A DNA stretch of 64,000 nt from a virus, in IMG/VR virus record IMGVR_UViG_3300005732_000005, positions 1 through 64,000 of that record; one strand, given 5' to 3'. Under the pieces are notes generated by a model. That model ran no database searches. It was given only the letters and a program-made list of their open reading frames with translations, and was not told where the DNA came from. This document shows, in pieces, positions 1 through 64,000 of this stretch. How positions within the stretch are numbered: position 1 is the first letter of the stretch; each line of letters opens with the position of its first letter. The position numbers and the translations under genes were made by a program.

Positions 1-26
1 GAAACAAAACAACTTAAGAGAACATT

Positions 27-269
27 ATGAAAGTTAAAAACTTAGAGTCACTAAAAGAATTAATCTTTAATGAAGATGTTGTAACTATCCCGTTAGGTTT
101 TACTTATACAGGGTCAGACTGTTACGGGTGCTATCAAGACTTGGTTACAAAAGAGATCTATGTTAGACACTCAGAGAATAGCTTTTATAAATACAATTCT
201 GTAGAAGAAACTATTGCAGAATATAAAGAATTAGGTTATCTAGTTAGTTTTAATTTATTGGATAAATGA
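27..269 (+). CDS. hypothetical early protein
   Basis: ORF with AAGAGA RBS-like element upstream; part of rightward early cluster. Confidence 0.75.
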   Translation: MKVKNLESLKELIFNEDVVTIPLGFTYTGSDCYGCYQDLVTKEIYVRHSENSFYKYNSVEETIAEYKELGYLVSFNLLDK

Positions 270-272
270 ATA

Positions 273-319
273 GTTGCTTTGTTGGGTCGTTTTATAATAA
301 AATGCCTCTTAACAAGGTA
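273..319. repeat. intergenic stem-loop repeat, copy 1
   Basis: TTGCTTTGTTGG..TTTTA-TAA-TAAAATG..TCTTAACAAGGTAA; similar copy at 588-634; each precedes an early ORF. Confidence 0.65.
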
Positions 320-348
320 ATTTAATTTAACTTAAAGAGGGTAATAAA

Positions 349-579
349 ATGACTAATAATAATGAACAGATGTACTTATTGAATGAAAACAGATTTAATA
401 AACCAGCTTTGAATGCCGAAACTAAAGAAGAAATGAAAGGATTAATTAGTCTAGGTTATGGTAATTTTGTAAGAGTACTTGATGACATCTTTGTAACATA
501 TATATCTATAGATCCAATTAGTTGGGAAAAAGAAAGTGTTAGGATGTACAAGGCTTATTTAAACTCAGACATTTTTTAA
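349..579 (+). CDS. hypothetical early protein
   Basis: ORF with GAGGG RBS. Confidence 0.75.
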   Translation: MTNNNEQMYLLNENRFNKPALNAETKEEMKGLISLGYGNFVRVLDDIFVTYISIDPISWEKESVRMYKAYLNSDIF

Positions 580-587
580 ATAAAGGG

Positions 588-634
588 TTGCTTTGTTGGA
601 GCATTTTAAATAAAAATGCTTCTTAACAAGACAA
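588..634. repeat. intergenic stem-loop repeat, copy 2
   Basis: TTGCTTTGTTGGAGCATTTT-AAAT-AAAAATGCTTCTTAACAAGACAA imperfect inverted repeat. Confidence 0.65.
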
Positions 635-655
635 TTTAATTTTTGAGAGAATATT

Positions 656-826
656 ATGAAAAATAAACACTCTTCTAAGCGCCTAGAGCGTCTATTCAAG
701 TTAACAGATACATTACAAGAGAGGACACTTAGAACTAAGTATCTTTTAACCAAACAGGGGCTTTCTAAGGGTGCAGAATTGTATAAGCCGAGGGCTATTG
801 TTAAAACGGTTATTGTGAGGGGCTAA
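656..826 (+). CDS. small basic hypothetical protein (56 aa, MKNKHSSKRLERL...)
   Basis: Hand-translated ORF below the track cut-off; GAGAGA upstream; follows the repeated stem-loop like its neighbour. Confidence 0.55.
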   Translation: MKNKHSSKRLERLFKLTDTLQERTLRTKYLLTKQGLSKGAELYKPRAIVKTVIVRG

Positions 827-1045
827 GTATGAAAATTAATCTAGGGTGTGACGAGTTTACAGCAGATTATTGAGCCTAATCCACATTTTCATTCAGGGAC
901 TAAAATGTATAACCCAAGGTCTAGCTAGCTTTTTCATTCAATAGCTGATTCTAGAAAGGATAATTTCTATAGAGAAAATGGTTTTCATTTGACAGGGGAT
1001 TCTGCAGGAATTAAGGATTTATGAGATAATCTCAATTTTTCTAAA

Positions 1046-1153
1046 TGTTAATTGTTTGTTGTTAGATGTTAATAAATTGTTAACAAGGCTAACAGGAGTT
1101 AACAATTTTAAAATGTTAATCTATTGTGACAAACAATTAACATTTTATTAACA
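1046..1153. promoter_or_regulatory. cluster of ArcA-box-like direct repeats
   Basis: TGTTAA repeats at 11-bp spacing: TGTTAATAAATTGTTAA 1067-1083 (+), TGTTAATAAAATGTTAA 1137-1153 (-), weaker copies at 1046 and 1114. Confidence 0.6.
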
Positions 1154-1232
1154 ATTACATACATTGAAAACAGGTTACGAATGATGGGGAAAGAATTGTT
1201 AAAAGTCAATACTTAATTAGAGGTAAATTAAA

Positions 1233-1421
1233 ATGTACGTTTTATATGATGGTATGCAAGAATCAAGCCAAGATGTTAAAATATACTGCCCTACGTTAAA
1301 GGGTGATTTCTATCTAAGCCCGTGGTTTGCGAGTTACCCAGTTTGGGATAATGATAATTTCTTTTTTATAGAGGGGTTAGGGAATGATGAGTTAAGACTA
1401 TCTACAATGTTAGAGTTCTAG
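1233..1421 (+). CDS. hypothetical protein
   Basis: ORF with GAGGT RBS. Confidence 0.65.
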   Translation: MYVLYDGMQESSQDVKIYCPTLKGDFYLSPWFASYPVWDNDNFFFIEGLGNDELRLSTMLEF

Positions 1422-1703
1422 TAAGTATCATGCCAAAAAGATTAATTTTGTTAGAATAGTTTAGTCCAGAAAATCACCTGTATATAACAAAAATACATAT
1501 ACTGCTGAGACGTCCTGAGAGCCATTCTGAGGGGTTTTTGTGTTTACCCTAACATTGACAGTTTGAAGAGGAGATCTCAATTCGCCAATATATTGGCGGT
1601 GGACATTTGACAAAGTGGCACAGTATTTGCCAGTAAGGGTATTGAGAACAATTCTCATCAAAAAGTGTGCCAAAAATAAATTAAAATAATTTGTTGAAAG
1701 GGG

Positions 1704-1733
1704 TTGCCTGTTTTCAAAATTTAGTGCTAAGAT
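1704..1733 (+). promoter_or_regulatory. early sigma70-type promoter
   Basis: GGG-TTGCCT...TG-C-TAAGAT (extended -10) with AT-rich upstream tract; same design as 2391 and 2731. Confidence 0.6.
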
Positions 1734-1786
1734 CACCCCATCAAGGCAATAAAGCTTTTAACATATTCTATATAGGAATCATTATC

Positions 1787-2341
1787 ATGTTATCACTAAA
1801 TGAAAAAGCAGCTCACTCAGTAACATACTTTGAAGCATTGCAAGCTAACCCAGATAATACAAAACAGTTTGCTATTGAAAAGCTAGGGTATTCAAAAGGT
1901 GAAGCTGAAGAAGTGGTGAAAGTATGGTGTGATTGTTTTGTAGAATTATCTAACGTTATGGAATGGGATCAGATTGTAGAGCTATCACAGGAAACAATCA
2001 CTGAAGAAGAGATCGCCAAGTCACAAAAACAAGATACAACAAAGTCAATTGTTAAGCAATTTATGAGTGACTGGGACAAAGAGTATAAAGCGATAAAGAG
2101 AGTTCAGAAATTACAAGAGGATCTAGACTGGGTTTATAAAACAGAAAAACCATATGAAAGAATTGCTAACAGTTTGAAGCTATGGAAACAAAAACACACC
2201 GATGCTTTCCAAGTGATTAAAGACAAAGTGGTAAAAGGATTGTATACAGAATCAACACTTGATAAGGCTATCGAATTGCACGGAAAGAATGATCTGGGGT
2301 ATGTAATAGACTGTTTTATGGACATGTTAGAAGAGGCATAA
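1787..2341 (+). CDS. hypothetical early protein
   Basis: ORF; start moved to ATG 1787 after the promoter and AGGA RBS. Confidence 0.75.
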   Translation: MLSLNEKAAHSVTYFEALQANPDNTKQFAIEKLGYSKGEAEEVVKVWCDCFVELSNVMEWDQIVELSQETITEEEIAKSQKQDTTKSIVKQFMSDWDKEYKAIKRVQKLQEDLDWVYKTEKPYERIANSLKLWKQKHTDAFQVIKDKVVKGLYTESTLDKAIELHGKNDLGYVIDCFMDMLEEA

Positions 2342-2390
2342 AACCTTTTCTTTTATAACTTTTTATTCTAAGTGAATTTGCTGAAGAGGG

Positions 2391-2418
2391 TTGCACTGCC
2401 CCCAGAATTTGCTATTAT
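2391..2418 (+). promoter_or_regulatory. early sigma70-type promoter
   Basis: GAGGG-TTGCAC-N16-TATTAT with TG extended -10. Confidence 0.6.
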
Positions 2419-2489
2419 TTATATCAAGCAAGGGGGAACAGAGATACACCCCCTCCAAACGAGAATTATTATCAAATAGGAATATTAAG

Positions 2490-2711
2490 ATGAATAAGCA
2501 AGAAACATACCAAATTATCGAACGTTTTTCTAAATTAGTAGATAAATATGAAAACAAACCAAAGTGGCACACTCTTTGCAAGGATGTAGTTTTCTGTGCG
2601 GAGTCTCTAGCACAACAAATCAATCTTGGCAAGGATAAATTTGAAATAAAAGAATATGTTGAAGATGTTAATAATGCAATTGAGAATTGTTATCAACAAG
2701 AAATAATTTAA
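2490..2711 (+). CDS. hypothetical early protein
   Basis: ORF; ATG 2490 after AGGA RBS. Confidence 0.7.
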   Translation: MNKQETYQIIERFSKLVDKYENKPKWHTLCKDVVFCAESLAQQINLGKDKFEIKEYVEDVNNAIENCYQQEII

Positions 2712-2730
2712 AATAAATGTGTTTTGAGGG

Positions 2731-2758
2731 TTGACACCCTCAACCAGTTTGCTATTAT
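2731..2758 (+). promoter_or_regulatory. early sigma70-type promoter
   Basis: GAGGG-TTGACA-N16-TATTAT with TG extended -10. Confidence 0.7.
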
Positions 2759-2799
2759 ATACACATAGACAAGGCGAACAACAAACAGGAAAAAACATT

Positions 2800-3051
2800 A
2801 TGCTTAAATTCAAAAAACACTTTGCGGGTCGTTATATTGCAACACTAGGAACAGCAGTTATAGTAGTTGAGAAGCTGGAAGGGGAGTGGACATCATACCT
2901 TGAAGGGGACATGACAAGGGACACACAAGAGTTCTACCATACAAAAAAGCAAGCTATTGAAACAGTTAACTGCTATGCAAGTAATCCTGACAATGTGAAG
3001 GAATGGCAAGAATACTTAACTGAAGAAGAGGTAAAAGTTTTTCAAATCTAA
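2800..3051 (+). CDS. hypothetical early protein
   Basis: ORF; ATG 2800 after AGGA RBS. Confidence 0.7.
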   Translation: MLKFKKHFAGRYIATLGTAVIVVEKLEGEWTSYLEGDMTRDTQEFYHTKKQAIETVNCYASNPDNVKEWQEYLTEEEVKVFQI

Positions 3052-3070
3052 ATAAGAATCATTATCAACA

Positions 3071-3100
3071 AATGCCACTGTAAAATGTGGCATTCTTTTT
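3071..3100 (+). terminator. rho-independent terminator ending early block
   Basis: AATGCCAC-loop-GTGGCATT followed by CTTTTT. Confidence 0.65.
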
Positions 3101-3110
3101 GCATACTAAA

Positions 3111-3130
3111 TGTTATGTTATAACATAACA
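3111..3130. promoter_or_regulatory. Zur-box-like palindrome
   Basis: TGTTATGTTATAACATAACA contains two overlapping TGTTAT-N3-ATAACA cores; another core TGTTATAGTATAACA at 4578-4592. Confidence 0.55.
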
Positions 3131-3394
3131 AAATCTCTATTCACTTAATGAATAATTCCCACCTATAGCAAGTATCTAGCAAGCTACGTGCCAACTTGAT
3201 TTTACTAAAACACACTCCCTCTGAAAGCCTTATAAATAAAGGGCTAGAGACTTACGTCCTCAAAAGCAATTCCTGAGCATATGCAACACTACCCAATACA
3301 CTAGCTCAGGTTAATTAACCTTGCTCATACAGGCTCTCTCAAGGCGTTATATCTATATAAAACACTTTGGCACAGTATGTGCATATGAATAAAC

Positions 3395-3487
3395 CTTGCA
3401 TATGTATGCAAAAAGTGAATAATTGAGAATAGTTTGCATTTAAAGGTTAATGCATACCTATGCACAAATTGTGCATAAATATCTACC
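3395..3487. promoter_or_regulatory. ARG-box-like sites (ArgR)
   Basis: TGCATATGTATGCA (3397) and tandem 18-mers AATGCATACCTATGCACA-aat-TGTGCATAAATATCTACC with the canonical 3-bp spacer. Confidence 0.5.
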
Positions 3488-4547
3488 CATTATCTACTAC
3501 GTAGATGCAAGTAGTTCTCATTTACAAACAGTTATTAACCATAGGTTAAATGATAATTATTCTTATTACACTAGAACACACATAAATCTAAATGATAATC
3601 ATTACTAAATACGAATAGTTATCATTAATAAACTCTAATAATATCAATAATCTAAATGAGAATTGTTTTTATTTGCAATGTGCAAATGAGAAGTGTTATT
3701 GTTTAAGAATTAATCTTATTTAGAAATGTTAGCGTTTGTTAACATAAATAGTAATTATTCTTATTTAGATTACTTTATTAATCTTTTTAATGAGAATGAT
3801 TCGTATTAATTGATAAATTAAAATGTGGTATGTTGTTTGCATGTAATGCAAGAAGGATACCTCTTTGTTGCTATGCAACATATATGCCAAACTACCTTGA
3901 AAGCCTTTATTTATATAGCCATGGCTATATGAGAGTGATTGTTATTTGCAATTGCAAATTAAAGTAGAATGTTATGTTACATAGTAACAAAAGGGGGATA
4001 TTCGTCAACCTTGTTGACAAAGACAGGGTATTGTGAGAAGGGATAATTGGGGAAGGGGATTGCTGTAGTGGGAGTTGTGGGGGAGAGGGGTTTAACAAAC
4101 CACGAACACTAACACGACAACAACACAAGACCATTCACCTACTGTTACATAGTAACAAAAGTAAACACCATCTATTGCGTAGCAATAAAAGTACACTCTC
4201 TGTTAACATCGTTAACAAATATATAACCTTTCAAACAATAATCCTCTCACAAGCAATAATATCTCTGATGTAAATTAATTGTTAATAAAAGGTATGTTCT
4301 CGTTAACGTAGTTAACAAAGTGTAAACCCCCTTTACAAAATACAACTATTCATCATATCTATGATAAGAAGTATTATATTCATCTAACTAATACGACATA
4401 ATATAGAATATGTTAAATATAGATGAGAATGATTCTTGTTTGGAGGGAATACTTATTCAATAGGAATTGTTGTTATTTGAGAGGGATTCTCATCAACTAC
4501 GTTGATAAAAGAGATACTTGTTGAGAGGGGTTCTTATTTGAGGGAGT

Positions 4548-4940
4548 AGGATATTTTATACGGAAAGTAGGTTGTTATGTTATAGTATAACAAACGTTGA
4601 GCAATGCTCACTTTACTTTCCACTTTTCCATAAATATCATTTACTTACAGATATTCTTCTCCAGATATTTCCACCCTCATACAAGGATATTTCTCCCCCC
4701 AAAATTTTATTTTTGTAATATAGGATATTTTTATATACTCCGTATATAGAGTGTGGTATGCTTTAAAAGGAGGTTAGTATTTTTATTATTTTTAGTATAT
4801 TTACTAAAGGCAAGCCTATTTTTCCTTAATTAAAACAATAACTTACAGAGAGGTTTAGACAAAATAATTTCATTTTGTAGGAGATATTTTTAATGGTTGT
4901 ATATATTTGAAAGTATGTTATTATTAAGAGTAGGATATTT
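4548..4940 (+). repeat. iteron-like direct repeats, candidate replication origin
   Basis: Seven same-strand GATATT(T/C) copies (AGGATATTT at 4548, 4684, 4722, 4932; CAGATATT at 4648, 4662; GAGATATTT at 4881) immediately upstream of a helicase-like gene. Confidence 0.45.
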
Positions 4941-4976
4941 TATTTTTAAAACACACTTAACAGAGGAGAAATATTT

Positions 4977-6257
4977 TTGAAGATAGAACTTATTGATTAC
5001 ATGATGGGTACAGGTAAGAGTAGTTATATTTTGGACAAGGTAGTTGATTGGAGTAATGAAGGTCTTTATGAACAGTTTATCTATATAAGTCCATTACTAA
5101 GTGAAGTAGGTGGTAAACGTAAAGAGAAAGGTAAAGGTTTCTTAAGAGGAAGAGTTCAAGAGAAAGCAGATTGTATGGACTTTAGATACCCTCTTAATAT
5201 ATCAAGTTCAAAACTAGATAGTTTTAGAGATTTACTTTTAAAAGGTAGTAATATTAGTGCTACACACAATGTATTTACAAACCTAACACCTTTAGATGTA
5301 GACCTTATTAAGGAGAGGAAGAATGTTCTCATCATTGATGAGGAAGTACAAGCTTTAGATACATATACAGATTTAGGTGTAAAGCATTTACAAGTATTAA
5401 TCAATGGTGGACAGGTTTATAAGGATGAAACTAACAGGTTATGTTGGAATCACAGATTGTTTCCGCAAACAGAAGATTTCCTAAATAACCCTTCAGAAGA
5501 TACATACTCTAAAAACGATTTACAGTTATCTAAATTCATTAATTTGTGTGATGGTGGTTACCTTCATTCGGTGAATGATAAGATTATGATCTGGGAATAC
5601 CCTATTAGTGTTCTAGAAGCTTTTGATAAAGTTATTGTCATGACTTATATGTTTGAAGCTAGTCCTATGTACTCTTGGTGTAGGATGAATAACGTTGATA
5701 TTGTCAGACTAGATATACCAGAACTTAAATCCAGAGAGGATGAGATAAAAGCGTCTCTAAAGGATTTAGTAACTGTAGTAGAAACCAGTAAGATGAAGAC
5801 AATAGAGAATTTTGGGTATAGTTATTCTTGGTGGAAAGGTACAGGTAGTAACAAAACTTACACAGCAAAGGTTAAAAATGTTTTAGAGGATTGTGTACAG
5901 AACCAATTAAAAGGTTTAAGTTACAAGGACTATATATTCACCTGCCCAGAGAATAGTTTCCCCAAAATTAAGGGTAAGAGATACAGCAGGAGTGACTGGT
6001 TGTATAGTGATTGTAAAGCTACCAACGATTATGCAGACAAGAAGGTTATGTTCTACCTTTACAGTAAGTTCCCTAATGTGTTTATTAGCCCTTTTTGTAA
6101 AGAGAAAGGTGTGAGTATTGACGAAGACATGTATGCCCTCAGTTCTATGCTACAGTGGTTGTGGAGAGGGTGTATCAGGAAAGGAGAACCTATGAAAGTG
6201 GTGATATTAAGTAAGAGAATGAGGGATTTGTTTAAGGAGTGGTTGGATGGAGAATAA
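4977..6257 (+). CDS. SF2 helicase-like / putative origin-binding protein
   Basis: Walker A MGTGKSS, Walker B IIDEE, C-terminal QWLWRGCIR motif VI-like; TTG start with GAGGAG RBS. Confidence 0.7.
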   Translation: MKIELIDYMMGTGKSSYILDKVVDWSNEGLYEQFIYISPLLSEVGGKRKEKGKGFLRGRVQEKADCMDFRYPLNISSSKLDSFRDLLLKGSNISATHNVFTNLTPLDVDLIKERKNVLIIDEEVQALDTYTDLGVKHLQVLINGGQVYKDETNRLCWNHRLFPQTEDFLNNPSEDTYSKNDLQLSKFINLCDGGYLHSVNDKIMIWEYPISVLEAFDKVIVMTYMFEASPMYSWCRMNNVDIVRLDIPELKSREDEIKASLKDLVTVVETSKMKTIENFGYSYSWWKGTGSNKTYTAKVKNVLEDCVQNQLKGLSYKDYIFTCPENSFPKIKGKRYSRSDWLYSDCKATNDYADKKVMFYLYSKFPNVFISPFCKEKGVSIDEDMYALSSMLQWLWRGCIRKGEPMKVVILSKRMRDLFKEWLDGE

Positions 6258-6993
6258 ATACTATGTCTACCAAGTTGTTCACGAAGGAGAAGTAATCTAT
6301 GTGGGTAAGGGTAAAGGTGGCAGATACAAACACGCAACCTCAGGTAAAAGTCATAATTATAAACTAAATGAATTCCATTTTAAACATAAGCTCCTTGGAG
6401 ATGTGTTGCCAGAAGTTGACATTATAAAGTATTTTGAAGAAGAGAAGGATGCTTTAGCTTACGAGTCAAAACTTATACTAGAACACTACCCTTATTGTAA
6501 CATACAGAAGAAAGAGAACGCATTAGATTTGTTTAAGGTCGAGCCTGTTAAAGATGGTGGTACGGAAGGACAAGATTATGTCCCTGTATATGAGGAAGGT
6601 GGGACAGAAAAGGAAGAGTTGGTTTTTCTTCCCACTACTGTAGAAGATGTGGATGATTTAATGAAGAAAAGATATGAAATCTATCTCGAAAACACAGAAC
6701 TTCTACGACCAAATACTTATCGGACATTCTTGAGTAGTCTTTTGTTCAACAAATCTTTGAAGTGGCGCGATATATCGCACCTCATTGAGGAATTGGTAGA
6801 ATCTATCCCAGATATGAGGAAAGATAATGGTGGACATAATAAGAGGGAGTTTGCAATTAAGTATGGTTTGTCTGAAAAAGAGGCTAAGTGTATTAACAAC
6901 AGGACAAATTATCTTAAAAAGAAAGGTAAACCTGTAACAGAAGAAGATTTATTAAAGACATTAGAAAAGTTTAGGAGGAAAAATGGAAAATAA
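6247..6993 (+). CDS. GIY-YIG-domain protein (paralogue 1)
   Basis: YVY..VIYVGKG..RY..H, conserved E and N; C-terminal possible HTH. Confidence 0.65.
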   Translation: MENKYYVYQVVHEGEVIYVGKGKGGRYKHATSGKSHNYKLNEFHFKHKLLGDVLPEVDIIKYFEEEKDALAYESKLILEHYPYCNIQKKENALDLFKVEPVKDGGTEGQDYVPVYEEGGTEKEELVFLPTTVEDVDDLMKKRYEIYLENTELLRPNTYRTFLSSLLFNKSLKWRDISHLIEELVESIPDMRKDNGGHNKREFAIKYGLSEKEAKCINNRTNYLKKKGKPVTEEDLLKTLEKFRRKNGK

Positions 6994-7528
6994 GTATTAT
7001 GTGTATACGGTTAGTGTTGACAATGAAGTGGTTTATGTAGGTAAAGGTAAGAATGACAGAGCTGAGCACGTAACATCAGGTTGCAGTCACAACAAAGGAT
7101 TGAATGAACTTTATTTTAGACATAAGTTGTTAGGAGAAGATTTACCCTTGGTAGAAATTTATTCCTCAGTGTCAGAAAATGTTGCACTAGCAGAAGAGCA
7201 TTTGCTTGTGAAACGCTATAATCCACGATGTAACTCAGCACTTAAAAATACTGATGTTAAACTTTATAATCATTGGGATGATGGAGATATTCTTAGGTAT
7301 ATGGAAGAAAATTGGGACACTAGATCTTTCAGAGACATACCTGAATCGACAGGATTGAGTAATGACCAAAAAGATTGGATTTACGAGAATATTTGTGGAC
7401 ACGAGATTCTTTATGACGAGGAAATACTTTCTATAGCGGTATCTCATAGTAATCTATACGGGAAAGAGATAAGTTGTGAGTTTGTAAGAGCATTGTCTCA
7501 AGTTAGGGATACTAGAGAAGGGAGGTAG
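6983..7528 (+). CDS. GIY-YIG-domain protein (paralogue 2)
   Basis: YVY..VVYVGKG..R..H..E..YNPRCN; N-terminus highly similar to preceding ORF. Confidence 0.65.
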   Translation: MENKYYVYTVSVDNEVVYVGKGKNDRAEHVTSGCSHNKGLNELYFRHKLLGEDLPLVEIYSSVSENVALAEEHLLVKRYNPRCNSALKNTDVKLYNHWDDGDILRYMEENWDTRSFRDIPESTGLSNDQKDWIYENICGHEILYDEEILSIAVSHSNLYGKEISCEFVRALSQVRDTREGR

Positions 7529-7574
7529 AATCCCTTCCCATCCCACCTATGTGTTTTGAGTAATTACAGATAAC

Positions 7575-7597
7575 AAAAAGGAGGCTCACGCCTCCTC
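7575..7597. terminator. terminator hairpin at convergent junction
   Basis: AAAAAGGAGGC-TCAC-GCCTCCT; near-identical hairpin at 14471. Confidence 0.6.
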
Positions 7598-7981
7598 TAC
7601 AACCTCCATCACATCTCCCAAACATTCCCTAATCTTTCGGAACAAAGACTTTCTATTACTAAGTTTTACACTCTCAGAATAACCTACACAGAAACCATGA
7701 TTAGCTCCTAAAGTTTCCGTCACCTTAACACCATTAACTTCAACTAAATATATCCAAGGTATGTTTCCTTTCAATTCAATATCTATACCTATAGAGTTCA
7801 ATCTCCTTTTTAACCTAGTTAAAGGGTGTGTGTGGAACGTATTCACCTCATCACCAACTTCAAGGTTTCTATAATTACTGGACACTTTTGTAAACCTTTC
7901 ACATTTAGATTGTAAATAGTATTCTTTATAAGCTCCGAACCTTGTAGGAATGGTTTCTATTGCTGTTACATAGAATTTCAT
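7586..7981 (-). CDS. hypothetical protein
   Basis: ORF in tightly overlapping leftward run. Confidence 0.7.
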   Translation of the reverse strand: MKFYVTAIETIPTRFGAYKEYYLQSKCERFTKVSSNYRNLEVGDEVNTFHTHPLTRLKRRLNSIGIDIELKGNIPWIYLVEVNGVKVTETLGANHGFCVGYSESVKLSNRKSLFRKIRECLGDVMEVVEEA

Positions 7982-8244
7982 ATCACCTCCTCTCCAAACC
8001 TTCTTTCATACTCAAATTTAAATTTTCCAATCAATACTTCATCTAAGGTAGTATCTTTACAAAACTTCTCTACTTCCCAAGCAGCTATGACATATTTAAT
8101 ATCGTGATACAACCCTTCGTCCACCCATTCGAAAGAGTACTCCATTGCATCAATGTCTGCAAATTTACTACGTGTAGAAAGGGTTACATCTTGGTTGCTG
8201 TATTCGTTACAAGCTTTAATAATTTTTAATGTATCGATATTCAT
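7978..8244 (-). CDS. hypothetical protein
   Basis: ATGA-coupled ORF. Confidence 0.7.
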   Translation of the reverse strand: MNIDTLKIIKACNEYSNQDVTLSTRSKFADIDAMEYSFEWVDEGLYHDIKYVIAAWEVEKFCKDTTLDEVLIGKFKFEYERRFGEEVI

Positions 8245-8480
8245 TTAGTTTCTCCTACAACAAATATTTCTAAAATTTTCTCTTTTGTATAATAACCTTC
8301 GCCATAATATCCCATTCCAACAATCCAATCTTCACAAAGTTCTTGTCTTCTAATAGACTTCTTGTGTTCAGGGAATAATTCATCAAACACTCTAAATAAT
8401 TTTTCCCGTTGTTGCTTGTTGAACTGTGATAATCTTACAGGGTTATCTTTGTGAAGGTGTTTATGGTAGTAAATACTCAT
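8241..8480 (-). CDS. hypothetical protein
   Basis: ORF with GGAGG RBS. Confidence 0.7.
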   Translation of the reverse strand: MSIYYHKHLHKDNPVRLSQFNKQQREKLFRVFDELFPEHKKSIRRQELCEDWIVGMGYYGEGYYTKEKILEIFVVGETK

Positions 8481-8489
8481 CTAGTCCTC

Positions 8490-8711
8490 CTACCAAATCT
8501 TACTTAGGAATTTATCCCTGATGATATCAAATCCTTCGGGAAAACTGCAAGTACTATCTCCAACTCTTCTGAAATATTCTTGGATAGAAATTTCCTCTTG
8601 TTCCCAAGAATACTCGTAATTGGTTCTATCCCAACCATCAGGGTCAAGGACAATAATTTCTTTGACAATAGATTGCCACTCTTTAGATGTTTTGTTTCCT
8701 GTTAACATCAC
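8490..8711 (-). CDS. hypothetical protein
   Basis: coupled ORF. Confidence 0.7.
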   Translation of the reverse strand: MMLTGNKTSKEWQSIVKEIIVLDPDGWDRTNYEYSWEQEEISIQEYFRRVGDSTCSFPEGFDIIRDKFLSKIW

Positions 8712-8917
8712 ACCATCTCCCAGAAAGTAATATCTTTAGGTACAGGGCATTCTCCCCAATCAAAGAATTTATCTTGGTATCCCATAACCTCCGTCACAAT
8801 ATCCCCTCTTTCATCCAACCAAACTTCTTCGTATCTTCTAGAGTTTGTGGTTGTACAAGTGTATGCCACTACATAAAACTTATCTTGTTCAAGGTGTGCT
8901 TCGTCAATTTGTTTCAT
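8708..8917 (-). CDS. hypothetical protein
   Basis: start at MKQID after GGAGG RBS. Confidence 0.65.
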   Translation of the reverse strand: MKQIDEAHLEQDKFYVVAYTCTTTNSRRYEEVWLDERGDIVTEVMGYQDKFFDWGECPVPKDITFWEMV

Positions 8918-9134
8918 TTTCTTCCTCCAATTCTTTAGCCCTCTTAGCCAATTCTCCTGTTGCAATCAATGTATTCTCAGGAAGGTGCTTAATTAAGGTA
9001 ATTCTGACTCCCTGATAAGTTATTTCTCCACAACTCAAGTTGTAAGTGTTCAACTTATCGAAGACATCTTGTGAGGCGTAGAATTCTCCTTGAGGAGGTA
9101 CATAGTCTACGGTATTGTTTTCAAAATGTGTCAT
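8904..9134 (-). CDS. hypothetical protein
   Basis: coupled ORF. Confidence 0.65.
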   Translation of the reverse strand: MTHFENNTVDYVPPQGEFYASQDVFDKLNTYNLSCGEITYQGVRITLIKHLPENTLIATGELAKRAKELEEENETN

Positions 9135-9661
9135 ACTTTCTCCTTCAATGTTGGAGGTGATTTAAGTTTAACAGTTTCTATAGATCTGTCTATATCTTTT
9201 AACAGTCTTTCTTTGATGGTAATAAACTTCTTATCTATATCTTCTGAAGTCATCTCCTTATCTGATAACAATTGCCCTTCTACTTGATCCAGTATAATTT
9301 TAAAATCTTTAAGGGAATCTTCAACCCCTGATAACCACATCTCCTTTGAACCTGCAGGGCAATATATGTCTGAACTATCTACTACAATAGTTCCATTTCC
9401 TACCTCCCCTATATAAATATCTCCTTTGTCGAACATTGCATTTGCATCCTCCATTAAACAACCCATATAAACACTTTCCCCCTTTTCTGTTTGCTTTTTG
9501 AATAATTCGTTTATATTTTCTGACATCTCTAGGTTGTAAGTGCATATGAAGTTTTTGTCAACCTCACTTACAAAGAAACCAATTCTGTTACTTGGACACT
9601 TCTCCATAAGATTATTGAGTTTTTTAATCCAGCCCGCTTCAGCCCTTGTCAGTTTACTCAT
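9131..9661 (-). CDS. hypothetical protein
   Basis: ORF. Confidence 0.7.
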   Translation of the reverse strand: MSKLTRAEAGWIKKLNNLMEKCPSNRIGFFVSEVDKNFICTYNLEMSENINELFKKQTEKGESVYMGCLMEDANAMFDKGDIYIGEVGNGTIVVDSSDIYCPAGSKEMWLSGVEDSLKDFKIILDQVEGQLLSDKEMTSEDIDKKFITIKERLLKDIDRSIETVKLKSPPTLKEKV

Positions 9662-9686
9662 ATTCCAGTCATCTCCTCGATCAATC

Positions 9687-10118
9687 TCATACTATCTTCA
9701 CCACTTCATATCCTAATTCTTTAGCTTCTCTTAAGAAACGATTTTCTTCTGAATACTTGGCAACTTCTTGAGTGATTCTACTTTTCTTTAACACATATTT
9801 GGTGATAGATTCTTCATCTCCGTCAAACCACTTTCTTACAATATCGTAAGGGATAATAATATTTGAGCTAGAGTAAAAACCATCGTAATCATCTTCATAT
9901 TCCAACACAATCTGAACAGAAGTGTTGTTGAATTCTACAAATGTAACTGTCTCACCATAACCTACTCGGAAAGGATTATAATCGTGAAAAGAAGTATTCC
10001 TACTTTCAAGAGTAACACCACTCAGGAAATCACATAACTCTTGAAAAACACCCTCCACTTTTGACAAAGTTTCTTGTGCTGAAAGGTATTCTTGTTTAAG
10101 AGTTTCTATATCTGTCAT
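9687..10118 (-). CDS. hypothetical protein
   Basis: ORF with GGAG RBS. Confidence 0.7.
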   Translation of the reverse strand: MTDIETLKQEYLSAQETLSKVEGVFQELCDFLSGVTLESRNTSFHDYNPFRVGYGETVTFVEFNNTSVQIVLEYEDDYDGFYSSSNIIIPYDIVRKWFDGDEESITKYVLKKSRITQEVAKYSEENRFLREAKELGYEVVKIV

Positions 10119-10130
10119 AAACCTATTCTC

Positions 10131-10577
10131 CTATTTATCAATATAAACAATAACATTATCTGGTAGTGATTCTAGCAAAGGTAATATTTCCTGTAAAGAT
10201 CTTTTTCCATGATTTATTGCTGGACAGGGAAGATGGAATATCCAGTCAGGTCTTCTCTCGGCATACCATTTTAATTGGCGAACACTTTCTTCAACTACGT
10301 TGAGAGGACTTTCCTTTTGCCAATGAATCTTTGTTTGAAAAGCCCCTATCCACTGTTGTCCGTGTTGAATAAACTTCACCCCAAAGATTTCTTGATCATC
10401 AATAGCCTCTCCGAAAAGTTTATCTATGTTGGAATATGTATCTCTTACAACACGAGCCGTTCCTCTTCCCATAACTAATTTGCCAGATTTTGTTAGAGTG
10501 GAATTAGCTGTGAAGAGGAAGATTTCTTTCCCGACATATCCGCTTTTGTAAATGAGTCTTTTGTTTTTAATCTTCAC
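10131..10577 (-). CDS. macrodomain (Poa1p/DarG-like ADP-ribose processing) protein
   Basis: TAN...LVMGRGTA, FQTKIHW...S and LPCPAI.HG motifs. Confidence 0.65.
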   Translation of the reverse strand: MKIKNKRLIYKSGYVGKEIFLFTANSTLTKSGKLVMGRGTARVVRDTYSNIDKLFGEAIDDQEIFGVKFIQHGQQWIGAFQTKIHWQKESPLNVVEESVRQLKWYAERRPDWIFHLPCPAINHGKRSLQEILPLLESLPDNVIVYIDK

Positions 10578-10957
10578 TATTTAATCCCCAACTTACCTTT
10601 AACATATTCAATAAACAAACCTCCTGAAATAGAAGCCTCTTTGACTTTAGTTTCCAACTCCTCCCGAAGTTTTCTCTCTCGGTTAAGTGCTTGTTGGAGT
10701 TGTTGCATTTCTTCTCTTGCGGATTTATTTTCTATGATACGTTCATACCTATTCAGGTCTTCTACTACTTGATCTTCCATCCAATCTAAGGCAATCATCA
10801 GATTTTTGTAAGCAGAGCTTCTTCCTAGAAATGTTTCTTCTCTTCTTAGTGCATAACTAACATCATTAAGTTTCCACAAAATCTTATCAAGTGATTTCCT
10901 TTTCTCAGCTAACCTTTCTTCTCTACGTTTCTTTCGTAAGTCTGTGTTGTCTGTCAT
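10577..10957 (-). CDS. coiled-coil hypothetical protein
   Basis: ORF. Confidence 0.7.
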   Translation of the reverse strand: MTDNTDLRKKRREERLAEKRKSLDKILWKLNDVSYALRREETFLGRSSAYKNLMIALDWMEDQVVEDLNRYERIIENKSAREEMQQLQQALNRERKLREELETKVKEASISGGLFIEYVKGKLGIK

Positions 10958-11223
10958 AACAATCCATACCTCTCATAAATTTCTCTAACTTGTTCGTTTT
11001 CTAGGTCAGGAGGGTAGCTGTAATCAAAACCAAAACCTTGTGTGTATGAATAAATTATCATAGCTTCGTACAACTCAGCCGCCTTTGTCTTGGTAGGGTT
11101 CTTTAGTAATTCAAAGCAATGGTCGTCTAAAACAAAACCCCCTGATAGGTCGTAAACATCATTGCCGTGATACTCTTTCAAAAACTCATAATCTTTTCTT
11201 GCTTGTTGGTATCTTTTAGTCAT
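10954..11223 (-). CDS. hypothetical protein
   Basis: coupled ORF. Confidence 0.7.
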   Translation of the reverse strand: MTKRYQQARKDYEFLKEYHGNDVYDLSGGFVLDDHCFELLKNPTKTKAAELYEAMIIYSYTQGFGFDYSYPPDLENEQVREIYERYGLL

Positions 11224-11636
11224 AAAGGTGTCTCCGCTGTAACTGCAATTATTAATCTGTCTCCTTCACAAGCAAAAAATACGTCTTCTATATCAGTATT
11301 CTCTGCCATAACATCTTCGTCTTTATAGCTTACGGTAACAGTCATATCTAACCCTTTTAAGAGGTCATACATAAACCATTCAGGTTCTTTAGTATTATTG
11401 TTTACATGATTAATTACTAAACCTTCTAAAGTATTGTCCTCTAAAACTGGTTCTAAAGTAGTTTCTGCCACTTCAAGTCTAATTCCGTCTTGGTAAAGGT
11501 AGTGTCGTATAGTAGGTTGATTTAAGTCAGGAACACCTTCAATCATTACATAACCATGCTCCTCAACATACCACCCTTCAATTTCTCTTCCCGTATCTAA
11601 TTCTAGACCTTTGTGTTTAATTTTAGTCATTACCAA
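11220..11636 (-). CDS. hypothetical protein, YopX-like N-terminus
   Basis: IKHKG..LDTG..IEGWY pattern. Confidence 0.5.
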   Translation of the reverse strand: MVMTKIKHKGLELDTGREIEGWYVEEHGYVMIEGVPDLNQPTIRHYLYQDGIRLEVAETTLEPVLEDNTLEGLVINHVNNNTKEPEWFMYDLLKGLDMTVTVSYKDEDVMAENTDIEDVFFACEGDRLIIAVTAETPL

Positions 11637-11992
11637 TCATCCTCTCTATATCTTCGTAAATTTCTATCTTGAATTCTACTTAACTTATTTAAATTGTCAA
11701 ACTCTTTTTCTTTCTGACGTAACCTTTCTCGAAGCATTTCATTTTCCAGTAAGAGGTTTGTTTCCTTTTGAGAAGGTGATCTTTTGTTCCAAGCTTCTAT
11801 CACTTTCTTGATTATAATATCACAAGATTCTTTATCTAAGTTATCCGACCAAAATAGTTCAGAAGAAGCTTCACAACCATTACACTCTACTTGAGCATTG
11901 TCTATGCTCCAGCTAATATCCATAGAAGATTCGCAATTTAAGTCTACATCTTCACTCCCACAAAAAGGACATGGTAAAAGTTTTTCCATCAT
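11630..11992 (-). CDS. Lar-family restriction alleviation protein
   Basis: LLPCPFCG...VECNGC..S...AWNKR signature. Confidence 0.75.
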   Translation of the reverse strand: MMEKLLPCPFCGSEDVDLNCESSMDISWSIDNAQVECNGCEASSELFWSDNLDKESCDIIIKKVIEAWNKRSPSQKETNLLLENEMLRERLRQKEKEFDNLNKLSRIQDRNLRRYREDDW

Positions 11993-12237
11993 AATCTCCC
12001 TTCAATATCCACCACATCGGTATCACATTCAATCCAGACTCTTCCTCCACAACCTAGAGGCTTGTCTGGAGAATATATCACCCTTGCCACAACAACTCCT
12101 TCGTGAATAATATCCAACTCGTTAAAGTAATTATTCTCTTTATAAGTTTTACTTGTGATAACAGGTTTTCTTTCTTCAGGAGAACATTTTATATTGTGGC
12201 GAATGTTATGTTGATTAATGTGTATAATGTTTTTCAC
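11989..12237 (-). CDS. hypothetical phage protein
   Basis: IHINQHNIR..N, YSPDKPL.CG.RVWIE. Confidence 0.7.
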   Translation of the reverse strand: MKNIIHINQHNIRHNIKCSPEERKPVITSKTYKENNYFNELDIIHEGVVVARVIYSPDKPLGCGGRVWIECDTDVVDIEGRL

Positions 12238-12406
12238 TATTCCACCTCCTCCAACTTAATATCATACCCAACAACGTATACCATTAAAGAAGAATCTTCG
12301 AATCTTAAGTGTATATGTGTAGGGCAGATTGCTTGTTTCATACCTGTCACGTTTTCAAAAACTTCTACCACTTCATTGTCTTTTAATTTAGTAACTTTTA
12401 ACATAA

Positions 12407-12607
12407 CTATTCCTCCAATAATTCAATATCATCGCCAAAACTTAACACTTCATCAGTATCCCAAGCATATTCGTTAGGAGCTTTCTTGTCAAGCTTAATT
12501 ACGTAATAGTCCTCTTCATAAGTGTCTATTATTCTCAAAATATAACCATCACCGAGGAAAGGTTTATCTGTGAAACGTACTCTTTGTTTAAGTTTAAATT
12601 TGACCAT
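12407..12607 (-). CDS. hypothetical protein
   Basis: ORF with GAGGAG RBS. Confidence 0.6.
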   Translation of the reverse strand: MVKFKLKQRVRFTDKPFLGDGYILRIIDTYEEDYYVIKLDKKAPNEYAWDTDEVLSFGDDIELLEE

Positions 12608-12866
12608 TGTGATCTTGCTCCTCTAAATAATCTAATAACCGACTAGCTTCTTGCTGCATCCAGATATTACCTGTAATAATATGTACATCATCTTGATGAC
12701 CTACAGGTTCTAAACCATTAATCACTCTAAAGTAATTATAGTGCTGTATAACATAGATAGGTCTTGCACCAGTTTTAATGTCCAGTAAATCCATTCTAGC
12801 AGGTTCAACTACTTCCCACTCATCCCAATCTTGTAACATTGTTTTGTTTGTGTACGGATTAATCAT
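12594..12866 (-). CDS. hypothetical protein
   Basis: start at MINPY after AGGA RBS. Confidence 0.6.
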   Translation of the reverse strand: MINPYTNKTMLQDWDEWEVVEPARMDLLDIKTGARPIYVIQHYNYFRVINGLEPVGHQDDVHIITGNIWMQQEASRLLDYLEEQDHNGQI

Positions 12867-13140
12867 TTCTTTTCCTTTTCTGTAATATTTTAGAACTAAA
12901 ATTATAAAAGTTTGTAAGGGTGTCTGCAATTTCTATTTTAAAACTACCGACACACAACACCTTCTCGTCACCATTATGGTAAACTCTAGAGCAAGTGATT
13001 CTGGTTATATCATAACCACACAAGCCTATTGCCTCATCTAATGTAAAACTCTTACTTAACGGGGAGAATATTTTTCGTAACATTATTAAATCTTGTCTCA
13101 TTTGTCTTTCGAACTGTATACTTTTGAAAGCTTTACTCAC
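12859..13140 (-). CDS. hypothetical protein
   Basis: GTG start, GAGGAGG RBS. Confidence 0.6.
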   Translation of the reverse strand: MSKAFKSIQFERQMRQDLIMLRKIFSPLSKSFTLDEAIGLCGYDITRITCSRVYHNGDEKVLCVGSFKIEIADTLTNFYNFSSKILQKRKRND

Positions 13141-13747
13141 ACCACCTCCTCATAACTTCCCCACAAATAAATACCTTCTGGATTAAAATGTTCTTCCAAT
13201 CCACCTACTCGGATAAATTCCTTTCCTTTAATATAGACACCTTTATTAGAAGGGTAATATTCTCCCTCAACAATTTCTCCCCAAGATACTTTATCTGAAG
13301 GAAGTCCTGTGTAGATACCAGCATCTGTGGAAAGGGTTTTAGTAATTTAATTTTCATAAGTTTCTCCTTTTGACATGTACCATCCGTAAACATAGTTTAC
13401 ATAATAACTTGCCACACATAAAGCTTTATATGCAAAAACATATACATTTTCTGAGTAGAAATCTTGTGCCAAAGAAATTGCTAGACAGATGAATAGTATA
13501 CTGTAAACATATTATTCCCCCTTACCTTTAAGTACATCTACCGCTAAACGTATTAAGATGATAGCTGATATAAATAACACTAAACCTACCACGATATGTA
13601 ACATATTTTCTCCTCAAAAATTAATTTCCACCACTATACCAACCCACATTCACAAAAGCAACCATTATTTTAAAATTAATTCCTCTTGCCAAAGGATAAT
13701 CTTTTTGCTAAAGTTTGTCTGTGTTCAATAACAAGAGGAGATACACA

Positions 13748-13966
13748 GTGGAATATAATCAACAACAGAGGGATGCTTTTAAAGAGGTAACTCATATAGG
13801 GAAATTTACTGGGACAATGTTCCGTATTAAAGAGGATTCTTCTTTAGCAGATTTCTTGTGGCAAAACCAAGCATACTGGCAAAGAAGTGATGTTACAAAA
13901 GAGATGATTCTTACGGAAGATAAATATTTTGAAGAGTTTACATTTAATGAGGAGGATTTTGTATGA
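13748..13966 (+). CDS. hypothetical protein (rightward island gene 1)
   Basis: GTG after GAGGAG; TTGCCA..TGCTAAAGT promoter upstream. Confidence 0.65.
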   Translation: MEYNQQQRDAFKEVTHIGKFTGTMFRIKEDSSLADFLWQNQAYWQRSDVTKEMILTEDKYFEEFTFNEEDFV

Positions 13967-14196
13967 AAGAGTGGGAAAATGAAATTGTAGGTGACCCTGT
14001 AATGGAAGATGGTTATCTAGTGTATTATAACTTTAAAGGAGAGGTGGTTTGTAAATTAAAAGAGGATGTTGCCAAGGTATTAGAAGATTACCACAAAAGA
14101 TTATACAAGGTTAAGTGTGAATCTAGTGCTGAGATGATTGAATCTTTGGCAAAAGGTTTACTTGAGACAGCTAATAATGTTCGTAAGGAAGTATAA
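13963..14196 (+). CDS. hypothetical protein (rightward island gene 2)
   Basis: coupled ORF, GAGGAGG RBS. Confidence 0.65.
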   Translation: MKEWENEIVGDPVMEDGYLVYYNFKGEVVCKLKEDVAKVLEDYHKRLYKVKCESSAEMIESLAKGLLETANNVRKEV

Positions 14197-14462
14197 TGGG
14201 TTATGATGAAAAGGCTATGTTGAAGTTGTTCAACGATATTCAACAAGAGAATGATAAAAGGAAGGATGTTGTGAAGGAGAAACCTGTTGTGAAGAAGAAT
14301 GTTCTTCCTTGGGAGGAATTACTTGAAGAAGAGTTGGAACTTTTCAACGACGTTGTAGATGATATTTATAAAAGTGAACTTTACAGGGAAAAGAATGTTC
14401 GTTCTTTAAGGGAAATTGGACTGGAGGTGTGGAATGGTTGGCAGAGAGGAAGATTTAAGTAA
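14196..14462 (+). CDS. hypothetical protein (rightward island gene 3)
   Basis: coupled ORF. Confidence 0.65.
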   Translation: MGYDEKAMLKLFNDIQQENDKRKDVVKEKPVVKKNVLPWEELLEEELELFNDVVDDIYKSELYREKNVRSLREIGLEVWNGWQRGRFK

Positions 14463-14470
14463 GGGATAAT

Positions 14471-14500
14471 AAAAAGGAGGCTTTCGCCTCCTTTATTTTT
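14471..14500. terminator. bidirectional rho-independent terminator
   Basis: AAAAAGGAGGC-TTTC-GCCTCCTTTATTTTT between convergent genes. Confidence 0.75.
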
Positions 14501-14631
14501 GCCTAATATTCTTTATAGAAACAAACTTTTCTTCGCCAGACTTACTCTCCACAACACATTTATTCTTGCCAATGTATTTTACTTGGAAAGGGGTGTCTCC
14601 TGAACAAACAAGTTTTACGAAAGAGTCGATA

Positions 14632-14847
14632 TTAATCATAATCTTCCCATTTATCAATTGTTTCTTCCAGAACATCAACCATATCAGACAAAGATGTAAC
14701 CTTCTCATCAGCAAGTTCTAGTGCAACACGTAATACATCTTCGTAAAGATACCCGTTTGAAAGGATATATTGGTCAAGAGTTCCTTTTTGAGACATAGTG
14801 TTGATTTCTTCAAAGGAAAGGTTTATTGGTGGTGTGTAATCACTCAT
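14632..14847 (-). CDS. hypothetical protein
   Basis: ORF. Confidence 0.6.
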   Translation of the reverse strand: MSDYTPPINLSFEEINTMSQKGTLDQYILSNGYLYEDVLRVALELADEKVTSLSDMVDVLEETIDKWEDYD

Positions 14848-15034
14848 CAGTCGTCACCTCAATAATATATCCTTTTGCAGGAAACATAATAACATCTTTG
14901 TCACGTTGCATGGTTAAGAAATCTTTATTCTCTGCAAAAGCAAAATCTCTTACATTTGAGTAACTGTATACCACCCTTTCTGAAGTAGGACATCGGAAGC
15001 TAATTGTTAAATTTTTAATTATAGGTGTTGTCAT
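14840..15034 (-). CDS. hypothetical protein
   Basis: ORF with GAGGGG RBS. Confidence 0.6.
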   Translation of the reverse strand: MTTPIIKNLTISFRCPTSERVVYSYSNVRDFAFAENKDFLTMQRDKDVIMFPAKGYIIEVTTDE

Positions 15035-15046
15035 TTTATTCCCCTC

Positions 15047-15418
15047 TTAGGTTATAATTAAGTAAATTATCAGGTAATGTGTCAAGTGGTGTGTCATTTG
15101 ATCAGCTCCTAGACACCACCAAAATTTAGGATTATCTTGTGTATATCTTCCACCAATATCGGGATGAGCTTTTAATCTATCAACAACAAAATGTACTATT
15201 AAATCTAACATCCCTAATAAATAACCTAATACGATATCTCCTGTGAAGATTGTTGTTATGAGGGATGTTCCTAGAGCATGTATCGCACTGTGAGACAATA
15301 AAGGAAGTTCCCAGTCACTCTTTTTAAACTTACCTAGCATATAAGTGTTTTGTAAAGGATAATCGCACAGGAAATGTTTCACTTGGAATAGTATCAATAG
15401 TGAAAATATTTCATTCAT
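15047..15418 (-). CDS. DUF3307-family membrane protein
   Basis: KHFLCDYPLQ, H..IH, HFVVD.LK, GADQ..HH motifs. Confidence 0.7.
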   Translation of the reverse strand: MNEIFSLLILFQVKHFLCDYPLQNTYMLGKFKKSDWELPLLSHSAIHALGTSLITTIFTGDIVLGYLLGMLDLIVHFVVDRLKAHPDIGGRYTQDNPKFWWCLGADQMTHHLTHYLIIYLIIT

Positions 15419-15429
15419 TTTAGTCTCTC

Positions 15430-16299
15430 TTAATTATGTATACAAACTTCCAAAGTGATTTTATCTTCTCTTTGGTAATTACAACCTTTAGAGTTATCAC
15501 CTAGAGAAATATGATTATATTTGTTCATCCAATCAGATATTAAGGTGTTAGCCTTACCATTAGATAACACTTCTTCAAACAATATAAACTTACCACCATT
15601 CTTTGCAAACTTATCTACCTTTTCAAGTAGGTCTTTGGTATCTTGTTCTGTCCATCCACCCTTTTCATTATAAACCGCATTCGTAAGGACGTATGGGCTA
15701 TCTACAATAATGAAACTATACTCCAAGAAATCAATATCTCGGAAGTCTTTACTCATCCAAACAACTTTCTTTTTCTTAGAGAGACGTTCTTTCCAGTTGA
15801 TAAGCTTCTTACGCATATTCTTGTTGAATGTTCTCTTACCAAAAGGTATATTCCACTCACCTTTATCGTTGAAACGAATATAGTTTGAGAAAGAGTGGCA
15901 TAAGAGTAGGTAGAACAGATAACCTCGTGTAGTTTCTTTCAGATAATAACTATCCACTGAGCCTAATTGGCACTGAGAGTTGAAGAAACTCTTCAAGTTT
16001 TCGTATCCCTCTAAAGACTCCTTACTTAATGAGTAAAGTTCCATAGTATTGTCTAAATTAGAGAGTAGTATCTCTACATCAACAACCCCAAAAACCTCGT
16101 GACAGTTAATCAATTCTTTACACTTATCATTAAAAGTAAGTTCCCAATTATCAGGTAACATACTTCCTAGACTATTACCACCTGTAAATACATCCAGACA
16201 AGTGTGAAACTCATCTTCTGGCAAAAGGTGCTTAATCTTGTCATGGAATCTAGCCTTACTGCCAGTATAATTCATATAACAACCATTATCTCTTGTCAT
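15430..16299 (-). CDS. dam: Dam-like (D12 class) DNA adenine methyltransferase
   Basis: NYTGSK, DVFTGG (motif I), IRFN..G.WNIPFG, DSPY (DPPY variant). Confidence 0.75.
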   Translation of the reverse strand: MTRDNGCYMNYTGSKARFHDKIKHLLPEDEFHTCLDVFTGGNSLGSMLPDNWELTFNDKCKELINCHEVFGVVDVEILLSNLDNTMELYSLSKESLEGYENLKSFFNSQCQLGSVDSYYLKETTRGYLFYLLLCHSFSNYIRFNDKGEWNIPFGKRTFNKNMRKKLINWKERLSKKKKVVWMSKDFRDIDFLEYSFIIVDSPYVLTNAVYNEKGGWTEQDTKDLLEKVDKFAKNGGKFILFEEVLSNGKANTLISDWMNKYNHISLGDNSKGCNYQREDKITLEVCIHN

Positions 16300-16580
16300 T
16301 TATCTCTCCTCCATAAATTTATACCCACTTCGGTAAGTATTCTACTCCAATAAACCAAGAAAAGATACCCTATAAACACATAAAACCATTCTTTTGTGAG
16401 GACATCATTATTTATAATGGCAACACTAAGATTCTCCCATAGTCCTAATAGCTTGAAAAGGTATCCGTATACAATAAGGTAGAGAGGGATTGAGATAGCT
16501 AAAAAACTATCCCAATTAAATACCTCTTTAAGAGATTCCTCTACTAACTTAACCTTCTTAGAGAAATGCTTCTTGAGCAT
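16296..16580 (-). CDS. membrane protein (2 TM)
   Basis: hydrophobic segments. Confidence 0.6.
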   Translation of the reverse strand: MLKKHFSKKVKLVEESLKEVFNWDSFLAISIPLYLIVYGYLFKLLGLWENLSVAIINNDVLTKEWFYVFIGYLFLVYWSRILTEVGINLWRRDK

Positions 16581-17614
16581 TATTCACCGCTTTCCCAAAT
16601 TTCTTGTAAACGCTTCTCAATTCGGGCAATAATCTTTTCCTCAGACTTAATATTGTGAGGAAGTTTTACCTTGAACAGTGTACATAGTTCTGAAAGGTCG
16701 GTATAAGTGTATACCTCTTCTGCAGGAATACCATCTAAGAAGAAAGTATCTTCCTGTTTAGTAAGAACCCACACATTATCTGCAGTATCTTTGAAATTAA
16801 CAACTTTACTGTAGGTGGTTTGTTGTTCCTGAAGAACAAACTTACCCAAACTACCTTCTTCCTGAGATTCTTCTTCCATTAAAGAATTAAACTCTTCATC
16901 AGATAAGCTTCTATCAAAGGCAATCATCTCTTCCTGAACTTTCTTGTAGACAGATAGTTCTTCTTCGGAAAGTTTCTCTGTTTCTAAAAGTTTCTTCTGG
17001 ATAACAGATTCCATTTTATCCATCTGAGCTTCTTGTTCTGAGAATAGGTCTTCTAGGGAAGAGGATTGCTGTGATTGGCGGTGTTTATACATAGCTTGCA
17101 ATCTTTCTCGAATCTCCTCTGCACTGAATATATACTCTTTATCGTGTTCAATCATAAGATCAAGTTCTTCGTCAGTGACGAAACCTTTATAAACTGTTTC
17201 GAACAAAGCCTTTACTTGTCGTTTATAACTTTCAGCACGTTTAACACTTTGAGCAGGTGTTCCGCCTGTGCCACCACCGCCTGAATGTAACAACATCTCT
17301 GAAGCAATACCAACTTCGTGTGTGTCACATGCTAAGAATACAATACTTCCACAAGAATGACTGTTGGCACGTAGGATTCCGTGAACAGGTGATTTACACT
17401 GAAGAATTTCATTTGTAAACTCGATACCTGTTGCCAGAGAACCTCCATCAGTGTTAATTGTGATTTCTACCTTATCGTTTTCGTTTGCACGTTGTAAGGC
17501 TTCTATTTCAAAACGGTAATAACTTGGATGAACAACGTCATCATCAAATCGTAATTTGTAAAGACCTGCAATTGGTTCATACACTACTGAGTTATTAACT
17601 GATTCTGTTTGCAT
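16580..17614 (-). CDS. ClpP-like serine protease with acidic C-terminal extension
   Basis: INTDGGSL..G, SHSCGSIVFLA, MLLH. Confidence 0.75.
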   Translation of the reverse strand: MQTESVNNSVVYEPIAGLYKLRFDDDVVHPSYYRFEIEALQRANENDKVEITINTDGGSLATGIEFTNEILQCKSPVHGILRANSHSCGSIVFLACDTHEVGIASEMLLHSGGGGTGGTPAQSVKRAESYKRQVKALFETVYKGFVTDEELDLMIEHDKEYIFSAEEIRERLQAMYKHRQSQQSSSLEDLFSEQEAQMDKMESVIQKKLLETEKLSEEELSVYKKVQEEMIAFDRSLSDEEFNSLMEEESQEEGSLGKFVLQEQQTTYSKVVNFKDTADNVWVLTKQEDTFFLDGIPAEEVYTYTDLSELCTLFKVKLPHNIKSEEKIIARIEKRLQEIWESGE

Positions 17615-17630
17615 GATTATTCTCCTCTGG

Positions 17631-18287
17631 TTATTTATTAAAGATGGCTAAGTCGTCAATATACTTATCGAAGTTGTCTAGGTAATAGATTGCCCTTTCG
17701 TCAACCTGTCCTCTGTAAGTATCTGCTAAAATCTTTGCCAGTTTTATCTTATGTGCTCGGTAAAGTTGATAACCTTCTTCAGCGGTGTCTGTTCTGCCAA
17801 GAGTCTTATTCTTACCGTTCAACTCTGCACAAGAGACTATGAATTTACCTCCTGATTTAGTGTAAGTGCTTTGCCAAGAGACACCTGCATAACCTGTGAC
17901 ATTCTTAGCTCCTTTTCTAAAAGTAAGGAAGCTGTTCAGGGTTGCAGGAATAAACATACAAGTTTCAGGAGAGTATATCTTCTTACCCTTATCTAAAAGA
18001 TGGCATCCAATATCCTTATCTAGGCTCCAACCTTCCTCATTAAAACCTACTTGATGCCTTGCCCATTCTACAAAATAATTATAACTCTTAAATCTATTGT
18101 CTAGCACTACTTCAAGGTAATTAGGTCTGTGTTGTTGGGTTTTCTCGTTATTACACCTTACAGACATCTTATGAAAATAGGAATACTCTTTAGTTTTATA
18201 ATTTTTACCCCCTTCTTTGTAGGACTTAGTGTAATTTCCATCAATCCTTAATTCAGATAACTTCCGCACTCTGTGATCTTTTCTCAT
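17631..18287 (-). CDS. free-standing HNH-type homing endonuclease
   Basis: M..RC, LDKDI...KIYSPETCMFIP..LN motif with C-terminal AP2-like region. Confidence 0.75.
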   Translation of the reverse strand: MRKDHRVRKLSELRIDGNYTKSYKEGGKNYKTKEYSYFHKMSVRCNNEKTQQHRPNYLEVVLDNRFKSYNYFVEWARHQVGFNEEGWSLDKDIGCHLLDKGKKIYSPETCMFIPATLNSFLTFRKGAKNVTGYAGVSWQSTYTKSGGKFIVSCAELNGKNKTLGRTDTAEEGYQLYRAHKIKLAKILADTYRGQVDERAIYYLDNFDKYIDDLAIFNK

Positions 18288-18288
18288 A

Positions 18289-19092
18289 CTACCAATTACC
18301 ATCTTCTTCAAATACACGAGTCAAGTGGGCAGTGATACCTTCACGACAACTATCTTTAGGTGTGAACCTTACAATACCTGCAAGTTCGTGAGGATGTTCT
18401 TCTAACTTCTCAGAAAGATATTCTAAACCATTCTTTTCTTTTAAGGCAGATTGCAAATTGTCCCCACAAAGTAAAAGTTGGCAACCAAATTCCAATCTCG
18501 TTGTTACAGCTTTTGCTTGTGCAATGGTACAAGATTGAAATTCATCGCAAATAATGATTGTCTTTTCGTTAAAGGACATACCTTGTATCTTTTCTACAGG
18601 GACAATCTGAATACCATCTGCATCTGCAAACAGTTCATCAAAACCATCAAGCTTAAAGTTGTTCCGTAAGATACCTACGCCTAAATACTTCTTAATCTTC
18701 ATAAGCATGGACATACAGAATGGAAGTAATTTTTCAGCATCGTTACCTTTTGTAGCACCATAATCTGCCCCTAAGTGCTTATACGGACGAGTTATTACAA
18801 TATTATCAACACTTCCCTCTAACCAGCGTTTACAGGCCCACCAAACAGCTAATTCTGTTTTACCAACACCACTGCTACCAAACAAACCGATAAGTTGTTT
18901 TTCTTTAAACATATTCAGTGCAATCTTCTGGTTCTCACTCTTGGCCGTCAGAGGTATAATAGATTTTACACGATCTTCTTGGAACTTCTCCTTCACCACA
19001 CGACCACCTCCATCATTTTTCTCGCTTTTAGGTTTTCTGTTTTGGTGTCTAGTCACTTGTGAATCATTACTGTTTCTTTTCTTACGTCCCAT
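18289..19092 (-). CDS. phoH: PhoH-family ATPase
   Basis: GSSGVGKT, ITRP, QG.SF...ICDEFQ, TRL...LLCGD..QS. Confidence 0.85.
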   Translation of the reverse strand: MGRKKRNSNDSQVTRHQNRKPKSEKNDGGGRVVKEKFQEDRVKSIIPLTAKSENQKIALNMFKEKQLIGLFGSSGVGKTELAVWWACKRWLEGSVDNIVITRPYKHLGADYGATKGNDAEKLLPFCMSMLMKIKKYLGVGILRNNFKLDGFDELFADADGIQIVPVEKIQGMSFNEKTIIICDEFQSCTIAQAKAVTTRLEFGCQLLLCGDNLQSALKEKNGLEYLSEKLEEHPHELAGIVRFTPKDSCREGITAHLTRVFEEDGNW

Positions 19093-19102
19093 AATCTTCT
19101 CC

Positions 19103-19588
19103 TCAAAAAGGTTGTTTTATATAAGATTCATCTTTGATCTCGATATACACATCATAATCGTTTTCTAAATAATCACTCATCTCCTTCCATACTCTTTCAA
19201 AACAAACCTTACTGTTCCAAACTTGAAACTCAGGATACTTATCTAACAGCCCCTCACCTACAATAATGCAGGCACTACTTGAGTCTGAGTCGACCCCATT
19301 ATGGAGATATACATACTCAAAGTTAGGAACGTCCTGCAACTCAAGATGCCAATCGAACCAATCCCTTGTCGCACGATACCTCTTTGTCATAGGTGACAAC
19401 GCTTTACGCTTCTTTACAGAGTATACTCCTGCAGGAATACGTGTCTCATGCATAACCTTTTCTTCTTGATACTGGTCTTCCACTGTGAAGCACAGAAAGT
19501 TCATATCATTATCGTAAAGAATACCTCCCGTCGCACTACCTGTATCGTGAAACCTCACTAATGTGTAAGTAACTTCATTATTCATCAC
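19103..19588 (-). CDS. DUF5675-family putative peptidoglycan hydrolase (endolysin candidate)
   Basis: TVED...KV..ETRIPAG.Y, L.DVPNF.YVYLHNG...S.ACIIVG. Confidence 0.65.
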   Translation of the reverse strand: MMNNEVTYTLVRFHDTGSATGGILYDNDMNFLCFTVEDQYQEEKVMHETRIPAGVYSVKKRKALSPMTKRYRATRDWFDWHLELQDVPNFEYVYLHNGVDSDSSSACIIVGEGLLDKYPEFQVWNSKVCFERVWKEMSDYLENDYDVYIEIKDESYIKQPF

Positions 19589-19763
19589 TCAACCCTCTAC
19601 TCAAGTCAAACACCTCTCCCAAACGTTCTATCAACTCTACAGGGTCAACATTGTCAGGGATATTCTCCTTACATTCAAAGTTAACATTCTCTCCAACACG
19701 TTCATAACGGAAATAATCACTCTCGGCAACCATTACGTTATTGCAAATTTCAATCTTCATCAA
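19578..19763 (-). CDS. hypothetical protein
   Basis: ORF. Confidence 0.55.
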   Translation of the reverse strand: MMKIEICNNVMVAESDYFRYERVGENVNFECKENIPDNVDPVELIERLGEVFDLSRGLSDE

Positions 19764-19858
19764 TGTTCTCCTCTCCAGAAGGTTGTTGTTTAGAAGAAGC
19801 CCTTTTCAGAGCTACCTCCAGTAATCGTTTTCGGCAAAGTTTCTTTTGCTTCTTACGT

Positions 19859-20950
19859 TTATGCTTCGTATTCAAATTTTAAATCTTCTGGAACATCATT
19901 AACAAAACCTTTAGCTACATAATTTGCATTTTGTGCCTCTTGGTTTGCTACAGCAATAATATCTTGTTGAATATAGTTCTTAATCCAAGGAAAAGGGTTT
20001 TCCGTTACAACTTTAAATTTAAACGGTAACTCTAGTCTGTCGTAAACTTTCTTGGCTAACATGAGAACATAATCTTTTAGTAAAGAAGAATTAAAACCTA
20101 CAACACCGTTCACATTATCAAAAAGAGTATCTGCCCAAGCTAGTTCGTGTTCTACGAAAGTGTCAAGTATCTTTGCAATCCCTGCATCATCCCATTCTTG
20201 CCACTTTTCCTTGTTCTTAATAATGTTTAATTGAAGAACCACATTATTAACGTGGCTAATAGCTTCATCATTATTAATTAGTGCAACAGCCTTGCCAATA
20301 CCATTAAAACGGTTAGTGCTTTCACACAAGGCAAATGTTGCAGCAAAGCTTGATAAGAACATAATACCTTCTAGTCCTAATAAAGATACTAATGTCTTAA
20401 GGCAAATCTTCTTTTTCTCTGATTCTGAATACTTGCCAGTATCTAAATTATCTACCATATCCATATGGTCTTTGAAAGCATACAACACTTTGCCTAGTCT
20501 ACGAATAACATCTTCATCTTTCTTGATACGTTCAATCATCTCATTAGGATCATCAAAGCACTGTGCAATAATACGTCCGTAAGTATCCTCGTGAACGTAT
20601 TCAGAATCTCCGTGATAAGAAATCAAACCTTTCAGGTAAGGATTACTTGCGATAGGCAGGAACAGTTGTTGAATAGAACCTGATGCAATGCTGTCTGCTG
20701 CCATCTGGAAAGATAATGTTCTTATCATCATCTCTCGCTCATCTTCAGTGACCTTCTGCATATCTTCGTAATCTGTTGTGAAGTCAATTTCATCACTTGT
20801 CCAGAAAAGTGACCTTTGTTCTTGGTCTGCTTCTCTAATTTCAGGATAAGGGATGTTAAAACTGTCAAATATACCTAAGTCTTCTCCAAAATACAAAGGA
20901 TAGTTTCCTGTCTGGTTACCTGAATTATTGATATTGAAATTCTTACTCAC
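19859..20950 (-). CDS. nrdB: class I ribonucleotide reductase beta subunit
   Basis: FW..DEIDF..D, D, E..H...Y radical tyrosine, LEGI.F.SSFA, DE...H di-metal ligands. Confidence 0.9.
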   Translation of the reverse strand: MSKNFNINNSGNQTGNYPLYFGEDLGIFDSFNIPYPEIREADQEQRSLFWTSDEIDFTTDYEDMQKVTEDEREMMIRTLSFQMAADSIASGSIQQLFLPIASNPYLKGLISYHGDSEYVHEDTYGRIIAQCFDDPNEMIERIKKDEDVIRRLGKVLYAFKDHMDMVDNLDTGKYSESEKKKICLKTLVSLLGLEGIMFLSSFAATFALCESTNRFNGIGKAVALINNDEAISHVNNVVLQLNIIKNKEKWQEWDDAGIAKILDTFVEHELAWADTLFDNVNGVVGFNSSLLKDYVLMLAKKVYDRLELPFKFKVVTENPFPWIKNYIQQDIIAVANQEAQNANYVAKGFVNDVPEDLKFEYEA

Positions 20951-20965
20951 TTAATACTCCTCTAA

Positions 20966-23610
20966 TTATAATGAACAACTTTCACAATCTGGTGCTTTAC
21001 CTTCGTCACCTCTTCCTGTCTTACTCACAGAGTAATATAATGTTTTAACACCCATACTATTTCCATAGTAGAAGTTTTCGTGCATCTCTTGCTTAGATTG
21101 CTTCTTGTTCTTGTATTTACTGAAATCTACATAAGTATCAGCACTGATAGTTTGGTCTGTAAATTTCTGAACAATAGCATAAAGGTTTAGAATATCTTTG
21201 TGATCTAAGTCATAAGCAATCTCATAATTATACTTATCACTATCAGGTGCAAAGAACTGAACCTTACCTTTCTTACTATCTTTATATACAAGAGTGTTTC
21301 TTGCTGGATAGATACTGTTTAATCCACCAGAAGCTAAACTACTTGACTCACAAGGCATATGGCAAGCAATAACACTAAACCTTACACCACTCTCCTTAAT
21401 ATCCGCTGCTAAAGATTTCCAGTCATAAATATAGTGGTCTTTAACAAGCTTGTCAACATTCTTATTGTAAGTTTCTAATGGTGTCCAACCTTCTGACCAC
21501 TTAGTCTTATCAATGAATTCAAAAATGCCACGTTCTTTAGCAAGCTTCACACTAGCTTTTAATAGATAGTAATAATGCCTCTCTGACACTTCGTGTAAGA
21601 ATTGTAAATCTTTATAAGACTTACCTTCTCGTGCTACAAGTGTTGCTAAGTTTGTCATACCTACTCCAACACTACGATAAGCTTGTGCTGTAGCGCGTAA
21701 TTGAGGGAAAGGGTAATCCATATTCTCAATTAGATTATCTAAACTCTTTAATACAATGTAAGCCGTTTCCTCATAATCTTTGTCATCTTCGATGTTAGCA
21801 ACATCAATAGCTGATAAGAAACACTGTGCTGTAACACCGTCACCTTCTTCATACTCTGTTTTATACAACTCTGTAATATGATTATAAGGTTTTGTTGGTA
21901 ATAAAACTTCCTGACCATTTATCCCTCCATTTTCATGGGGCGTGGACTATATCATCACCTGTTCTAGGTGTTGGGCGCTAATGTGGTTATTAAGCTCTCA
22001 AGCTCCACTAGTCTCTGAACGTTCTCTATCCTTAGAGCTTCGCTGCTGATTGGCATAGGTAACCCCTTAGCTTTCCAGCAATTCACCCAATTTTTCAATA
22101 CATATTCCTATGTAAAGCTGCGTCAATTTCACAGATTTGAAAGTCTTATTGTTTCTTTAAAAGGTGTATGTCGATTACCTTCTGTTACGTTATATCTGTA
22201 AAGTCTTCCTGTCTCAGATCTAACCTCTAAGTAAAGATCTACAATGTCATAAGCACTTACCTCTACTTTCCTTGCATTATCATCTGCAAGTATATTGTCC
22301 ATAATCTCTGTAAAGCGAGTTAAATCTTTAGAATAAAACTCTTCGTAAAGTTCAGGATAATCTGCACGACTTACTAAAGCTACCTTTTCACGTCTAGCTG
22401 CTCTACGTAACACATCGTGATTCACTCGGAAAGAGTAATCTAACAATTCAATTCTACGTTCTTCTGGACTACGTGGGAGCTTCAATCGTAACAAGTTTTT
22501 AATCTCAGGGTCAATACATTCGAAGCTCACTGTCGCACTACCACCTCTGGCAGATTGTGTCACCTCTTTCACGATACGGTTAAGAGTTTTATAATGTGGA
22601 AGTTTGCCACCTGCCTTAGCATAACCATTTCTGACATCATCTTTTGGACTACGGACATCGTATTCAACACCCAAACCTGCACTAGATGCTGTTGCCATAA
22701 AGGCTACGTGCTTAGAAGCTTCAATACCGTGTAAACTATCGCCTGCAGTTGTAATAACACAACTTACTCCGATGTTACTCTTTGTTCGTTGACCTGATAA
22801 TACTGGAGATGGAATGTTAATCTTATTACTACGTGCTTTATGGTAATACATAATAACATCATCTAAGCTATCTTTTTCCATCAAACTCATAGCAACACCC
22901 ATATACATATACTGAGGTAGCTCTACAAGCTGGCCTTTACCGTCATATTTTAAATATTTATCTATAAATTGACGAATAGTTGGGTAACCGTAGTTAAGGT
23001 CGTAATCGTGGTCAATGAAAGATGCTAAATACTCAATATCTTCTTCGGAGTAATTCATCTCTCTCCAATGACCTTCTGAAACAGCCCACTCATAAAAGTC
23101 CACAAAATCTTTGGGGGCAATTGAACTATTTCGTAAATCACCTAGTAACAAACGACCTGCAACTTTATTGTGTTGATAATCTTCTTTATCTAAACAAGCT
23201 TGGATTAAAGCATCTTGAACAGTTTTAGAAGATACAATACCATCTGGTAACTTCCTAACTGCACTCATAGCAATAGATGACCAATTAACATTATCTGTAT
23301 TTGCTACTGCCCATACTGCCATAGAATTTAGCTTATCTGCTGACCATTCTTCTTTACTGCCGTCACGTTTTAATACGACACGTTTATTAAGCAAATCACC
23401 CACAGTATTAGCACTGTCGCTTTCTCCGTGATATTCACCATTAACAAAAATTTGTGGAACAGTTCGGAAACCTTGGTTACGGATAAACTCAAAAGAATCT
23501 ACATCTTCTGAAATGTCTACATAGTTGTATTCGATACCTTTACTATCTAAAATATTTTTAGCCTTATCACAGAAAGGACAATTCGGTTTACCATATACAA
23601 CTACTTCCAC
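20966..23610 (-). CDS. nrdA: class I ribonucleotide reductase alpha subunit with N-terminal glutaredoxin and ATP-cone; two exons (23610-22131, 21915-20966), 809 aa spliced
   Basis: CPFC Grx domain, KRDG ATP-cone, PSP..SG, SCV, RGGSA, spliced SNL-C-QE, MPCESSS, DQTISAD, KTLYY, terminal CESC. Confidence 0.9.
21916..22130 (-). mobile_element. group I intron (IA-like, ORF-less, 215 nt) in nrdA
   Basis: 5' exon ends in U (CUGU|) pairing with GCAG (P1); UUGAC pairs with 3' exon GUCAG (P10); P AAUUGCUGGAAA, Q AAUCAGCAG, R GUUCAGAGACUA, S GAUAUAGUCC; terminal G; removal restores frame and the catalytic Cys codon. Confidence 0.93.
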
Positions 23611-23843
23611 TATTCTACCTCCCCAAAAATACCCATTTCAGCCAAAGTTCTCATTACACTAAGATTTACCCATACAAATTTTTCTTTATTTTCCCAAGCT
23701 ACTTTAATATCTTCCACCAAATCATCAATATCCTCTTTGTAGTTAAGGTTTTCGATATCATCTGACATTGTGTAAAAGGTATCTAAACTTTTCAACACTG
23801 GATTAAAATATTCACTTGTTAATTCAAACTTATCTTCCATCAT
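23610..23843 (-). CDS. hypothetical protein
   Basis: ORF. Confidence 0.65.
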   Translation of the reverse strand: MMEDKFELTSEYFNPVLKSLDTFYTMSDDIENLNYKEDIDDLVEDIKVAWENKEKFVWVNLSVMRTLAEMGIFGEVE

Positions 23844-23849
23844 ATACTC

Positions 23850-24032
23850 CTATTGTTCATCCCAACTCTTTGCACAGTATTCTTGCATATCATCTGCCCA
23901 CTCTACACTACCACGTTTATTAAAAGCTTTCCACCCTTCAAAGTGAGCCTTATCTGTAAAAAGGTGGCTACTTCGGGGAATAACTATCTGCCGTTCACCG
24001 CTCATACTACTCAATTCTAATTTGCTTTCCAT
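23850..24032 (-). CDS. hypothetical protein
   Basis: start at MESKL after AGGAG; TTGACA promoter at about 24088. Confidence 0.6.
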   Translation of the reverse strand: MESKLELSSMSGERQIVIPRSSHLFTDKAHFEGWKAFNKRGSVEWADDMQEYCAKSWDEQ

Positions 24033-24114
24033 AATTCTCCTGTTCTGTAAGTGGACAAGTATTATTACATTAAGAACAACACTTGTCAAGATAGTTTTTG
24101 TGATTAAGAGTTAC

Positions 24115-24348
24115 TTACAGCAAATATGTTCTAACTTCTTTACCTGTGCTGACAGCTTCACCTTTTATCACTAAAAGATCATCCTCTCGCCAATAGTTAG
24201 TATCGCCTAGTAAAGTCTCGTCTACATTGTAATAACCACCACCATCTTCATTAAGTTTAGTTTCTAATTCAGATTTGGTCATCACTTCTACATGAGTATC
24301 TCCGTCACTGTTACTTATTACAAAATAATTATCTTCTTTCACAATCAC
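24115..24348 (-). CDS. hypothetical protein
   Basis: ORF. Confidence 0.6.
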   Translation of the reverse strand: MIVKEDNYFVISNSDGDTHVEVMTKSELETKLNEDGGGYYNVDETLLGDTNYWREDDLLVIKGEAVSTGKEVRTYLL

Positions 24349-24593
24349 ACCTCATAAACATCTAAATAAAAAGAACCTTTAAGTTTATCATACACTACAA
24401 AGGTTTCTACCTCACCACTACCAGATTGTTCTTTAAACCTGTTAATCCTAGTTTCCCATTTGGTATCTTTAATACTTACTTTAATAGATTCTTCTTTTAA
24501 TAACTTATTCAGGTTATTATCACCAATTAACTTTTCTACATCTTTCAATTTAACAATGTATGAAATTTCTTTGTTCACATTTTTCTCCTCCAC
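24345..24593 (-). CDS. hypothetical protein
   Basis: ORF. Confidence 0.55.
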   Translation of the reverse strand: MEEKNVNKEISYIVKLKDVEKLIGDNNLNKLLKEESIKVSIKDTKWETRINRFKEQSGSGEVETFVVYDKLKGSFYLDVYEV

Positions 24594-25081
24594 ACTTGCA
24601 CACTTGCTTCAAGTTCACCATTACCCACATCAAGTTCTTCCCCAACTTTCTCAAATTCAGAGAGGTCTGGTTTGAAGAAAGTATCTGCTTCTGGGTAAGA
24701 TTGTCTTACTGTTGTTATATGGTATTCGTCAATAAGGTGTTCCATTTGTTTGTAAACACTACCACCACCTATGAGGTATAAATCCTCGTCAGGATCTATC
24801 AACATACCTAAGATTTTCATATTACAAAATTCTGTAAAATATCCATCCCCGTGACTTACACTTCTTGTATTATGGTCGTTTGTTAAGACTATATTATACC
24901 TAATAGGGAGTCCTAAGTTGAAAGGTAAACTTTCAAAAGTCTTTCTCCCCATCAAAATAGTTTCACCAATAGTCTGCTCCTTAAAATATTCCAAATCTTT
25001 CGGCAAACTTCTTCCCCAAGGCATATCACCTTCCTGACCAATTTCTCCATTGAGGCCGTGTGCTAAGATTGCTTTAATCAT
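24575..25081 (-). CDS. dfr: dihydrofolate reductase
   Basis: IG..GDMPW...P.DL.YFK..T, MGRKTFESL, R.NIVLT, IGGG.VY, ADTFF. Confidence 0.92.
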   Translation of the reverse strand: MIKAILAHGLNGEIGQEGDMPWGRSLPKDLEYFKEQTIGETILMGRKTFESLPFNLGLPIRYNIVLTNDHNTRSVSHGDGYFTEFCNMKILGMLIDPDEDLYLIGGGSVYKQMEHLIDEYHITTVRQSYPEADTFFKPDLSEFEKVGEELDVGNGELEASVQVWRRKM

Positions 25082-25277
25082 TGTGCAGAGTTACCTTGTG
25101 CTCTAGTCCATAACAAAGACTGATAAAATCTTCGGCATAATAGAGGTTTTCGGGGTCATCTAAGGATTGCACAATATATTGTGAACCTTGATTATCTTCC
25201 CACACTAATCTTCTTGCAATATCGTCGGTCTCATCACCTTTGAAAACTTCTATAATTTTAAAATTCTTGTCCATCAT
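25074..25277 (-). CDS. hypothetical protein
   Basis: ORF. Confidence 0.6.
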   Translation of the reverse strand: MMDKNFKIIEVFKGDETDDIARRLVWEDNQGSQYIVQSLDDPENLYYAEDFISLCYGLEHKVTLHND

Positions 25278-25283
25278 CTTCTC

Positions 25284-26120
25284 CTAATCAGTTATCATTT
25301 CAAAACCAATCTTACCAAGATGTTCATAACCTGTCAACTTAAAATATTCTCGTGCATGCCAATCTGGTACATAAATATCTGACATCATATTGATTTTAGA
25401 GTTTACTTCAACAACAGGATTGATGTCAAGCGGTTTACGCTTCAACATTTCATAGACACCTTCCAAATGTGGCTCGTAAATGTGTGCGTTGGTTATATTA
25501 TGTTTCACAACTCCTTGTTCCAAACCTGCAATATGGGAGAGTATCTTATTCTCAATCCATAAACTGAATGCGTTAAAAGGTTTCCCAACCGCATAATCTG
25601 CAGATCTTTGCGTTGCCCTTGTATGTAGCTTCCCGTCTAGAATAGTATAAATTGTTTGGAACAAGCATGGGCGTAGACATCCCTTGTCAAACAACTCTGG
25701 CCTCCAGAAATTCATTATCAGTCCACGGTCATCTTCGTGCATAGCTATCTTATTCAACAATTCTGGAATTTCATGAGGTTCTGTAGCCGCACCATACACT
25801 CGACCCATATCGTCAACACCTTTACAATAAGGTTTATTTTGCCACGAATCTTTGTTGGCATCCTTGAACCAAGTAGGGCTACCTATATCTGCAAACTGTT
25901 GTGCATTACAATAAGCTCTCCAATACCCAACCCTCTCTGCCCAACTGCTTACTGGGAAGCATTGTTTTACTGTTAACAAAGACACATCTTCAGGTTTGTA
26001 GGTGAAATCTAGGAAAGGAACTGTTAAACAATCCACTCCTGTTCGCTGATTCTTAATCCACTTACCTTCATCTAAGATATACTGTAACGCATCTAGATAA
26101 TCTTTTTCATATTTTAACAA
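25284..26120 (-). CDS. thyA: thymidylate synthase
   Basis: RTG, MGRVYG, LRPC, QRSAD...G.PFN, NAHIY..H. Confidence 0.9.
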   Translation of the reverse strand: MLKYEKDYLDALQYILDEGKWIKNQRTGVDCLTVPFLDFTYKPEDVSLLTVKQCFPVSSWAERVGYWRAYCNAQQFADIGSPTWFKDANKDSWQNKPYCKGVDDMGRVYGAATEPHEIPELLNKIAMHEDDRGLIMNFWRPELFDKGCLRPCLFQTIYTILDGKLHTRATQRSADYAVGKPFNAFSLWIENKILSHIAGLEQGVVKHNITNAHIYEPHLEGVYEMLKRKPLDINPVVEVNSKINMMSDIYVPDWHAREYFKLTGYEHLGKIGFEMITD

Positions 26121-26420
26121 CTACATTCTCTCCTCAATAATCCAGTTAATACTTAAGAACTCAAACTCTTTCAAATTATAAAATTCTGGGTCGTATGGGT
26201 TCTTTGTAAGATTTTTCTCTATCATCAAGTCATACCTATTATCCTGACACCATTTCGTCCAGACATCCCAACAATCTATATGGATCACTATCTTTGTAAA
26301 GGTATCTAACTCTACTCGATATGTGTTGTTTCTAAAAGGTAATAACTTATGTGCAATATCTATTGTCTGGTCAACGATGTCAATATAACCTAGACAATCT
26401 TCAAATTTTTCAATCTTCAT
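26121..26420 (-). CDS. hypothetical protein; its RBS overlaps the R'' box of attC1
   Basis: GTTAGGAGAAGAA-ATG on minus strand. Confidence 0.65.
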   Translation of the reverse strand: MKIEKFEDCLGYIDIVDQTIDIAHKLLPFRNNTYRVELDTFTKIVIHIDCWDVWTKWCQDNRYDLMIEKNLTKNPYDPEFYNLKEFEFLSINWIIEERM

Positions 26421-26426
26421 TTCTTC

Positions 26427-26483
26427 TCCTAACAAATTAATTAAAGGGACAAGACAAGCTTGCCCGTTATTGTAAAGTTACAC
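26427..26483 (+). mobile_element. integron attC site 1 (57 bp)
   Basis: TCCTAAC-AAATT-AATTAAAGGGACAAG..CTTGCCCGTTATT-GTAAA-GTTACAC; stem with two extrahelical bases. Confidence 0.75.
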
Positions 26484-26525
26484 CCCAATCCCCTCAACCA
26501 TTCACCCTTTTAAGGAGTAAATTTT

Positions 26526-26792
26526 ATGGAACACAAGATAAACCCTGACGATATAACTAACTTTTATCTAGTAAATGTTGAAACAGGTAAACATTTCGAG
26601 GGTTTCGATAAAGATACTGTAATATCTTCCCCGCTACCACCTAAAACAGGTGAATACTTAAATCAATCAGGTTGTTATTTTGAGGTTGTAGGTATTCTTC
26701 AACACTTTGATCAGAACCTTGTAGAAGTTTTCGCAAAAGGTTTAGGTGATAGCTCGGCTTTTCTAAGATACCTACAAAACAAAGTTCAGTAA
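26526..26792 (+). CDS. cassette-borne hypothetical protein
   Basis: AAGGAG RBS; opposite strand to flanking phage genes. Confidence 0.75.
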   Translation: MEHKINPDDITNFYLVNVETGKHFEGFDKDTVISSPLPPKTGEYLNQSGCYFEVVGILQHFDQNLVEVFAKGLGDSSAFLRYLQNKVQ

Positions 26793-26965
26793 GTCCAAGT
26801 AGGACTTTTTACTGCGTGTCTATATAATTCTTCATAGGCACGTTCATTCACAGTTTCACGGTACTCTGTGAGCAAAGGTACAACCTTATCTAAGATTTCT
26901 TTTTGCTCTAAAGTTTTCTTACCAAGAGCTTTTTGTAAATCTAATAAAATATGATCTAATTGCAT
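26786..26965 (-). CDS. small convergent ORF (59 aa, MQLDHILLDLQKALG...)
   Basis: Hand-translated; AGAGGA RBS; 3' end overlaps 26526-26792 by 7 nt. Confidence 0.55.
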   Translation of the reverse strand: MQLDHILLDLQKALGKKTLEQKEILDKVVPLLTEYRETVNERAYEELYRHAVKSPTWTY

Positions 26966-27066
26966 AATAAATTTTCCTCTAAATAAATTAATAAAAGTGT
27001 AATCTATTGTAATAAGTGTTTGTTTTAACTTGTGGTAAATTGTTCGCTTTAAATGGAGCTTTTGTT

Positions 27067-27453
27067 ATGAAAACCCTTTATAAAATAGACAAACACTTAT
27101 CAGACAAATTACTAAAACATATGTTTAACTCTTATGTTAATCACAGAGGAGAAACAACAGGAAGTCTATCTGACTATTGCTTCAACCCTCTATCTGAAAA
27201 CACAATACCTGAGTTACTTACAACCAATGAAAGTGGTAATTCTGTTAATAAAACCTCTGATTATTTCAGGGACTTTGAAAAACGTGGCTTACTTACTCAA
27301 AACGGAGTTTGTTATTACTTGACTGAAGAAGGTTACAAACAAGGTCTAAAGGTAAGTCAGCCTGTAAAACAATTCTTAAAAACACAGTGGAAATGGTATT
27401 TACCTGTAGTCCTTTCTTTAGTTGCCGCTACCACAGGAATACTACGCTTATGA
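27067..27453 (+). CDS. cassette-borne protein, possible winged helix plus C-terminal TM anchor
   Basis: GGAG RBS; RGLL...YYLTEEG wing-like motif; WKWYLPVVLSLVAA hydrophobic tail. Confidence 0.65.
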   Translation: MKTLYKIDKHLSDKLLKHMFNSYVNHRGETTGSLSDYCFNPLSENTIPELLTTNESGNSVNKTSDYFRDFEKRGLLTQNGVCYYLTEEGYKQGLKVSQPVKQFLKTQWKWYLPVVLSLVAATTGILRL

Positions 27454-27511
27454 TAGTTATTGCACACATCCACCAAGCTATGTAGACATCTTCATCCTCT
27501 TTCTTACTCAA
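27428..27511 (-). CDS. small hydrophobic convergent peptide (27 aa, MSKKEDEDVYIAWWMCAITIISVVFLW)
   Basis: Hand-translated; TTG start with AGGGG RBS; overlaps 3' end of 27067-27453. Confidence 0.35.
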   Translation of the reverse strand: MSKKEDEDVYIAWWMCAITIISVVFLW

Positions 27512-27553
27512 AATATACCCCTATATATAAATTACATAAACAAATATAATGTG

Positions 27554-27611
27554 GTGTAACAAGTGGTTAAACTAGGAATCGCTTCGCTCTCCTGTTAACC
27601 AAGCGTTATAA
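27554..27611 (+). mobile_element. integron attC site 2 (58 bp)
   Basis: GTGTAAC-AAGT-GGTTAAACTAGGA..GCTTCGC..TCCTGTTAACC-AAGC-GTTATAA; two extrahelical bases. Confidence 0.88.
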
Positions 27612-27643
27612 CCTACACTATCAACCCTGAAAGGAGTTTTAGA

Positions 27644-27886
27644 ATGTCCTATTACAAAGAACCTTACCATTTCAAGGCAGGTTTCCATCCAAAATGTCCC
27701 AACTCAGAATGTAAGAGTACTAATATAGATATATCACTTTCCGAACACCTGTACGGTCCTGCTAATGGTAATTATGAAGTAATATACTGTAAAGACTGCC
27801 ATACATTCTTAGGTGCTCATCCTGTAGTAATTCAAAATCTACATCCAGATATTAAAGATGAGGATAAGATCAAACTGGGTGACTAG
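27644..27886 (+). CDS. cassette-borne zinc-ribbon protein
   Basis: AAGGAG RBS; CPxxxC and CxxC pairs. Confidence 0.7.
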   Translation: MSYYKEPYHFKAGFHPKCPNSECKSTNIDISLSEHLYGPANGNYEVIYCKDCHTFLGAHPVVIQNLHPDIKDEDKIKLGD

Positions 27887-28031
27887 GCTGTTTAGTTGCC
27901 GTATTTGCTTTGGCTAGTGCTAATAAAGCTTCAATCCTGATAATTCTCTGGGTTTCTGCTGGTGTGTTTTCTAAACTTCTACAATCATTAGCCAAAGCAG
28001 CAATTGCTGCAAAGATGTCTCTGTTGTTCAT
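27870..28031 (-). CDS. small convergent ORF (53 aa, MNNRDIFAAIAALA...)
   Basis: AGGAG RBS; overlaps 3' end of 27644-27886 by 17 nt. Confidence 0.55.
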   Translation of the reverse strand: MNNRDIFAAIAALANDCRSLENTPAETQRIIRIEALLALAKANTATKQPSHPV

Positions 28032-28061
28032 AATTATTTCTCCTATTTTCAATTTAGGGTG

Positions 28062-28118
28062 TTATAACAAGTTAATTAAGCGGACTTGCTTCGCCTGCCG
28101 CTTATTAAGGCGTTACTT
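28062..28118 (+). mobile_element. integron attC site 3 (57 bp)
   Basis: TTATAAC-AAG-TTAATTAAGCGG..GCTTCGC..CCGCTTATTAA-GGC-GTTACTT; architecture like short aadA-type attC. Confidence 0.88.
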
Positions 28119-28132
28119 TAACAAAACTCGAA

Positions 28133-28387
28133 TCAGTTGTCAACACTTCCAACACTACTTTCTTCAAGCCATTTATCAAAATCGTCGTCTCCAGAGTAAT
28201 CTACTTCTCGATTAACAAGGGTATACATTTCCTGAGAAGCTGCTAACCACATTGCTGCCTCTAGAGCATTATCAAACTCTTCAATGACTTCCTTTGTCTC
28301 AAAGTTGATTAGTGCAGAAGGTTTGTTCTTTCCTACACCAAAATCTACTTCAATAAGGTTATTTTCTTCCACAATATTATCGCTCAA
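28133..28387 (-). CDS. acidic hypothetical protein
   Basis: TTG start after GAGGTG. Confidence 0.55.
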   Translation of the reverse strand: MSDNIVEENNLIEVDFGVGKNKPSALINFETKEVIEEFDNALEAAMWLAASQEMYTLVNREVDYSGDDDFDKWLEESSVGSVDN

Positions 28388-28516
28388 AAGAAACACCTCG
28401 TTTAGTAAGTTCATTAATAATCTTAACTTTCTGACCACCTGTTGCAGAAGGTAATTTCTGAATAAGGTCTTTTGTTGAAAGTTGTGCTACTTTTACTAGG
28501 TTCTTTTGTTTTGCCA

Positions 28517-28705
28517 TTATTGTTTCTCCTCGTTAAAAACCACTTTTCGGGTAGATTGGAATAATGTAGAAAGATTACTACTTGTATGATAGTTATTCAC
28601 ACTACCAGTCCAATGCTTTCCAATATAACCACACCTTGTTAAACGTTCATTTTGTGTATATTCATTTAGCTCTTGTGCTGTTTTACATTGTTTGTATGAT
28701 GTCAT
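28517..28705 (-). CDS. hypothetical protein
   Basis: ORF with GGAGG RBS. Confidence 0.5.
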   Translation of the reverse strand: MTSYKQCKTAQELNEYTQNERLTRCGYIGKHWTGSVNNYHTSSNLSTLFQSTRKVVFNEEKQ

Positions 28706-29199
28706 AGTTCCTCCAACCACAGTTTAATATATTCTTGGACAAGAGATTTCTTATCCAAGCCAGAAATTCTTTTTCCAAAGTCTGTGAGTATCTTATCCTC
28801 AACTTTATCCTTTGTCAAACGATCTATTTTCTTTCTAACCTCGTTCATATAAGCATAGTGATAAGGTTTATCAGAATTATCTTTCTTAAGGTAGTTTCCC
28901 ATTCTAACAAGGAATTCTGGAAAGTCAATATCATATTTCTGCTCAATCTTCATTTTCTTAAATAACCCTAAGAAACGTCCTTCTAGCATATTAACTTCAC
29001 TTGTCAGAAGACCTCTTACCTTTCCATCACATCCTATCCCATTATCGTGGGTATGGTCAAGGACTAAATTTCCCGAATGACCAGTTATTTCACACAATTG
29101 TTCCAGAGAGTCTTTATATTCCTTAACACCCTTTGCGTTACGTAACCAGTCTTCGGGAAGAGAAACCCCTTTATGAGGTTTCTTTCTTCTTTTTGTCAT
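28702..29199 (-). CDS. endonuclease VII-like protein
   Basis: LCEITG...LVLDH.H....GKVRGLL...N..EG. Confidence 0.75.
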   Translation of the reverse strand: MTKRRKKPHKGVSLPEDWLRNAKGVKEYKDSLEQLCEITGHSGNLVLDHTHDNGIGCDGKVRGLLTSEVNMLEGRFLGLFKKMKIEQKYDIDFPEFLVRMGNYLKKDNSDKPYHYAYMNEVRKKIDRLTKDKVEDKILTDFGKRISGLDKKSLVQEYIKLWLEEL

Positions 29200-29755
29200 A
29201 AATCATTTGTCCTAAGAAGTAACTGTCTGTTAAGTCATCTAGCCCTGTAGAGTAATTGTACTGGGAGAACATGTCTTGTCCACAAAACTCCCTTACTGCT
29301 TCTACCATTTTCTTCTTATCCATTTTAATCTTCTTAGGCTTACCAGCTTTGGTCATTCCATCCCACTTACTATGCTCAGGTAAGAATTGGTGTGCGAAAG
29401 ATTTAAGTGAAGTGGGTGCAATCTCTTCAACTTCAATATCTGGAAATTCACAAATCAACCTTTCACGAATAGCTCCGAATAAGCAAGCTAAGTCGCGAGT
29501 AGCATTCCCAGCACTACCAAAGGATAAAGCTTCAAAAACAATAATATCTGGCTGAAACTCTTTCACTTCACCAATAACATCTTCGCAAACGTGGTGTATT
29601 TGTTTATGAAGATTATCATAGTAAGTTGTATCCTTTCGTTTTGTCTTTACGGAACTTTTACCTGTCTTGGAAAGTTTCTCGACTAAGAAAGTCCCATTCT
29701 CTTGTCTAGTGATAGCACACTTAGAGAGGGATTGGTCAATAGCTAATACTTTCAT
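29171..29755 (-). CDS. RuvC-like Holliday junction resolvase
   Basis: VLAIDQS, VFEALSFG, PTSLKSFA, DD..DS. Confidence 0.75.
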   Translation of the reverse strand: MKVLAIDQSLSKCAITRQENGTFLVEKLSKTGKSSVKTKRKDTTYYDNLHKQIHHVCEDVIGEVKEFQPDIIVFEALSFGSAGNATRDLACLFGAIRERLICEFPDIEVEEIAPTSLKSFAHQFLPEHSKWDGMTKAGKPKKIKMDKKKMVEAVREFCGQDMFSQYNYSTGLDDLTDSYFLGQMIYDKKKKETS

Positions 29756-31064
29756 GTAACCTCACTAGATGTTTATTTACCGAACACTTAACTTTACTCA
29801 AACCCTCTTCGTTGTAGGGGACACTTTTCTCTACCCTCAACAAAGTATTAAGAGAGTCGGTACACTTTTTCTTAGTAATTATTGTTCTGAAGTTTTCACT
29901 AGTATCCCACATCATTTGTTGTAACGGTTTACCTTTCACTCTCTAATCCTATAAACATTAGGTTTCCAAACATAAGGGTGTAATCCATCTTTAGGAAAAC
30001 TTTCATACAGAGTCACCGAGGCCACAACAGAATCCCAACCTTCTCCTACAGAAAAATCATGATACATTCCTGTTGGAGGTTCTGACATGCCTGATACATT
30101 ATACTCTAAGTGGCTAGGGTAATTCTTTTTCCACTCTAAGAACTCTTCTTTGGTTACTTCTTTCATAAAACTACTCCTCAATAATCACGTGGAAAGACAA
30201 CTCAACATCGTGGTAATCTAATTCTAACCAATCATCCGTGCCCTTGTCAATAAGAATGCTGTTATTAAGATAATCCATTTCCAATACCCTTGCTGTCTCG
30301 AATGAAACCTTTCTGGTATCAAGGTTATACCACCCATAGGTAATCCAATCACCTACTTCCAAAGGTTCACCATTCCAATCCTTCAATACTTTCATACATT
30401 ACCCTCTTCATAAGATTGCACTTTCTCTAAATCATTTACGTCTGCCACAAATTTCTCTCCAGTGCAAATTTCTCTGTAGAAAACATTCACCCCATCAAAA
30501 TCTGTTGGACGGGTAAGCATATCCTCTATAAAAAGTAAATCTGCTTCCGAGATAGCTTTATTGATAAGGATTATTTTATCTCTATTGGTCATTGTTTGTC
30601 CTTTTTGCAAAGTTTCAGTAATACTTCCAATTCTTCTGCGCTTAGTTCTACCGCACAACTACCACTGTATTCTGAATCGAAAACAGTGTCCATTCCGAAC
30701 TCTATACCGTTGCCTGTAATTCTATACTCGATACCGTCGGAAGTTTCTTTAATCATTACATATACTCCTCATATTTGTCCCAGAAGTCGTCTTCTGTCAG
30801 TTCTCTACTCTCTTCAAATATCCCTGTTTGCCAACATCCTGTTTGAGTATCTAGGTTTGCTATAAAATAACCATCCTGTCGAGTAAATCCTTCTGGCAGA
30901 TAACAACTGTAACCTGAAAGCTCTATAGCTTTATAAGGACTCACCCACTTAACCTCTCTTTCACAATCAGACAAACACCAAGCTTTGCAATCAGATATCC
31001 CAATCAATACTGGATAATTCACCTTCCTAAGAAACTTTTCTAGTAACCCTACTTCTAATCTCAT
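29736..31064 (-). CDS. run of small hypothetical ORFs (29736-29939, 29936-30181, 30171-30395, 30392-30592, 30756-31064)
   Basis: Overlapping start/stop codons and RBSs on minus strand. Confidence 0.6.
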
Positions 31065-31744
31065 AACAACTCCTTCACATCAACAAATACACTTGGCTTC
31101 AAATATTTACCATTTGGGAAACGTTCATTATGCTCTTTATCGTATTTACTCTTGAAGATATAAACCTTCTCACCAAGCAGTTCACCTTCTTCAAAGTATA
31201 CGTCTGTGTAGCGACCTTTGCTCTCGATATAATCACACTCTGATTCAGGGTCAACTGTTCCTACGACAGGGAACTTTGATTTATTACTGGTATTTACTGC
31301 ATCAAAGTATTTAACAACCTTCTCCACATCGATATCAGAAGCATTTGTTAAATCACAAAGAACATCTACAGCACTTTGGAAATGTCGAACACTGTGTTTT
31401 GTTGATAAGAAATAACTTTGTGCTTCGTGAAGCAAATCATTAAAGTCCATACCCTCAGGGTTCAAGTCGTAATCATATGTGCCATCAAGAAGAGACTTAT
31501 TACCAGCATACATCATTGCACAAGGAATAACTGTGACATGCAGATCAATTAATCCGTCGTATTTCTCTTCTTCATCATTATCCTTGATGGCCAACATACC
31601 TTCACAAAATTCTGAGTATGCGATATTAATCTGGTGCGGAAGTTGTTCATCTGAGTCAGTGGTAAGTCCTACGGCAACATTAATCTCGTCGGAAAGTTCC
31701 CATGTCTCAAGGATTTTTTGTTTAAGGGTGGTTTGTTGTGTCAT
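31061..31744 (-). CDS. MazG-like NTP pyrophosphohydrolase
   Basis: E..E...EE..DGLID.HV, V..SN.SK, GK.LKP motifs. Confidence 0.65.
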   Translation of the reverse strand: MTQQTTLKQKILETWELSDEINVAVGLTTDSDEQLPHQINIAYSEFCEGMLAIKDNDEEEKYDGLIDLHVTVIPCAMMYAGNKSLLDGTYDYDLNPEGMDFNDLLHEAQSYFLSTKHSVRHFQSAVDVLCDLTNASDIDVEKVVKYFDAVNTSNKSKFPVVGTVDPESECDYIESKGRYTDVYFEEGELLGEKVYIFKSKYDKEHNERFPNGKYLKPSVFVDVKELL

Positions 31745-31756
31745 ATTATTTCTCCT

Positions 31757-32080
31757 CTATTCGTAAACGGTTGTAACAACTTCTTTCGGGAAAACTTCCC
31801 AAACATCTTCTAAGGTAATCGGAGTTAAATCCATATCACTCGGAGAAAGATCACCTGTTGTATGGTAAGATGGTGTTTTAAAGAAACGTTCTTCTCCATC
31901 AATATCGACTTTTATAACTTTCTCATAAATATCATACCATCTTCGAGAATCTACCTTCTCTGAATGAACGTCTTTAAAACATTCCACTAAAGATTCATAC
32001 AAACCTTCTTCGCAAATACTCCACCCTTCAGAATTATTAAATTCTGTAAGGAATTCTCTTAAAGTTTTCTTATTGCTCAT
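31757..32080 (-). CDS. hypothetical protein
   Basis: ORF. Confidence 0.65.
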   Translation of the reverse strand: MSNKKTLREFLTEFNNSEGWSICEEGLYESLVECFKDVHSEKVDSRRWYDIYEKVIKVDIDGEERFFKTPSYHTTGDLSPSDMDLTPITLEDVWEVFPKEVVTTVYE

Positions 32081-33605
32081 CTTTCACCTCCACAATTTCA
32101 CCTGTTTGTTTATTACGTTGAACAGTTTTAAACATATTCTTCTGAATATATTCAATCATCATATCTACTTTCTCCAAAGATGAATCCAATCTTTCAACAA
32201 GTCCATCTTTCTTCAAAGATTTGTATGACTTAAGTTCATTATCTTTTAAACTAGATAATAATGCTAAGGATTCTCCAACAATTTCTTCTGACATTTCTTC
32301 ATTGAATATCTGATATGGTGCTGTCAACAGATTATTATTTTCAATCTTAGAAGTATCTACTTTGAAAGATTTGCACAACTTAAAGAAGTCCATTTGGTCA
32401 TCTAATGATCGTAACATGTATGCTGTTCTAAAGTAGAAATCTATATAAGTCAAAGTATCTACATCTTGCGGATCACCTTTATGGTCAGTATATTGCACTC
32501 CGTAAGGAAGTAGTTCTGCAAAAATATCGATAGTTGTTTGCAAAGATTCTTTGGCCGTTTTACAAGGTTTTAATCGTTTATAAACACTGTCTGCACCAAA
32601 ACCCATACCTCCGTTCAAATGACCTAATGCACTATAAAAATCTGCCCCATCTCCGACCAAAATTTGCCACAATAAACCTTTAAAACCAATAAACTTATAG
32701 TCCGCAGATGTCTCTTTAGGAATAATTTCTATATCCCCTGCCGACTCATTTGTATTAGGTACGCGGAAAGGTTGTGGAAATTTAAACTTACCCTTCTTAG
32801 GATGTTCCCCTGAATATGTGTCTGGATTACAAATCAACTTTGCAGAGTTATTACCATCCTTATCACTAAGGATACAAATTTTATTGAACTTACCTGTCTT
32901 GTTGTAATTGATAGCACCTAACCACCCCATCATATCCACGTAGTCATCAGTCTCAATGTTTCCGTGGATAGGTGATTCAGGTGTCTCTATGGCCAACCCT
33001 TCCTCTACTGCCCACTGTCTCAATTCTTTTAGAAGAATAGGAGGAAGACTGTCTTTACGATTACCTTTGTATGGTTTGCAAAGCGGAATTAAGTTCCTGA
33101 AATTCTCACCAGAACCGATTACAGTTATGACTTTATTAAGCCCGAATTGTTGCCTTACACGTTTAAGTTTTGTATTAACTTGGATCTGTGCTTGCTTGAA
33201 ACACGCTGACTTTTCACCTTTCAACTTAGAATGCTCTTCTATTGTGAAATCTTCTAAATTGTAAGGTTCTTTACCAGAAGTTTCTCGTTCCAAATTTTTA
33301 AGCCATAACCAAGAGTCCTTTTTAATACCTTTACCTAGCCCCTTAAAAACTTTGATACCTGCTAATTCTTCTGACCAACCATCTTTGTGGATCACCTTGA
33401 TATACTTGGTCTCTTGGTTCTTAGCAGCTTGGAAATACAATGTATCTGCATCGTAGTAAGCTACACAATCATCAGTGATAATATCCTTTAGGTTATCGAT
33501 TTGCCACTCTTTGAATATTGGATTATCACTCTCGTCCCTTTCAAAAGGTTTCTCCTCCTCAACAACACTCTGCTGCGAAGGGGTAAATTTCTTTGTAAAC
33601 GCCAT
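32070..33605 (-). CDS. 5'-3' exonuclease (T7 gp6/FEN-like)
   Basis: DAD, NFR...YKGNRK, ETDD, DKD, GD.AD motifs. Confidence 0.8.
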   Translation of the reverse strand: MAFTKKFTPSQQSVVEEEKPFERDESDNPIFKEWQIDNLKDIITDDCVAYYDADTLYFQAAKNQETKYIKVIHKDGWSEELAGIKVFKGLGKGIKKDSWLWLKNLERETSGKEPYNLEDFTIEEHSKLKGEKSACFKQAQIQVNTKLKRVRQQFGLNKVITVIGSGENFRNLIPLCKPYKGNRKDSLPPILLKELRQWAVEEGLAIETPESPIHGNIETDDYVDMMGWLGAINYNKTGKFNKICILSDKDGNNSAKLICNPDTYSGEHPKKGKFKFPQPFRVPNTNESAGDIEIIPKETSADYKFIGFKGLLWQILVGDGADFYSALGHLNGGMGFGADSVYKRLKPCKTAKESLQTTIDIFAELLPYGVQYTDHKGDPQDVDTLTYIDFYFRTAYMLRSLDDQMDFFKLCKSFKVDTSKIENNNLLTAPYQIFNEEMSEEIVGESLALLSSLKDNELKSYKSLKKDGLVERLDSSLEKVDMMIEYIQKNMFKTVQRNKQTGEIVEVKDEQ

Positions 33606-33727
33606 CTATTCTCCTCAAAATTTCTTATCCCATAATTAATCTTACCAAAATAATCTCTTTAAAGCCAGAACTTTTTGCAAAAAGATTACTTTGAGAAGGG
33701 GAGATCATTTGTCTCCCACAGGGGTTA

Positions 33728-35182
33728 TTAGTTACTAGATTTATTACCCTTAATTACATCTTGGACAAGTTTTGTTGATAATAAGTCACTCACTTGATTG
33801 CCACCAGTATTACCACCCATAACAATGTCTGGAGTGTCAATCTTAACTTGAGGTAATACTTGTGCAATAGCTTTAGCTTCTTCAAGAGACAACTCTGCAA
33901 GATAGATCTTTTCATTAGATGACTTTGCTTCTAGCTTAGCTTTAGCAACAGCAGCCTCTGCAAAACCTTTTTCTTTAGTAGCTTTAGCTTCGTAAAGAGC
34001 GGCTTGGTAGTTAGCAGCTTGAATACCCTCGTTTGCTTCTGCGATTTGCAATTCACGTTGTTTATCAATAATTGCCAGATTAGCTACCTTTTGACGTTCT
34101 ACAGTTTCAATAGCTTCATTATCTTTTGCAATCTGTAACTCACGCTGCTTATCGATCACAGCAAGGTCTGCAACTTTCTGTCGTTCAACCTTCTCTTTAT
34201 CAGCTTGAATTTGAGCTAACTCTACTTGTTTCTGAGCTTGAATTACTTCACGGTCTTTCTCCATAAGTGCTCGGTTCTTGGCGCTGATTCGTGCTGTCTC
34301 ACCTTTAAGTTGTGCGTTTACCGCTGCTTCTCGTTCTTTCCGTTGATCAGCAATCATGTCTGCACGTTCTTTCTCTCGACGTTTAATGGTGGCTACATAC
34401 TCTTGTAAATCAGTCATCGGTGCAAACTCACCCAAATCCACTTGAGAGATAGTGATACCATATTTAGTCAAAGAGTGTGGACGACGAAGAGGAATTCCTT
34501 TATCATCAGTCTGAATCACAACTTTATACTGGAACTGTTTCGCAGTCGCATTCTGGTCACGATTACCTGTTAAAGATTGGTCTGCCACTTGATCTTCAAC
34601 TTCCACCTTCTCTCGACGAGTTTGTAACATACCATTATCAGCTTGGTCTTGTAAACGCTGCTTGAAAGCACCTTTACCACCTTGCATGAAATCTTGTGCT
34701 AAGAATTGGTCGGTTGTTAAACTAAGCATATCTTTGGCAAATGTCTGGAATGTGTTACCTTCTAGATTACGTTGAGATTTAACTTCTTGGTGCATCTGCT
34801 CAAGTTTGTCAGGTGATGTTGAAAGACGTACTCTCCAACAAGCCTCCATCAAACCACCATAGTTGTCTGCAAAAGTGACCATTAACGGAGCACGTACTGC
34901 ACTCGCTGTATTAACAATCTCTTCATCATCACTAACACAAATTGTAGAGACAGCGTTATAAGTATCTACACGAGAGAAGAATGGTACTTTAAATTTCATA
35001 CCCTCTGTTTGATGCCATTCATATTTACCATTCATTGTGTTCTGGATACGGACCATCTCACCACTACTTACTGTTGTGAAACTGCTCATGCCTGTAATAA
35101 ACAAACCTAGGCCGATAGCAACACCCGTTCCATATTTCTTGACTGTTTTCATTACATCTTGTTGCTTAACTTGTTCGTTCAT
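33728..35182 (-). CDS. SPFH/band 7 (flotillin-like) membrane protein
   Basis: N-terminal TM, FKVPFF, TFAD.YGG, YGI.I, long Ala/Glu-rich coiled coil with internal repeat. Confidence 0.8.
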   Translation of the reverse strand: MNEQVKQQDVMKTVKKYGTGVAIGLGLFITGMSSFTTVSSGEMVRIQNTMNGKYEWHQTEGMKFKVPFFSRVDTYNAVSTICVSDDEEIVNTASAVRAPLMVTFADNYGGLMEACWRVRLSTSPDKLEQMHQEVKSQRNLEGNTFQTFAKDMLSLTTDQFLAQDFMQGGKGAFKQRLQDQADNGMLQTRREKVEVEDQVADQSLTGNRDQNATAKQFQYKVVIQTDDKGIPLRRPHSLTKYGITISQVDLGEFAPMTDLQEYVATIKRREKERADMIADQRKEREAAVNAQLKGETARISAKNRALMEKDREVIQAQKQVELAQIQADKEKVERQKVADLAVIDKQRELQIAKDNEAIETVERQKVANLAIIDKQRELQIAEANEGIQAANYQAALYEAKATKEKGFAEAAVAKAKLEAKSSNEKIYLAELSLEEAKAIAQVLPQVKIDTPDIVMGGNTGGNQVSDLLSTKLVQDVIKGNKSSN

Positions 35183-35262
35183 ATTTATTTCTCCTCTATC
35201 TAGTTAAGAGACCCTATCTTACCAGAGCCTCATTTATTGTCAATAATTATTTATTGAAAAAT

Positions 35263-35652
35263 TTAATCCCAACCACCTGACGAACTACTACTATCATAGC
35301 TGCTTGAAGAATCTCCCCAAGAACTTGAGCTTGAAGAAGGACTATAACTCGAAGGTGTATAAGACTCTGTAACGTGTGTTTCTACAAAATCATTTAACTT
35401 TGGCTCGTAACTAGAGTTTGAAAGTGTATAACCTCCTTTATCATCTTTATCATAACCTACTTCCTCGAAAGAATTGAAGTCTACAACATAATCTGTATCA
35501 TCCATAATCATTGACCAAAGCAACCACTGATTTAAGCTTGAATCGTACACTTCACGGTGACCGTTGTTATTAATACGACTCTTAGTAAAGTTCTTTGCCT
35601 GATACTTAGGTTTCTTTTTAAAACCGAAAATCTCTTTTAACTTTGTAAACAT
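35263..35652 (-). CDS. hypothetical protein with Ser-rich C-terminus
   Basis: ends SSSYDSSSSSGGWD. Confidence 0.7.
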   Translation of the reverse strand: MFTKLKEIFGFKKKPKYQAKNFTKSRINNNGHREVYDSSLNQWLLWSMIMDDTDYVVDFNSFEEVGYDKDDKGGYTLSNSSYEPKLNDFVETHVTESYTPSSYSPSSSSSSWGDSSSSYDSSSSSGGWD

Positions 35653-35764
35653 ATACTCTCTTATTATTTATTGAAAAATTTCTCTTGGCAACTCAGAACT
35701 AGATTACCAACACTCACCACTACCATTACAAATATTACAAAACTTACAATAATGTCTAGCAGCA

Positions 35765-36670
35765 TTAATAATCTACCTCAGTAGCTTCCTTCTCCAAGCT
35801 ATTCACCACTTTCAAAAGGGTTGGTAGTTGGATGATATATTGTCCCATAAAGTTTGCACTTGGAGTAGAGTCTTCATCTTGCTCAAAAGCGTGGTCTTCT
35901 TTAAACTTGATGCCTTTAATCTCAAACTTATTTGTCACCTCAAGCTCTACTACACCATCATAATCTAGCTGAAGTAATTTTACCACTTTGTTACGATTAC
36001 TGATGAACGCCAACACTTCATCATCAGCAGGGTATTCCTTCTTAACACTGATTGTCACTGACTTAGGACTCTTCTCAAACTCACTTTTATCACCAAGGGA
36101 TACCTTCTCCACAAGCATAAATGGATCAGGAAGATGCTTACTTTCGTTGATGATATAGTTTGTCAAAAGCTTCTCTAAAATAGGTGCTTCAAACTCTACA
36201 GGAAGAACATTCTCATAATCACCTTCCATTGCACCAAGAATATAACTCATAACATTATCGACTTTCTTAACACCACCTTCTACCAACAACTTGCTTGTCT
36301 GGTTATCCAGAACAACTAAACTCTGTTGGATAGGTTTGAATCCTTGATAAGGGAGATATTCTTCTCGAAGTTGTAGAATCTTCTCATCAAGTTCCTCATC
36401 TGTATAAGTGTCACCTTCTTTAACTTCACTCTCTAGTTGAGATTTAGCTTCCTGTTCAAGCTGTGTTAGGTCAGGTTCTTTTCGTTCCTGATAAGCCACT
36501 TTGATTAAATCAAAACGGTCAACCTTCTGAACAAAAGTATCATCGAACAAAGGAACAAAACCTAACATAGAGACTTGATTGTTCGTCATTTGACGAAAAT
36601 GGTGTTGTTCGATAAAATCTTGGTTGAAAGATGCTTTGCCTTCGAATTTGAATGTTGTGATTTGCTTCAT
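35765..36670 (-). CDS. rdgC: RdgC-like recombination-associated protein
   Basis: GFVPL, ERK.P, LP, V..L.L and IKGIKF patterns; about 300 aa. Confidence 0.55.
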   Translation of the reverse strand: MKQITTFKFEGKASFNQDFIEQHHFRQMTNNQVSMLGFVPLFDDTFVQKVDRFDLIKVAYQERKEPDLTQLEQEAKSQLESEVKEGDTYTDEELDEKILQLREEYLPYQGFKPIQQSLVVLDNQTSKLLVEGGVKKVDNVMSYILGAMEGDYENVLPVEFEAPILEKLLTNYIINESKHLPDPFMLVEKVSLGDKSEFEKSPKSVTISVKKEYPADDEVLAFISNRNKVVKLLQLDYDGVVELEVTNKFEIKGIKFKEDHAFEQDEDSTPSANFMGQYIIQLPTLLKVVNSLEKEATEVDY

Positions 36671-36695
36671 ACTACCATTTCTCCTTATATTAATT

Positions 36696-36917
36696 TTAAA
36701 CGTCTGAGGTAACTTTTGCGATTGTAAGTAAAATGATACCTACAACAGTCTGCAATAACCAATAACCTGCATTAGGTAATACAATCTCAAAGAAACCTTG
36801 TTCTGTCTTCACCATTTCGTAGATACTGTAACCTACCCAAATAACAGTGCTTGTTGTTGCTAATAGCCCACCTAATACTAAACTGATGCTTGCAATTAAA
36901 ACTCTTAACACTTCCAT
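36696..36917 (-). CDS. membrane protein (2 TM)
   Basis: hydrophobic segments. Confidence 0.6.
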   Translation of the reverse strand: MEVLRVLIASISLVLGGLLATTSTVIWVGYSIYEMVKTEQGFFEIVLPNAGYWLLQTVVGIILLTIAKVTSDV

Positions 36918-36933
36918 AATCTTTCTCCTTATA

Positions 36934-37122
36934 TTAATCTTCTAATAAACCTGAATCTACTAAAGCAACTATCATAGCCGTCATTGCAGCAATATTATCA
37001 TTCTCTTCGGGTGTGGTCAAATACTTTGTAAACTCTTTACGTAAATATTCATACTTCTGCTGCACAGATTCATCTTGCTCAGACATAATACCTTTAGCCA
37101 TAAGTGCGTACATTTCAATCAT
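36934..37122 (-). CDS. hypothetical protein
   Basis: ORF; TTGACA promoter at about 37182. Confidence 0.6.
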   Translation of the reverse strand: MIEMYALMAKGIMSEQDESVQQKYEYLRKEFTKYLTTPEENDNIAAMTAMIVALVDSGLLED

Positions 37123-37185
37123 ATTGTTTCTCCTTTGTTGTTAAGATAGCGCCCATTTTACAGGACGCTGATTGTTTGTCAAGGG

Positions 37186-38157
37186 TTATTTTGTTACATT
37201 TCTAAAATAATTCTTACGGTCTTCAACTGTGTTTAAGTTGCCACCTTTACGTTGAACCTTACCACAATCTCCACATCTCACTGCCTCAAACACACTTACA
37301 TCAGTATAAGCACGTTCAGTAAGGTCTTCTAAATCTTCACTACCACATACACGGCACGAGGGTTTATCAGAATCTTTATACAAAGAGACATTGGGATGAC
37401 TAGGAATCCATGTACGAATCTTTTTGTAAAGTTCCATACAAGTAGGTATATCCCCTTCATTATACTCATACATAAGATTAAAGGCATCTTTATCGCCATG
37501 CATACAACGTATCCAAAGGTCAATACCATCGTGCTTACGTTTCATATAATCTACTTCAAAGTAACGTGTTGCATAGTCTAAACTATTTGAGGGTAAGCTA
37601 AAAGCTTTCTTCAAACCTTTTGCTGTGCAGATTAACTTATACGGACTTGTTTCAGGGAATCCGTGAAAGGCACATCTCTGGGCAAACCAACCTTGGTCAA
37701 ATTTGGAATTATGTGCAATGGCAATATTACACTCATCCAACACTTTCCACAAAGCTTCTACTAAGAAATAGTCATCAGTGTGGTCATTGTCAAAATGTTC
37801 TTCATAGTCTGTCAGTTTTGCACCAAATACATTATCAGGGTCGCTCATCCAAGCTGCAGCCCATGTAAGCATATAAGGTCGTTGGATAACGTGATCAGGT
37901 GAACTAAAGTGTTTGAACATACTAAACGCTGCTACAATACTTGCACTAACCTCACAATCAAACACTACAATTTTTAAATCTTCTTGATTCTTCTCTGTCT
38001 TAAGAATATTTCCTTTCTTAATATTGTATCGAATAGTGGACTCTTTGGTTCTAGAGCCTAATACTTCTTCCGCAGCATCTCGATGACTACCACCTTTGTT
38101 AAGAATATACTCAATTGCCTCAATCATTTCTTGTGATAAAACTGTTTTTCTTCCCAT
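37186..38157 (-). CDS. RNase H-fold (DnaQ-like) exonuclease with N-terminal HTH and C-terminal Zn ribbon
   Basis: FDCEV, AHN.KFD, SNSLDY, YN.GD, CxxC..CxxC. Confidence 0.7.
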   Translation of the reverse strand: MGRKTVLSQEMIEAIEYILNKGGSHRDAAEEVLGSRTKESTIRYNIKKGNILKTEKNQEDLKIVVFDCEVSASIVAAFSMFKHFSSPDHVIQRPYMLTWAAAWMSDPDNVFGAKLTDYEEHFDNDHTDDYFLVEALWKVLDECNIAIAHNSKFDQGWFAQRCAFHGFPETSPYKLICTAKGLKKAFSLPSNSLDYATRYFEVDYMKRKHDGIDLWIRCMHGDKDAFNLMYEYNEGDIPTCMELYKKIRTWIPSHPNVSLYKDSDKPSCRVCGSEDLEDLTERAYTDVSVFEAVRCGDCGKVQRKGGNLNTVEDRKNYFRNVTK

Positions 38158-38168
38158 TTTATTCTCCT

Positions 38169-38483
38169 CTACCAAATATTCTGCATACCGATTAATCTTG
38201 CTTTAGTTCCTGATAATTTCTCGAACTGTTCAGCCTTCTTTTTAATATCTTGTAACCATTCTTCAAAACCTTCCGAGGCTACAACAACATCTGCAACTTT
38301 AAAACCTACCGTACAGTTTGAAACATCTGCATCATACCAAGGACTCATTGTTTCTAGGTCATACTGATCCAACCACTCCCACATACAGAAATGTTCATCT
38401 TCTAATTCATCTTCTGGAATATCGAAATCACACTCACCAAATTCCGCACCCACAATCATATTACCTGAATAATCAATACCCAT
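38169..38483 (-). CDS. hypothetical protein
   Basis: ORF. Confidence 0.65.
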   Translation of the reverse strand: MGIDYSGNMIVGAEFGECDFDIPEDELEDEHFCMWEWLDQYDLETMSPWYDADVSNCTVGFKVADVVVASEGFEEWLQDIKKKAEQFEKLSGTKARLIGMQNIW

Positions 38484-38837
38484 TACCTATTAATAAGTAA
38501 CAGGTTAAAAGTGTAAGTAATAATCCTGTTGTCAATGTATTATATACGCTTTTCACGGAACAGCTTTTATAAATGTTCACTTTCTATTCTCCTTCTTCCA
38601 CTCATCAATCATTTTTCTTAAATTAACCCTTAAGATTTCAAAATCTTTTTCTGTCCAACTAGAATCTTTGCTTGGCATAAGAATACCTCTCTAAATCATT
38701 AGTAAGTTGTTCGGAAAGTGATTTTACTACAGATTCAATATCTACGTCAATAGCATTCCTCTTGCCAAGAGAAATCCCCTTTAGGACAGCTTGTTCCATT
38801 ACGTAGAGTATTGTATCTTTAGTTGCTGTGATTTGTT

Positions 38838-39215
38838 TCATAATAAATAATCCTCACAATCAAAATAGGTTATCTTCTTACCAATACGTTCGGCATGTTT
38901 AATTTCATCTTGGATACCTGTAGATTTAGTCCAGCACCCACCATAACTGTCACTCATCTTCAGAACATACACTTCCGAACAATGGTCTATTGCATTACGG
39001 TCAATCTTTTTCCAGAAATCATATTCCTTAGGTAAGCCATACTTACGAGAAATCTCGTGACAATGTAATATTGGTGAATAAACATACTTTCCCTCAAGTA
39101 ACCATTCGTGAACACGTTTCATTGTGTAATCAACTCTTTCGTCAAGAACGTTATCTTGTTCACGAGGATCTAGTTTGGAAATACCGTTGCTGTAAAGTGA
39201 ACATACGTAAATCAT
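38838..39215 (-). CDS. DUF1937-family (nucleoside deoxyribosyltransferase-like) protein
   Basis: MIYVCS.YS, YSPILHCH, FW..D, W..STG...EI..A. Confidence 0.7.
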   Translation of the reverse strand: MIYVCSLYSNGISKLDPREQDNVLDERVDYTMKRVHEWLLEGKYVYSPILHCHEISRKYGLPKEYDFWKKIDRNAIDHCSEVYVLKMSDSYGGCWTKSTGIQDEIKHAERIGKKITYFDCEDYLL

Positions 39216-39484
39216 TTATTATCCTCCAAACAATTGATATAAGGCCAAACCTCATCACCATACACAAACTCCATCAAAGCTTCATATGCATAGCGTGTAT
39301 CAATCTCTAGGACATCTTCTCCCTCTTGTAAGAATGTCTCTGCCAAATCAACTAAGCCTTGTATGCCAGAACAATTTATTGAACAAACAACCTTTGGACG
39401 TAAAGGTATTTTCTCTTGTTCACGTTTATTTTCTGCAAGTTTATATAACTCTTCTGAAGTATATTCTTCAATAGGTTTACTCAT
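39212..39484 (-). CDS. hypothetical protein
   Basis: coupled ORF. Confidence 0.6.
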   Translation of the reverse strand: MSKPIEEYTSEELYKLAENKREQEKIPLRPKVVCSINCSGIQGLVDLAETFLQEGEDVLEIDTRYAYEALMEFVYGDEVWPYINCLEDNK

Positions 39485-40245
39485 CGGTTAAATACCTCCA
39501 CTTGTTTATCAACATAATATTTACATTTAGTAGCATCATACTCAAAAGTGTTACCTTCCTTTCCACCGCCTTGTGTCATATCGAACATACGTTTTTGGGC
39601 TTTAAATATGTTGGTGAAGTTAAAATCGTTTTGGAATAAAACTTCTGCCAAATCCTCCAACATTATTTTACCATTTAATTTATGCTTTTCCATAAGCCAT
39701 TCAGGTAATACCACATCGTAATATTTACTTTCCCCGCCATCACTTTTCACAGGAGATTTCTCTTTTTCTCTCTTAATCTTCACACACTCCTCCAAACTCT
39801 CTTTCAACTCTTCATACAAATCTCGATCACCATCTTTAGAATGACAACTATTTTGCACAGAGGCGATCATCTCTTCATCATAATATTCTTCCAACAAACC
39901 ACGATAATAGTTAGCAACACCCTTATCTGGCAACAAGTCCATTTTATCAAGATTCAAGCTTACATAAAGTTTCTCTTTCTTCCAATTCTCAGATGGACGT
40001 TTCCGAGAAGGGTTATTTGGAACAACAGGATCTTTCTTGATGTAGAACCAGTTTTTATATGTATCAACACAAAAATTATGTATAGCAAATCTATCATCTT
40101 TTATAGAGAAGAATCCATCACATACATAAATATCTTGGAAAGTAGAATACTCTTCACCTTTGGTGCAAAACCTTACACCACTTTCTTCCATAAAACCATC
40201 TCTCCAAGCAACCAACACTTTCCCAACTAAATCTTCCGCTTTCAT
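39481..40245 (-). CDS. hypothetical protein, C-terminal DUF3310-like domain
   Basis: SDGG.S.YY...F...NIFKA..R....K.G....YD..K..YY. Confidence 0.45.
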   Translation of the reverse strand: MKAEDLVGKVLVAWRDGFMEESGVRFCTKGEEYSTFQDIYVCDGFFSIKDDRFAIHNFCVDTYKNWFYIKKDPVVPNNPSRKRPSENWKKEKLYVSLNLDKMDLLPDKGVANYYRGLLEEYYDEEMIASVQNSCHSKDGDRDLYEELKESLEECVKIKREKEKSPVKSDGGESKYYDVVLPEWLMEKHKLNGKIMLEDLAEVLFQNDFNFTNIFKAQKRMFDMTQGGGKEGNTFEYDATKCKYYVDKQVEVFNR

Positions 40246-40259
40246 AATTTCCTCCTATT

Positions 40260-41618
40260 CTAAACTTTCACTTTAATTCTTTGTTTATCTAAAATGTCTT
40301 CGTAACAATCACATTGTTCAGGTAGTTTATCATAACGAGGACGTTTGTAAATAGGTAAGAACAAGCTTTGTTGTTTAGTTCTCTTATCTTCTGTAATAGA
40401 GTCATACTCGACCTCAATAACTGGAGGAGGATTATCTAAATACTCTTTACGTTCCTCATCACTAAAACCACTGCCCACATTCACCTTGATACGTCCACAG
40501 GTCGATTCGCAATGAAATCCTCCTAACAAACCTTCATACTTTGAACCTACTTCTGCAGGATATGTTCCTACCACTTTTAAGTCGCAAGGCTCCTTTCTCT
40601 TAACCTTGATACAGTAAGTTGGTTTACCATTATCTTTCCAAGTGGCATCCATATCCTTTACAATAGCCCCTTCAAAACCATCACGCACATAACCTTCAAA
40701 GATTTCAAAAGCTTCTTCTACAGAGACATTCTCTTTACGAGGAATAAGTAGAATACGATTACGAACACCATTCTCAACACACCAACCGTTGTACTCCGCT
40801 ACCATAAGCTCTAAGAGTTCTCTTCGTTCTATATTGGTAAATGGGTATTCTCCTTTTGGTTCGTAGTAACTTGTATCGATACAATCCCAAACTTGATAAT
40901 ATACGTTATCTAAATGTTCTTGAGAAGCTGTTCCTTTCACAATACGTGTAATATGGCCATTACCTTCTTCACGAGTAGCCTTTGTTGGATCATAAATTAA
41001 TTCACCTTCTAATGCAAACCCATTAAAAGCTCCTGAAGATAAATGTTCTTGTAAAGAGTTAATCTCCAAAGGATTACCATTACGGGACATCATAGTAGTA
41101 TCTTCACCACAAACACTTCCCGCATAAGAACCATCTGACTTAAGTTCAATTGCAAGATTTTTAATGGTTTCCATTTTCTTCAGGGACTTCTCATTCATAG
41201 AACAAGCACCCATTCTGGGCGGCTTAACAATAAGATTCTTCCAAACTTTGTTAATTGTAGAAGCACCAATACCACACTTAAGATCTTTCTGGATAATACG
41301 GTAAACTACTTCCGCAATCTCGTGGTCACAACAAGAAAGGATACCATTAATCAGATAGTCAATAGCTTTGTGACCAGTTATTTCTCTTGAAGATAGTTTA
41401 TTTAGTTTCTGAAAAATAACTTCCCAATTAGGTTCTACCTTTTCGGTATGTTGCCAGCCATCAGGAACTTTCTTAATATAGAACTGCACTGTAGGTGAGT
41501 ACGCTAAACGACAAACTTCTTTCAGATATCCATTACTTTTCTGAGACATTAGAATCTCTAGCTTTTCATTACCTTTTGCCTGTTCGATCTGATTTAATAC
41601 TTTTAAAACTTTACTCAT
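40260..41618 (-). CDS. lig: ATP-dependent DNA ligase
   Basis: ELKSDG, SRNG, LEGEL, EGAIVK, KVK, VGSGFSD, SLFLP. Confidence 0.92.
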   Translation of the reverse strand: MSKVLKVLNQIEQAKGNEKLEILMSQKSNGYLKEVCRLAYSPTVQFYIKKVPDGWQHTEKVEPNWEVIFQKLNKLSSREITGHKAIDYLINGILSCCDHEIAEVVYRIIQKDLKCGIGASTINKVWKNLIVKPPRMGACSMNEKSLKKMETIKNLAIELKSDGSYAGSVCGEDTTMMSRNGNPLEINSLQEHLSSGAFNGFALEGELIYDPTKATREEGNGHITRIVKGTASQEHLDNVYYQVWDCIDTSYYEPKGEYPFTNIERRELLELMVAEYNGWCVENGVRNRILLIPRKENVSVEEAFEIFEGYVRDGFEGAIVKDMDATWKDNGKPTYCIKVKRKEPCDLKVVGTYPAEVGSKYEGLLGGFHCESTCGRIKVNVGSGFSDEERKEYLDNPPPVIEVEYDSITEDKRTKQQSLFLPIYKRPRYDKLPEQCDCYEDILDKQRIKVKV

Positions 41619-43471
41619 AATAATCCTTTCTCCTCTAATTTTAAAATTGCCGTCATTAAACTATGTGCCTGAGAATTTGTCTTGGAGATTAAATCTTTCT
41701 TGTGTTTCACAAGTTGAAGATCTTTCTCCACAAGTTTCTGTTCGGCAAGAATACTATTCAAAGAGTCAGTTAATTTGTTTGTCAAAAGTTCCAGTTCTTC
41801 TGTTAAAGGGTTTGATTCTTTCTCTCCATCATCCAGATAACTTGCAGCAATGTATAATGTGCCGATACCTTTCTTTTTGATAGGAATACTGTAGACAAAA
41901 TCCCCCTTCTTGATAAGGTTACCACTTACGTCGCAAGTTTTACTTTCCTTTGACATAAATACGCTTTTCTTCAAGGCACGTCTAAACTCACGACCATCCT
42001 CTACTTTGAAAGTGATGTAATCTCCTTCAGGTAAGTACTCTCGTGTAATAATATCTGTAATAGGACTTAAATTATGACTCACTTATCTCTCCTCCCAATT
42101 ATACATTTCAATCTTATCACTGGCATAATCACCAAACAAATACTCTGAAAAAGTTAAGTCTTCTCCGTAGTCATTATCTTTCTCTAGGTTATATTCCTCT
42201 AACATCGTTATTCTCCTACTACTTTTTCTTAGGGCTTAGAATAGCAAACTCTTTCTTGCTAATCAACCCTTTTCTATATCTACCTTTAATTAATTGGTTC
42301 TCAATATAATCACTCAATACAATCAAATCATATTCTTTCGAAGGATTCCATTTTCGCGTATATTGGAATGTCTTGTCAAGTCTTTCTTTCAACCATTTTG
42401 TTTCTACTTCAATTGTATACTCTTGTTCTTTAGGAGGATCTACCCCACCATTATCCTCTAATCGAGTTCTCTTTACAAAGTAAGACACTACTTTTGCATA
42501 AGGAGCATCTTCTTTGAAACAAGGTTCATTGAGGTAAGACTTCCATCCATTCTCCCTAAAATCTTCATACTTCTTCAAAAGATTCTTCTCCGTAGTCTAG
42601 ATAATCAAAATCACTTAGGTAACACAACTCTACAAGCTCCTGTATGGCTTTAGGGAGAGAGTTGTAATATTCTGATACGATGGCTTCACTATCATACAAA
42701 ACACTCTCAAAACGCTTCCTGTTGCTTATATAGTAGCATTTCTCTGACATAAAGCGGATTTCTAAAAGTTGTTTCTCTGTATCAGTGAAAAGTTCTACAT
42801 TAAAACTTTCTTGCTTCAAGGCATACTCTTCTTCCCACCAATACTCCACTAGAGAAAGATTATCCCTTGATAAAATAAGTTGGAACACTATACCAGCATT
42901 ACCCCATTCTAGGCAAGGGAGTGTTTTATCACCACCTTCCAACTTAACGTGTTTTCTGCATTTATGACTCTTTCGTTTAAACTTTCTTTCATATCCAACC
43001 TCCTCTGCCAGAACAGGGAATGGTAGTGATGTGTCTAGTGGTTTAAAGTTTTTCATTTCGTGCCTCCCCTTCTGTTAATTTTCTCATTAGCCTCTATAAA
43101 CCAAAGGAACTTTGAAAGTTCTTTTATATCCTCTGAACCGTAATCATGCAGGTAAGAAATCATATCCACCCTGACACCTCCTCTTTCTTTACACCATCCA
43201 ATCATGCCTACATCCTCACCTTTATATAATAACTTATTACCTCTCTTATTCCAGATATTTTTCATAAAACAACCTCCTCTTTAATAATCTCAAATTTCCA
43301 CGTATCATAATCCATATCACAAATTAACTTATGAGAATTCTTCTCAAGCCAAGATGCCTTTACGTGATCGTGTGTCTGTGTGGGCAATATCACCTCATCA
43401 AAGACAACCTTGTCAAATAAATCTTCATATAAAGATGATAATGTAATTTTAATAAAGTATTTTGTTTTCAT
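41615..43471 (-). CDS. run of hypothetical ORFs (41615-42082, 42219-42578, 42565-43056, 43053-43265, 43262-43471)
   Basis: Coupled ORFs with RBSs. Confidence 0.6.
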
Positions 43472-43482
43472 AAAAGTTTCTC

Positions 43483-43929
43483 CTAAACGTAACCATTAAA
43501 GAGAGCATACCCTCTTACAAAGTAAAAGTAAACCTTTCTTAGAAAATAATTTACCTTATATTGTTTCATTTGATCAAGGAATATCTCATCAATAACTTTT
43601 CTTGTGTAAAATTTATAATCCTCTGTTCCATGAAACATTTGACAAAGAACATCATGCACACAAGAAGGTTCTTTCAAAATTTGTTCACCATTGTCATCAA
43701 GGTATCCATCCCAAACACCAACCTTTACCCCAAGGATATTAAATTTAGGAGAACATCCATCCCAAGAGTAACCTTTGTAGATATGGAGAATACCTTCGTG
43801 AGAGATTTCTGCCAAGAGTTGTTTTGTTTTCTTTCTGTAGATATATCTTGCCTCCCCATTATATTCTGGTAGGTGAAATTTTAAATCTTCTTCAAGGGTG
43901 AATTTTTGAGTGATACGTTTTATTGGCAT
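43483..43929 (-). CDS. DUF1353-like protein
   Basis: GY.WDG.S, HD.LCQ, R..D.IF; TTGACA promoter at 43992. Confidence 0.6.
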   Translation of the reverse strand: MPIKRITQKFTLEEDLKFHLPEYNGEARYIYRKKTKQLLAEISHEGILHIYKGYSWDGCSPKFNILGVKVGVWDGYLDDNGEQILKEPSCVHDVLCQMFHGTEDYKFYTRKVIDEIFLDQMKQYKVNYFLRKVYFYFVRGYALFNGYV

Positions 43930-44004
43930 GGATTTTCTCCTGTTTAATACGTTGTTAGGGGAGAGTTTATATTGGTGAGAGGGTGTTGTCAAGGAAATTT
44001 AGGT

Positions 44005-44042
44005 AATAAAAAAGCCCGAACCTTTTTACAGGAACGGGCTTT
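44005..44042 (-). terminator. rho-independent terminator
   Basis: AAAGCCCG..CGGGCTTTTTT on minus strand. Confidence 0.7.
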
Positions 44043-44168
44043 CGGAGGAGAAGCAACTTTACGCAAGTTGTCAGCGAAGAGGGAGAAGGAGAGAAACCCC
44101 TCTTAAAGTGGATGTCTGGGAGGAGAAATCAGACAAAGAGATTATTGTTATTATTAAGGGAGAAATAT
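44043..44168 (-). ncRNA. candidate structured RNA with CU-rich (anti-SD) loops
   Basis: Hairpins whose minus-strand loops read UUUCUCCUCC / UUUCUCUCCUUCU; four CU-rich tracts in total. Confidence 0.4.
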
Positions 44169-44169
44169 T

Positions 44170-44388
44170 TTAGTAAAGGTCATCTGGTAGGATAGGTAAG
44201 TCTAACCCTAAGTCAGAAAAGTTAATCTGTTCTTCTTCAACATAAGATTCGGATTTATTCTGGCAATTGTTACAATAAGGATCATCTACTGTAATAACCT
44301 TATATTTGCCAGATTTCTCTGGATGAGGGACTTTTACCTGCCTAGTGGGATAACCTATTTTTGCATTACATGCGATACACGTTGGCAT
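44170..44388 (-). CDS. small Zn-finger protein
   Basis: CxxC..CxxC; own promoter TTGACA (44540)/TG-TATCAT. Confidence 0.6.
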   Translation of the reverse strand: MPTCIACNAKIGYPTRQVKVPHPEKSGKYKVITVDDPYCNNCQNKSESYVEEEQINFSDLGLDLPILPDDLY

Positions 44389-44553
44389 AAGGATTCCTTT
44401 TTTAGGAGTAAATTTGTTTAAAGAAAGTCTCTATTTAGAAACTTTAGTTTTTAGGAGGGTTATTATGAAAACAAGAAATTTTCTTTAAACAAACTTTTCA
44501 ATTTATAATTAATGATAACAGTGTTTTTGAAGTGTGTCAACTGTTTTGGGAAT

Positions 44554-44628
44554 TGGAGCGACATATCGGTTACGATCCGATGACTCCGACTTGGAAGGAC
44601 GGGATTTTTCCAATTAAACTAATGTCGC
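44554..44628 (-). tRNA. tRNA-Gly(TCC)
   Basis: Acceptor GCGACAT/ATGTCGC-T-CCA, anticodon loop CTTCCAA, T arm with ATCG variant. Confidence 0.8.
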
Positions 44629-44685
44629 AATGTTGGAGATTTTTATAACCGTGATCTCCTGAGCTACCAAACTTATTTAAATTTA

Positions 44686-44817
44686 ATCCATAGGTGGCTG
44701 GGTTAATACTTCCCCATTTACTGACTCCGACAACTAATGTTCCCCGACTCACTACTTTACTACAGTATCTCTTGCCTGTCACACACTTACTCGCACACGG
44801 GCTGAACCTTAGGATTA
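44686..44817 (-). ncRNA. candidate structured ncRNA upstream of tRNA-Gly
   Basis: GC-richer segment with complementary ends (AAUCCUAAGGU / ACCUAUGGAUU); no credible ORF. Confidence 0.35.
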
Positions 44818-44838
44818 AAACTTTTTATTCAGGTTTAT

Positions 44839-44991
44839 CTAGTCCCACAACTCTTCATTCCAAACAAAGACACCATCTTCAATCTCAGAATCATCTAACT
44901 CCTTAAAAAGTTCATAACTCTCCAAGAATCTTTGTTTCTGATCTTCTGCTATTTCGTCAAGACGTTCTTTTGTGAAAATATTATCTTCCAT
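44839..44991 (-). CDS. small acidic hypothetical protein
   Basis: ATG after AGGAGG. Confidence 0.55.
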   Translation of the reverse strand: MEDNIFTKERLDEIAEDQKQRFLESYELFKELDDSEIEDGVFVWNEELWD

Positions 44992-45009
44992 AGTAACCTC
45001 CTTTAAAGA

Positions 45010-45355
45010 ATTTGTTTCTTGAGAGTTAGACACCTTACTCAAGAATTGTGTCTCTCAGAAATACATCTAGGCACGTAAGTCCTAAAGTGGGCTGAGAAAT
45101 TACTTTAGTTTCACACTTGACGGTAGTGACTCACCTAAAACAACCTATTCATCTTACAATAAGAGATTACCTCGGTCAATGGTAATTTTATGATTATTTA
45201 TTTAACCCATCTCTTTTAACGTCAAGTTAGGGTAAGCAGTTTTTCTCTGCAATAACTCTCTCACAATGAGATTCTGGACGGTATTGGTAAATGTGTGGAT
45301 TGCATACCAAAACAATCATTATGGCGAACTAATTCATCCATAATCACATCTTATA
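45010..45355 (-). ncRNA. candidate long structured ncRNA/leader
   Basis: TTGACA(45388)-N17-TATGAT promoter followed by about 350 nt without ORF; several hairpins; long-range CTTGACG/CGTCAAG complement. Confidence 0.35.
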
Positions 45356-45525
45356 ATTAATCATAACAATATTATTTCTGAATGTCAAATAGTTTCTGTA
45401 GAAATCCCTAAATAATCCAAACCTTGGTCCTCACCTTTCATATTATACTCCTGTAAAACCGTTGTAAACACGAATATCTCTCATAACCATCTCCTCTTTT
45501 TGTTAATGTATGATTTATTATCGCA

Positions 45526-45759
45526 TTACTTTTTCAAGAGTGCAACCTCTTTCTCTAAAGATTCTATTCTTTCTAGAAGACTACTACCTTCCACTATATC
45601 GTGGATCTTATCCTTACAAGTGATATCTATCTCCAAGTAGTCCAATATTCGCTGAACACCTTCTGACATAAAAGCTTTCTCTTTGTTACAAAGTTTGCTT
45701 GAAGAAAGGGCGTTGTTTTTGGAGAAGTCTTGCTTCATTTGTTGTATTGTATCTTGCAT
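45526..45759 (-). CDS. hypothetical protein
   Basis: ORF. Confidence 0.6.
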   Translation of the reverse strand: MQDTIQQMKQDFSKNNALSSSKLCNKEKAFMSEGVQRILDYLEIDITCKDKIHDIVEGSSLLERIESLEKEVALLKK

Positions 45760-45764
45760 ATATC

Positions 45765-46403
45765 TTACTCTCCAACATAATACCTGTCTAGTAGATCTTC
45801 ATTAACTATGAAGTTTAAATCTTCACCTATTACAGAGAATTTGTCCAGTTTTAGTTTCCGCTTTGACTTCCCTTGTGATCCAACTTTATGACAAAAGAAT
45901 CTAACCTCTTTTCCAGCATACTCTCCACCTTCATACCTTCTTGCATTACTTAGATTTACAGATTTATTGTATCTCGGCTTATATTGTAATATGAAATTAT
46001 CCTCTGCCAAAGAAGTTTCCTTTTCTGTATCAAAGTACTGTATAAATATCCTATTATAGTCTTTATTATTGTGACCAATGATTCTAGAGAAGATGTTACA
46101 AGATTTCCCTATATAATTAACATTCTCATCTTTCTTTAGGAAATAGACTACATTAGCTTTCATATATTGTAAAGACATATACACAGCTTTTATACCCTGC
46201 GATATAGGGAATCCATTATTTTGTGTAGCTGTAAGTATTGTGCAATAGTCTGCCAAAACTTTATCCATCTCAGCTCCAAGCAAAACTAAACCTCGAAGGT
46301 CTTTACTAATGATTTCCTTGTTTCTTACACCGTCCCTTGTTTCATTATAAAGGTTATCCATAACCCTTAGATATTCATCTTCACTAATACTCTCACTTTT
46401 CAT
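45765..46403 (-). CDS. GIY-YIG-domain protein
   Basis: VVYFL....VNYIGKS.NI.SRI..H...E...I..Y.PRYN. Confidence 0.7.
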   Translation of the reverse strand: MKSESISEDEYLRVMDNLYNETRDGVRNKEIISKDLRGLVLLGAEMDKVLADYCTILTATQNNGFPISQGIKAVYMSLQYMKANVVYFLKKDENVNYIGKSCNIFSRIIGHNNKDYNRIFIQYFDTEKETSLAEDNFILQYKPRYNKSVNLSNARRYEGGEYAGKEVRFFCHKVGSQGKSKRKLKLDKFSVIGEDLNFIVNEDLLDRYYVGE

Positions 46404-46568
46404 ACATACTCCTCATATTCTTATTAAATGGTTGCTCCTTATCAGTCGACATTTAGGATCTCCGCTCCTAATGGAAAGTCTCAAATTTTTCAACCAAGAA
46501 AACACCACTTAAATCATAGACTTAGGCAGTGTTTTTACGTGTTACACAATGTGATAAACAGGGGATTT

Positions 46569-47450
46569 TCAAGAGGATAAAATCCCCTCGACATACTCCA
46601 ACTCCCCTCCCTTCAAATACCCTTGCTGGATAAGATAATTAACATAATCAAGATCCTCTCTCACCACGACAGACCACTCTACTCCAAAATATTTCTTCTT
46701 ACTACAAATTTTATATTGCTCAAGTTTAACACTCTCATACTCAGAAAGCAACCCTTCTAAATAATCTAATTCTTCTTGGTCAAGCTCTACATTGTTGAAA
46801 GTGTATTCTACGTAATCATAATCATTGTGTTTAAGAATGATATCTTCCCAACGTGTACCTCTTGGATATTTCTTCCCACCCTTACAAGTTGAAGGATCGT
46901 ATAACATTTCCCAAGCTTGATCAAGAGTTAGATTGTGGTCACGTAACATATACTCTAAAACTAAACCATTTACCAGCGTATCTGATTTTGCACTATGAAG
47001 ATGGATACTATGCTCATCTAAACGTCCATCCTTATACAAACCCCACTGATAATACAATACTCCAAGTTTATGACTCTCAACTTCTTCCTTAGAGTATAAT
47101 ACACGAGCAAGTTTCAATGTGCAAAGTTGTCTAACATTCTCAGGGAAATAATCCTCTGGTAAAACTGCTTTCTCATAAGAGAGGTTGTGTGCGAATACAT
47201 ACTGTTTTCCTTCAAGAGAGTGTTCTTTCAAAACTCTTTCTAAAGAGGGTGCATCTTTCACATCTTCCTCTGTCACCCCGTGAATAGCCATTGCTTCGAA
47301 AGTGATCGGTTCTTGTGGGTTAATCATTGTCCCTCTAGAATCTACTACTTTAAAAGTGCCATCCTTTGTCACACGGAAAATAGTTTCTCCGAATTCACAC
47401 ACCTTACCTTTCATATGTGTTGTTTCTGTATCAATTCCTGATATTAGCAT
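46569..47450 (-). CDS. DEDDh 3'-5' exonuclease (ExoX-like)
   Basis: IDTETT, AHN, CTL.LAR, H.L..L, HSA.SD. Confidence 0.8.
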   Translation of the reverse strand: MLISGIDTETTHMKGKVCEFGETIFRVTKDGTFKVVDSRGTMINPQEPITFEAMAIHGVTEEDVKDAPSLERVLKEHSLEGKQYVFAHNLSYEKAVLPEDYFPENVRQLCTLKLARVLYSKEEVESHKLGVLYYQWGLYKDGRLDEHSIHLHSAKSDTLVNGLVLEYMLRDHNLTLDQAWEMLYDPSTCKGGKKYPRGTRWEDIILKHNDYDYVEYTFNNVELDQEELDYLEGLLSEYESVKLEQYKICSKKKYFGVEWSVVVREDLDYVNYLIQQGYLKGGELEYVEGILSS

Positions 47451-48667
47451 AACAACTCCTCCTTCAAAATCCTAATCAAATTATCTTTCATATCCCTTGC
47501 CGCAGACATTTCCTTTTGTGTGACATAACAACTCATACAACAAGGATAATTTTCTAGACGTTCAATTGTTGCAAGGATTCTCTCTTGTTGTTCATTCCAA
47601 GAATTCTCTGCAACACACTTTACATCATATACATCTATATCTAAACAGTCATCTGAGTAACCATACCAATTGTGGTGACTGTAATTTTCTTCCCACCAAC
47701 CTTCAAAACTCATAATAATCTCTCCTCGTAATGTTTCAAATAATCAACAGCACCTATATAAAAATCATCGTACTCAGAAAACTCTCCTGAATAGTATAAT
47801 TCCCACTTCAAACTCTCTACACCTGTTGCATCATCTTCAAAGAAAATACCTTCCTCTATAAAGTTCTCCGCCCACAACAACCCTTTCATCCATTGTGATT
47901 GTTTCATACATTACTTCTCAAAATAAACCTAACCTTGTCCCAGAATTTCATTTTTCCTGAAACGTTCTTAATCTGCTTACCCTCTGCAACTGTAAAATGC
48001 CAGTTCAAATCTACAAGTTTATACTCTATCAAAGGACAATGTTTCTTGTCAATGTTTTTGACTAACAAATGGTAACCATCTACCGAAATAGGGTATACAT
48101 CTACCCATACACCGTTTATGTAAAGTTTCATTGGTGCGAGAAGGTCTAGTGTTTGGTATTTCATATATTACTCCTCATAAACTAAAATATAATCAAAACA
48201 AAATTTACCACGAATATTTTCTCCCGTCAAATCTTCTAGCAAAGAAATTTCATCTTCGTTGCCAAGCAACATAAAGGATGCCTTTGTTGAAGTGGAGTTT
48301 CTCATTTCCAAAGGTATCTTGTCGATAATATCTTTTGGTAAGATACATTTTAGGAAGACACCTTGTTGTTTAAGGATCATTCTTCTTCCAAATTTACTAG
48401 TTGGTCAGTAAGGTTTTGCAACAACTGATGAACCTTTTGTCGATCTTTCTTACTTTCATTTCGATATTCGAAATAGTCATCAGTATTGTTCACAAAGTTT
48501 CTGTATACCCGAAGGTATCTTTCGTTGAGATTATTTTGCTCAAGAAGTTCTTCGTATGTTGGGTAACGTTTATATTTGTTGCAACTACCTTTCCCACAAG
48601 TGGATGTATATTCTACAAGCTTACCACATGGGTAAGTGGATTCTAGTTTATCGATCATTTCAACCAC
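47444..48667 (-). CDS. run of small hypothetical ORFs (47444-47713, 47710-47907, 47904-48164, 48168-48380, 48377-48667)
   Basis: Coupled ORFs. Confidence 0.6.
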
Positions 48668-49221
48668 TCCCTCACACGTTCACGGTGTTCAGGTAAATAC
48701 AGATTAAATATTTCAACTCCGTGTTTCTGACCTAAAACACAGGCTGTCCGAGTTCCACCCTTCGGAATTACACTACCTTCTTTTTCACTCTTTCCGTAGC
48801 ATAATATAAACCTGCTCGGTGTGTCAAGATCTTTACCTAAAATCTGCATCGTATTCCTAGCGTGTAAACTTTTAGCGCCATTAGAGCACTTACTCCAAGC
48901 AGGGTGTGTTTCCTCTGCTAACTGGTAAGCTTTGCTTTTAAAAGGTAAATCATTTAAGGTGTAGTAACCATCGTCATCACTATCACGCTTGTTGAAATCA
49001 TTCCAAGGTAAATAAATTTCCATTAAAGATTCTTGTAGGTACATACCTAAATTATTATCTCTGAGATATTGTTTAACACCTTTTTCTAAACAGGTATCCG
49101 CTCCATCAGCTCCACCAGAACGTCCAATATAACCCTTTGAAGCTGCTTTGTATGCGAACTTTGTCATAAGGTCTAAAATATCTTCTGGTGTACTTCTACT
49201 TCCAATAAGTGTATAAATCAT
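48655..49221 (-). CDS. DprA/Smf-like SLOG-domain protein
   Basis: IGSR.TP, RSGGADGAD, YLPW, HP.W, RN.MQILG, GGT..A. Confidence 0.7.
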   Translation of the reverse strand: MIYTLIGSRSTPEDILDLMTKFAYKAASKGYIGRSGGADGADTCLEKGVKQYLRDNNLGMYLQESLMEIYLPWNDFNKRDSDDDGYYTLNDLPFKSKAYQLAEETHPAWSKCSNGAKSLHARNTMQILGKDLDTPSRFILCYGKSEKEGSVIPKGGTRTACVLGQKHGVEIFNLYLPEHRERVREWLK

Positions 49222-50753
49222 TGTTTCCTCCTCTCATTAAATTCTGCTACACATTCCCACCAATAATCAATAGATTCTCTACAAACCTTTATATGTTTCT
49301 TCTCAATGGGGCGTTTTAATTGTATATGGTCGATACTTGTAAATCTACCTAAAGCTACAAATAATCCTGCAACCATATAATCAGGCATCCTTTTCCAAGT
49401 GTAGAAGTAATCTTTCTCAGGATCACCTACATCAATCAAACCTTTCCTGTTAAATGTTTTGCCTTGGCATCTCGCACAAACAAATCCTGCACTTAACTTT
49501 ACAGGAAGCATATACGCACTGTCAATGTGAACTCTGTCTTGCTGCTTAACTTTATCCTTAACGTGAACATTATAAAGTTTATTCAGTTTCTCCCTGCCAA
49601 GATTTTCAGGGACATTCGCTAAACCAAGAGCTTTCACAACTTCTGACCTTAGTTCATAAATATTCAAACTTTCTACAGGAGTCTCGTGGAACTCAATTTC
49701 TTCTTGTTTGAACTCGTGTATTGGGACAAATATTTCTTCACCAGAATCCTTTACCCCAAAAATACCTTCTCCTACAAGAATACCTGTCACAGTGATCTCT
49801 GTACCGTTTTGGTAATTACCTTCAGGGTCGTTTACGAGACAAATACATTTACAACCTTCGGCAAGAGTTACTTCCCATTCCATAGGGAAATCTTTCTTAT
49901 CATACTTAGCACCAAACTCTGCCTTAAAGGTTAACTTAGGGTTAGGATTCTTTTCCAAGTATTCTAGGTTGTATGCATCTACAAGAGCATTTGTTGGTGC
50001 AATATATACACTACCCTCCTCATAATTATCCCCTACTACAAGCTTATTCAAGCCCTTTAAAACAGTGTCATAATGTTGCTCCAATCCGTATCGTATAACA
50101 TAGAGAGCTTTCTTAAACCATATATCTTTAGGAGTCTCTCCTGATTGCCTTTTAACTTCTTGGAATACGTAGTTTGTAAAATTAAACTGTTTCCACAAAT
50201 AGCTACGGAACATCAAATAGTGCCCATACTTACGGATAAGTTTCTCTTTAAGTTGGTCTTCTACAATAGGAAGTCTTTGTAAATTATCTCCAACCAAGAG
50301 TAGTCTAATATTACGCTGTCTTCGTTTGGAATTCCCTTTATTCAGTTTCCTAATCTGATTAAGGATCTGATCCAAGTCTTGACTGTTGTAACAGAAAGCT
50401 TCATCTAAAACAATTATCTTAATAGTGTCACTGCTTGTTAAAGCTCTGATCGCACTACGTTTATAATCTTTAGGTATAGCCTCTCCAACACTCAGGTTGA
50501 AAATCTTATGACCTGTTGCCAAACCAATGTTATCTGGTAAGTTAACAGTTGCAACACCACTACTTCCTCCAAAGATAATTTCTGAACCATAATACTGTGC
50601 CAGAATCCACATCACTGTACTTTTGCCCGTACCAGAGTCACCGTTGAGTGCAGCATGACCTCTTCCAGATACAAAATCTCTTAAAAAGAAATCTTGTTCT
50701 TCTGTTAAAGTGAATGGTAATCCGTCAATAATCTTTTGCAATCTTTCGTTCAC
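49218..50753 (-). CDS. SF1B (Pif1/RecD-like) helicase
   Basis: GDSGTGKS, SGVA, LDEA, VGD..Q.LPI, KRQ, NG, QGKT, VAL.R. Confidence 0.8.
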   Translation of the reverse strand: MNERLQKIIDGLPFTLTEEQDFFLRDFVSGRGHAALNGDSGTGKSTVMWILAQYYGSEIIFGGSSGVATVNLPDNIGLATGHKIFNLSVGEAIPKDYKRSAIRALTSSDTIKIIVLDEAFCYNSQDLDQILNQIRKLNKGNSKRRQRNIRLLLVGDNLQRLPIVEDQLKEKLIRKYGHYLMFRSYLWKQFNFTNYVFQEVKRQSGETPKDIWFKKALYVIRYGLEQHYDTVLKGLNKLVVGDNYEEGSVYIAPTNALVDAYNLEYLEKNPNPKLTFKAEFGAKYDKKDFPMEWEVTLAEGCKCICLVNDPEGNYQNGTEITVTGILVGEGIFGVKDSGEEIFVPIHEFKQEEIEFHETPVESLNIYELRSEVVKALGLANVPENLGREKLNKLYNVHVKDKVKQQDRVHIDSAYMLPVKLSAGFVCARCQGKTFNRKGLIDVGDPEKDYFYTWKRMPDYMVAGLFVALGRFTSIDHIQLKRPIEKKHIKVCRESIDYWWECVAEFNERRKQ

Positions 50754-51317
50754 TCACACCTCCTTTAAACTAATTCTTGGGAAAGCACAACCTGTCCCAT
50801 AAACATAACCTGTGCCGTCAAGCATTCTACGGTAACCATAACTACCCAACTCAACATTGTGTCTGTTGGTTAAATCAATCTCGTTATCGTTATTCCACTC
50901 AGTTACATAATGCCCTTGTTTAGAATAAAATTCTCTTGCATCATCAGCGACATTTTCAATAATATCGTCACAGTTTCCAAAAGTAATGCCACCAACAACA
51001 ATCAACTCTAGTTTCATAAACATCAGGTAGTGTGTATTACTGGTGAAACGTTCATGACGGTAGCAAGGTGTCACTGCCATATATTTACCGTTTGGAAGTT
51101 TACCTTCTTTGTGTAACTGAATGAAACTCTGTTCGGCACTGGCAATATACACTTTATGATCATCACCAACCTTACCGTGATACAGTTCAGGAACACCCTT
51201 TGGTTTGGTGTGCTCACTCACATCCATATCTACTACAAGAGGAACATCTATTGGAACATAACCTTTGCTTGAGTAAAACCGTAGTGCTTCCATAAGTATA
51301 CTTGTTGAAATGTTCAT
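50754..51317 (-). CDS. stand-alone class II aminoacyl-tRNA synthetase-like catalytic domain
   Basis: ASAEQSF, motif 2 PCYRHE...FMK.EL, ELGSYG, motif 3 G.G.AFPR; no anticodon domain. Confidence 0.65.
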   Translation of the reverse strand: MNISTSILMEALRFYSSKGYVPIDVPLVVDMDVSEHTKPKGVPELYHGKVGDDHKVYIASAEQSFIQLHKEGKLPNGKYMAVTPCYRHERFTSNTHYLMFMKLELIVVGGITFGNCDDIIENVADDAREFYSKQGHYVTEWNNDNEIDLTNRHNVELGSYGYRRMLDGTGYVYGTGCAFPRISLKEV

Positions 51318-51580
51318 TATCTTCTCCCGTTATCAAAAGCTCTTTCTGTAATATCTTTCATCTTAATAAGATCCGTAAGTGTGAGATTGTAACTATCTTT
51401 CACGTAATGGTCAATAGCTCCAAGTAAGTCACTTAACTCAACAAGTTCCATTACAACACAATCTTGGGCAACACTATCTTGCCACTCAGTAAACTCTTCT
51501 ATAATCTTACTTCTCTCACCAAGAACACCTTTCTCGATATCTTTCAAATGGTAACCTACCTTCTCCATAATCTCCTCCAT
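51317..51580 (-). CDS. MazG-like small protein
   Basis: KIIEE..E...ELVELSDL acidic helix pattern. Confidence 0.5.
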   Translation of the reverse strand: MEEIMEKVGYHLKDIEKGVLGERSKIIEEFTEWQDSVAQDCVVMELVELSDLLGAIDHYVKDSYNLTLTDLIKMKDITERAFDNGRR

Positions 51581-51704
51581 TGCCCATATAAGGCTTTTCT
51601 GTTATAATAACCTATGTTACATCTCCAACCAAGGAATGTATTCTGGAAGTGAGTGTAGCAAACCAAAACACGATAAGCAACAACTATTTTAAGGTTATTT
51701 AAAA

Positions 51705-52013
51705 ATGACAGAATTAGGAACAATGCTTGCAATACATTGGTGGAAGGCTGTCATTGCGTTCGCTATGGGTATTCTAGGTTTTAAGTTCCAGAATGACTAC
51801 AAGGAAAAGTCAGACAGGATACGTAATCTAGAGACAAACCAGAACGAAATGAAAGAGCAGTTAGCTGTCAACAAGAGTGAGCACGATACACTTAAGTCTA
51901 ACTTTGAAAAGTTTCTTGAAAGGCACGATAGATTGTCAGAAGACATTTCTAGCATAAAAACAGATACCGCAGTTATTAAGAATGATATTCAACACATCAA
52001 AGAGGATAAATAA
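51705..52013 (+). CDS. TM plus coiled-coil protein (holin/XhlA-like)
   Basis: N-terminal TM then heptad repeats; first gene after TGTTATAAT promoter at 51600. Confidence 0.55.
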   Translation: MTELGTMLAIHWWKAVIAFAMGILGFKFQNDYKEKSDRIRNLETNQNEMKEQLAVNKSEHDTLKSNFEKFLERHDRLSEDISSIKTDTAVIKNDIQHIKEDK

Positions 52014-52014
52014 T

Positions 52015-52077
52015 ATGATTAATTCAATCACAACTAAAGATGCACCAGATTTACCAGATCCTAAAAAAGAAAAGTAA
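52015..52077 (+). CDS. 20-aa peptide MINSITTKDAPDLPDPKKEK
   Basis: Fills the gap exactly between two genes; GAGGA RBS. Confidence 0.35.
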   Translation: MINSITTKDAPDLPDPKKEK

Positions 52078-52083
52078 CCTTTT

Positions 52084-52536
52084 ATGGAAACTTACTATGC
52101 TGTAATATTCTTTATTGCGGCAATATTCCAAGAACACGTAGAAGGTTTTTCTGTAGCAAGTTTCTGTACGGCAATAACCCTGTATAATGAAGCCATAGTT
52201 GATTATCTTTCTTCTCTGGGTCTTCCGTTCTTTCTCGCTCCTATACTAATCAGTGTAGGAATGGTTGTTGTGTCAGTAAGTTTTATAGGACAACGTTTTT
52301 CTAAAATACTTCTAGGGGTTTCGTTAGTTTCCATCGTAGTAAACATCTTCTTCTGGGTACACTACAATCCAGAAGGAGCTTATCTTTACCAAATAATACA
52401 ACCATACTACAAATATATCAATATTATTCTCCTAGAGATTCTTGTTTATAGTTGCCTAGCTCATTCAAGACTAGTTCCTCTTGGGAAAGAATATTTCATG
52501 AAAGCGAGGAGTTGGTATGCTGCCCGTAATAATTAA
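52084..52536 (+). CDS. multi-pass membrane protein
   Basis: 4-5 hydrophobic segments. Confidence 0.65.
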   Translation: METYYAVIFFIAAIFQEHVEGFSVASFCTAITLYNEAIVDYLSSLGLPFFLAPILISVGMVVVSVSFIGQRFSKILLGVSLVSIVVNIFFWVHYNPEGAYLYQIIQPYYKYINIILLEILVYSCLAHSRLVPLGKEYFMKARSWYAARNN

Positions 52537-52984
52537 AGGCTTGATTACAGGTGGATGGACTTTCTTCACAAAATGGAAAGAAGGTAAGCACAAGGAAGCT
52601 TTAGAAGAACTATCTATCAAGAAAGAAGAGAGATCTGCTCAAAATAAGATACGTTTAGAGAATGCCCGTTCTGGGAATAATAATACTTCTGAACGAATTA
52701 AACAAATGGCAAACAGTTTTAAAGATGAATTCACTATGGTAGTTATCTTTGCTCCGTTTGTCACATCAATCATATCCCCTTACCTAGACTTATATTTTGC
52801 CTTAAAAGATTCTTCTTACCAGCAAGGTATGTTGGCAGATGCTTCTCTGCAAGCTGTACAGTCTCTCAACGAGTTCCCTTTGTGGTATGTAATCTTGGTG
52901 ATTCTAATGGTGCTATGGTCGTGGGGAGCTTCTAAGGAAGTAATAAACAGGTTTTTAGATATGATCCCTAAGTGGAGGAAATAA
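52517..52984 (+). CDS. putative holin (3TM type)
   Basis: SFKDEF.....AP and P.WY motifs with TM helices. Confidence 0.55.
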   Translation: MLPVIIKGLITGGWTFFTKWKEGKHKEALEELSIKKEERSAQNKIRLENARSGNNNTSERIKQMANSFKDEFTMVVIFAPFVTSIISPYLDLYFALKDSSYQQGMLADASLQAVQSLNEFPLWYVILVILMVLWSWGASKEVINRFLDMIPKWRK

Positions 52985-53166
52985 TGGCTGTTAAGTTAGT
53001 CAATGCAGAAGTTATTATGCAAAGTAAGGCATCTGCTCAATCAGAAAAGAAAGATAAGGATTTGCAAGAAGCTGCTTTATCAGATGAGTTTCGTCTAGAG
53101 AACATTGGTGATTCTGGAGAGTTTTATTCTCAAGCGGGTGACCCTTTAATGCAATCGGGCAATTAA
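52984..53166 (+). CDS. hypothetical protein
   Basis: GGAGG RBS. Confidence 0.55.
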   Translation: MAVKLVNAEVIMQSKASAQSEKKDKDLQEAALSDEFRLENIGDSGEFYSQAGDPLMQSGN

Positions 53167-53196
53167 TAGAATTAATAATAACAATAGGAAATTTAG

Positions 53197-55164
53197 ATGA
53201 GAGATTTACAAGTAACTCGTCCTACTCAAGTAGATGCTGATGCAGCTTTCCCTGTGTCTGGTAAGGCGAGAAACATTGTCACAAGTGGTGATAATACAGG
53301 TACTCCTTGGATAGAGGATGTAATCAATGACCGTAGCTTTGGCTGGCAAGAGAATGTTCTGAAAAGAGCAGGTATTGTTCCAAACGGTAACCCTGAAGAT
53401 GCGGATGACAGTCAGATCGCAGAAGCTGTTGAGCGTGTGAGTGCTGTTAAAGCACAAGGTAAGAATCTTGCTGGCAGTAGTCGTTATGGATGTACATTAA
53501 CCTCTGAAGAGGATTGGGTTGTTGATAACTCAGGTTCATATTGGAAGTGGGGCGGTAGTTTTCCTAAGAATGTTGCTGCAGGAGAGATTCCTAGTGTTGG
53601 GAATGGGTTTATTGTAGTGGTGTTTGGCGGTGCAGATTTAGTTGTAGATTCAGAAGGAAGTAACGTACAAGACTACATAAATAAAAACTTAACTCCGTTC
53701 AAAAACGTTGCTGAAATGGTAGCTTATGACTATACAGAAATTCCAGCGGATTCAAAGATAGAGTGGCAAGGTTACTACGCACAGTCGGACGGTGGAGGTA
53801 ACAGAGGTGTACTGAAGAAAGGTGATAGTACATCATTAGCAGATGATGGTGGTTCGATATTCATCATTGTTAACGACACCGTTAACGGTGTCTGGATTGA
53901 ATCTAGCCACCTAAAAAGTGAGATAGCAATAGAAAAGTTTGGTGGCAAACCTGACGATGTGCTTGTAGATAATGCAGAAGTTGCAAATAGAATCTACACA
54001 TACGCAACAACAAAACTAGCCAGAAATGGCATAAAAATAACACTGGGAAATGGTAGGTATAATGCTCAAACATCTGTTAACCAACTATCTTACTGCGAGA
54101 TGGAGGGGTTAGGTCAAACCGTTTCTCAGTGGTACGTGCTAAACAAGGTTGATGCGTTTGTAAGACCAGCAGACTGCCGTAATGCCAAGTGTACAAAAAT
54201 GTCTATAACATCTGTTTTTGTTGAGTCGGATGGAACAACAAATGAGCACGATGCTATAAAATACGATTTGACAGGTGGTGCTGAGGGCTGTTTTGACAGT
54301 AACTTATCAATAAATGAATTTAGGTATGGCATAAGATGCGGAAATATCTGGTGGAATAACTCTGTTCATGAAGTTAGGATAAACAGATGCTGGGAGTCAA
54401 TATACAATGATAGTACAGACGGTCTTTCTATAAATAATAGTTTTTATAAAGTATATAGTAACGAACCTTTTAATCGAGGGTGGAGGATAGGCGCTGTTAA
54501 AAATACACTTGCTACTCTGTGTAATTTTGGTGGTCGCACCGACGGTGCTGCATCTAAATACCTGTCTATATTCGGACCAAACGCCACAGGTATAACATTT
54601 GCAGCTTGCAACTTTGAAAATATAGAGATTACTCAAGATTCAGGAGCGATTGAAATCTGGTCTAACAGCAGAGTTAATTTTATTAATGGTTGTACTTTTG
54701 TTGACAATGGTCCGAACACCAGTGGAGGTGCTAATAGGTCTTTTGAAATTAAATCAAGAGATACTGCATTTGTAAACATATCAAACTGTATACAATTACA
54801 ACCTAAAACTGGGCAAGGGTTTTTAACAGCTACAAATTCTTCAATCATCAAAACAACAGATAATGATATTTCTTCTGTAACGAATAACCTCGTATTCAAT
54901 GACGCAGAAGTAATAAAAGGTGACGAAAGGGTCTACAAAGGTAGCTCCACAGGGGTAACAAGCGGTGATTTCATCGACACAGGAAAAGGTTCGGCTGTTT
55001 CACAGTTCTTCCCAAGCCTTGTTGTGGCAGATGGTGCATACCCTACTGTCGCGGTTGCAACTGACGCACGTAATGGTAGCGGCTCTGTTCGAGTCAGGTT
55101 CGTTAACATAGTAGATGGAACTAATAACTTTGGAACACACGACTTAGATTGGTTGGCCTATTAA
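53197..55164 (+). CDS. tailspike / polysaccharide depolymerase-like receptor-binding protein
   Basis: N-terminal virion-anchor (G..PNG..E....SQ; YWKWGGSFPK), GYY..DGGG, FG.KPD...DN pectin-lyase start, beta-helix repeats. Confidence 0.75.
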   Translation: MRDLQVTRPTQVDADAAFPVSGKARNIVTSGDNTGTPWIEDVINDRSFGWQENVLKRAGIVPNGNPEDADDSQIAEAVERVSAVKAQGKNLAGSSRYGCTLTSEEDWVVDNSGSYWKWGGSFPKNVAAGEIPSVGNGFIVVVFGGADLVVDSEGSNVQDYINKNLTPFKNVAEMVAYDYTEIPADSKIEWQGYYAQSDGGGNRGVLKKGDSTSLADDGGSIFIIVNDTVNGVWIESSHLKSEIAIEKFGGKPDDVLVDNAEVANRIYTYATTKLARNGIKITLGNGRYNAQTSVNQLSYCEMEGLGQTVSQWYVLNKVDAFVRPADCRNAKCTKMSITSVFVESDGTTNEHDAIKYDLTGGAEGCFDSNLSINEFRYGIRCGNIWWNNSVHEVRINRCWESIYNDSTDGLSINNSFYKVYSNEPFNRGWRIGAVKNTLATLCNFGGRTDGAASKYLSIFGPNATGITFAACNFENIEITQDSGAIEIWSNSRVNFINGCTFVDNGPNTSGGANRSFEIKSRDTAFVNISNCIQLQPKTGQGFLTATNSSIIKTTDNDISSVTNNLVFNDAEVIKGDERVYKGSSTGVTSGDFIDTGKGSAVSQFFPSLVVADGAYPTVAVATDARNGSGSVRVRFVNIVDGTNNFGTHDLDWLAY

Positions 55165-55170
55165 TAAATA

Positions 55171-55200
55171 GAAGGTCATCTGAAGAAGATGACCTTCTCT
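55171..55200 (+). terminator. terminator-like hairpin
   Basis: AGAAGGTCATCT-GAAG-AAGATGACCTTCT. Confidence 0.55.
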
Positions 55201-55282
55201 ACCACACCCCTCCTAAAAATGTTATAATACCTCATAAACTATAATTTTACAATAAGATTATTTATCCACGAGGAAATATATT

Positions 55283-55846
55283 ATGGCGAAAAAGTCCGAT
55301 AAAGAATTAAAGAAAGTTGCAACAAGACATTTCTTCCCCCAAGAGATTGCTCTAACAGGTTGCCCTACTAAAGAACAAAAAGCTCACAATGATATGGTGA
55401 AGAGCTATCTTGCCGATTATAGGAAAGCTACAAATCAAGCTCAAATGGGGGAAGATATCTTTAACTGGATATTAACTGATATTCATACAAGTTTCAACCC
55501 TGCAAATATGGGTAAGGCAGAAGTTATTGAGGTTGAGAATCCTGATTTTGATAATAGCAAGAAACCTTCTAAAGATAATCCTCTGACAATACAAGTTTAT
55601 CGCCACATGTATGATCCTGCAAGATATAAAGAAAATACGGCACGAGAAGTTGCTAAAGAAGCTATCCGTAAACGTGATGATTATATCAAGATGTGCCAAG
55701 AGCATGAGAAGCAGGAACAAATTTTGGCGGCGAGAGAGTTGCGTGAGAGTGAGGGTGTTGTGAGTGAGGGGGATGATGTGGGTGGTGTGAGTACTGGTTC
55801 CCTTATCACAATTGATTTTGAAGAAGATGGGACTACTTTGAATTGA
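55283..55846 (+). CDS. hypothetical protein, possible terminase small subunit
   Basis: Position upstream of terL; TGTTATAAT promoter at 55220. Confidence 0.4.
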   Translation: MAKKSDKELKKVATRHFFPQEIALTGCPTKEQKAHNDMVKSYLADYRKATNQAQMGEDIFNWILTDIHTSFNPANMGKAEVIEVENPDFDNSKKPSKDNPLTIQVYRHMYDPARYKENTAREVAKEAIRKRDDYIKMCQEHEKQEQILAARELRESEGVVSEGDDVGGVSTGSLITIDFEEDGTTLN

Positions 55847-56007
55847 TAATTATTCTGTAAAGTGGTATCATTAAATAAGGGCGATATTTTAGGACAGGAG
55901 TAGCTACCTGAAATAAGTATTGAAAAGAGAGTCTGCAGGAACTACCTCACTTGCAGATTCCCCTTTATTTTAATACGAGGTAGATAGTTTGAGGTAAGAA
56001 TTGTAGT

Positions 56008-57237
56008 ATGAAAAGCACAATATACACATATGAATTTTTAAAGCGACATGAGATTGTTAAAAGTAAGAGAGCAACGGCCGATCACGGTTATTATGGTGAG
56101 GGTATAACACTGATGTTCCCTGTAGATATTCCCGATAAAACCAAAGGTTTATGGGCAACTAAATGCTTGTGCGGTAATTATTTCACCTGCCAACCCAGTG
56201 ATGTATATCATGCTAGGATTAAAAGCTGCGGCTGCCACATTAAAAGACGTAACAGATTAAAATATACTCTAGAAACAGTATTGTGGAGTATAAAACGAAA
56301 TTATACGCTAGGTTCTTTACCTTCAGAATATAAGAGTAGAGATATAAAATTAAAGTGTAATACTTGTGAAGTGGCTACAGATAAAGGTAATTTAACAGAG
56401 CACCTTATAGGCAACAGGCTTTTCTGTAGATGCGGTAAGACCTACAAAAGATCCTTCTCAGAAGTAAAACATGATTGCGAGGAGTACTTAAGAGAAAATC
56501 CCGAATCACCTTGGAGTATAGAGTCTTATCCAGAAGAAGAATTTACTAGTGTAAAAGATGTTAGGATATCTTTGAAGTGTAACATTTGCTCTCACGAAGT
56601 TGATATGTTATTTGGCAATTTTGTAAGGGGAAAGGGTTGTCAAGGTTGTAGCGATATAGCTTTAAAGAAAAGGATTAGCAAAGACTTGTCGTACTTCTTA
56701 GAAAAGTCTTACGAAACTCATGGTGATAGGTACGATTATAGTAAAGTTGTATACACTAAATGTAGAGAACCTGTTGAAATAGTTTGTAAAGAGCATGGTT
56801 CTTTTTGGCAATCTCCTGATAACCATTACAACAAGGGAAAGGGTTGTAGGAAATGTAACGGTAATAGGTATGTAAACTTTAAAAGAGTTTCTGTAGAAGA
56901 TAATAAAGATTTCTTAAAAAGTAAAGATTCGGGTGTATATGTTCTAAAATCTAACCTAGTAGAAGATTTGTATAAAATAGGTATAAGTGTCGTACCAGAA
57001 CGAAGGTGTAAAGATGTATCTTCGGAAAGCAAACTTGACTTCGAAGTTTTCCACTACAAACCTCTGGACATGTATAATGCGTATATATTAGAGAACAATC
57101 TACACACCGCGTATGATAGTCTTAACTGCAGAGATGATTTCGATAACAAGTTCGCAGGTTATACGGAATGTTTTATATTAGAAGAACAAGACCTGACTGA
57201 TGTAGTAAAATTAATAGATAATTATAAAGAAGGATAA
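56008..57237 (+). CDS. free-standing homing endonuclease (Zn-ribbon repeats plus C-terminal GIY-YIG/T5orf172-like domain)
   Basis: C.CG, KSCGC, YDYSKV.Y, C..HG.F, GKGC..C; GVYVL...YKIGIS..P.RR, E..LH, GYTECF. Confidence 0.75.
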   Translation: MKSTIYTYEFLKRHEIVKSKRATADHGYYGEGITLMFPVDIPDKTKGLWATKCLCGNYFTCQPSDVYHARIKSCGCHIKRRNRLKYTLETVLWSIKRNYTLGSLPSEYKSRDIKLKCNTCEVATDKGNLTEHLIGNRLFCRCGKTYKRSFSEVKHDCEEYLRENPESPWSIESYPEEEFTSVKDVRISLKCNICSHEVDMLFGNFVRGKGCQGCSDIALKKRISKDLSYFLEKSYETHGDRYDYSKVVYTKCREPVEIVCKEHGSFWQSPDNHYNKGKGCRKCNGNRYVNFKRVSVEDNKDFLKSKDSGVYVLKSNLVEDLYKIGISVVPERRCKDVSSESKLDFEVFHYKPLDMYNAYILENNLHTAYDSLNCRDDFDNKFAGYTECFILEEQDLTDVVKLIDNYKEG

Positions 57238-57240
57238 TTC

Positions 57241-59338
57241 ATGTCAAAAGATAAACAAGAACCTTTCTTTAAACCTGCAAGTAAAAAACAAGCTCTTATG
57301 TTAAAAAGAGCTTCTGATACTCAAATATTGATTATCGGTGGGGCTTAAAAATCCAGTGGTCACACCTTAAACTATCCTGCTAATTCGGTGGAAGCTAAGT
57401 GTTTATACTAACATACGCCAATACCGAGCCGAATGATTAAATTCATGGGTGTAGAGGTCATCTCGTAAGAGAGTAGAGTTCAAGTGGACTCGAAACGTAG
57501 GACTGTATACCAATACAGAAGATATGATCCGACAACACAGGAAACTGTGGAAAGAGTGTAACGACTCTAAAACTGTCTCAGATTAAAGGCTGGTTCTGGG
57601 AAAAGTACGATATTAAATCACCTGCCTCTTATGTTACTAGATGACCCCAAAACAAACTGCATCTTGTATCGTAGGACAAATCCTCAACTGTTAGGTGGTC
57701 TTTGGCCTAATGCTAGAGGAATTTACGAAAAACTTCCAAAAGCTTATGAACCTAAGGCTATAAGAGATCATAAGATGGAAGTAGTATTTAAGAATGGAGC
57801 TAAAATAAAATATCAACAAGCGGAGAACGTGGCTAAATCTAAGAATGATGCTCAAGGTCAGGAGTTCACGTTTGTCGGAATAGATAAAATTTGTCTATTT
57901 GAAAGGTTTTTAGCATAATTATTTTAATGATTATAACCTTTCTGGAAAAATTGTGTGAATTCGGTGGAACTCTTTGTAAGACAATACCGAGCCAAGGTTA
58001 CGGGGTAACTCGTTTCAAGGTGTAACGACTAGAGAATACGAACCTAGAGGGTTTATGAATCTCGTACAGCCAAGTGGTAGCGAAAGCTTTAAATGGAAGC
58101 GCACAAACTCTAGCTAAAAGAGTAAGATATAGTCTCAACTTCTACGGTGACGTAGAGATGCAGGTAATGCTGCTGGTAAAGATTAACGAACTTTATTGAA
58201 GATATTGGAAGGTACACAATTCGAGTGGGAACAAATAGAGTACTTTATGTCACGTCTACGTTCCCCCTCAAAACACTTCTCCCGTATGGTAATCTCATGT
58301 AACCCCGACCCCGACCATTATATTAGGACGATGATCGACTGGTACTTAGACGAATCTGGTTATGCTATACCTGAAAGAGATGGGGTAGTAAGATACTTCG
58401 TACAGGAAGGTGGTGAGTATGTATGGGGTAATTCTAAAAAAGAGTTAGGTGAAAAGTTAAATTTACCTAAAGATCGTTGGGAAGATAAGATCCTCAGCTT
58501 CTCGTTTGTTAGTGGGACGATCTACGATAATCCGATTATGATGGAGATTAACCCGTCATACTTAGCTTTCTTAGAAGGTCTTAACGATGTCGATAAGGCA
58601 CAGTTACTTCACGGATGTTGGGATGCCAGACCTCAAGGTGCTAATTACTGGCAAAGAGAATGGGTAACGGAGATACAATCTAAAGATGTAGACCTAAGTT
58701 CTATGAGAAAGGTAAGAACATACGATTTAGCGGCAACAGAACGTAGTCAGGTAAATAAAAGCCCTGACCCAACAGCTTGTGCTCTTATGTGTAAAGACCG
58801 TAATGGTTATTATTACATTGCAGGTAACTATCATCCAGATTTTTATGATGACTACTATGAGATATATGGTCAATTCTGTAAACGTTCTGGGGATAGGGAT
58901 ATGCATATAATAAAACAAGGTCATCATGACACAGATGATACTGTAATCTTGTTGCCAGTGGATTGTGGCGCTGCAGGTAAGACGGCTTTCACTGCCATGG
59001 CTTCAAACTTTATGCAAGAAGGCTTTACAGTAAAGGCTGACCCTACTCCAAACAACAAGACAAAATTGGTAAAATTTCAGCCATTTGCAACGGCAACAGA
59101 GAACGGGCTTGTATATGTGTTGGTAGATACTTTTGATAAGAAGACTTTAGAGTTTATATACAAACAACTAGAAGCTTTTGATGGAGAAAGGTCTACAGCC
59201 ACAAAACATGATGAATTTCCAGATCTATTGGCGAGCGGGTATAACTATCTCTCAAGAGAACGTGTCATCAAACCCTTCTCCCTTCCAGATTGTTCCTCCT
59301 CCACAAAATACACTTCTTATCGAAACTCGATAAAATAA
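57241..59338 (+). CDS. terL: terminase large subunit; three exons (57241-57345, 57589-57885, 58208-59338), 510 aa spliced
   Basis: Splicing restores Walker A GGA|AGSGKS and Walker B FVGID|EGTQF; SRLRS, CNP, YDLAA, HDE..D. Confidence 0.9.
57346..57588 (+). mobile_element. group I intron 1 in terL (ORF-less, 243 nt)
   Basis: Exon GGUGGGGCU| pairs with GGUCACACC (P1, U.G); CCAGU pairs with 3' exon GCUGG (P10); AAUUCGGUGGAA/AAUACCGAG P4; P7 GGUCA/UGAUC; terminal G. Confidence 0.88.
57886..58207 (+). mobile_element. group I intron 2 in terL (ORF-less, 322 nt)
   Basis: Exon AAUAGAU| pairs with GUCUAUU (P1); AAUUCGGUGGAA/AAUACCGAG; R GUAACGACUA, S AAGAUAUAGUCU; terminal G. Confidence 0.9.
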
Positions 59339-59504
59339 CCACTTGTGGTAAATCTCTCTTGTGGAAACATTCCCTTTGGAAGAAAGATCTCTTTTTCTTC
59401 CAAATCCCCTCCTCACAACACTTATATCAGGGTAAGGAAACCTTGATTTTACAGGGATGTATATAAGTGTTATAATTACTTATATTAACAAACGGAGAGT
59501 AACT

Positions 59505-61037
59505 ATGCAAGCGAAACCTCGCCAGAGAGTTTATGCTAATGTAACAAAAGCTACTTCCCCACCAACCACCACTCGTGAACAAAGAGAAGCTAAGAAGCAG
59601 AATTCTAGTGCAGCAATAGAGTTTGTTCGTAAGCAGATTAATATTCTTAAGCCTTATGAACTTAGTCAAACACAATACCTTCGCACATATCAATTAATGA
59701 TGCAAGATGATGCTGTTGCCACATGTTTCTATGCTCGGACAATGGGTGTTGCTAAAGCTCAGAAAAGAGGTAGCTTTAAACACAACCCTAACTCAGAAGA
59801 ATCTATCCAAGCAAAAGAGTTTCTGGAGTATAACCTTAATAACTTAAGAGGTCAATCTCCTTTAACAGTAGGTCTTATGGCAAGTCATATGATTCGGGAT
59901 AGATGGAGTCCTTTTGAGAATGTTTATGAGGCTGCAAGTGGTGATTGGGAAGGGATGTGGAAGCTTAAGAAATTAGCTTATGTTCATCCATTAAGTCTTG
60001 ATAAACTAAAACCTTTTGTGGTGAAAGCTGGCGGAGACAGTATTAGTCATCTTAGACAAGTTCCTGATGCTTTCATAGGAAGTGATGGTCAAGGTAGTGC
60101 TACTTTTGGACAGACAGTTGGTGGAGTAAAAGAAATCCCTTTCAACTGGGTATCTTATTGCAGTTACTCTGCTACAGATAGTCAACCTATTGGTAACAGT
60201 TTATTTGATGCAGCTTATATCCCTTGGAAAGAAAAGCAACTCTTACAAGATCTAACTCTTGTTGGTGTGCAGAAAGATTTAGCTGGTATGCCTGTTCTTG
60301 GTGCTCCGAGTAGTTTACTTGCTGCAGCAGCAGAGAACCCTGATGGTCCAGAAGCATTAATGGTTGAGCAACTTAAACAAAACCTTGCCAATCTACACAA
60401 TGGTGACCAAGCATATTCTATGATCCCAACAGATACTCACTCGGAGACAGGTAATGGTCAGAGACAGTTTGAGTTAAAGTTCTTAGGTATCGATGGTATT
60501 GGTAAACAGTTTGACGTAGAAGCTCTTGTTGAACAACGTAAACGTGCCATCTTCAATTGTTTCTCTTGTCAGAATATGCTCTCAGGGGAAAATGGTGGAG
60601 GAAGCTACAACCTCCTTGAAGGACAAACATCTCTACAAGCACACGCTGTTGAACTAGATAATATGATTGTAGATGAGATGTGGAATAAACAGATCATCCC
60701 TAAATTATTACGTCTCAACAATTGGAAACTTGCAGAGAAAGATATTCCTGTATGGCAAAGTGGTGATGTTCAAGAGATTAGTCTTGATGAATATGGTAAA
60801 GCTGTCAACCGTATGGCTAGACTATTACCTGCAACACCTGCTGTTGTTAACAGTATTCTTAAGAAGCTAGATATTCCTTTCGTTATGCCAGAGAATACAC
60901 CTGCAGAAGATATTCGAAATATGTTATTCGAGTTTAAGGAGCCTTCTAAGGTTGGGACAGGAAACGCTAGTTCAGGAACAGGAAGCACTCAAGAGGGTGG
61001 AAGCGCCAGCGACACCAATAGTGAGAATGCAGCATAA
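59505..61037 (+). CDS. portal protein
   Basis: About 510 aa after terL; MMQDD.V, P.G.S, G..KDLAGMP, GSY; GGAG RBS at ATG 59505. Confidence 0.8.
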   Translation: MQAKPRQRVYANVTKATSPPTTTREQREAKKQNSSAAIEFVRKQINILKPYELSQTQYLRTYQLMMQDDAVATCFYARTMGVAKAQKRGSFKHNPNSEESIQAKEFLEYNLNNLRGQSPLTVGLMASHMIRDRWSPFENVYEAASGDWEGMWKLKKLAYVHPLSLDKLKPFVVKAGGDSISHLRQVPDAFIGSDGQGSATFGQTVGGVKEIPFNWVSYCSYSATDSQPIGNSLFDAAYIPWKEKQLLQDLTLVGVQKDLAGMPVLGAPSSLLAAAAENPDGPEALMVEQLKQNLANLHNGDQAYSMIPTDTHSETGNGQRQFELKFLGIDGIGKQFDVEALVEQRKRAIFNCFSCQNMLSGENGGGSYNLLEGQTSLQAHAVELDNMIVDEMWNKQIIPKLLRLNNWKLAEKDIPVWQSGDVQEISLDEYGKAVNRMARLLPATPAVVNSILKKLDIPFVMPENTPAEDIRNMLFEFKEPSKVGTGNASSGTGSTQEGGSASDTNSENAA

Positions 61038-61101
61038 ATTCCTTTGTGTTGCACTACCTTATTAATAGTGTTATAATTAATTATCAATTGGAAACAACTG
61101 T

Positions 61102-61632
61102 ATGACTTACACACAAGAGTTCTCTGTCAGAGAGGGCGAAGTAATCAGATGTTTCGATGCACTTCTATATGATGCAGTTGTTAAATCTTCTGCATCTAAA
61201 GTTTCCGAGTATGTAATCTCCCTTACCACACAAGATTCTTTCAATACCTACAAAAACTATGCTTTCTCGTTAAACGAGATGGAAGCTACCTTTGATTCAA
61301 AAGATGATTCTCTTATAGAAATTGTTCTTCGTGATACAAGTGTCCATAAGAAAATTATCCTCAAGAATGATAAGTCTACGCTAGTTTACGCCAAAGGTCA
61401 AGATGTTGTTGGTAAGAACAGTGAGATTAACGATATTACTTCAAAAGAGAATATCTACTCAATAACTATTAATACTCAAGAGTTTGTTACTCCTTTTAAT
61501 GATGATAATTCTTTAGAAGATGTTTATGAACATTTAACAGGTATTAATCTTGAAGCTGCAAGAGAAGCACTTGGAGAAGATATACAAAATCATGATTCAC
61601 CGATTAATTGGTGGTCTGCATTTATAACGTGA
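61102..61632 (+). CDS. hypothetical virion-associated protein
   Basis: Position in head module; TGTTATAAT promoter upstream. Confidence 0.6.
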   Translation: MTYTQEFSVREGEVIRCFDALLYDAVVKSSASKVSEYVISLTTQDSFNTYKNYAFSLNEMEATFDSKDDSLIEIVLRDTSVHKKIILKNDKSTLVYAKGQDVVGKNSEINDITSKENIYSITINTQEFVTPFNDDNSLEDVYEHLTGINLEAAREALGEDIQNHDSPINWWSAFIT

Positions 61633-61640
61633 GGACAAAT

Positions 61641-62222
61641 ATGCGAGTCAACGATTCGAGTGTATTGAACAAAATCCTCAAGGGTTTACAAGCTGCAATT
61701 GGACAACAAGAACAGCCTGTAGAACAACCACTTGAAGAAGAGGTTGTTATCAAGAGTTATAATGAAATTGAAGAGTATACTGCTCTTGATTCTCAAGAAG
61801 AAGAAAGACGTTGCTTACAAATCATTATGGAGCCTTACAAACGTGATGCTCACAACAACTGGTATACAACAGAAACAATTCAGAAAGGTCGTGAATCTTA
61901 CGAGAAGAATAAAGAAAACATTCCAGCCAATTTATTCCACCTTGTAGATACAACATCTTTCGAAGTTGAGGAGACTTTCCTCCTTGAAGAAGATACTTAT
62001 TATGAAGCTATTGATGAGACCTTAGTTAAAGGTACATGGATGGCTTGGACACACTACACAGATGATGAAGTTTGGGAACTTAAGAAGTCAGGTGAAATTG
62101 GCGGATTATCTCCATCTTGTCTTGGTAGTGTTGATAAAGAAACTGGTGAGATTACTAACTTAGCTTTCACCAAAGAAGATTTCTATAAGCAAGTTGAAGA
62201 AGGACAACATAATGCCTCTTAA
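61641..62222 (+). CDS. prohead protease (XkdF-like serine protease)
   Basis: MEP...DAH, N.FH, KGTW, W...KSGE..GLS. Confidence 0.75.
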   Translation: MRVNDSSVLNKILKGLQAAIGQQEQPVEQPLEEEVVIKSYNEIEEYTALDSQEEERRCLQIIMEPYKRDAHNNWYTTETIQKGRESYEKNKENIPANLFHLVDTTSFEVEETFLLEEDTYYEAIDETLVKGTWMAWTHYTDDEVWELKKSGEIGGLSPSCLGSVDKETGEITNLAFTKEDFYKQVEEGQHNAS

Positions 62223-63189
62223 TATTGTTAAAGATGCTAAAGAATTTAGTCCTCACATTGCTGCTTGTTCTCATACATTAAACGATGGTGCTGCTAATAA
62301 TCGTAACATTGATTTGATTCAAAAGTCAAAGATTAAATCTGATAAAGAAATCATGTTACTTAAGATGCTTCAACAAGATACACCAGAAGTTGTTGAGAAA
62401 GCAAGTGTTCGTAATGTTGAGAAGATGCTTTATTCAGCATTGAAAGAGAAATTCACTTCTGCAGATAGTTACTCTTGGGTTTGGTTACGTGACTTTGATC
62501 ATTCTATTCCAGAGCCTGTAGCTGTATTTGAGATGGATGAGAAGATTTACCAAATCGGATTCACTCTTTTAGGTAATGGTTTACTTGAATTGAATGATGA
62601 TATGGAAGAATTAATCCATCACGATGTTTACACAACAGCAGAAGAAAATGAATTGGTTTTAAAAGGTAAGTTGGTTGAAGATGAACCTGTTGAAACTGAA
62701 AGCTCAGATAATTCTGAGGAAATTGAAGAAGAGGGAGAGCAATCAACCTCAGAAGATAATCTAGAAGAAAAAGAAGAGGAAACTATGTCTGAGAAAAAAG
62801 ACGCTCCTGTAGAGTTTTCAAAAGCTCAACTTAATCAAATCGAAGAGTTACTTAAAGCTAAAGAAGCTGAAACACTAGCTCGTATCGAAGCAGAAAACCT
62901 ACTTAAGTCAACTACTGAAACATTATCTGGTTTAGAAATGGTTGAGTCTGCTGACGTAGAAGTGCTTGCTAAAGGTATTGTTGCTAACCAAGAACTTGGT
63001 GAAGTGTTTGTTAAGTCACTAGCTAATGCACAAGAGCTTATCAAATCAGCTAAAGCTGAAGCAGAAGAAGTTCGTAAAGAACTAGGTTCACATGAGCAAA
63101 TCACTGACGAAAGTGAAGTTAAAGAACTTGAGAAAGGTACTGACACAGCTTCAGCACTTGCAGCTCAAATGGCTAAATTAAAAGCTTAA
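62212..63189 (+). CDS. capsid scaffold-like protein
   Basis: Acidic linker and C-terminal coiled coil between protease and decoration genes. Confidence 0.65.
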   Translation: MPLNIVKDAKEFSPHIAACSHTLNDGAANNRNIDLIQKSKIKSDKEIMLLKMLQQDTPEVVEKASVRNVEKMLYSALKEKFTSADSYSWVWLRDFDHSIPEPVAVFEMDEKIYQIGFTLLGNGLLELNDDMEELIHHDVYTTAEENELVLKGKLVEDEPVETESSDNSEEIEEEGEQSTSEDNLEEKEEETMSEKKDAPVEFSKAQLNQIEELLKAKEAETLARIEAENLLKSTTETLSGLEMVESADVEVLAKGIVANQELGEVFVKSLANAQELIKSAKAEAEEVRKELGSHEQITDESEVKELEKGTDTASALAAQMAKLKA

Positions 63190-63215
63190 TAAGAATAATA
63201 AAGAGGAATATTTAA

Positions 63216-63560
63216 ATGGCTACATTAAATCGTGAACAGATTGTTGCTAACGCTCTTGCAGGTCAAGGTGCTGGTGATGACATGACTCATACAACTATCT
63301 CTGTTACTAAGACAGCTACTATGGTCAATGGTACTTTGTTACTAACTAACCGTACAGAAGCTGCTACTGGTGACCTTGCTGCTAATATTGTTTATGTAAT
63401 TGATGATCCAGAGATTCAATTTGCTGCTACTGGTGCTGTGGTAGAGGTTCGTGCAGTAGAAGAGCTTGATTGGGTTAAGTTCTACGGTGATAACCTTAAA
63501 ATTGGTAGTACTGCATTAACTGCAGCTCAACAAGGCACTTTTGCTAAAAAGTACGCTTAA
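63216..63560 (+). CDS. head decoration protein
   Basis: 114 aa, Ala/Thr-rich, directly before the major capsid gene. Confidence 0.6.
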   Translation: MATLNREQIVANALAGQGAGDDMTHTTISVTKTATMVNGTLLLTNRTEAATGDLAANIVYVIDDPEIQFAATGAVVEVRAVEELDWVKFYGDNLKIGSTALTAAQQGTFAKKYA

Positions 63561-63588
63561 TAATAAGAATAATTAGAGGAAATTTAAA

Positions 63589-64000
63589 ATGGCAGATATC
63601 CGTCAAGGCGAACAGGGTTTACAGAATTTTACACCACTTATGGACTTAGTTCCTCGCCAAGAGAACATGCTACAACGTATGGGTCTATTCTCTGTAGTAG
63701 AATACACAACTGAGAAAGTAACTGAGTTTGAACGTCGAGTTCTTGGTATTGATACTATGTACTCTGTTGAGCGTGGTGCTGATCGTCAGTATGCTGGTGA
63801 TGAAGGCGCGCAAACAGCGTTACTAAAAATTCCATTCTTCACGTTAGATAAAGTTATCAAGCCTAGCGATGTTGACCAACTACGTGAGTTCTTAACAGCT
63901 ACTGATCCAGAGACAGTTCGTAGCCGTGTTGAGAAAGTTATTGCTCGTATCCAACGTGGTCACGTAGAGTTACACAAGAATGTAATGTATGAAGCACTAG
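63589..64000 (+). CDS. major capsid protein (5' part, runs off window)
   Basis: GAGGA RBS; open frame MADIRQGEQGLQNFTPLMDLVP...RG...IPFF.LD..IKP.D, lambda gpE-like. Confidence 0.8.
   Translation, partial: MADIRQGEQGLQNFTPLMDLVPRQENMLQRMGLFSVVEYTTEKVTEFERRVLGIDTMYSVERGADRQYAGDEGAQTALLKIPFFTLDKVIKPSDVDQLREFLTATDPETVRSRVEKVIARIQRGHVELHKNVMYEAL

Follow-up and report, generated by a model that had tools for sequence, protein, structure and literature searches.

The non-coding region 3052–4976 of the virus record IMGVR_UViG_3300005732_000005 contains a dense array of sequences matching binding sites of host regulators, and it could plausibly be a chromosome-end packaging hub of the ICP1/rV5-like type, the end of which would be coated by abundant host proteins during DNA entry and circularisation. 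The record represents the 140-kb genome of an ICP1/rV5-like marine myovirus, whose best portal match is to Pseudoalteromonas phages (62%); the window analysed here comprises its positions 1–64,000. A blastn search of GenBank phages with positions 1–7000 gave zero matches.

In the region 830–4976, 2,929 of 4,147 bp are non-coding, compared with about 88% coding DNA genome-wide, which agrees with the original prediction of more than 2.5 kb of non-coding DNA within a gene-dense genome. The description of this region as protein-free does not hold, since four small early open reading frames (ORFs) lie inside it, each with a purine-rich upstream sequence, and some of the sites fall within them. Searches of PHROGs, Pfam and GenBank phages found no match for ORF 1787–2341, and an Rfam search found none for 3052–4976; DNA folding predicted no stable hairpin in the element 3217–3336, and no structured RNA or single-strand DNA hairpin was found. 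The features, with predicted sites given by position, are as follows:

830–1232, non-coding block 1, with a Fur-like site at 971 and ArcA-like direct repeats of 11-bp period at 1046–1153
1233–1421, + strand, small early ORF of 62 aa with no family; a sigma54-like site inside at 1253
1418–1789, non-coding block 2, with Fur sites 1641 and 1771 and sigma54 sites 1418, 1616 and 1655
1787–2341, + strand, early ORF of 184 aa
2388–2476, + strand, sigma70-type early promoter (by consensus only), then the strong Fur site 2458, ahead of ORF 2490
2490–2711, + strand, early ORF of 73 aa; sigma54 site 2565 and Fur site 2679 inside the coding sequence
2731–2758, + strand, near-consensus sigma70 promoter
2800–3051, + strand, last ORF of the early cassette, 83 aa
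3071–3102, + strand, intrinsic terminator of the early cassette, overlapping sigma54 site 3088
3052–4976, main hub, 1.9 kb non-coding; its positional orthologs are the terminal-repeat/pac regions of ICP1, rV5-like phages and Shewanella phages 1/4 and 1/40
3217–3336, 122-bp element, 72% identical in phage J2-1, between sigma54 sites 3176 and 3368
3395–3487, three ARG-box-like palindromes (9–12 bits), weak here; the corresponding position of J2-1 has stronger ones
3422–3946, densest Fur field, nine sites (3422, 3504, 3549, 3591, 3608, 3655, 3685, 3747, 3789), plus 3928
3970–3989 and 4573, further Zur-like palindromes
4040–4140, G-rich stretch with an abrupt switch to C/A-rich DNA, at the same relative place in J2-1
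4200–4330, second ArcA-like repeat group, weak
4422–4592, Fur sites 4422, 4476 and 4520, ARG-like site 4444 and the Zur-like palindrome 4573
4551–4976, + strand, oriented iteron field
4697–4712, A-tract/T-tract landmark
4977–6257, + strand, YonV-like superfamily 2 (SF2) helicase-fold protein of 426 aa (PF27199, phrog_2467)
134,352–134,458 of the genome, second small array, on the far side of the early cassette, about 9–10 kb from the hub

The array is real as a set of predicted binding sites, because its members match E. coli-derived matrices and the Zur regulon; matrices from E. coli may miss the sites of other hosts. The Fur matrix was built de novo on promoters of the E. coli K-12 iron regulon (3 of the 17 training regions were chosen by pattern scan) and was applied with a cut-off of 8 bits. 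It found 20 sites in 830–4976, against 0.8 expected from 500 dinucleotide shuffles (maximum 5). The sites are 19-bp inverted repeats matching E. coli Fur sites; 12 of them score at least 12 bits, within the range of E. coli's own sites (7.5–22, leave-one-out), compared with only two such sites in the remaining 136 kb of the genome. Motif matches number 16, 12 and 9 in the 1-kb bins that begin at 3001, 3501 and 2501, respectively; outside the main array and the second array at 134 kb, no bin contains more than two.

An E. coli-derived sigma54 matrix gave nine sites in the same region versus 1.0 in shuffled sequences (maximum 5); eight of the nine are strong (11–20 bits), with −24/−12 elements at fixed spacing, the best being site 2565 (20 bits), inside ORF 2490–2711. 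A perfect 20-bp Zur palindrome occupies 3111–3130, and exact copies of this 20-mer were found at 120 or more bacterial loci, where it stands ahead of zinc-starvation genes; in this tally of Zur-box loci alone, the downstream genes mainly encode COG0523/CobW proteins (24 of 104), TonB receptors (10), FolE2 (6), ZnuA (6), Fur-family proteins (4) and ZrgA (2). The enrichment is lower for ArcA (seven sites versus 2.4 expected, P ~0.015 uncorrected, the E. coli matrix itself being weak) and ArgR (four sites of 9–12 bits versus 0.8, P ~0.015 uncorrected); the ARG-like sites 3449 and 3470 are 21 bp apart, which is the tandem spacing of 18-bp ARG palindromes, usually paired 3 bp apart, and across the whole window a simple ARG pattern shows no enrichment. 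Neither a DnaA-box cluster nor a LexA-like cluster is present in the region. The proposed tiling by motif families, and with it the multi-regulator binding platform, is thus borne out at the sequence level for Fur, sigma54 and Zur and weakly for the modestly enriched ArcA and ArgR; the families are partly interleaved, rather than each locally clustered as had been suggested. That the sites serve phage-encoded proteins, or are chance matches in AT-rich DNA that merely resemble host boxes, is very improbable: the region has a GC content of 24–30%, the ArcA and ARG matches come close to what chance gives and host-protein binding is a prediction from sequence, but composition-keeping shuffles give 0.8 Fur and 1.0 sigma54 sites against 20 and nine, and three unrelated host consensuses are matched together, the Zur box letter for letter, across phages with unrelated gene sets.

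Fur site 1771 covers the ribosome-binding region of ORF 1787–2341, sites 1771 and 2458 both lie between the promoter and the start codon of early genes, the rightward sigma54 sites 1616 and 2565 are located 171 and 235 bp before ORF starts, and the second array is directly upstream of the early cassette. This placement favours host-state sensing, in which operators would adjust the early cassette and the helicase-like gene, or the firing of the origin, to the iron, zinc, redox and nitrogen status of the host, the array being near the end only because the early cassette is. We regard such sensing as unlikely, since the DNA past the cassette terminator contains four sigma54 sites, all three Zur boxes and about two-thirds of the Fur sites, none of which has a promoter or gene there to act on, and since the regulator set is not conserved. 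Sigma54 also requires an activator, which is a further point against it. Sites 1418, 1655 (weaker), 3176 and 3872 are directed leftward, and 1616 and 3368 rightward; among the eight strong sites, four face left, where there is no credible minus-strand gene, two face 1.6–1.9 kb of non-coding DNA, and for six the next 1.5 kb downstream on the same strand contains no gene start. Most sigma54 sites are thus without a gene to transcribe, which favours the chromosome-end hub.

The chromosome ends of relatives fall in the region orthologous to the hub. Shewanella phages 1/4 and 1/40 possess 381-bp terminal repeats with identical boundaries and four Fur boxes each (16–18 bits), with sigma54 sites just before the repeats; the terminal repeats of the rV5-like phages HdK5 and ECP2309 are exact, 459 bp long, and contain Fur boxes at 10, 126 and 144 and a sigma54 site at 92, and the record of the rV5-like phage bov11CS3 begins at the same base. 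The PhageTerm cuts of ICP1 strain 2006_E, given as 431 and 891 (PMC7145576), map to 590 and 1050 of HQ641347 and bracket Fur boxes 870, 887 and 936; positions 4426–4469 of the window align with ICP1 directly beside the mapped cut site (45-bp stretch). Records 1.187.O, 1.193.O, 355E48.1, RYC and HM1 also break in the matching region. End overlaps of 55 bp in 355E48.1, 24 bp in HM1 and 69 bp in the present genome were taken to be assembly overlaps rather than terminal repeats. By analogy, the short terminal repeat of the present phage would lie somewhere in ~3400–4600. The chromosome-end reading is weakened by the present assembly, which opens 3–4.5 kb to the left of the predicted end, and the orthology is drawn from gene order, iterons and motif order, because the DNA of the end-mapped phages is only marginally similar (45 bp in ICP1).

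Pseudoalteromonas phage J2-1 keeps the motif order, though the DNA barely aligns. Among the closest relatives, the iteron field is nearly constant and the regulator mix changes: the present phage and J2-1 are Fur-rich, L257 and L003 are ArgR-rich, and L259 and J2-1_QLiu carry sigma54/Zur arrays, the Zur scores in relatives being indicative only, as their matrix was built from three window sites. Conservation of motifs despite sequence divergence was therefore found for motif order in J2-1 and not for the set of regulators. The array is not universal, because L260–L262, RYC and 424E50-1 show none with E. coli matrices; H101 and J2-1_QLiu are Fur-poor by the same matrices, and in Felix O1 a Fur array is absent, the only find being an ArcA-like cluster (12.8–13.3 kb) obtained with a window-derived matrix. 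A 17-mer from position 1516 recurs in J2-1, J2-1_QLiu and 1.187.O, and not convincingly in T5.

As in the pac regions of ICP1- and rV5-like phages, the gap is located at the 3′ end of the early cassette and contains oriented iterons and an A/T-tract landmark. The iteron hexamer (as at 4884–4889) has 10 same-strand copies in 500 bp and at most three anywhere else; most close relatives carry the field, whether or not they have the helicase gene, and the original prediction had not listed it. The neighbouring YonV-like protein has an XPD/DinG-like fold, an invariant Walker A lysine and Walker B acidic pair, and no recognised initiator domain. Its gene adjoins the hub in many relatives; as an organiser of the array it was rejected, since most of ~65 YonV loci have no gap or array and some array-bearing phages have no YonV. 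Host proteins might instead bend or phase a late origin/pac for an iteron-binding protein, the terminase or the YonV-like helicase, a late role resembling that of IHF at lambda cos, and we give this architecture a small chance. In its favour, the late rolling-circle origin and the pac site of ICP1 lie together in the region orthologous to the hub (PMC7145576), PLE copies part of the ICP1 pac region (PMC11417361), and the conserved iterons abut the SF2 helicase-fold gene; however, that gene is missing in J2-1, HM1, 1/40, 1.187.O and ICP1 and far from the Fur cluster in 4L372XY, the Fur spacings (17–104 bp) have no fixed phase, the region is without a DnaA-box cluster, and the replication origins of T5 are mid-genome, yet its repeat ends carry Fur boxes.

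The preferred reading, a packaging hub with a host-coated end, would comprise two layers. The conserved phage layer, made up of the oriented iterons and the A/T-tract, is probably read by phage packaging or replication proteins and would adjoin the short terminal repeat, where, as in ICP1, the terminase would cut and late rolling-circle replication would start. The variable host layer would consist of the strong sites in and beside the terminal repeat, thinning into the early cassette, for Fur above all, sigma54 holoenzyme, Zur and probably ArgR and ArcA. Once this end enters the cytoplasm, host proteins would bind at once, ahead of any phage protein, to form a nucleoprotein cap that may hold or ratchet the DNA inward and keep the end shielded or presented until recombination of the repeats circularises the genome. 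The cap may also stop transcription from the strong early promoters running on into the pac/origin; the identity of the regulator would matter less than the abundance of the binding protein. Several considerations weaken the cap: a number of sites lie as far as 2 kb from the hub, either at promoters of early genes or within early ORFs, which suits gene regulation; RecBCD displaces many bound proteins, which tells against simple end protection; and Fur and Zur bind only when metal-loaded, which makes them an odd choice for an obligatory step. In the rV5-like phage Bas54, transposon insertions were absent from 2 kb of intergenic DNA flanked by oppositely transcribed genes (10.1101/2025.11.20.689424); judging from the rV5 map, this would be the matching terminus region, which would speak for the hub, although pac/origin function alone explains its essentiality.

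The original prediction favoured a host-takeover sponge and named a T5-like nucleoprotein structure for DNA entry or replication as the alternative; the alternative fits better, because the genome ends of Shewanella phages 1/4 and 1/40, rV5-like phages and ICP1 are located in the orthologous region. Replicated genomes acting as a sponge would soak up Fur, Zur, sigma54, ArgR and ArcA and so derepress iron and zinc uptake and arginine synthesis. Fur is present in thousands of molecules per cell, and one pre-replication genome with ~20 Fur sites is unlikely to titrate it early in infection. Such titration, which appears rather improbable to us, draws support from site strengths equal to E. coli's own in numbers far above the needs of one operator, from the iron-dependent ribonucleotide reductase encoded by the phage, and from the known titration of Fur by multicopy Fur boxes (FURTA; PMC3788343); but the regulator set varies, a sponge has no need of a genome-end position, yet arrays sit at the ends in four phage groups, and ICP1 degrades the host chromosome during its own replication (PMC11417361), so that the chromosome is already degraded once phage copies are many.

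It is possible, if doubtful, that large lytic phages of gammaproteobacteria, namely ICP1-, rV5- and T5-like phages and the present phage, share an undescribed cis device, in which arrays of sites for interchangeable host regulators, placed both at the end of the chromosome and at the far side of the first 9–12 kb, would recruit host proteins to grip, pace or protect entering DNA. Non-coding, repeat-rich ends of large phages are already known, the function of the repeats is not, and the T5 injection stop has been unexplained for decades; many of the end repeats are host Fur, sigma54 and Zur boxes, within the terminal repeat in three separate phage groups, and this identity opens the question to direct experiment in tractable phage–host pairs. 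If the device exists, the inner array would correspond to the T5 injection stop, these myoviruses would be expected to enter in stages, and Fur would have a role in the 50-year-old T5 problem. Should the entering end require host proteins, infection would be tied to metal status via DNA, not receptors, which matters for seas short of iron and for phage therapy in iron-poor tissue; if the sites are dispensable, the array would be an unusually dense but accessory regulatory island. A literature search for phage Fur-box, sigma54 or decoy arrays, in which subscription papers were mostly outside coverage, found nothing relevant.

Among known systems, the ORF-less space between gp1 and gp2 of ICP1, a phage of the same group, has iterons and an A/T-tract on one side and Fur boxes with a Zur-like site on the other, with small early genes transcribed towards it; the ends are mapped in ICP1 and predicted here, whereas the present array is about five times denser, has sigma54 sites and extends into the early cassette. 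The available parts of the ICP1 papers on the pac/terminus and origin do not mention host-regulator sites (PMC7145576, PMC11417361). The rV5-like and Shewanella repeats likewise lie in a non-coding gap (1.5–2.6 kb) at the end of a sigma70-driven early cassette, with Fur and sigma54 sites in or beside the repeat and a second Fur group 9–12 kb away; they differ in having no alignable DNA, the Zur boxes and the helicase-like gene being extra in the present phage. An iteron-type origin has oriented short repeats beside an AT-rich stretch and an initiator gene; here the iterons are present, and their neighbour is the helicase-fold gene, which is absent in several relatives. Repeat Region 3 of T5, the injection stop signal (10.1101/866236), is also untranslated, repeat-rich and located at the edge of the pre-early cassette, and a perfect Fur box lies at 233, at the left end of T5, with four strong boxes (9552–9721) around the calculated shear point 9618. 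T5, however, is a siphovirus, its repeats are 10 kb long and its DNA is injected in two steps, while the relatives of the present phage have short terminal repeats and staged entry is not known for their group; the T5 region has DnaA boxes, and the injection-stop paper proposes DnaA and does not mention Fur (10.1101/866236). The host operators of Fur, Zur, ArgR, ArcA and sigma54 (−24/−12) resemble the sites described here in sequence and strength, but comprise one to three sites at the promoter of the relevant gene, in contrast to the present array of ~35 sites for several regulators, most of them without a gene.

The motif array at positions 830–4976 is real. It lies in a circular assembly of 140,374 bp (end overlap 69 bp, GC content 36%), whose first 64 kb make up the window. 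Because the genome carries terminase, portal, ligase, helicase and reductase genes, and because the best portal matches are found in the Pseudoalteromonas phages HM1 and J2-1 (62%), followed by Vibrio and Shewanella myoviruses (40–49%), the phage can be assigned to the ICP1/rV5-like lytic myoviruses of marine gammaproteobacteria. The features that frame the array are listed below.

About 134.9 kb across the assembly junction to 3051, plus strand: early cassette of small genes, with sigma70-type promoters in front
263–328 and 577–642: two early promoter/leader repeats of 66 bp each, with an unusual -35 hexamer
1.9 kb after 3051, no strand: gene-free hub
4977–6257, plus strand: YonV-like protein (426 aa), 3' of the hub, predicted XPD/DinG-type helicase fold (SF2)
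134,352–134,458 of the whole genome (locus L016, outside the window): second array, three Zur boxes with 29-bp spacing and a sigma54 site

The 66-bp repeat is also found 5' of early genes in phage J2-1_QLiu (80% over 60 bp). The modelled YonV-like protein has a compact XPD/DinG-like SF2 helicase fold (mean pLDDT 92.8), and members of the YonV family also occur in SPbeta and in Acinetobacter and Fusobacterium phages. Other features of the window include tandem ORFs with near-identical N-termini (6247–6993 and 6983–7528), weakly similar to GIY-YIG homing endonucleases (phrog_314, phrog_1111), group I introns in the regions of the ribonucleotide reductase large subunit (21924–22140) and the terminase large subunit (57915–58157), a tRNA-Gly (44554–44628) and a minus-strand SPFH/Band 7 family protein (33728–35182).

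The original prediction described a protein-free stretch with over 2.5 kb of non-coding DNA; the interval is gene-poor, with 2,929 bp non-coding, but four small ORFs lie inside 830–4976. Its several regulator motif families were scored with matrices that had been trained de novo on promoters of E. coli K-12, so that the scoring is not circular; the training regions were picked by coordinate, and every set returned the textbook consensus. Within 830–4976, the E. coli matrices found 20 Fur sites versus 0.8 in shuffles and nine sigma54 sites versus 1.0 expected, and Fur sites of at least 12 bits number 12 in the array versus two in the remaining genome. At the level of sequence the Fur, sigma54 and Zur families are supported, while ArcA (7 versus 2.4) and ArgR (4 versus 0.8) show only modest enrichment (P ~0.015 for each, uncorrected). 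The palindrome at 3111–3130 has exact copies at at least 120 bacterial loci, only eight of them within long ORFs, and is identified as a Zur box from its bacterial context, since the genes adjoining these copies belong mostly to zinc-starvation families. A field of iterons on one strand only (4551–4976) had been overlooked. Judging from the motifs, host proteins very probably do bind at these sites.

Comparable motif density elsewhere in the genome is confined to the small second array, which lies where the early cassette begins, about 9–10 kb from the hub. This array is conserved in J2-1 and H101, as is a 54–65 bp element in it. Another motif group 7–13 kb from the first is also present in 1/40, 1.187.O, 355E48.1, J2-1, J2-1_QLiu and H101. 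The second array is a candidate counterpart of the injection stop of T5; in the T5 injection-stop region, a LexA-box-like palindrome is seen at T5 9409–9429 (L024:4410–4430).

The expected conservation of motifs despite DNA divergence was borne out in J2-1, where only 122 bases can be aligned with the hub, yet the reversed sequence presents iterons, G/C switch, Zur, Fur, sigma54, ARG plus Fur, sigma54, the 122-bp element and a terminator in much the same order; past the terminator, Fur and sigma54 sites lie among small genes, as here. Metagenomic relatives whose YonV is 75% identical still have iterons upstream, along with a Fur box and a Zur-like palindrome. Among close relatives the iterons are near-constant (5–11 copies), whereas the regulator mix varies. 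A composite sigma54-plus-Fur pattern retrieved 24 more viral contigs, many with 5–10 such sites inside a 3-kb stretch. Felix O1 has no Fur array; six ArcA-like repeats cluster there (L155:12777–13290) with a window-derived matrix, which the E. coli matrix does not support. J2-1_QLiu has three exact DnaA boxes upstream of its hub (L002:6471–6644), and a close relative has, at the end of its contig (L003:1–290), a long inverted repeat (about 1–75 with 205–282) that carries four ARG-like boxes.

In every relative with known ends, the region matching the hub corresponds to a chromosome end. Shewanella phages 1/4 and 1/40, whose genomes differ, each have a terminal repeat of 381 bp; its boundaries are identical in the two, and it encloses four Fur boxes. 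In the rV5-like phages HdK5 and ECP2309 the repeats are exact and 459 bp long, and their first 165 bp include three Fur boxes and one sigma54 site; in rV5 the repeat sits in a gap of 2.6 kb, transcription of the early cassette runs towards this gap, and a second Fur group lies 12 kb off. For ICP1, the published account (PMC7145576) maps virion ends to 431 and 891 in strain 2006_E and places the late rolling-circle origin in the same gap; after a shift by the 159-bp offset, three Fur boxes together with a Zur-like site lie between these ends. The two fixed cut sites, 461 bp apart (L020:590–1050 of ICP1), are more like a short direct terminal repeat, comparable to the 459 bp of rV5, than like the pure headful pac site that was published. 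In T5 a Fur box lies at 233, and four more surround the shear point calculated for the first step; one paper on this region (10.1101/866236) does not mention Fur. Judged by the order of its genes, by the iterons and by the A/T-tract landmark (4697–4712), the present phage probably has its terminus in the hub.

Strong host-type sites, kept in kind and order, are located at terminal repeats. Host proteins bound there would give the DNA end a structural cap, and a cap for entry or circularisation is, tentatively and at somewhat under even chances, the main role of the array. The cap is favoured over a sponge or ordinary operators on three grounds: in four phage groups it is at the ends that the sites are concentrated, one regulator can stand in for another, and the majority of the sigma54 and Fur sites have no gene to control. 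Titration of host regulators, proposed originally as the main role, fails on numbers before replication, given the abundance of Fur per cell, and its targets would be gone after degradation of host DNA, which is described for ICP1 (PMC11417361). Since multicopy Fur boxes can titrate Fur (PMC3788343), titration is possible as a late side effect. Regulation of the early cassette by the sites at 1616–2679 is plausible, and a late role in shaping a pac/origin complex cannot be separated from the entry role by sequence. In the rV5-like phage Bas54, a 2-kb intergenic region takes no insertions (10.1101/2025.11.20.689424), which shows that the hub is important, though the boxes themselves are not thereby implicated.

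No paper on host-regulator arrays in terminal hubs turned up in the literature search. Terminal non-coding hubs are themselves already known, as the pac region of ICP1 and Repeat Region 3 of T5; what is new here is that the boxes lie within the terminal repeat of three phage groups, that the Zur box was identified from the genes beside its bacterial copies, and that the iterons stay constant where the regulators vary.

Follow-up and report, generated by a model that had tools for sequence, protein, structure and literature searches.

Clustered sigma-54-like -24/-12 sites around the early control region of a marine phage genome, and similar arrays in unrelated phages

Results

The window analysed here is a stretch of 64,000 nucleotides (positions 1 to 64,000 of IMG/VR record IMGVR_UViG_3300005732_000005) from a marine phage with a complete genome of 140,306 bp. 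The locus comprises ORFs 1233-1421, 1787-2341, 2490-2711 and 2800-3051, a terminator-like hairpin at the end of the early gene row, and a non-coding control region followed by a P-loop gene. Sites resembling the sigma-54 -24/-12 consensus lie throughout, and are listed below with the elements around them.

1255..1271, minus strand: sigma-54-like site TTGGCTTGATTCTTGCA, 16.6 bits by matrix, antisense within the 5' end of ORF 1233-1421
1420..1436, minus strand: near-site TTGGCATGATACTTAC / TTGGCATGATACTTACT (TTAC replaces TTGC), where ORF 1233-1421 has its stop codon
1511..1534: conserved element CGTCCTGAGAGCCATTCTGAGGGG, identified by eye, about 85 bp upstream of 1420(-)
1615..1631, plus strand: exact site GTGGCACAGTATTTGCC, facing ORF 1787-2341 across the sigma-70 promoter of that ORF
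1641..1659: Fur-box-like palindrome ATTGAGAACAATTCTCATC, with the opposed sites 1616(+) and 1657(-) on either side
1657..1673, minus strand: near-site TTGGCACACTTTTTGA / TTGGCACACTTTTTGAT, matched by eye at the same place in relative L024 (541(-), TTGGCATGGTATTTGAT)
1704..1733, plus strand: sigma-70-type early promoter TTGCCT-N18-TAAGAT of ORF 1787-2341
2497..2513, minus strand: site TTGGTATGTTTCTTGCT, found by matrix, antisense just within the start of ORF 2490-2711
2564..2580, plus strand: exact site GTGGCACACTCTTTGCA, within ORF 2490-2711 and facing ORF 2800-3051
3052..4976: non-coding control region of 1.9 kb, with the early gene row on one side and the YonV_C-family P-loop gene (4977-6257) on the other
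3071..3094, plus strand: intrinsic-terminator-like hairpin at the end of the early gene row
3087..3103, plus strand: exact site GTGGCATTCTTTTTGCA, at the terminator or immediately past it
3178..3194, minus strand: exact site TTGGCACGTAGCTTGCT, the best of the cluster at 20.8 bits, aligning with 11539(-) of relative L023
3367..3383, plus strand: near-site TTGGCACAGTATGTGC / TTGGCACAGTATGTGCA, not conserved in L023
3825..3890: opposed unit TGGTAT-N5-TTGC-N7-GCAA-N5-ATACCT, then TTGC-N3-GCAA-N5-ATGCCA, holding 3825(+) GTGGTATGTTGTTTGC and the exact site 3874(-)

Promoters like that of ORF 1787-2341 recur at 2391-2418 and 2731-2758 (repeat families D10 and D13), so that three similar sigma-70 promoters (1704, 2391 and 2731) stand against a single clear terminator (3071-3094) in the early gene row. 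The 3' arm and T-run of this hairpin share sequence with the exact site 3088(+), which may in part be a by-product of the terminator. The control region carries many short palindromes, Fur-box-like sites and GGATATTT repeats, and its layout is the same in L023, L026, L029, L030, phage H101 and Pseudoalteromonas phage J2-1_QLiu-2017 (MF988720.1; J2-1 below). TTGCA-type palindromes are abundant, and in several cases a -12 element forms one arm of a short palindrome. By eye, near-site 1420(-) is a paralogue of the 3179(-) site.

Stretches resembling the conserved element (1511..1534) occur, on visual comparison, at 3254-3277 as well as in L023, L024, J2-1 and H101. The distance of the element upstream of 1420(-), 3179(-), L023 11539(-) and L024 156(-) is 60-100 bp; the element has no clear dyad, and in H101 it is found downstream of the site, in reversed order. 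Words for NtrC, CRP and IHF showed no enrichment in the region, and its one LuxO-type TTGCA-N3-TGCAA word, at 3673, is not placed as an enhancer upstream of any site. A candidate RNA of about 105 nt starting from 3179(-) is predicted to form three hairpins and to run to a two-way terminator (z = -2.7), with little covariation in a two-sequence fold. An Rfam scan of 1-6000 detected no known RNA at E up to 1; Qrr, the family expected of a sigma-54/LuxO sRNA gene, was among those without a match.

The original prediction named five exact TGGCAY-N5-TTGC sites (1616(+), 2565(+), 3088(+), 3179(-) and 3875(-)) and four near-matches, and all nine are present where it placed them. Its rough estimate of chance occurrence was well below 0.1 exact sites in 2.5 kb; 0.09 exact sites are expected in the 64-kb window, no whole-window shuffle attained five, and 5000 dinucleotide-preserving shuffles of 1200-4100 gave a mean of 0.016 (maximum 2). 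For the relaxed pattern TGGYAY-N5-NTGC the same shuffles gave a mean of 0.088 (maximum 2), against eight seen. Five of the nine TGGCAY words in 1400-3900 are followed by TTGC at exactly N5, and no other gap between 0 and 15 yields a match, such that only the N5 spacing is enriched. Nor is this density repeated elsewhere, the complete genome holding a single further exact site at 134441(+). A weight matrix for sigma-54, modelled on the published consensus and yielding heuristic bit scores, added 1255(-) and 2497(-) and brought the cluster to 11 sites in 1255-3889 (five exact and six near). At 11 bits or more, 12 of 33 genome matches fall within 1255-4048; at 13.5 bits or more, 9 of 15 fall within the 2.7 kb of the cluster region. 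Sites are concentrated about 17-fold in the control region.

Within TGGCAC-N5-TTGC, the GG of the -24 element and the GC of the -12 element stand at the fixed spacing that characterizes sigma-54 promoters. An A or T follows the -12 element in 10 of the 11 sites and a T or G precedes TGG in all of them, while the spacers vary freely. Five sites lie on the plus strand and six on the minus strand, forming three opposed pairs, and four are antisense, inside genes or at gene ends. As first proposed, most are not directed at a gene close by: a plausible one is faced only by 1616(+) (ORF 1787-2341) and 2565(+) (ORF 2800-3051). A six-frame search of the complete genome detected neither the activator ATPase domain (PF00158) nor the sigma-54 domains PF04552 and PF04963.

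Searches with the DNA of 1-8000 and 1000-5000 against cultured phages returned nothing, and J2-1 has no DNA similarity to the window. Seven of the 13 matches of at least 13.5 bits in the J2-1 genome nevertheless fall within 82080-83985, just upstream of a homologue (34% identity) of window gene 4977-6257 in a syntenic region; the site cluster is common to both phages as a feature, not as a sequence. Single sites also recur at fixed places in relatives that are more distant. Site 3179(-) aligns with L023 11539(-) (TTGGTATGTTAATTGCT), where GG and TTGC are intact and the spacer has changed, and at the place of 3088(+) a site is found in H101 and contig L029, right after the early-row terminator and facing into the non-coding region, with none in L023. 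Eleven other cultured relatives carry 0-2 sites per genome.

The window and L024, but not L023, contain a module of about 450 bp that carries 1420(-) to 1657(-); the direct repeat AAAATTAATT flanks the module in L024, next to TGCCA boxes. A conserved-word scan of IMG/VR for module B gave no match, and the 4977-6257 protein, used as query against IMG/VR and JGI metagenomes, retrieved only distant loci or loci cut by a contig end; for its 73-77% identical relatives, all five contigs end 250-900 bp upstream of the gene. Phage FelixO1, whose growth has been published as rpoN-dependent, was considered as a related case and ruled out, since it has a single relaxed site and its phenotype is thus unrelated to clusters. 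Loss of rpoN is in itself enough to starve cells and to raise RpoS (PMC8744999). Hosts of the closest cultured relatives belong to Pseudoalteromonas, Vibrio and Shewanella; Vibrio, the genus named at first, is one candidate among these.

Opposed exact pairs are widespread in IMG/VR, with at least about 120 stretches in each of two scans and zero matches to a backwards control pattern. The 197 loci among the matches listed come from about 100 unrelated phage groups that span 30-70% G+C. As many as 11 exact sites fall within 1 kb, and many of the listed pairs are too tight for two polymerases or any enhancer; the opposed unit at 3825..3890 resembles such tight pairs. Free positions in the 842 unique sites among the matches listed track the sigma-54 consensus: TGG is preceded by T or C in 79%, TGGCAY is followed by G in 70%, and TTGC is followed by A or T in 88%. 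Also among the matches listed, the most widespread DNA-binding family within 4 kb of the arrays occurs in at most 7 of 100 groups, which argues for a conserved host reader. Fur-like boxes lie near just 6 of 198 listed arrays, so the pairing of sigma-54-like and Fur-like sites in the window is not general. BLAST of two array loci against cultured phages gave no match.

Discussion

In this work we describe a cluster of sigma-54-like sites that are strongly selected here, in the cultured relative J2-1 and in about 100 uncultured phage groups. Sigma-54 polymerase forms a stable closed complex on such sites and requires an AAA+ activator to start transcription. With no activator encoded by the phage and most sites facing no gene, we infer that they mainly act by being occupied. 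Our preferred reading, held tentatively and at somewhat less than an even chance, is that the sites serve as docking sites for host sigma-54 RNA polymerase, acting by occupancy as a trap or barrier. The sites would be built into boundary modules of the early gene row, alongside its terminator, early sigma-70 promoter and operator-like palindromes, as well as into the adjoining 1.9-kb non-coding region. By retaining host sigma-54 polymerase on phage DNA, the sites could form a trap whose capacity rises with the number of genome copies; in addition or instead, the occupied sites might mark and insulate cassette boundaries.

The earlier proposal of a sink for sigma-54 survives in part: non-random, N5-locked and region-confined sites, mostly placed unlike promoters and recurring as clusters, fit selection for binding a host factor, the core of that proposal, whereas the single sites beside terminators fit regulated promoters or boundary elements equally well. 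Its second idea, protein anchors on early-injected DNA, is unsupported, as no result places the genome ends. Several observations weigh against trapping in particular. With 0-2 sites in eleven cultured relatives, a large cluster is dispensable for the lineage and may stem from duplication of boundary modules instead of selection for a trap; the fixed single sites beside terminators in H101, L029 and L023 resemble regulatory elements more than a sponge; and core polymerase would be tied up in a trap as well, so that the gain for the phage is uncertain. Occupancy itself would be disturbed inside strongly transcribed early genes, where passing polymerase would sweep the sites. We regard as decidedly doubtful a broader version, in which site arrays of many unrelated phage lineages would soak up scarce host sigma-54 or its holoenzyme during genome replication and silence enhancer-dependent host programmes (flagella, nitrogen, envelope stress, RNA repair and type VI secretion), the arrangement here, beside a Fur-box-like array, making 1.2-4.6 kb a putative multi-factor decoy region.

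A strong rival to docking by occupancy, which we consider unlikely on balance but a real contender, is that some or all of the sites are enhancer-dependent promoters fired by a host activator. Nitrogen status, cell density, envelope stress, RNA damage or another host signal could in this way govern antisense or non-coding transcripts, or boost transcription of ORFs 1787 and 2800. The full promoter consensus is present, TTGCW included, and 1616(+) and 2565(+) do face genes; the site after the early-row terminator is again aimed at the non-coding region in H101 and L029, 3179(-) is kept in L023 with a possible structured RNA downstream, and the conserved element occupies the usual enhancer position upstream of four minus-strand sites. 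That element has no clear dyad, however, and lies on the other side of the site in H101, while the putative RNA matches nothing in Rfam and covaries little. No activator is encoded by the phage, most sites face no gene, and not every site of the opposed pairs and tight arrays could fire to useful effect.

The likeness to sigma-54 promoters could instead be incidental, the boxes being read by a phage DNA-binding protein or marking recombination of mobile regulatory cassettes, which we judge quite improbable. Boxes do lie at cassette boundaries beside the repeated sigma-70 promoters and the terminator, several -12 elements are formed by palindrome arms, and the module shared with L024 and absent from L023 is bounded by AAAATTAATT repeats in L024; promoter-early stem-loops are an established cause of shuffling of this kind (PMC2839356). 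Yet recombination marks must match each other and not a host consensus, and the spacers here differ freely. Ten fixed bases together with consensus-like free positions recur in at least about 100 groups across a broad range of G+C, with no common DNA-binding gene nearby, such that many different phage proteins would have to be invoked, a hard explanation. That the cluster arose by chance, or simply follows from local composition, terminators and palindromes, is contradicted by the controls and can be given almost no weight: the overlap of 3088(+) with the terminator and the plentiful TTGCA-type palindromes speak for it, against the shuffle counts, the restriction to N5, the independent cluster in J2-1 and the empty backwards control.

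To our knowledge, sigma-54 is the only bacterial sigma factor that remains silent on promoters until an ATPase fires it, which would make it a uniquely easy target for trapping by bare DNA and equally fit as a viral switch wired to host signals. Literature searches found no publication describing sigma-54 site clusters in phages and no description of lytic phages using or disarming the sigma-54 route. Should the sites trap sigma-54, they would represent a protein-free host takeover, undescribed as far as we found; should they fire, they would form a new phage promoter class that reads host physiology. J2-1, which infects Pseudoalteromonas phenolica, offers a culturable system in which to tell trapping from firing.

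Comparison with known systems

Like the phage sites, bacterial RpoN promoters (e.g. glnAp2 and pspA) have GG and GC separated by one helical turn, a TGGCAC-N5-TTGCW core and the same flanking preferences. The phage cluster differs in packing up to 11 sites into 2.7 kb on both strands, with opposed pairs, mostly no downstream gene, no genome-encoded activator and no recognisable enhancer. Salmonella and E. coli reportedly carry intragenic and antisense sigma-54 sites without an obvious regulated gene, which are alike in placing the consensus inside genes or antisense; those are reportedly scattered singly over the chromosome, in contrast to the roughly 17-fold packing in one region here and the tandem arrays of other phages.

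T4-type phages have promoter-early stem-loop cassettes (Arbiol et al. 2010, PMC2839356), repeated units of a sigma-70 early promoter and a stem-loop between small non-essential early genes, which are gained and lost between relatives; the three similar promoters and one clear terminator here may be of that kind. Insertion or deletion at repeats is also seen here, in the module of the window and L024 that L023 lacks. The present phage is not T4-like, and its units also carry Fur-box-like and other palindromes.

In E. coli, datA is a titration locus for DnaA, and decoy binding sites are said to have been described for response regulators. We know of no virus-borne decoy for a sigma factor, and literature searches found none. 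As in datA and the response-regulator decoys, what the phage cluster presents is many strong sites for what is probably one host protein, unlinked to regulated genes.

Distribution of sigma-54-type sites in the phage genome

The window is made up of the first 64 kb of a complete 140.3-kb IMG/VR phage genome, whose 68-bp end overlap indicates a circular assembly. In its portal protein the phage shares 62% identity with Pseudoalteromonas phages HM1 and J2-1 and 42-49% with many Vibrio and Shewanella myophages of 130-150 kb. The features of the stretch are as follows.

Features of the early region and adjoining non-coding region (window coordinates)
1255 (-), 2497 (-): sites added by a heuristic weight matrix
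1616 (+) / 1657 (-), 3088 (+) / 3179 (-), 3825 (+) / 3874 (-): the three opposed pairs of sites
1704, 2391, 2731: similar sigma-70-type promoters, one ahead of each small early gene in a row that runs rightward
3052-4976: non-coding region, 1.9 kb
3071-3094: terminator
3825-3862: tight opposed unit TGGTAT-N5-TTGC-N7-GCAA-N5-ATACCT, of the same type as the tight arrays in IMG/VR
4977-6257: P-loop gene, YonV_C family

On recount all site coordinates of the original prediction proved correct. Five exact copies of the sigma-54 -24/-12 consensus (TGGCAY-N5-TTGC) lie within 1616-3889, where 0.09 are expected for the entire window, and a search for similar density elsewhere found just one further copy in the remaining 136 kb, at 134441(+). 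In 5000 shuffles of 1200-4100, exact sites averaged 0.016 and never exceeded two, and we regard a cluster arising by chance as extremely improbable. TTGC follows exactly five bases after TGGCAY in five of the region's nine TGGCAY words and at no other spacing from 0 to 15, which indicates a single element rather than two frequent words. With the heuristic weight matrix, based on the published consensus, 12 of the 33 genome matches that reach 11 bits fall inside 1255-4048, and so do 9 of the 15 that reach 13.5 bits. The two sites that the matrix adds, 1255(-) and 2497(-), bring the cluster to eleven, of which five are on the + strand and six on the - strand. Most had been said to point into no nearby gene, and indeed a plausible one lies ahead of just two, 1616(+) and 2565(+), leaving 9/11 without; four (-) sites are turned towards a rightward gene's end or start, and 3088(+) overlaps the 3' arm of the terminator.

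Conservation among relatives

Eleven cultured relatives hold 0-2 sites per genome, indicating that the background is about zero and that the cluster is not a family trait: exact sites are absent from the HM1, 424E50-1, 501E54-1, 1.170.O and RYC genomes, while H101, helene, Shewanella 1/40, 11895-B1, 1.121.O and FelixO1 each have one or two sites of a relaxed pattern (TGGYAY-N5-NTGC). The exception is Pseudoalteromonas phage J2-1_QLiu-2017 (J2-1; MF988720.1), which has its gene layout in common with the window phage and a YonV_C gene 34% identical to the latter's; no DNA similarity was found between the two. J2-1 carries five exact sites, and of its 13 matches scoring 13.5 bits or more, 7 fall within 82080-83985, the early and non-coding DNA immediately upstream of its YonV_C gene.

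Among metagenomic relatives, contig L023 matches window 3040-3340 with about 75% identity; opposite the best window site, 3179(-), it has TGGTATGTTAATTGC, in which GG and TTGC are retained and the spacer is altered, while 3088(+) and 3367(+) are not conserved. In contig L024 two (-) sites lie upstream of the ORF 1787 homologue, one corresponding by eye to 1657(-). Both the window and L024 have, between ORF 1233 and ORF 1787, a site-bearing module of roughly 450 bp that is missing from L023, so the boxes move with insertion-deletion modules at the edges of cassettes. One to three sites occur in the corresponding gaps of contigs L026, L029 and L030, and in phage H101 and contig L029 a consensus site stands immediately 3' of the early-row terminator, as 3088(+) does in the window. 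All five metagenomic contigs with 73-77% identical YonV_C genes (L018-L022) end 250-900 bp upstream of that gene, within the non-coding region; the cause could be a repeat, hypervariable sequence or the physical end of a genome.

Opposed site arrays across IMG/VR

Two scans of IMG/VR for opposed pairs of exact sites, one with gaps of 20-50 bases and one with gaps of 60-90, returned at least about 120 stretches each, and the reversed control pattern none. The 197 loci among the matches listed form about 100 groups without a common protein at 60% identity, with G+C contents from about 30 to 70%. Many of these listed loci pack 7-11 exact sites into 1 kb, as tandem units of TGGCAC-N5-TTGC-N3-5-GCAA-N5-GTGCCA, frequently close to the end of a contig or in the gap separating divergent operons; at one locus (L055) the array occupies the divergent gap between replication genes and lysis-packaging genes. 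Positions unconstrained by the search agree with the sigma-54 consensus in the 842 unique sites among the matches listed, with T or C before TGG in 79%, G after TGGCAY in 70% and A or T after TTGC in 88%. Within 4 kb of the listed arrays the only widely common gene is the large terminase (23 of about 100 groups, with L055 and L196 among the loci) and no DNA-binding family is common to more than 7 groups, so that a universal host protein would be a better candidate for their reader than many different phage proteins.

Neighboring elements

Fur-box-like palindromes (AATGAKAATnATTMTCATT, up to 3 mismatches) are concentrated in 1641-4440, which holds nine of the genome's ten, six of them inside 3549-3807; in L023 there is ATGATAATCATTATC, a perfect copy, and, by eye, a dozen further matches. 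In 3050-4650 the density of short perfect palindromes (6-bp arms, 1-5 nt centre) rises to 19-29 per kb versus 2.35 per kb genome-wide, and across 1.2-4.6 kb it is about ten times that of the whole genome. In the matching region of L023 and L024 palindromes have differing arms and similar centres (GC-TT-GC), resembling covariation by eye, a hint that RNA or single-stranded DNA may form hairpins here. Perfect DnaA boxes (TTATCCACA / TGTGGATAA), absent from the window itself, were seen by eye in J2-1 (three, L001 6470-6650) and L024 (seven, 320-500 and 2000-2090), in modules homologous to window 1421-1700. As sequence patterns, such dense host-protein-like sites would fit a decoy region or an elaborate control or origin region.

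Four of the genome's six copies of GGATATTT lie on the + strand at 4549-4940, just upstream of the YonV_C gene, and GATATTT-type repeats were seen by eye at the corresponding place in J2-1 (L001 8360-8500), L023 (12720-13440) and H101 (L230 5560-5690); these are iteron-like and may mark an origin or middle promoter. The palindrome TATTCAC-N3-4-GTGAATA, found by eye at window 3138-3154, L023 11773-11790, L024 415-432 and L001 6562-6580, is retained in four phages otherwise sharing little DNA and is a candidate operator for a conserved phage or host protein. Outside the window, another non-coding gap, about 0.9 kb long (genome positions 134010-134940), contains a direct-repeat run, the exact site at 134441(+) and a TGTTATAACATAACA palindrome that also occurs at window 3116 and in J2-1.

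Possible roles of the sites

It is established that sigma-54 polymerase settles into a stable closed complex and needs an activator ATPase to melt the DNA. Neither such an activator nor a sigma-54 DNA-binding or core-binding domain turned up when the whole genome was searched with profiles in six frames, so any sigma-54 involved would be the host's. Our tentative preference, judged from sequence, is that the sites serve as docking points acting by occupancy, since there is no phage activator, nine of eleven sites face no gene, pairs are opposed, and tight arrays elsewhere leave too little room for an enhancer or two polymerases. The sites would hold host sigma-54 polymerase on phage DNA, either as a trap whose capacity would rise with phage replication or as boundary and insulator marks. 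The original prediction, a sigma-54 holoenzyme sink or protein anchors on early-injected DNA, is thus upheld in part: the same features would fit a sink, while anchors on early-injected DNA gain no support, none of the features locating the genome ends. A pure sponge fits poorly with most relatives managing without a cluster and with single sites at fixed positions adjoining terminators. Passing polymerase would also clear sites within strongly transcribed early genes, and core enzyme would likewise be trapped.

The main rival, in which a host activator fires some of the sites as genuine promoters, we consider only a little less likely. Transcription from 3179(-) could yield an RNA of about 105 nt with three hairpins, ending at the two-way terminator (z = -2.7), and a conserved element lies 60-100 bp upstream of four (-) sites; however, this element has no clear dyad and in H101 lies downstream of the site, and an Rfam search of 1-6000 gave no match. 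Rather less probable still is a reader other than sigma-54, or a pure recombination mark.

A full-text literature search turned up no description of such clusters of sigma-54 sites in phages. Mutants in rpoN resist FelixO1 through glutamine starvation and RpoS (PMC8744999), and the FelixO1 genome has no site cluster. Among the closest described systems are bacterial sigma-54 promoters, the scattered intragenic sigma-54 sites of enterobacteria, and titration loci such as datA.

Follow-up and report, generated by a model that had tools for sequence, protein, structure and literature searches.

A virus genome of 140,374 bp (IMG/VR record IMGVR_UViG_3300005732_000005), whose positions 1-64,000 constitute the stretch of DNA analysed here and hereafter called the window, carries about 20 copies of a palindromic motif that lies far above chance and is almost confined to positions 1639-4540. 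In every sequence test run, this motif is a Fur box. The reading that we prefer, at a probability of roughly 45%, is that these palindromes would be operators for the host Fur protein through which accessory early transcription is gated by iron status, the titration of Fur being a by-product or a secondary effect. The motif, with its enrichment, positions, conservation and equivalence to Fur boxes, is shown below; Fur binding, the direction of the regulation and the role of the array are inferred.

Occurrence and enrichment of the motif

The consensus searched was AATGAKAATNATTMTCATT, a 9-1-9 palindrome with 18 specified positions. The 18 starts listed in the first-pass annotation of this DNA are all present, with 13-17 of the 18 positions matching the consensus, and additional boxes start at 3585, 3702 and 4520. 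When the 140,374-bp genome was scanned, nine of the 10 matches with at most three mismatches were located in 1641-4440, and 16 of the 27 matches with at most four mismatches in 1600-4600, the binomial probability of the latter clustering being 2e-20. Dinucleotide shuffles of 1600-4600 gave 0.04 matches at the three-mismatch threshold (9 observed) and 0.30, with a maximum of 3, at the four-mismatch threshold (16 observed), while shuffles of the whole window gave 0.54 (9 observed). The GC content of this region is 32.7%, compared to 36.4% for the genome, and AT-richness had been pointed out from the start as a possible source of inflated matches. Since shuffles of the region itself fall far below the observed counts, AT-richness does not explain the enrichment, and the boxes stand far above both the shuffled AT-rich controls (16 versus 0.30) and the rest of the genome. 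A matrix refined from the region, corresponding to TAAATGA(G/T)AAT-N-(A/G)TTCT(T/C)ATTTA, finds 20 sites within it and only four elsewhere in the genome, all of them weaker. In many boxes the right half is degenerate (TTATT in place of TCATT), with 3-5 mismatches.

Most boxes are found in a gene-free region, which is organized as follows:

3095 to 4976, no strand: gene-free control region of 1.9 kb housing the arrays
3422 to 3946, no strand: dense array, free of genes, with 11-12 Fur-like boxes
4422 to 4538, no strand: another cluster, made of four weaker boxes (4422, 4459, 4476 and 4520), each adjoining a G-rich GAGGG block

The close packing of boxes previously noticed at 3422-3946 is thereby confirmed, with starts at 3422, 3504, 3549, 3585/3591, 3608, 3655, 3685, 3702 (weak), 3747, 3789 and 3928, and spacings mainly of 42-47 or 17 bp. 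The boxes at 3585 and 3591 form an overlapping pair shifted by 6 bp, the sole such pair in the window, and several boxes are parts of more extended direct repeats, which form the families D1-D6 and are spaced by 42, 92 and 106 bp. Besides, the control region contains Zur-like palindromes, many other short palindromes, a G-rich tract, and RGATATTT iterons at 4549-4933, and a control region of the same type is present in the relatives inspected, namely G002, J2-1, Vibrio phage 1.161.O and Shewanella phage 1/40. An Rfam search of positions 1-8000 returned no family at E<=1, and therefore no known sRNA such as RyhB there.

Equivalence to bacterial Fur boxes

The proposal that these palindromes are Fur boxes is supported in silico from two sides, since a matrix made from the phage sites recovers E. 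coli operators and the consensus marks the Fur regulon. The matrix, built from phage sites only, was run on 40 kb of the E. coli chromosome (600-640 kb), where four of its top five matches lie in the fepA-fes (23.6 bits), fepB-entC (18.4 and 10.2 bits) and fepD-entS (10.2 bits) intergenic regions, the only off-target being ybdN-citR. As for the consensus, it matches E. coli K-12 at 51 sites, compared to 7 for its reversed control, and its best matches are immediately 5' of gpmA, ryhB, sufA, fecI, fecA, fhuF, and a TonB-receptor fragment. The nine phage boxes with at most three mismatches are in the range of the E. coli fhuA, fepB-entC, fepD-entS, cirA, and exbB sites.

The likely host is a marine gammaproteobacterium, Pseudoalteromonas or one of its relatives. 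Two genomes of this genus, P. citrea and P. aurantia, were found with a genus-specific 16S probe, the genus being confirmed by their record titles. Each of them has just 11-12 sites with at most two mismatches. In P. citrea, four of the eight best consensus sites are immediately upstream of TonB-dependent receptor genes; of seven loci inspected in P. aurantia, one is upstream of a PepSY_TM gene. In the two genomes together, 14 of the 15 sites examined are intergenic.

Phage boxes and proven chromosomal Fur operators share the 19-bp 9-1-9 palindrome with GATAAT-type hexamers (7-1-7 core TGATAAT-N-ATTATCA), and they differ from the consensus to a similar extent (1-3 mismatches). Overlapping sites offset by 6 bp are described for Fur operator clusters (PMC2189734); the window has the one pair at 3585/3591, and several 6-bp-shifted pairs are seen in phages 1.121.O, helene, 1.187.O and T5. 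However, chromosomal operators have 1-3 overlapping sites per promoter, whereas the phage has about 20 sites in 3 kb, on a lytic genome and next to genes without a link to iron, and most of its boxes do not cover the -35 and -10 elements as they do at classical Fur-repressed promoters.

Boxes and early promoters

Upstream of the dense array, five boxes accompany early genes and predicted promoters of the sigma70 and sigma54 types:

1616 to 1631, plus strand: sigma54-type -24/-12 element, TGGCAC-N5-TTGC
1641 to 1659, no strand: Fur-like box, 15/18, just 3' of the sigma54-type element 1616-1631
1704 to 1733, plus strand: early sigma70 promoter read from the sequence, TTGCCT, 18-nt spacer, TGC-TAAGAT
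1771 to 1789, no strand: Fur-like box, 14/18, covering the Shine-Dalgarno and ATG (1787) of ORF 1787-2341
2391 to 2418, plus strand: early sigma70 promoter read from the sequence, TTGCAC, 16-nt spacer, TATTAT, with TTTGC upstream of the -10
2458 to 2476, no strand: Fur-like box, 15/18, in the 5' leader of ORF 2490-2711
2679 to 2697, no strand: Fur-like box, 14/18, centred at about -77 from the start of the strong sigma70 promoter 2731-2758
2731 to 2758, plus strand: early sigma70 promoter, TTGACA, 16-nt spacer, TATTAT, 11/12 matches in the promoter scan
3051 to 3069, no strand: Fur-like box, 15/18, at the stop codon of ORF 2800-3051 and directly 5' of the early terminator 3071-3094
2565 (plus), 3088 (plus), 3368 (plus, looser), 3178 to 3193 (minus) and 3874 to 3889 (minus): further sigma54-type elements

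The promoter 1704-1733 is flanked by boxes centred at 1650 and 1780, 130 bp apart, the first of them (1641-1659) having its centre at about -90 relative to its start, while the box 2458-2476 is at about +33 to +51 relative to the promoter 2391-2418. Several of these arrangements recur in G002: the register of the box over the ATG at 1787 is identical at L012:8625, the position of the box 2679-2697 equals that at L012:8128 (centre at about -75), and the succession of stop codon, box and terminator at 3051-3069 is repeated at L012:8849. Between phages, the placement of boxes around early promoters is conserved, upstream ones lying at about -75 to -90 and downstream ones at about +31 to +51, and pairs of boxes separated by 127-130 bp occur in J2-1 as well as in the window. 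In the window, all five promoter-linked boxes leave the -35 and -10 elements uncovered. An earlier suggestion that boxes close to early gene starts could render early genes iron-responsive fits these conserved positions.

The situation is different in the dense array. No strong sigma70 promoter was found within 3400-3960 at a threshold of at least 10/12 matches, yet the sigma54-type elements at 3368 (plus) and 3889 (minus) point into the array, on which they converge. A search of the phage for the sigma54 activator domain PF00158 gave no match at E<=1. The box-linked ORFs are small, poorly conserved, and not homologous between phages, and Pfam and PHROGs searches with those of the window, G002 and J2-1 returned nothing informative and no DNA-binding domain.

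Similar clusters in other phages

Consensus matches were counted in other phages against a reversed-consensus control. Among phages of Pseudoalteromonas, Vibrio, Enterovibrio and Shewanella related to this one, similar clusters are present in gene-free DNA, with matches versus control of 7/0 in J2-1, 8/4 in G002, 14/3 in 1.121.O, 10/2 in 1/40, 11/1 in K354, 12/1 in 1.161.O and 12/0 in 1.187.O, while the family members RYC, H101 and J2-1_QLiu-2017 have no excess over the reversed control. In coliphages, the counts are 14/2 for T5, 7/0 for rV5 and 11/1 for phi92. The rV5/phi92 clusters occupy gene-free DNA, either bordering the early-gene block or within a terminal repeat, phi92 having boxes inside its 343-bp DTR, and Shewanella phage 1/40 also has boxes in its terminal repeat. 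In T5, all 14 matches fall inside the terminal repeats, five per copy lying within the annotated injection-stop region (iss), one of which is perfect. When four Vibrio phages are aligned, the boxes fall within the best-conserved block, and the motif, without its flanks, recurs in distant phages having no DNA similarity. HM1, a close relative of J2-1, lacks the box-bearing segment; the array is therefore dispensable and any role that it has would be accessory.

A megablast against phages for close relatives suited to footprinting the array gave none, the neighbouring 426-aa protein has only distant matches among viral and metagenome contigs, and the two closest relatives of the portal are 5-6-kb fragments, the portal being distantly related to the broad rV5/phi92-type group. 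Compared to the coliphages of this group, it has a marine host, a larger array, and sigma54-type and Zur-like elements. A 68-bp terminal repeat of the record was considered as a genuine genome end and rejected, since it is an assembly overlap of a circular assembly.

The literature searched, which included the rV5 genome paper, yielded no description of such boxes in a lytic phage, and fur is not mentioned in a Keio screen for an rV5-like phage.

Possible roles of the boxes

Under the operator model that we favour, the boxes of the entering genome would be bound by Fur-Fe2+ when the host cell is iron-replete. The five boxes on the left, situated on either side of, or after, the sigma70 and sigma54-type early promoters of small accessory genes, would gate those units by looping or as a roadblock, in such a way that accessory early genes would be expressed mainly in an iron-starved host. 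Because the 12-box array is devoid of a strong sigma70 promoter, simple promoter repression fails to explain its density. In the promoter-poor arrays at 3422-3946 and 4422-4538, Fur and DNA would form a large complex that covers the non-coding control region. Once the genome replicates, its array must presumably also soak up Fur, which the model treats as a by-product or secondary effect.

The first-pass annotation had put this last effect at the centre, proposing that the array could sponge up Fur as the phage genome multiplies, thereby derepressing iron uptake and feeding iron-dependent enzymes such as NrdB. Titration is arithmetically plausible. With nine sites of at most three mismatches, the 3-kb region has 3 sites per kb compared to 0.011 per kb in E. 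coli (51 sites), so that one phage copy represents about 18% of the number of such sites in the E. coli chromosome. The stricter count in the two Pseudoalteromonas genomes is also small, and at this density about 100 phage copies would outnumber the host sites many-fold. Besides, 12-16 boxes lie in promoter-poor, gene-free DNA, and the phage does encode NrdB, as had been claimed, together with NrdA as a class I RNR. However, the motif matrix scan of the genome detects no box near the nrd genes, the five boxes at 1641-3069 occupy conserved operator-like positions by promoters, and HM1 is viable without the array, so that the idea is unsupported as it was stated. Furthermore, titration would arrive only late in infection, and T5, which has the same type of cluster, degrades host DNA within minutes of infection; derepression of host genes is therefore unlikely as a general purpose. 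We regard titration as the primary function of the array as unlikely. A parallel exists in FURTA, in which multicopy Fur boxes titrate Fur: in both cases, free Fur could be depleted by the many copies of the box that replicating DNA provides. FURTA itself, however, is an artefact produced in the laboratory with high-copy plasmids, and no natural element is known, in the literature searched, to use Fur titration in this way. It is conceivable, though doubtful, that the marine family, the rV5/phi92-type phages and T5, as large lytic gammaproteobacterial phages, independently acquired arrays that would act as a copy-number-dependent Fur sink or landing pad, so that the phage would sense host iron on entry and, during replication, strip Fur off the host chromosome and thereby reprogramme iron uptake, as a natural FURTA.

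Another proposal is that Fur, being an abundant DNA-binding protein of the host, would be recruited largely apart from regulation, as a structural or landing-pad protein that organizes, protects, anchors or pauses first-entering or terminal DNA. The terminal-repeat location of the boxes in T5, phi92 and 1/40 argues for it, as does the position of the window array among iterons and palindromes typical of cis-acting sites. In T5, a 10-kb terminal repeat, a two-step injection and a series of DnaA boxes are described (preprint 10.1101/866236, in which neither Fur nor iron is mentioned). Its injection-stop region (Repeat Region 3 of the left terminal repeat) resembles the control region in being a long untranslated region beside early genes, with direct and inverted repeats, palindromes and Fur-consensus matches, although T5 is an unrelated siphovirus. 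Nevertheless, the 68-bp repeat of the record does not represent physical ends, no T5-like DnaA-box series is present (one match to TTWTNCACA in 1-8000 and no cluster anywhere in the phage genome), HM1 lives without the array, and iron-dependent binding would be odd for a structural factor, all of which make this proposal improbable.

A similarly slim chance is given to the boxes binding a phage-encoded regulator, for instance an early-gene repressor, whose site resembles a Fur box. Some phages do carry operator arrays for a repressor of their own, as illustrated by the mycobacteriophage stoperators, and the flanking of early promoters by boxes and the many early proteins without an assigned function, which are the majority, are consistent with this view. 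Yet the same 19-21-bp consensus is found in unrelated lineages (T5, rV5/phi92 and the marine family) across four host genera and is identical to the Fur motif of E. coli and Pseudoalteromonas as hosts, conservation is lacking among the box-linked genes, and the phage has no match to a Fur homologue (PF01475) at E<=1. Finally, that the boxes would be a functionless relic, AT-rich repeats born from local duplications such as D1-D6 and resembling Fur boxes by chance, is very improbable in view of the enrichment over shuffles, the recurrence of the motif but not its flanks in distant phages, and its place in the most conserved block of the four Vibrio phages.

Significance

Phages are known to use sites for host regulators, as in the Fur-controlled stx1 promoter, the DtxR-controlled tox of corynephage beta, the PhoB and NtcA boxes of cyanophages, and the LexA boxes of temperate phages. 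Here too, operators for a host nutrient or stress sensor would make phage genes follow host physiology, but in those cases a defined promoter, which often drives a cargo gene, has just one or two sites, whereas this phage has a large array in the gene-free DNA of a lytic genome. Given the clusters found in its relatives and in the unrelated T5, rV5 and phi92, phages with such clusters probably sense the iron state of the host or turn it to their own use. In large parts of the ocean bacterial growth is limited by iron, and how phage infection relates to host iron is poorly understood. If the operator model is true, the lytic phages that infect Vibrio, Shewanella, Pseudoalteromonas and E. coli and have conserved clusters would be wired into the iron sensor of their hosts, which would give a testable handle on iron-dependent infection outcomes, on the unexplained non-coding control regions of rV5/phi92-type phages, and on the injection-stop repeat block of T5, cultured relatives being at hand in J2-1, HM1 as a natural array-minus variant, 1.161.O, phi92 and T5.

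Genome context of the control region

The whole virus record measures 140,374 bp, the window being its bases 1-64000. The "direct terminal repeat" was rejected as a true genome end, as it is merely a 68-bp assembly overlap; the map is therefore circular and its start arbitrary. The portal protein shares 62% identity with the portals of the Pseudoalteromonas phages HM1 and J2-1, and 42-49% with those of Vibrio, Enterovibrio, and Shewanella myophages of about 130-145 kb, with more distant matches in many Escherichia and Pseudomonas phages. Since these portal relatives infect Pseudoalteromonas, Vibrio, Enterovibrio, and Shewanella, the host is very probably a marine gammaproteobacterium. The features relevant here are the following.

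1-3051, + strand, small rightward ORFs with sigma70-type promoters
3071-3094, terminator closing the early ORF block
3095-4976, gene-free region
from 4977, + strand, resumption of rightward genes
19859-20950, nrdB
20966-21868, - strand, ORF for the C-terminal half of nrdA
22129-23610, - strand, N-terminal nrdA ORF (glutaredoxin, ATP-cone, N-terminal half)

The two nrdA ORFs (20966-23610, - strand) are separated by a gap of about 260 bp, possibly an intron, and genes for PhoH, ThyA, and DHFR lie close to nrdA/nrdB.

Enrichment and identity of the boxes

The box starts listed by the first-pass annotation are all real, with 13-17 of 18 positions matching AATGAKAATNATTMTCATT. Genome-wide, 9 of the 10 matches with at most three mismatches fall within 1641-4440, and 16 of the 27 with at most four within 1600-4600 (binomial P = 2e-20). 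The claimed density also holds against the dinucleotide-shuffled region, which gives 0.04 and 0.30 matches at these thresholds versus 9 and 16 observed, and the box region is just slightly richer in AT than the genome (32.7% versus 36.4% GC). A matrix refined on the region finds 20 sites there versus four weaker ones in the remaining 137 kb, and its motif, TAAATGA(G/T)AAT-N-(A/G)TTCT(T/C)ATTTA, has the same 10-1-10 form as that described for Shewanella Fur boxes (PMC3790847). Within the array at 3422-3946, in which no strong sigma70 promoter was found, boxes are spaced mainly by 42-47 or 17 bp.

When the phage-derived matrix was run over E. coli K-12 600-640 kb, the top match was the fepA-fes intergenic region and the second fepB-entC, with additional matches in fepB-entC and fepD-entS and a single off-target one (ybdN-citR). 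Over the entire E. coli chromosome, the consensus with at most three mismatches gave 51 matches versus 7 for the reversed-pattern control. Among the best-scoring places checked, seven lie directly upstream of gpmA, ryhB, yoeA (a TonB-receptor fragment), sufA, fecI, fecA, and fhuF, and two others elsewhere, one in a spacer of the DLP12 prophage and one upstream of ydhY. The proven operators fepB-entC and fepD-entS carry three mismatches, as do many phage boxes. The DLP12 box (580592-580610, ylcI-nohD spacer) has one mismatch and sits directly upstream of the packaging gene nohD of this cryptic prophage.

In Pseudoalteromonas, the likely host genus, whose genomes were reached via a 16S probe, sites with at most two mismatches number 12 in P. 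aurantia and 11 in P. citrea (control, 3 each). Fourteen of the 15 sites examined in the two species are intergenic; four of the eight best in P. citrea are directly upstream of TonB-dependent receptor genes, and one in P. aurantia is upstream of a PepSY_TM gene. Given these three motif tests, and since a whole-genome search found no Fur-family protein in the phage, its boxes are, at the level of sequence, indistinguishable from host Fur operators. Their identification as Fur boxes in the first-pass annotation is thereby supported, and binding by Fur is likely (probability about 0.8).

Box clusters in other phages

Relatives of the phage also carry this consensus in clusters and in excess.

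Consensus matches / reversed-control matches in related phages
J2-1: 7 / 0; six in 1.7 kb, inside a 5.5-kb unannotated gap
G002 (142-kb IMG/VR contig): 8 / 4; 11 matrix sites, L012:7258-10164
424E50-1: 7 / 2
1.121.O (Enterovibrio): 14 / 3
helene: 11 / 5
Shewanella phage 1/40: 10 / 2; four in terminal repeat
K354: 11 / 1
1.161.O: 12 / 1; cluster in 1.65-kb gene-free gap
11895-B1: 8 / 3
1.187.O: 12 / 0

RYC, H101, and J2-1_QLiu-2017 show no excess over the reversed control and act as negative controls. Across four aligned Vibrio phages (about 82% identical), the best-conserved block is the one that contains the boxes. J2-1 and an HM1-like record are colinear on either side of the array, but where J2-1 has a 1.84-kb segment with seven boxes, HM1 has 0.47 kb of unrelated sequence and a degraded copy of one flanking box. 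Since HM1 carries unrelated sequence instead, the array is, on this comparison, accessory and not essential.

The pattern seen here in marine phages also occurs in the coliphages T5 (14 matches versus 2 in the control), rV5 (7 versus 0), and phi92 (11 versus 1). All 14 T5 boxes lie in the two terminal repeats, with five per copy, one of them perfect, inside the annotated injection stop signal; phi92 has two in its terminal repeat of 343 bp, and five of its boxes are packed into 110 bp. Because T5 is unrelated to the other box-carrying phages, the shared motif is best explained as a site for a host factor rather than for a phage protein.

Promoter-linked boxes and neighbouring elements

The positions of the five left-hand boxes recur in other phages next to unrelated genes. 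Relative to early promoters, boxes are centred at about -77 to -90 (1641 and 2679; G002 L012:8128; J2-1) or lie in the leader at about +31 to +51 (1771 and 2458; J2-1). Box 1771 overlaps the Shine-Dalgarno and ATG in identical register to G002 L012:8625, and box 3051, like G002 L012:8849, is directly 5' of an early terminator. At promoters with both boxes, the centres are 130 bp (window) or 127 bp (J2-1) apart, a distance of about 12 helical turns that could accommodate a repression loop. The early promoters at 2725-2745 and 2385-2400 combine a G+C-rich stem-loop over the -35 (GAGGGTTGACACCCTC) with a TTTGCTATTAT extended -10, a module common to this phage, G002, and J2-1 and reminiscent of the stem-loop promoters that drive early genes in rV5/phi92-type phages.

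Five of the six strict genome matches to sigma54-type elements (TGGCAY-N5-TTGCW) fall within 1616-3889.

1616-1631, 2565, 3088, 3368, + strand, sigma54-type -24/-12 elements
3178-3193, 3874-3889, - strand, sigma54-type -24/-12 elements
genome 134441, + strand, sigma54-type element

A box is usually next downstream, two elements converge on the array, and J2-1, G002, and Shewanella phage 1/40 have comparable ones; no sigma54 activator gene was found in the phage genome. TTGCA-N3-TGCAA palindromes (3395-3415, 3674-3690, 3836-3855, 3946-3960) resemble LuxO/NtrC-type activator sites.

Zur-box-like palindromes (TGTTATA-N-TATAACA) occur at 3111-3130, 4578-4592, and genome 134357, 134386, and 134415, six of seven genome matches being in the control region or in this 29-bp-spaced triplet near 134.4 kb; boxes at the same spacing in Vibrio relatives are Fur-like, not Zur-like. 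RGATATTT iterons lie on one strand at 4549, 4663, 4685, 4723, 4882, and 4933 (6 of the genome's 14); the same iteron array, a possible origin or packaging element, adjoins the box cluster in G002, four Vibrio phages, and Shewanella phage 1/40. Bases 3968-4600 hold about ten distinct palindromes (stems of 5-6 bp), each with AAAG after it, and G002 and J2-1 have the same class with differing sequences. Finally, a 38-nt element (1514-1551, ...GCCATTCTGAGGGGTTTTTGTGTTTAC) shares 92% identity with intergenic DNA of Vibrio phage 1.161.O and is recognisable in J2-1 and the four-phage alignment.

Possible functions

At early promoters, the boxes would provide iron-dependent gating of accessory early units, a reading favoured by the conserved promoter-linked geometry. 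Gating alone leaves the density of the array unexplained. Fur might also act as a structural or landing-pad protein on terminal or first-entering DNA, a candidate role that agrees with the clusters in T5, phi92, and phage 1/40. The decoy proposed by the first-pass annotation, in which the array soaks up host Fur, is arithmetically plausible, each phage copy bringing 9 sites (at most three mismatches) in 3 kb versus 51 for the full E. coli chromosome, and the NrdB it invoked is indeed encoded, together with NrdA. However, titration would take effect late, the array is dispensable, and a similar cluster is present in T5, although that phage degrades host DNA early. Titration thus stays an unproven candidate, which we estimate to be less likely than an operator role.

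The T5 injection stop signal preprint mentions neither Fur nor iron, Fur is likewise absent from the rV5 genome paper, and no report of such Fur-box clusters in lytic phage genomes was found in the literature searched. The phage boxes are a new variation on host-regulator sites carried by phage genomes.

What the first reader, a model, noticed from the sequence alone, without database searches (positions are those of the whole stretch)
26427..28118. Integron gene-cassette array (three attC sites, no integrase) inside a lytic phage genome
Seen: three 57-58 bp imperfect palindromes at 26427-26483, 27554-27611 and 28062-28118. Each runs xxxTAAC...GTTxxxx, with unpaired spacers next to the AAC/GTT triplets and extrahelical bases on the left arm (e.g. 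GGTTAAACTAGGA vs TCCTGTTAACC). Two have the GCTTCGC centre known from aadA-type attC. Each cassette's first 7 bp exactly complement its own R'' box (GTTACAC/GTGTAAC; GTTATAA/TTATAAC), the hallmark of true circularisable cassettes. The main ORFs point rightwards inside a long leftward block. Established: attC cassettes are moved by IntI integrases; Vibrionaceae carry chromosomal integrons; many cassettes encode anti-phage or toxin functions. Inference: the phage uses host IntI to capture or shuffle cassettes. attC1's R'' has no matching GTTAGGA cassette start nearby and overlaps the RBS of phage gene 26121-26420, so it may be a phage-resident landing pad (empty site would read ...GTAAAG|TTACTTT...). 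The sites are far shorter than roughly 125-bp Vibrio VCR-type repeats.
Basis: partly seen in the sequence, partly recalled or inferred. Interest (0 to 1): 0.95.

Follow-up and report, generated by a model that had tools for sequence, protein, structure and literature searches.

The report
Integron gene cassettes in lytic phage
A 140-kb marine phage with no integrase carries three genuine integron recombination sites (attC) that bound two small gene cassettes, one related to a Vibrio cholerae superintegron cassette; this kind of array was already described in 2023 in a distantly related Pseudoalteromonas phage.

Summary
Covariance models built only from experimentally validated attC sites from elsewhere hit exactly 26427-26483, 27554-27611 and 28062-28118. 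All three hits are full length and on the + strand, and nothing else in the 140-kb genome matches. Each cassette's first 7 bases exactly complement its own R'' box, the mark of integrase crossover at G|TT.

The phage has no tyrosine or serine recombinase, so this is a CALIN (attC cluster lacking an integrase). Its two closest relatives have no attC site and fill the same thyA-proximal slot with other genes.

Two cassette genes (ORF88 and ORF59, a convergent pair) are homologues of a pair inside a cassette of the V. cholerae superintegron. That bacterial cassette also occurs, 99.86% identical, in an ICP1-like lytic phage contig with junctions at G|TT.

The phenomenon is published. Qi et al. 2023 (PMC9892861) reported CALINs in virulent phages, and attC2 and attC3 resemble the two PH101 sites that IntI1 recombined. 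This is therefore a new member of a known kind.

Whether the integrase acted on the phage DNA, or the array arrived as a block, is not shown. The 'landing pad' idea has no support.

The scan has flagged integron-like arrays in other phages before, but those used non-canonical hairpins and Xer-like enzymes.

The parts
26427..26483 (+). attC1 (57 nt): R'' TCCTAAC, R' GTTACAC. It is the weakest of the three. Its R'' overlaps the ribosome-binding site of the leftward ORF99.
   Evidence: Sequence. Model R1 25.3 bits, E 1e-3. Model R2 E 0.012. 71% identical to attC3 over 42 nt.
27554..27611 (+). attC2 (58 nt): R'' GTGTAAC, R' GTTATAA, GCTTCGC loop, two bulged bases on the L'' arm.
   Evidence: Bottom-strand fold z -3.3. 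R1 41.9 bits, E 7e-8. 85% identical over 54 nt to PH101_attC1 of phage H101.
28062..28118 (+). attC3 (57 nt): R'' TTATAAC, R' GTTACTT, GCTTCGC loop.
   Evidence: R1 33.4 bits, E 1e-5. Resembles PH101_attC2.
26478..27605 (+). Cassette 1 (1128 bp, from the TT of the attC1 R' to the G of the attC2 R'). It holds ORF88, ORF59 and ORF128. Its first bases GTTACAC complement its own R'' GTGTAAC.
27606..28112 (+). Cassette 2 (507 bp). It holds ORF80 and ORF53. Its start GTTATAA complements its own R'' TTATAAC.
26526..26792 (+). ORF88, a small beta-rich protein of unknown function. It is 75% identical to an 89-aa protein in a V. cholerae superintegron cassette.
   Evidence: Model pLDDT 84 with no clear fold match. 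No homologue in 50,697 deposited phages.
26786..26965 (-). ORF59, convergent with ORF88 and overlapping its 3' end. It is 42% identical to the 59-aa partner in the V. cholerae cassette, and the C-terminus KSPTWTY is conserved.
26972..26997 (+). Possible decayed left half of an attC1-type site (77% identical to 26421-26446, with AAC changed to AAA). It lies between the ORF88/59 pair and the ORF128 module.
   Evidence: Repeat family D6. Not hit by either model.
27067..27453 (+). ORF128, an orphan with a C-terminal hydrophobic helix. Its only homologue (91%) is on a 1-kb contig with different neighbours on both sides.
27644..27886 (+). ORF80, with four invariant cysteines (CPxxC...CxxC), probably a zinc ribbon. 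It has homologues of 74-82% identity in Vibrio chromosomes.
   Evidence: The structure model was too poor to use. No phage homologue.
27870..28031 (-). ORF53, convergent with ORF80 and overlapping its 3' end. Its start and ribosome-binding site lie just left of attC3.
26121..26420 (-). ORF99, an orphan gene between thyA and attC1. It belongs to the variable slot, and whether it belongs to the array is open.
28133..28517 (-). ORF101 and ORF46, non-conserved genes between attC3 and the conserved ORF67. They form the right part of the variable slot.
25284..26120 (-). thyA (thymidylate synthase), the conserved left border of the variable slot.
   Evidence: 83% aa identity to Pseudoalteromonas phage PH357..
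28517..29199 (-). ORF67 (conserved in both relatives) and endonuclease VII, the conserved right border of the slot.

Best explanation
The three palindromes are genuine integron attC sites, and the DNA between them is two integron gene cassettes. This is a CALIN (cluster of attC sites lacking an integrase) sitting in a hypervariable slot, between thyA and a conserved small gene, of a 140-kb phage that looks virulent.

**Shown**
- The sites have the full attC architecture and match models of validated attC sites.
- Each cassette begins with the complement of its own R'' box. That is what crossover by an integron integrase between the G and TT of R' produces.
- The phage has no recombinase of its own.
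- Cassette genes have bacterial relatives, one pair inside the V. cholerae superintegron.

**Inferred**
- The cassettes were made, and at some point moved, by a bacterial IntI acting on the folded bottom strand.
- Any further gain, loss or shuffling on the phage would need the IntI of an infected host. Chromosomal integrons occur in Vibrio, and IntI genes occur in some Pseudoalteromonas.
- The leftward ORFs are read with the phage's own leftward transcription. The rightward ORFs need their own promoters.

**Not shown**
- Whether the G|TT events happened on phage DNA, or in a bacterial array before a block was copied into the phage.
For: - **Models.** Models built from validated attC sites pick exactly the three sites and nothing else in the genome.
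- **Fold.** The bottom strands fold better than the top strands, with the R box, unpaired spacers and bulges on the L'' arm.
- **Covariation.** Across 10 related sites, 9 of 14 L-stem pairs change on both sides. 87.5% of cells are paired, against 71% in shuffles and 27-53% in slid controls.
- **R'/R'' complementarity.** Cassette-level complementarity is exact for both window cassettes and for 5 of 7 cassettes overall, against a 5% background.
- **Published relatives.** attC2 and attC3 resemble PH101_attC1 and PH101_attC2. IntI1 recombined those two sites into attI1 as efficiently as attC-aadA7 (PMC9892861).
- **No recombinase.** No PF00589 or PF00239 protein is found in the complete genome.
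- **Relatives.** The closest relatives, PH357 and IMGVR 3300037962_000518, have no attC and carry other genes in the slot.
- **Bacterial homologues.** The ORF88/ORF59 pair is 75% and 42% identical to a pair in a cassette flanked by VCR repeats in V. cholerae.
- **Cassette transfer.** That bacterial cassette is 99.86% identical in an ICP1-like phage contig, with junctions at G|TT.
- **No phage homologues.** ORF80 and ORF88 have Vibrio homologues and none among 50,697 deposited phages.
- **ORF128 in another context.** The ORF128 module recurs elsewhere, and homology ends at the GTT of R'.
Against: - I could not run IntegronFinder's own attC model. My models are small (3 and 5 sequences) and their E-values are rough.
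- attC1 is weak: E is about 1e-3 to 1e-2, three stem mismatches, and no canonical minimum-energy fold.
- The variable R-box positions depart from the RYYY/RRRY consensus.
- Cassette 1 holds three ORFs and a possible decayed half-site. In contig L002 the ORF128 module carries a different attC interior and a different left neighbour, which simple G|TT exchange does not explain.
- No recombination was observed. Read-level evidence could not be obtained.
- The host, and whether it has an IntI, are unknown.
Confidence: 0.82

Rival explanations
1. Passive passenger. A fragment of a bacterial cassette array was copied into the phage's variable slot by illegitimate or short-homology recombination. The attC sites and their G|TT signatures were made in the bacterium, and no integrase has ever acted on the phage DNA. 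The identity of the sites is the same as in the best explanation; only the route differs.
For: - The array ends in orphan genes (ORF99, ORF101/46) with no R' or R'' at the slot borders.
- The relatives have no attC that could serve as a docking site.
- In the ICP1-like contig the insert begins with a whole attC, and ICP1 has neither an attC nor a GTT at that point.
- The H101 array lies in a different slot.
Against: - Related attC families occur in at least four unrelated phage backbones, always in the same orientation relative to the phage genes.
- The ORF128 module has different neighbours elsewhere.
- Qi et al. showed that sister sites are fully active with IntI1.
- None of this excludes block capture for this particular phage.
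Confidence: 0.35
2. Phage-specific regulatory cassettes of the PeSL type. The palindromes would be promoter/terminator modules, and genes would be shuffled by homologous recombination between them without any integrase.
For: - The region is a hyperplastic slot of small orphan genes, as PeSL regions are (PMC2839356, PMC4122927).
- In H101, about 90-nt and about 60-nt leaders next to the sites are duplicated.
- Weak terminator-like and promoter-like matches overlap attC1 and attC3.
Against: - There are only three copies in 140 kb, about 60-70% alike.
- Promoter-like matches are not enriched: 8 found against 11.7 in shuffles.
- The sites run antiparallel to the phage genes.
- R'/R'' complementarity per cassette is not expected from homologous exchange.
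- The sites match models made from a plasmid integron site.
- Cassette relatives lie in a bacterial superintegron.
Confidence: 0.06
3. Chance palindromes, ordinary terminators, or a chimeric metagenome assembly.
For: The genome is an IMG/VR record rather than a cultured isolate. AT-rich DNA has many AAC...GTT pairs that fold.
Against: - The three top model hits lie within 1.7 kb on one strand.
- The complementarity statistics argue against chance.
- The array's GC content (34.6%) is like the phage's (36.4%), and phage genes lie on both sides.
- The cultured phage H101 has the same layout.
Confidence: 0.03

Closest known systems
[quoted passage not shown] 2023, PMC9892861; NC_029094)
   Same: - A large, distantly related marine phage: PhoH and DHFR are about 55-63% identical and the protease about 40%.
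- No integrase.
- 57-58-nt attC sites of the same sequence family, with AACAAGT at the left end and AAGCGTTA or AGGCGTTA at the right.
- The same layout: a rightward ORF converging on a leftward ORF, between sites that run antiparallel to the phage genes.
- Its sites were recombined by IntI1.
   Different: - Different slot: between the endolysin and the ribonucleotide reductase genes in H101, and beyond thyA here.
- Different cassette genes.
- Four sites, two of them identical, against three here.
- H101's cassettes were not linked to a bacterial integron in that paper. Here one pair is linked to the V. cholerae superintegron.
Sedentary chromosomal integron (superintegron) of Vibrio cholerae
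   Same: It holds a cassette carrying the homologous ORF89/ORF59 convergent pair, bounded at G|TT, with R'' complementary to the cassette start.
   Different: The bacterial array has IntIA, attIA and about 122-nt VCR sites. The phage has no integrase or attI, and its sites are 57-58 nt. The shared cassette's own attC is about 100 nt and is not a VCR.
Mobile class 1 integron attC sites such as attC-aadA7
   Same: About 60 nt long, with an AAC/GTT core, 3-nt spacers, bulges on the L'' arm, a GCTTCGC loop and the right end AAGCGTTA.
   Different: No resistance gene, no intI1, and AT-rich stems.
PeSL mobile regulatory cassettes of T4-type phages (PMC2839356, PMC4122927)
   Same: Short structured motifs that bound small orphan genes in hyperplastic regions of large lytic phages.
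   Different: PeSLs are many near-identical promoter plus stem-loop units co-oriented with the genes, and they exchange by homology. These are three divergent sites with attC architecture and integrase-type junctions.

Membership tests
attC site (integron cassette recombination site) | Inverse core R'' ending in AAC and core R' beginning with GTT (consensus RYYYAAC / GTTRRRY) | tested here: met
   AAC and GTT are present in all three sites and invariant across 10 family sites. The four degenerate positions depart from RYYY/RRRY in places, for example GTTACAC and GTTACTT.
attC site (integron cassette recombination site) | Imperfect L''/L' inverted repeat with extrahelical bases on the L'' arm and unpaired spacers between the R and L boxes | tested here: met
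   Folds, model alignments and covariation in 9 of 14 L-stem pairs. attC1 has three mismatched pairs.
attC site (integron cassette recombination site) | Bottom strand folds better than the top strand | tested here: inconclusive
   Met for attC2 (-8.9 vs -6.9) and attC3 (-8.0 vs -7.2 kcal/mol). Not met for attC1 (-5.8 vs -6.6).
attC site (integron cassette recombination site) | Detected by an attC covariance model (IntegronFinder attc_4 or HattCI+Infernal) | tested here: met
   The published model was not available. Proxy models R1 (5 validated sites) and R2 (3 sites unrelated to Pseudoalteromonas phages) both rank the three sites first, full length.
attC site (integron cassette recombination site) | Recombined by an integron integrase at G|TT | not testable with these tools
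   Sister sites PH101_attC1 and PH101_attC2 were recombined by IntI1 (PMC9892861). The junction signature is present here.
Integron gene cassette | The cassette's first bases complement its own R'' box, not the R'' of the upstream site | tested here: met
   7 of 7 bases for both cassettes. Same-site comparisons match only 1-2 of the 4 variable positions.
Integron gene cassette | The same cassette, or its genes, found in bacterial integron arrays | tested here: met
   The ORF88/ORF59 pair is homologous to a pair in a VCR-flanked cassette of V. cholerae. ORF80 homologues lie in Vibrio chromosomes but with no attC seen there. ORF128 and ORF53 are unplaced.
Complete integron | intI gene (tyrosine recombinase with the IntI-specific insertion) next to attI and Pc | tested here: not met
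   No PF00589 match anywhere in the complete 140,374-bp genome, while the controls were positive. No serine recombinase either.
CALIN (cluster of attC sites lacking an integrase) | Two or more attC sites close together, with no integron integrase nearby | tested here: met
   Three sites within 1.7 kb on the same strand. No integrase in the genome.
PeSL mobile regulatory cassettes | Many near-identical promoter plus stem-loop motifs, co-oriented with early genes, scattered through hyperplastic regions | tested here: not met
   Only three divergent copies. No promoter enrichment. The sites run antiparallel to the phage genes.

The most novel reading that the evidence does not exclude
Large lytic phages of marine Gammaproteobacteria (this phage, H101, and an ICP1-like vibriophage) keep attC arrays as working docking points. 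During infection the host's own IntI moves cassettes between the host superintegron and the phage. These phages would then sample, and spread, the host's cassette pool. That pool includes conserved convergent two-gene modules such as ORF88/ORF59, which may act in defence or counter-defence.
Probability: 0.3. Interest if true: 0.75.

Novelty: new member of a known kind. Interest (0 to 1): 0.45.

Why it matters
Integron cassettes are a main route by which bacteria store and swap adaptive genes, including anti-phage genes. Their presence in virulent phages means that cassettes can travel in virions, and that phages can draw on the same gene pool.

This window adds a second, independent, well-bounded example in the PH101 group of phages. 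Through ORF88/ORF59 it gives a direct sequence link between a phage cassette and the V. cholerae superintegron.

The nearly identical cassette found in passing in an ICP1-like lytic phage shows that such transfer is recent. It also offers a laboratory system, V. cholerae and its phages, in which dependence on IntIA could be tested.

It does not change the picture already drawn by Qi et al. 2023.

Tried and rejected
**Scans that did not discriminate**
- A regex scan with a perfect-stem rule found only attC2 of the three sites, among 58 hits in all.
- A constrained folding-energy scan of all AAC...GTT pairs was dominated by unrelated hairpins.

**Database searches that found nothing**
- megablast of the region against deposited phages: nothing.
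- Exact-pattern scans of IMG/VR. The attC2 core and the attC1-type pattern gave nothing. The 14-base attC2/H1 left-arm pattern gave 120 hits; the 79 of them that I scanned with the model (L010-L088) held no attC. The attC3/H2 pattern gave H101 itself plus G002 and G003.
- An 18-mer scan of metagenome contigs: 9 hits, none an attC.

**Cassette protein function**
- Pfam and PHROGs on all cassette proteins: no family.
- ORF99 in 1.8 billion representatives: an orphan.
- The ORF88 structure (pLDDT 84) had no PDB match better than E 0.06.
- The ORF80 model was too poor to search with.

- Complex prediction for ORF88 with ORF59 could not be reached three times, so there is no verdict.

**Checked and dismissed**
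- G003's tyrosine recombinase is not an IntI.
- The palindrome at 31309-31353 (E 0.23) lies inside a conserved gene and is taken as chance.
- TTTTAAC at 26112 and GTTAAAA at 28532 are complementary 7-mers near the slot borders. The second is inside the conserved ORF67, so I treated the pair as coincidence.
Full report
**What is in the sequence**

attC1 is at 26427-26483, attC2 at 27554-27611 and attC3 at 28062-28118, all on the + strand.

Each runs in the order 7-nt box ending in AAC, 3-nt spacer, bulged stem, loop, stem, 2-4-nt spacer, and box beginning with GTT. As single-stranded DNA, the bottom strands of attC2 and attC3 fold into a 5-bp R box, unpaired spacers and an L stem with bulges. 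They fold more stably than the top strands. attC1 folds less cleanly. attC1 and attC3 are 71% identical over 42 nt.

Five ORFs with good ribosome-binding sites lie between the sites:
- ORF88 (+), which converges on and overlaps ORF59 (-);
- ORF128 (+);
- ORF80 (+), which converges on and overlaps ORF53 (-).

None matches a Pfam or PHROG family.

**Is it more than chance?**

I could not run IntegronFinder. Instead I built covariance models from attC sites that were experimentally recombined by IntI1 and are printed in the supplement of Qi et al. 2023.

- **Model R1** (attC-aadA7, two Tetrasphaera phage TJE1 sites and two PH101 sites) was run with filters off. It scores the three window sites full length at E = 7e-8, 1e-5 and 1e-3. 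The next hit has E = 0.23.
- **Model R2** was built only from aadA7 and the two TJE1 sites, which are unrelated to this phage group. It still ranks the same three sites first, at E = 0.002, 0.009 and 0.012. The next hit has E = 0.42.
- **The other 76 kb of the genome** has nothing better than E = 0.41.
- **Covariation.** On an alignment of ten family sites, 9 of 14 L-stem pairs show changes on both sides. 87.5% of cells pair, against 71% in shuffles and 27-53% when the partners are slid. That alignment was fitted to the model, which favours the structure somewhat.

**The cassette signature**

Integron integrases cut between the G and TT of R'. A cassette therefore starts with TT plus four bases that complement its own R'' box, not the R'' box of the site upstream.

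This holds exactly for both window cassettes: GTTACAC with GTGTAAC, and GTTATAA with TTATAAC. Within a single site only 1-2 of the 4 variable positions match.

I pooled adjacent sites in this phage, H101, a 47-kb phage (G002) and the V. cholerae/ICP1-like cassette. Five of 7 cassettes are exact, against a 5% background among non-cassette pairings (P about 7e-6).

**Context**

The window is the first 64 kb of a complete 140,374-bp IMG/VR virus record with direct terminal repeats and 36% GC. It encodes no tyrosine recombinase and no serine recombinase.

The nearest named relative is Pseudoalteromonas phage PH357, with ThyA 83% identical. An IMG/VR genome, G001, has ThyA 76% identical. Neither has any attC hit or recombinase in its whole genome.

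The interval between thyA (ending at 26120) and the conserved ORF67 (starting at 28517) holds different genes in each of the three phages. The array therefore sits in a hypervariable slot, together with the orphans ORF99, ORF101 and ORF46. The array's GC content (34.6%) is close to the phage's.

**It is a known kind of thing**

Qi et al. 2023 (PMC9892861) screened 10,705 phage genomes and reported 17 CALINs. [quoted passage not shown] They showed that PH101_attC1 and PH101_attC2 integrate into attI1 with IntI1 as efficiently as attC-aadA7.

Window attC2 is 85% identical over 54 nt to PH101_attC1, and attC3 clearly resembles PH101_attC2.

H101 shares distant homologues with this phage: PhoH and DHFR at about 55-63% identity and the protease at about 40%. 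It has four sites with the same layout of convergent gene pairs, antiparallel to the phage genes. They lie in another slot, between the endolysin and the ribonucleotide reductase genes.

**Link to bacterial integrons**

ORF88 has homologues of 71-83% identity, the named ones from V. cholerae, V. splendidus and V. vulnificus. ORF80 has homologues of 74-82% identity in Vibrio chromosomes. Neither has a homologue in 50,697 deposited phages.

In a V. cholerae contig (L145), the ORF88 homologue comes with a convergent 59-aa partner that is 42% identical to ORF59.
- The pair lies in a 1.46-kb cassette that starts G|TTAACC right after the right end of a VCR.
- The cassette ends in its own attC of about 100 nt, whose R'' is GGTTAAC.
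- It is followed by three full VCRs. The VCR identification is backed by the published VCR-PCR primers.
- The apparent adjacency to the his operon passes through a single N and is probably a scaffold join.

The same cassette, 99.86% identical, lies in contigs of a lytic phage that is 88% identical to ICP1. There it sits after a 67-nt attC, with homology starting and ending at the GTT of the R' boxes. ICP1 itself has neither the attC nor the cassette at that spot.

In an Oceanospirillaceae genome, the ORF88 homologue again follows an attC-like site.

**What remains unclear**

1. **The route into the phage.** The array borders show no R box, and the relatives offer no resident attC. In the ICP1-like case the first attC arrived with the insert. 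Capture of a block from a bacterial array is therefore as good an explanation as integrase action on phage DNA. I put it at about one in three.
3. **Cassette 1.**
   - It holds three ORFs and what looks like a decayed half-site at 26972-26997.
   - On contig L002 the ORF128 module has another left neighbour and an attC whose interior is of the attC1 type, with homology breaking near R'' as well as at R'.
   - Exchanges other than simple G|TT crossover have therefore also taken place.
4. **Function.** ORF88 models as a small beta-rich domain with no clear structural relative. ORF80 looks like a zinc ribbon. The complex prediction could not be run.
5. **Host.** The host is unknown. IntI genes are reported in some Pseudoalteromonas strains (PMC9229058) and are general in Vibrio. 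IntI can also insert cassettes at non-att sites (Loot et al.).

**Rivals**

- **PeSL-type regulatory cassettes**. Copy number, orientation, the lack of promoter enrichment, the junction signature and the bacterial integron homologues all argue against them.
- **Chance or a chimeric assembly.** The statistics above, and the same layout in the cultured phage H101, argue against both.

**Verdict**

This is a new member of a known kind (a CALIN in a virulent phage), with a useful new link to the V. cholerae superintegron.

Earlier notes of this scan describe integron-like arrays in other phages. Those involve non-canonical hairpins and Xer-like recombinases, whereas the sites here are canonical attC sites.

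Noticed in passing
L144:3108-5870 (also L146); L145:3155-4626; L147:5239-5340: Contigs of an ICP1-like lytic V. cholerae phage (88% nt identity to ICP1) carry a 67-nt attC plus a 1.46-kb four-ORF cassette. The cassette is 99.86% identical to one in the V. cholerae superintegron, with junctions at G|TT. ICP1 itself has no attC or cassette there, and no deposited phage holds the cassette.
   Followed up: partly
L144:4592-5832: An IS200/IS605-type element (OrfB/TnpB genes) is inserted inside the roughly 100-nt attC of that phage-borne cassette. The V. cholerae copy of the cassette lacks it.
   Followed up: no
L145:3137: A single N joins the end of the his operon to the right half of a VCR. The apparent position of the cassette next to the his operon is probably a scaffold join, not a real insertion outside the superintegron.
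   Followed up: partly
L009:3312-3398 and 3636-3683 (G002, IMGVR_UViG_3300032212_000024, 47 kb, terminal repeats): Another integrase-less phage has at least two attC sites, one resembling window attC3. Its R'/R'' pairs are exactly complementary, and every cassette ORF runs antiparallel to the attC top strand, with its start beside R''.
   Followed up: partly
G003 (IMGVR_UViG_2923784000_000002): 1352-1450, 3254-3350, 3689-3787, 11802-11895; integrase 13215-13628: A 14-kb provirus has four attC-like sites of about 98 nt and a 355-aa tyrosine integrase that is not an integron integrase (TIGR02249 24.5 bits against a cut-off of 265).
   Followed up: partly
window 26427-28118; L005:7998-10066; L009; L144: In all four phages the attC top strand is antiparallel to the phage's main gene direction. 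The recombinogenic bottom strand is therefore the sense strand of the phage genes, and the leftward cassette ORFs are co-oriented with phage transcription.
   Followed up: no
L005:8056-8140 and 9464-9546; 8553-8607 and 9954-10009: In H101, the roughly 90 nt after sites 1 and 3 and the roughly 55 nt before sites 2 and 4 are near-duplicates. Sites 2 and 4 are identical except in R'. Units with different ORFs thus share both flanks, which suggests homologous exchange as well as site-specific exchange.
   Followed up: no
window 28115-28143 (- strand) and 26469-26497 (- strand): Promoter-like sites (TTGACA-17-TAAAGT with an upstream TG, and TTGAGG-17-TACAAT) overlap the R' sides of attC3 and attC1. 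They point into the leftward ORF53 and ORF99. Such matches are not enriched over shuffles.
   Followed up: no
L154:2399-2472 (Oceanospirillaceae genome): The ORF88 homologue is preceded by an attC-like site whose R boxes (GTGTAAC / GTTATAA) are the same as those of window attC2. The model score is weak (E 0.16).
   Followed up: no
window 31309-31353: A 45-nt AAC...GTT palindrome is the best sub-threshold model hit (E 0.23). It lies inside a gene conserved in the relatives and is probably chance.
   Followed up: partly
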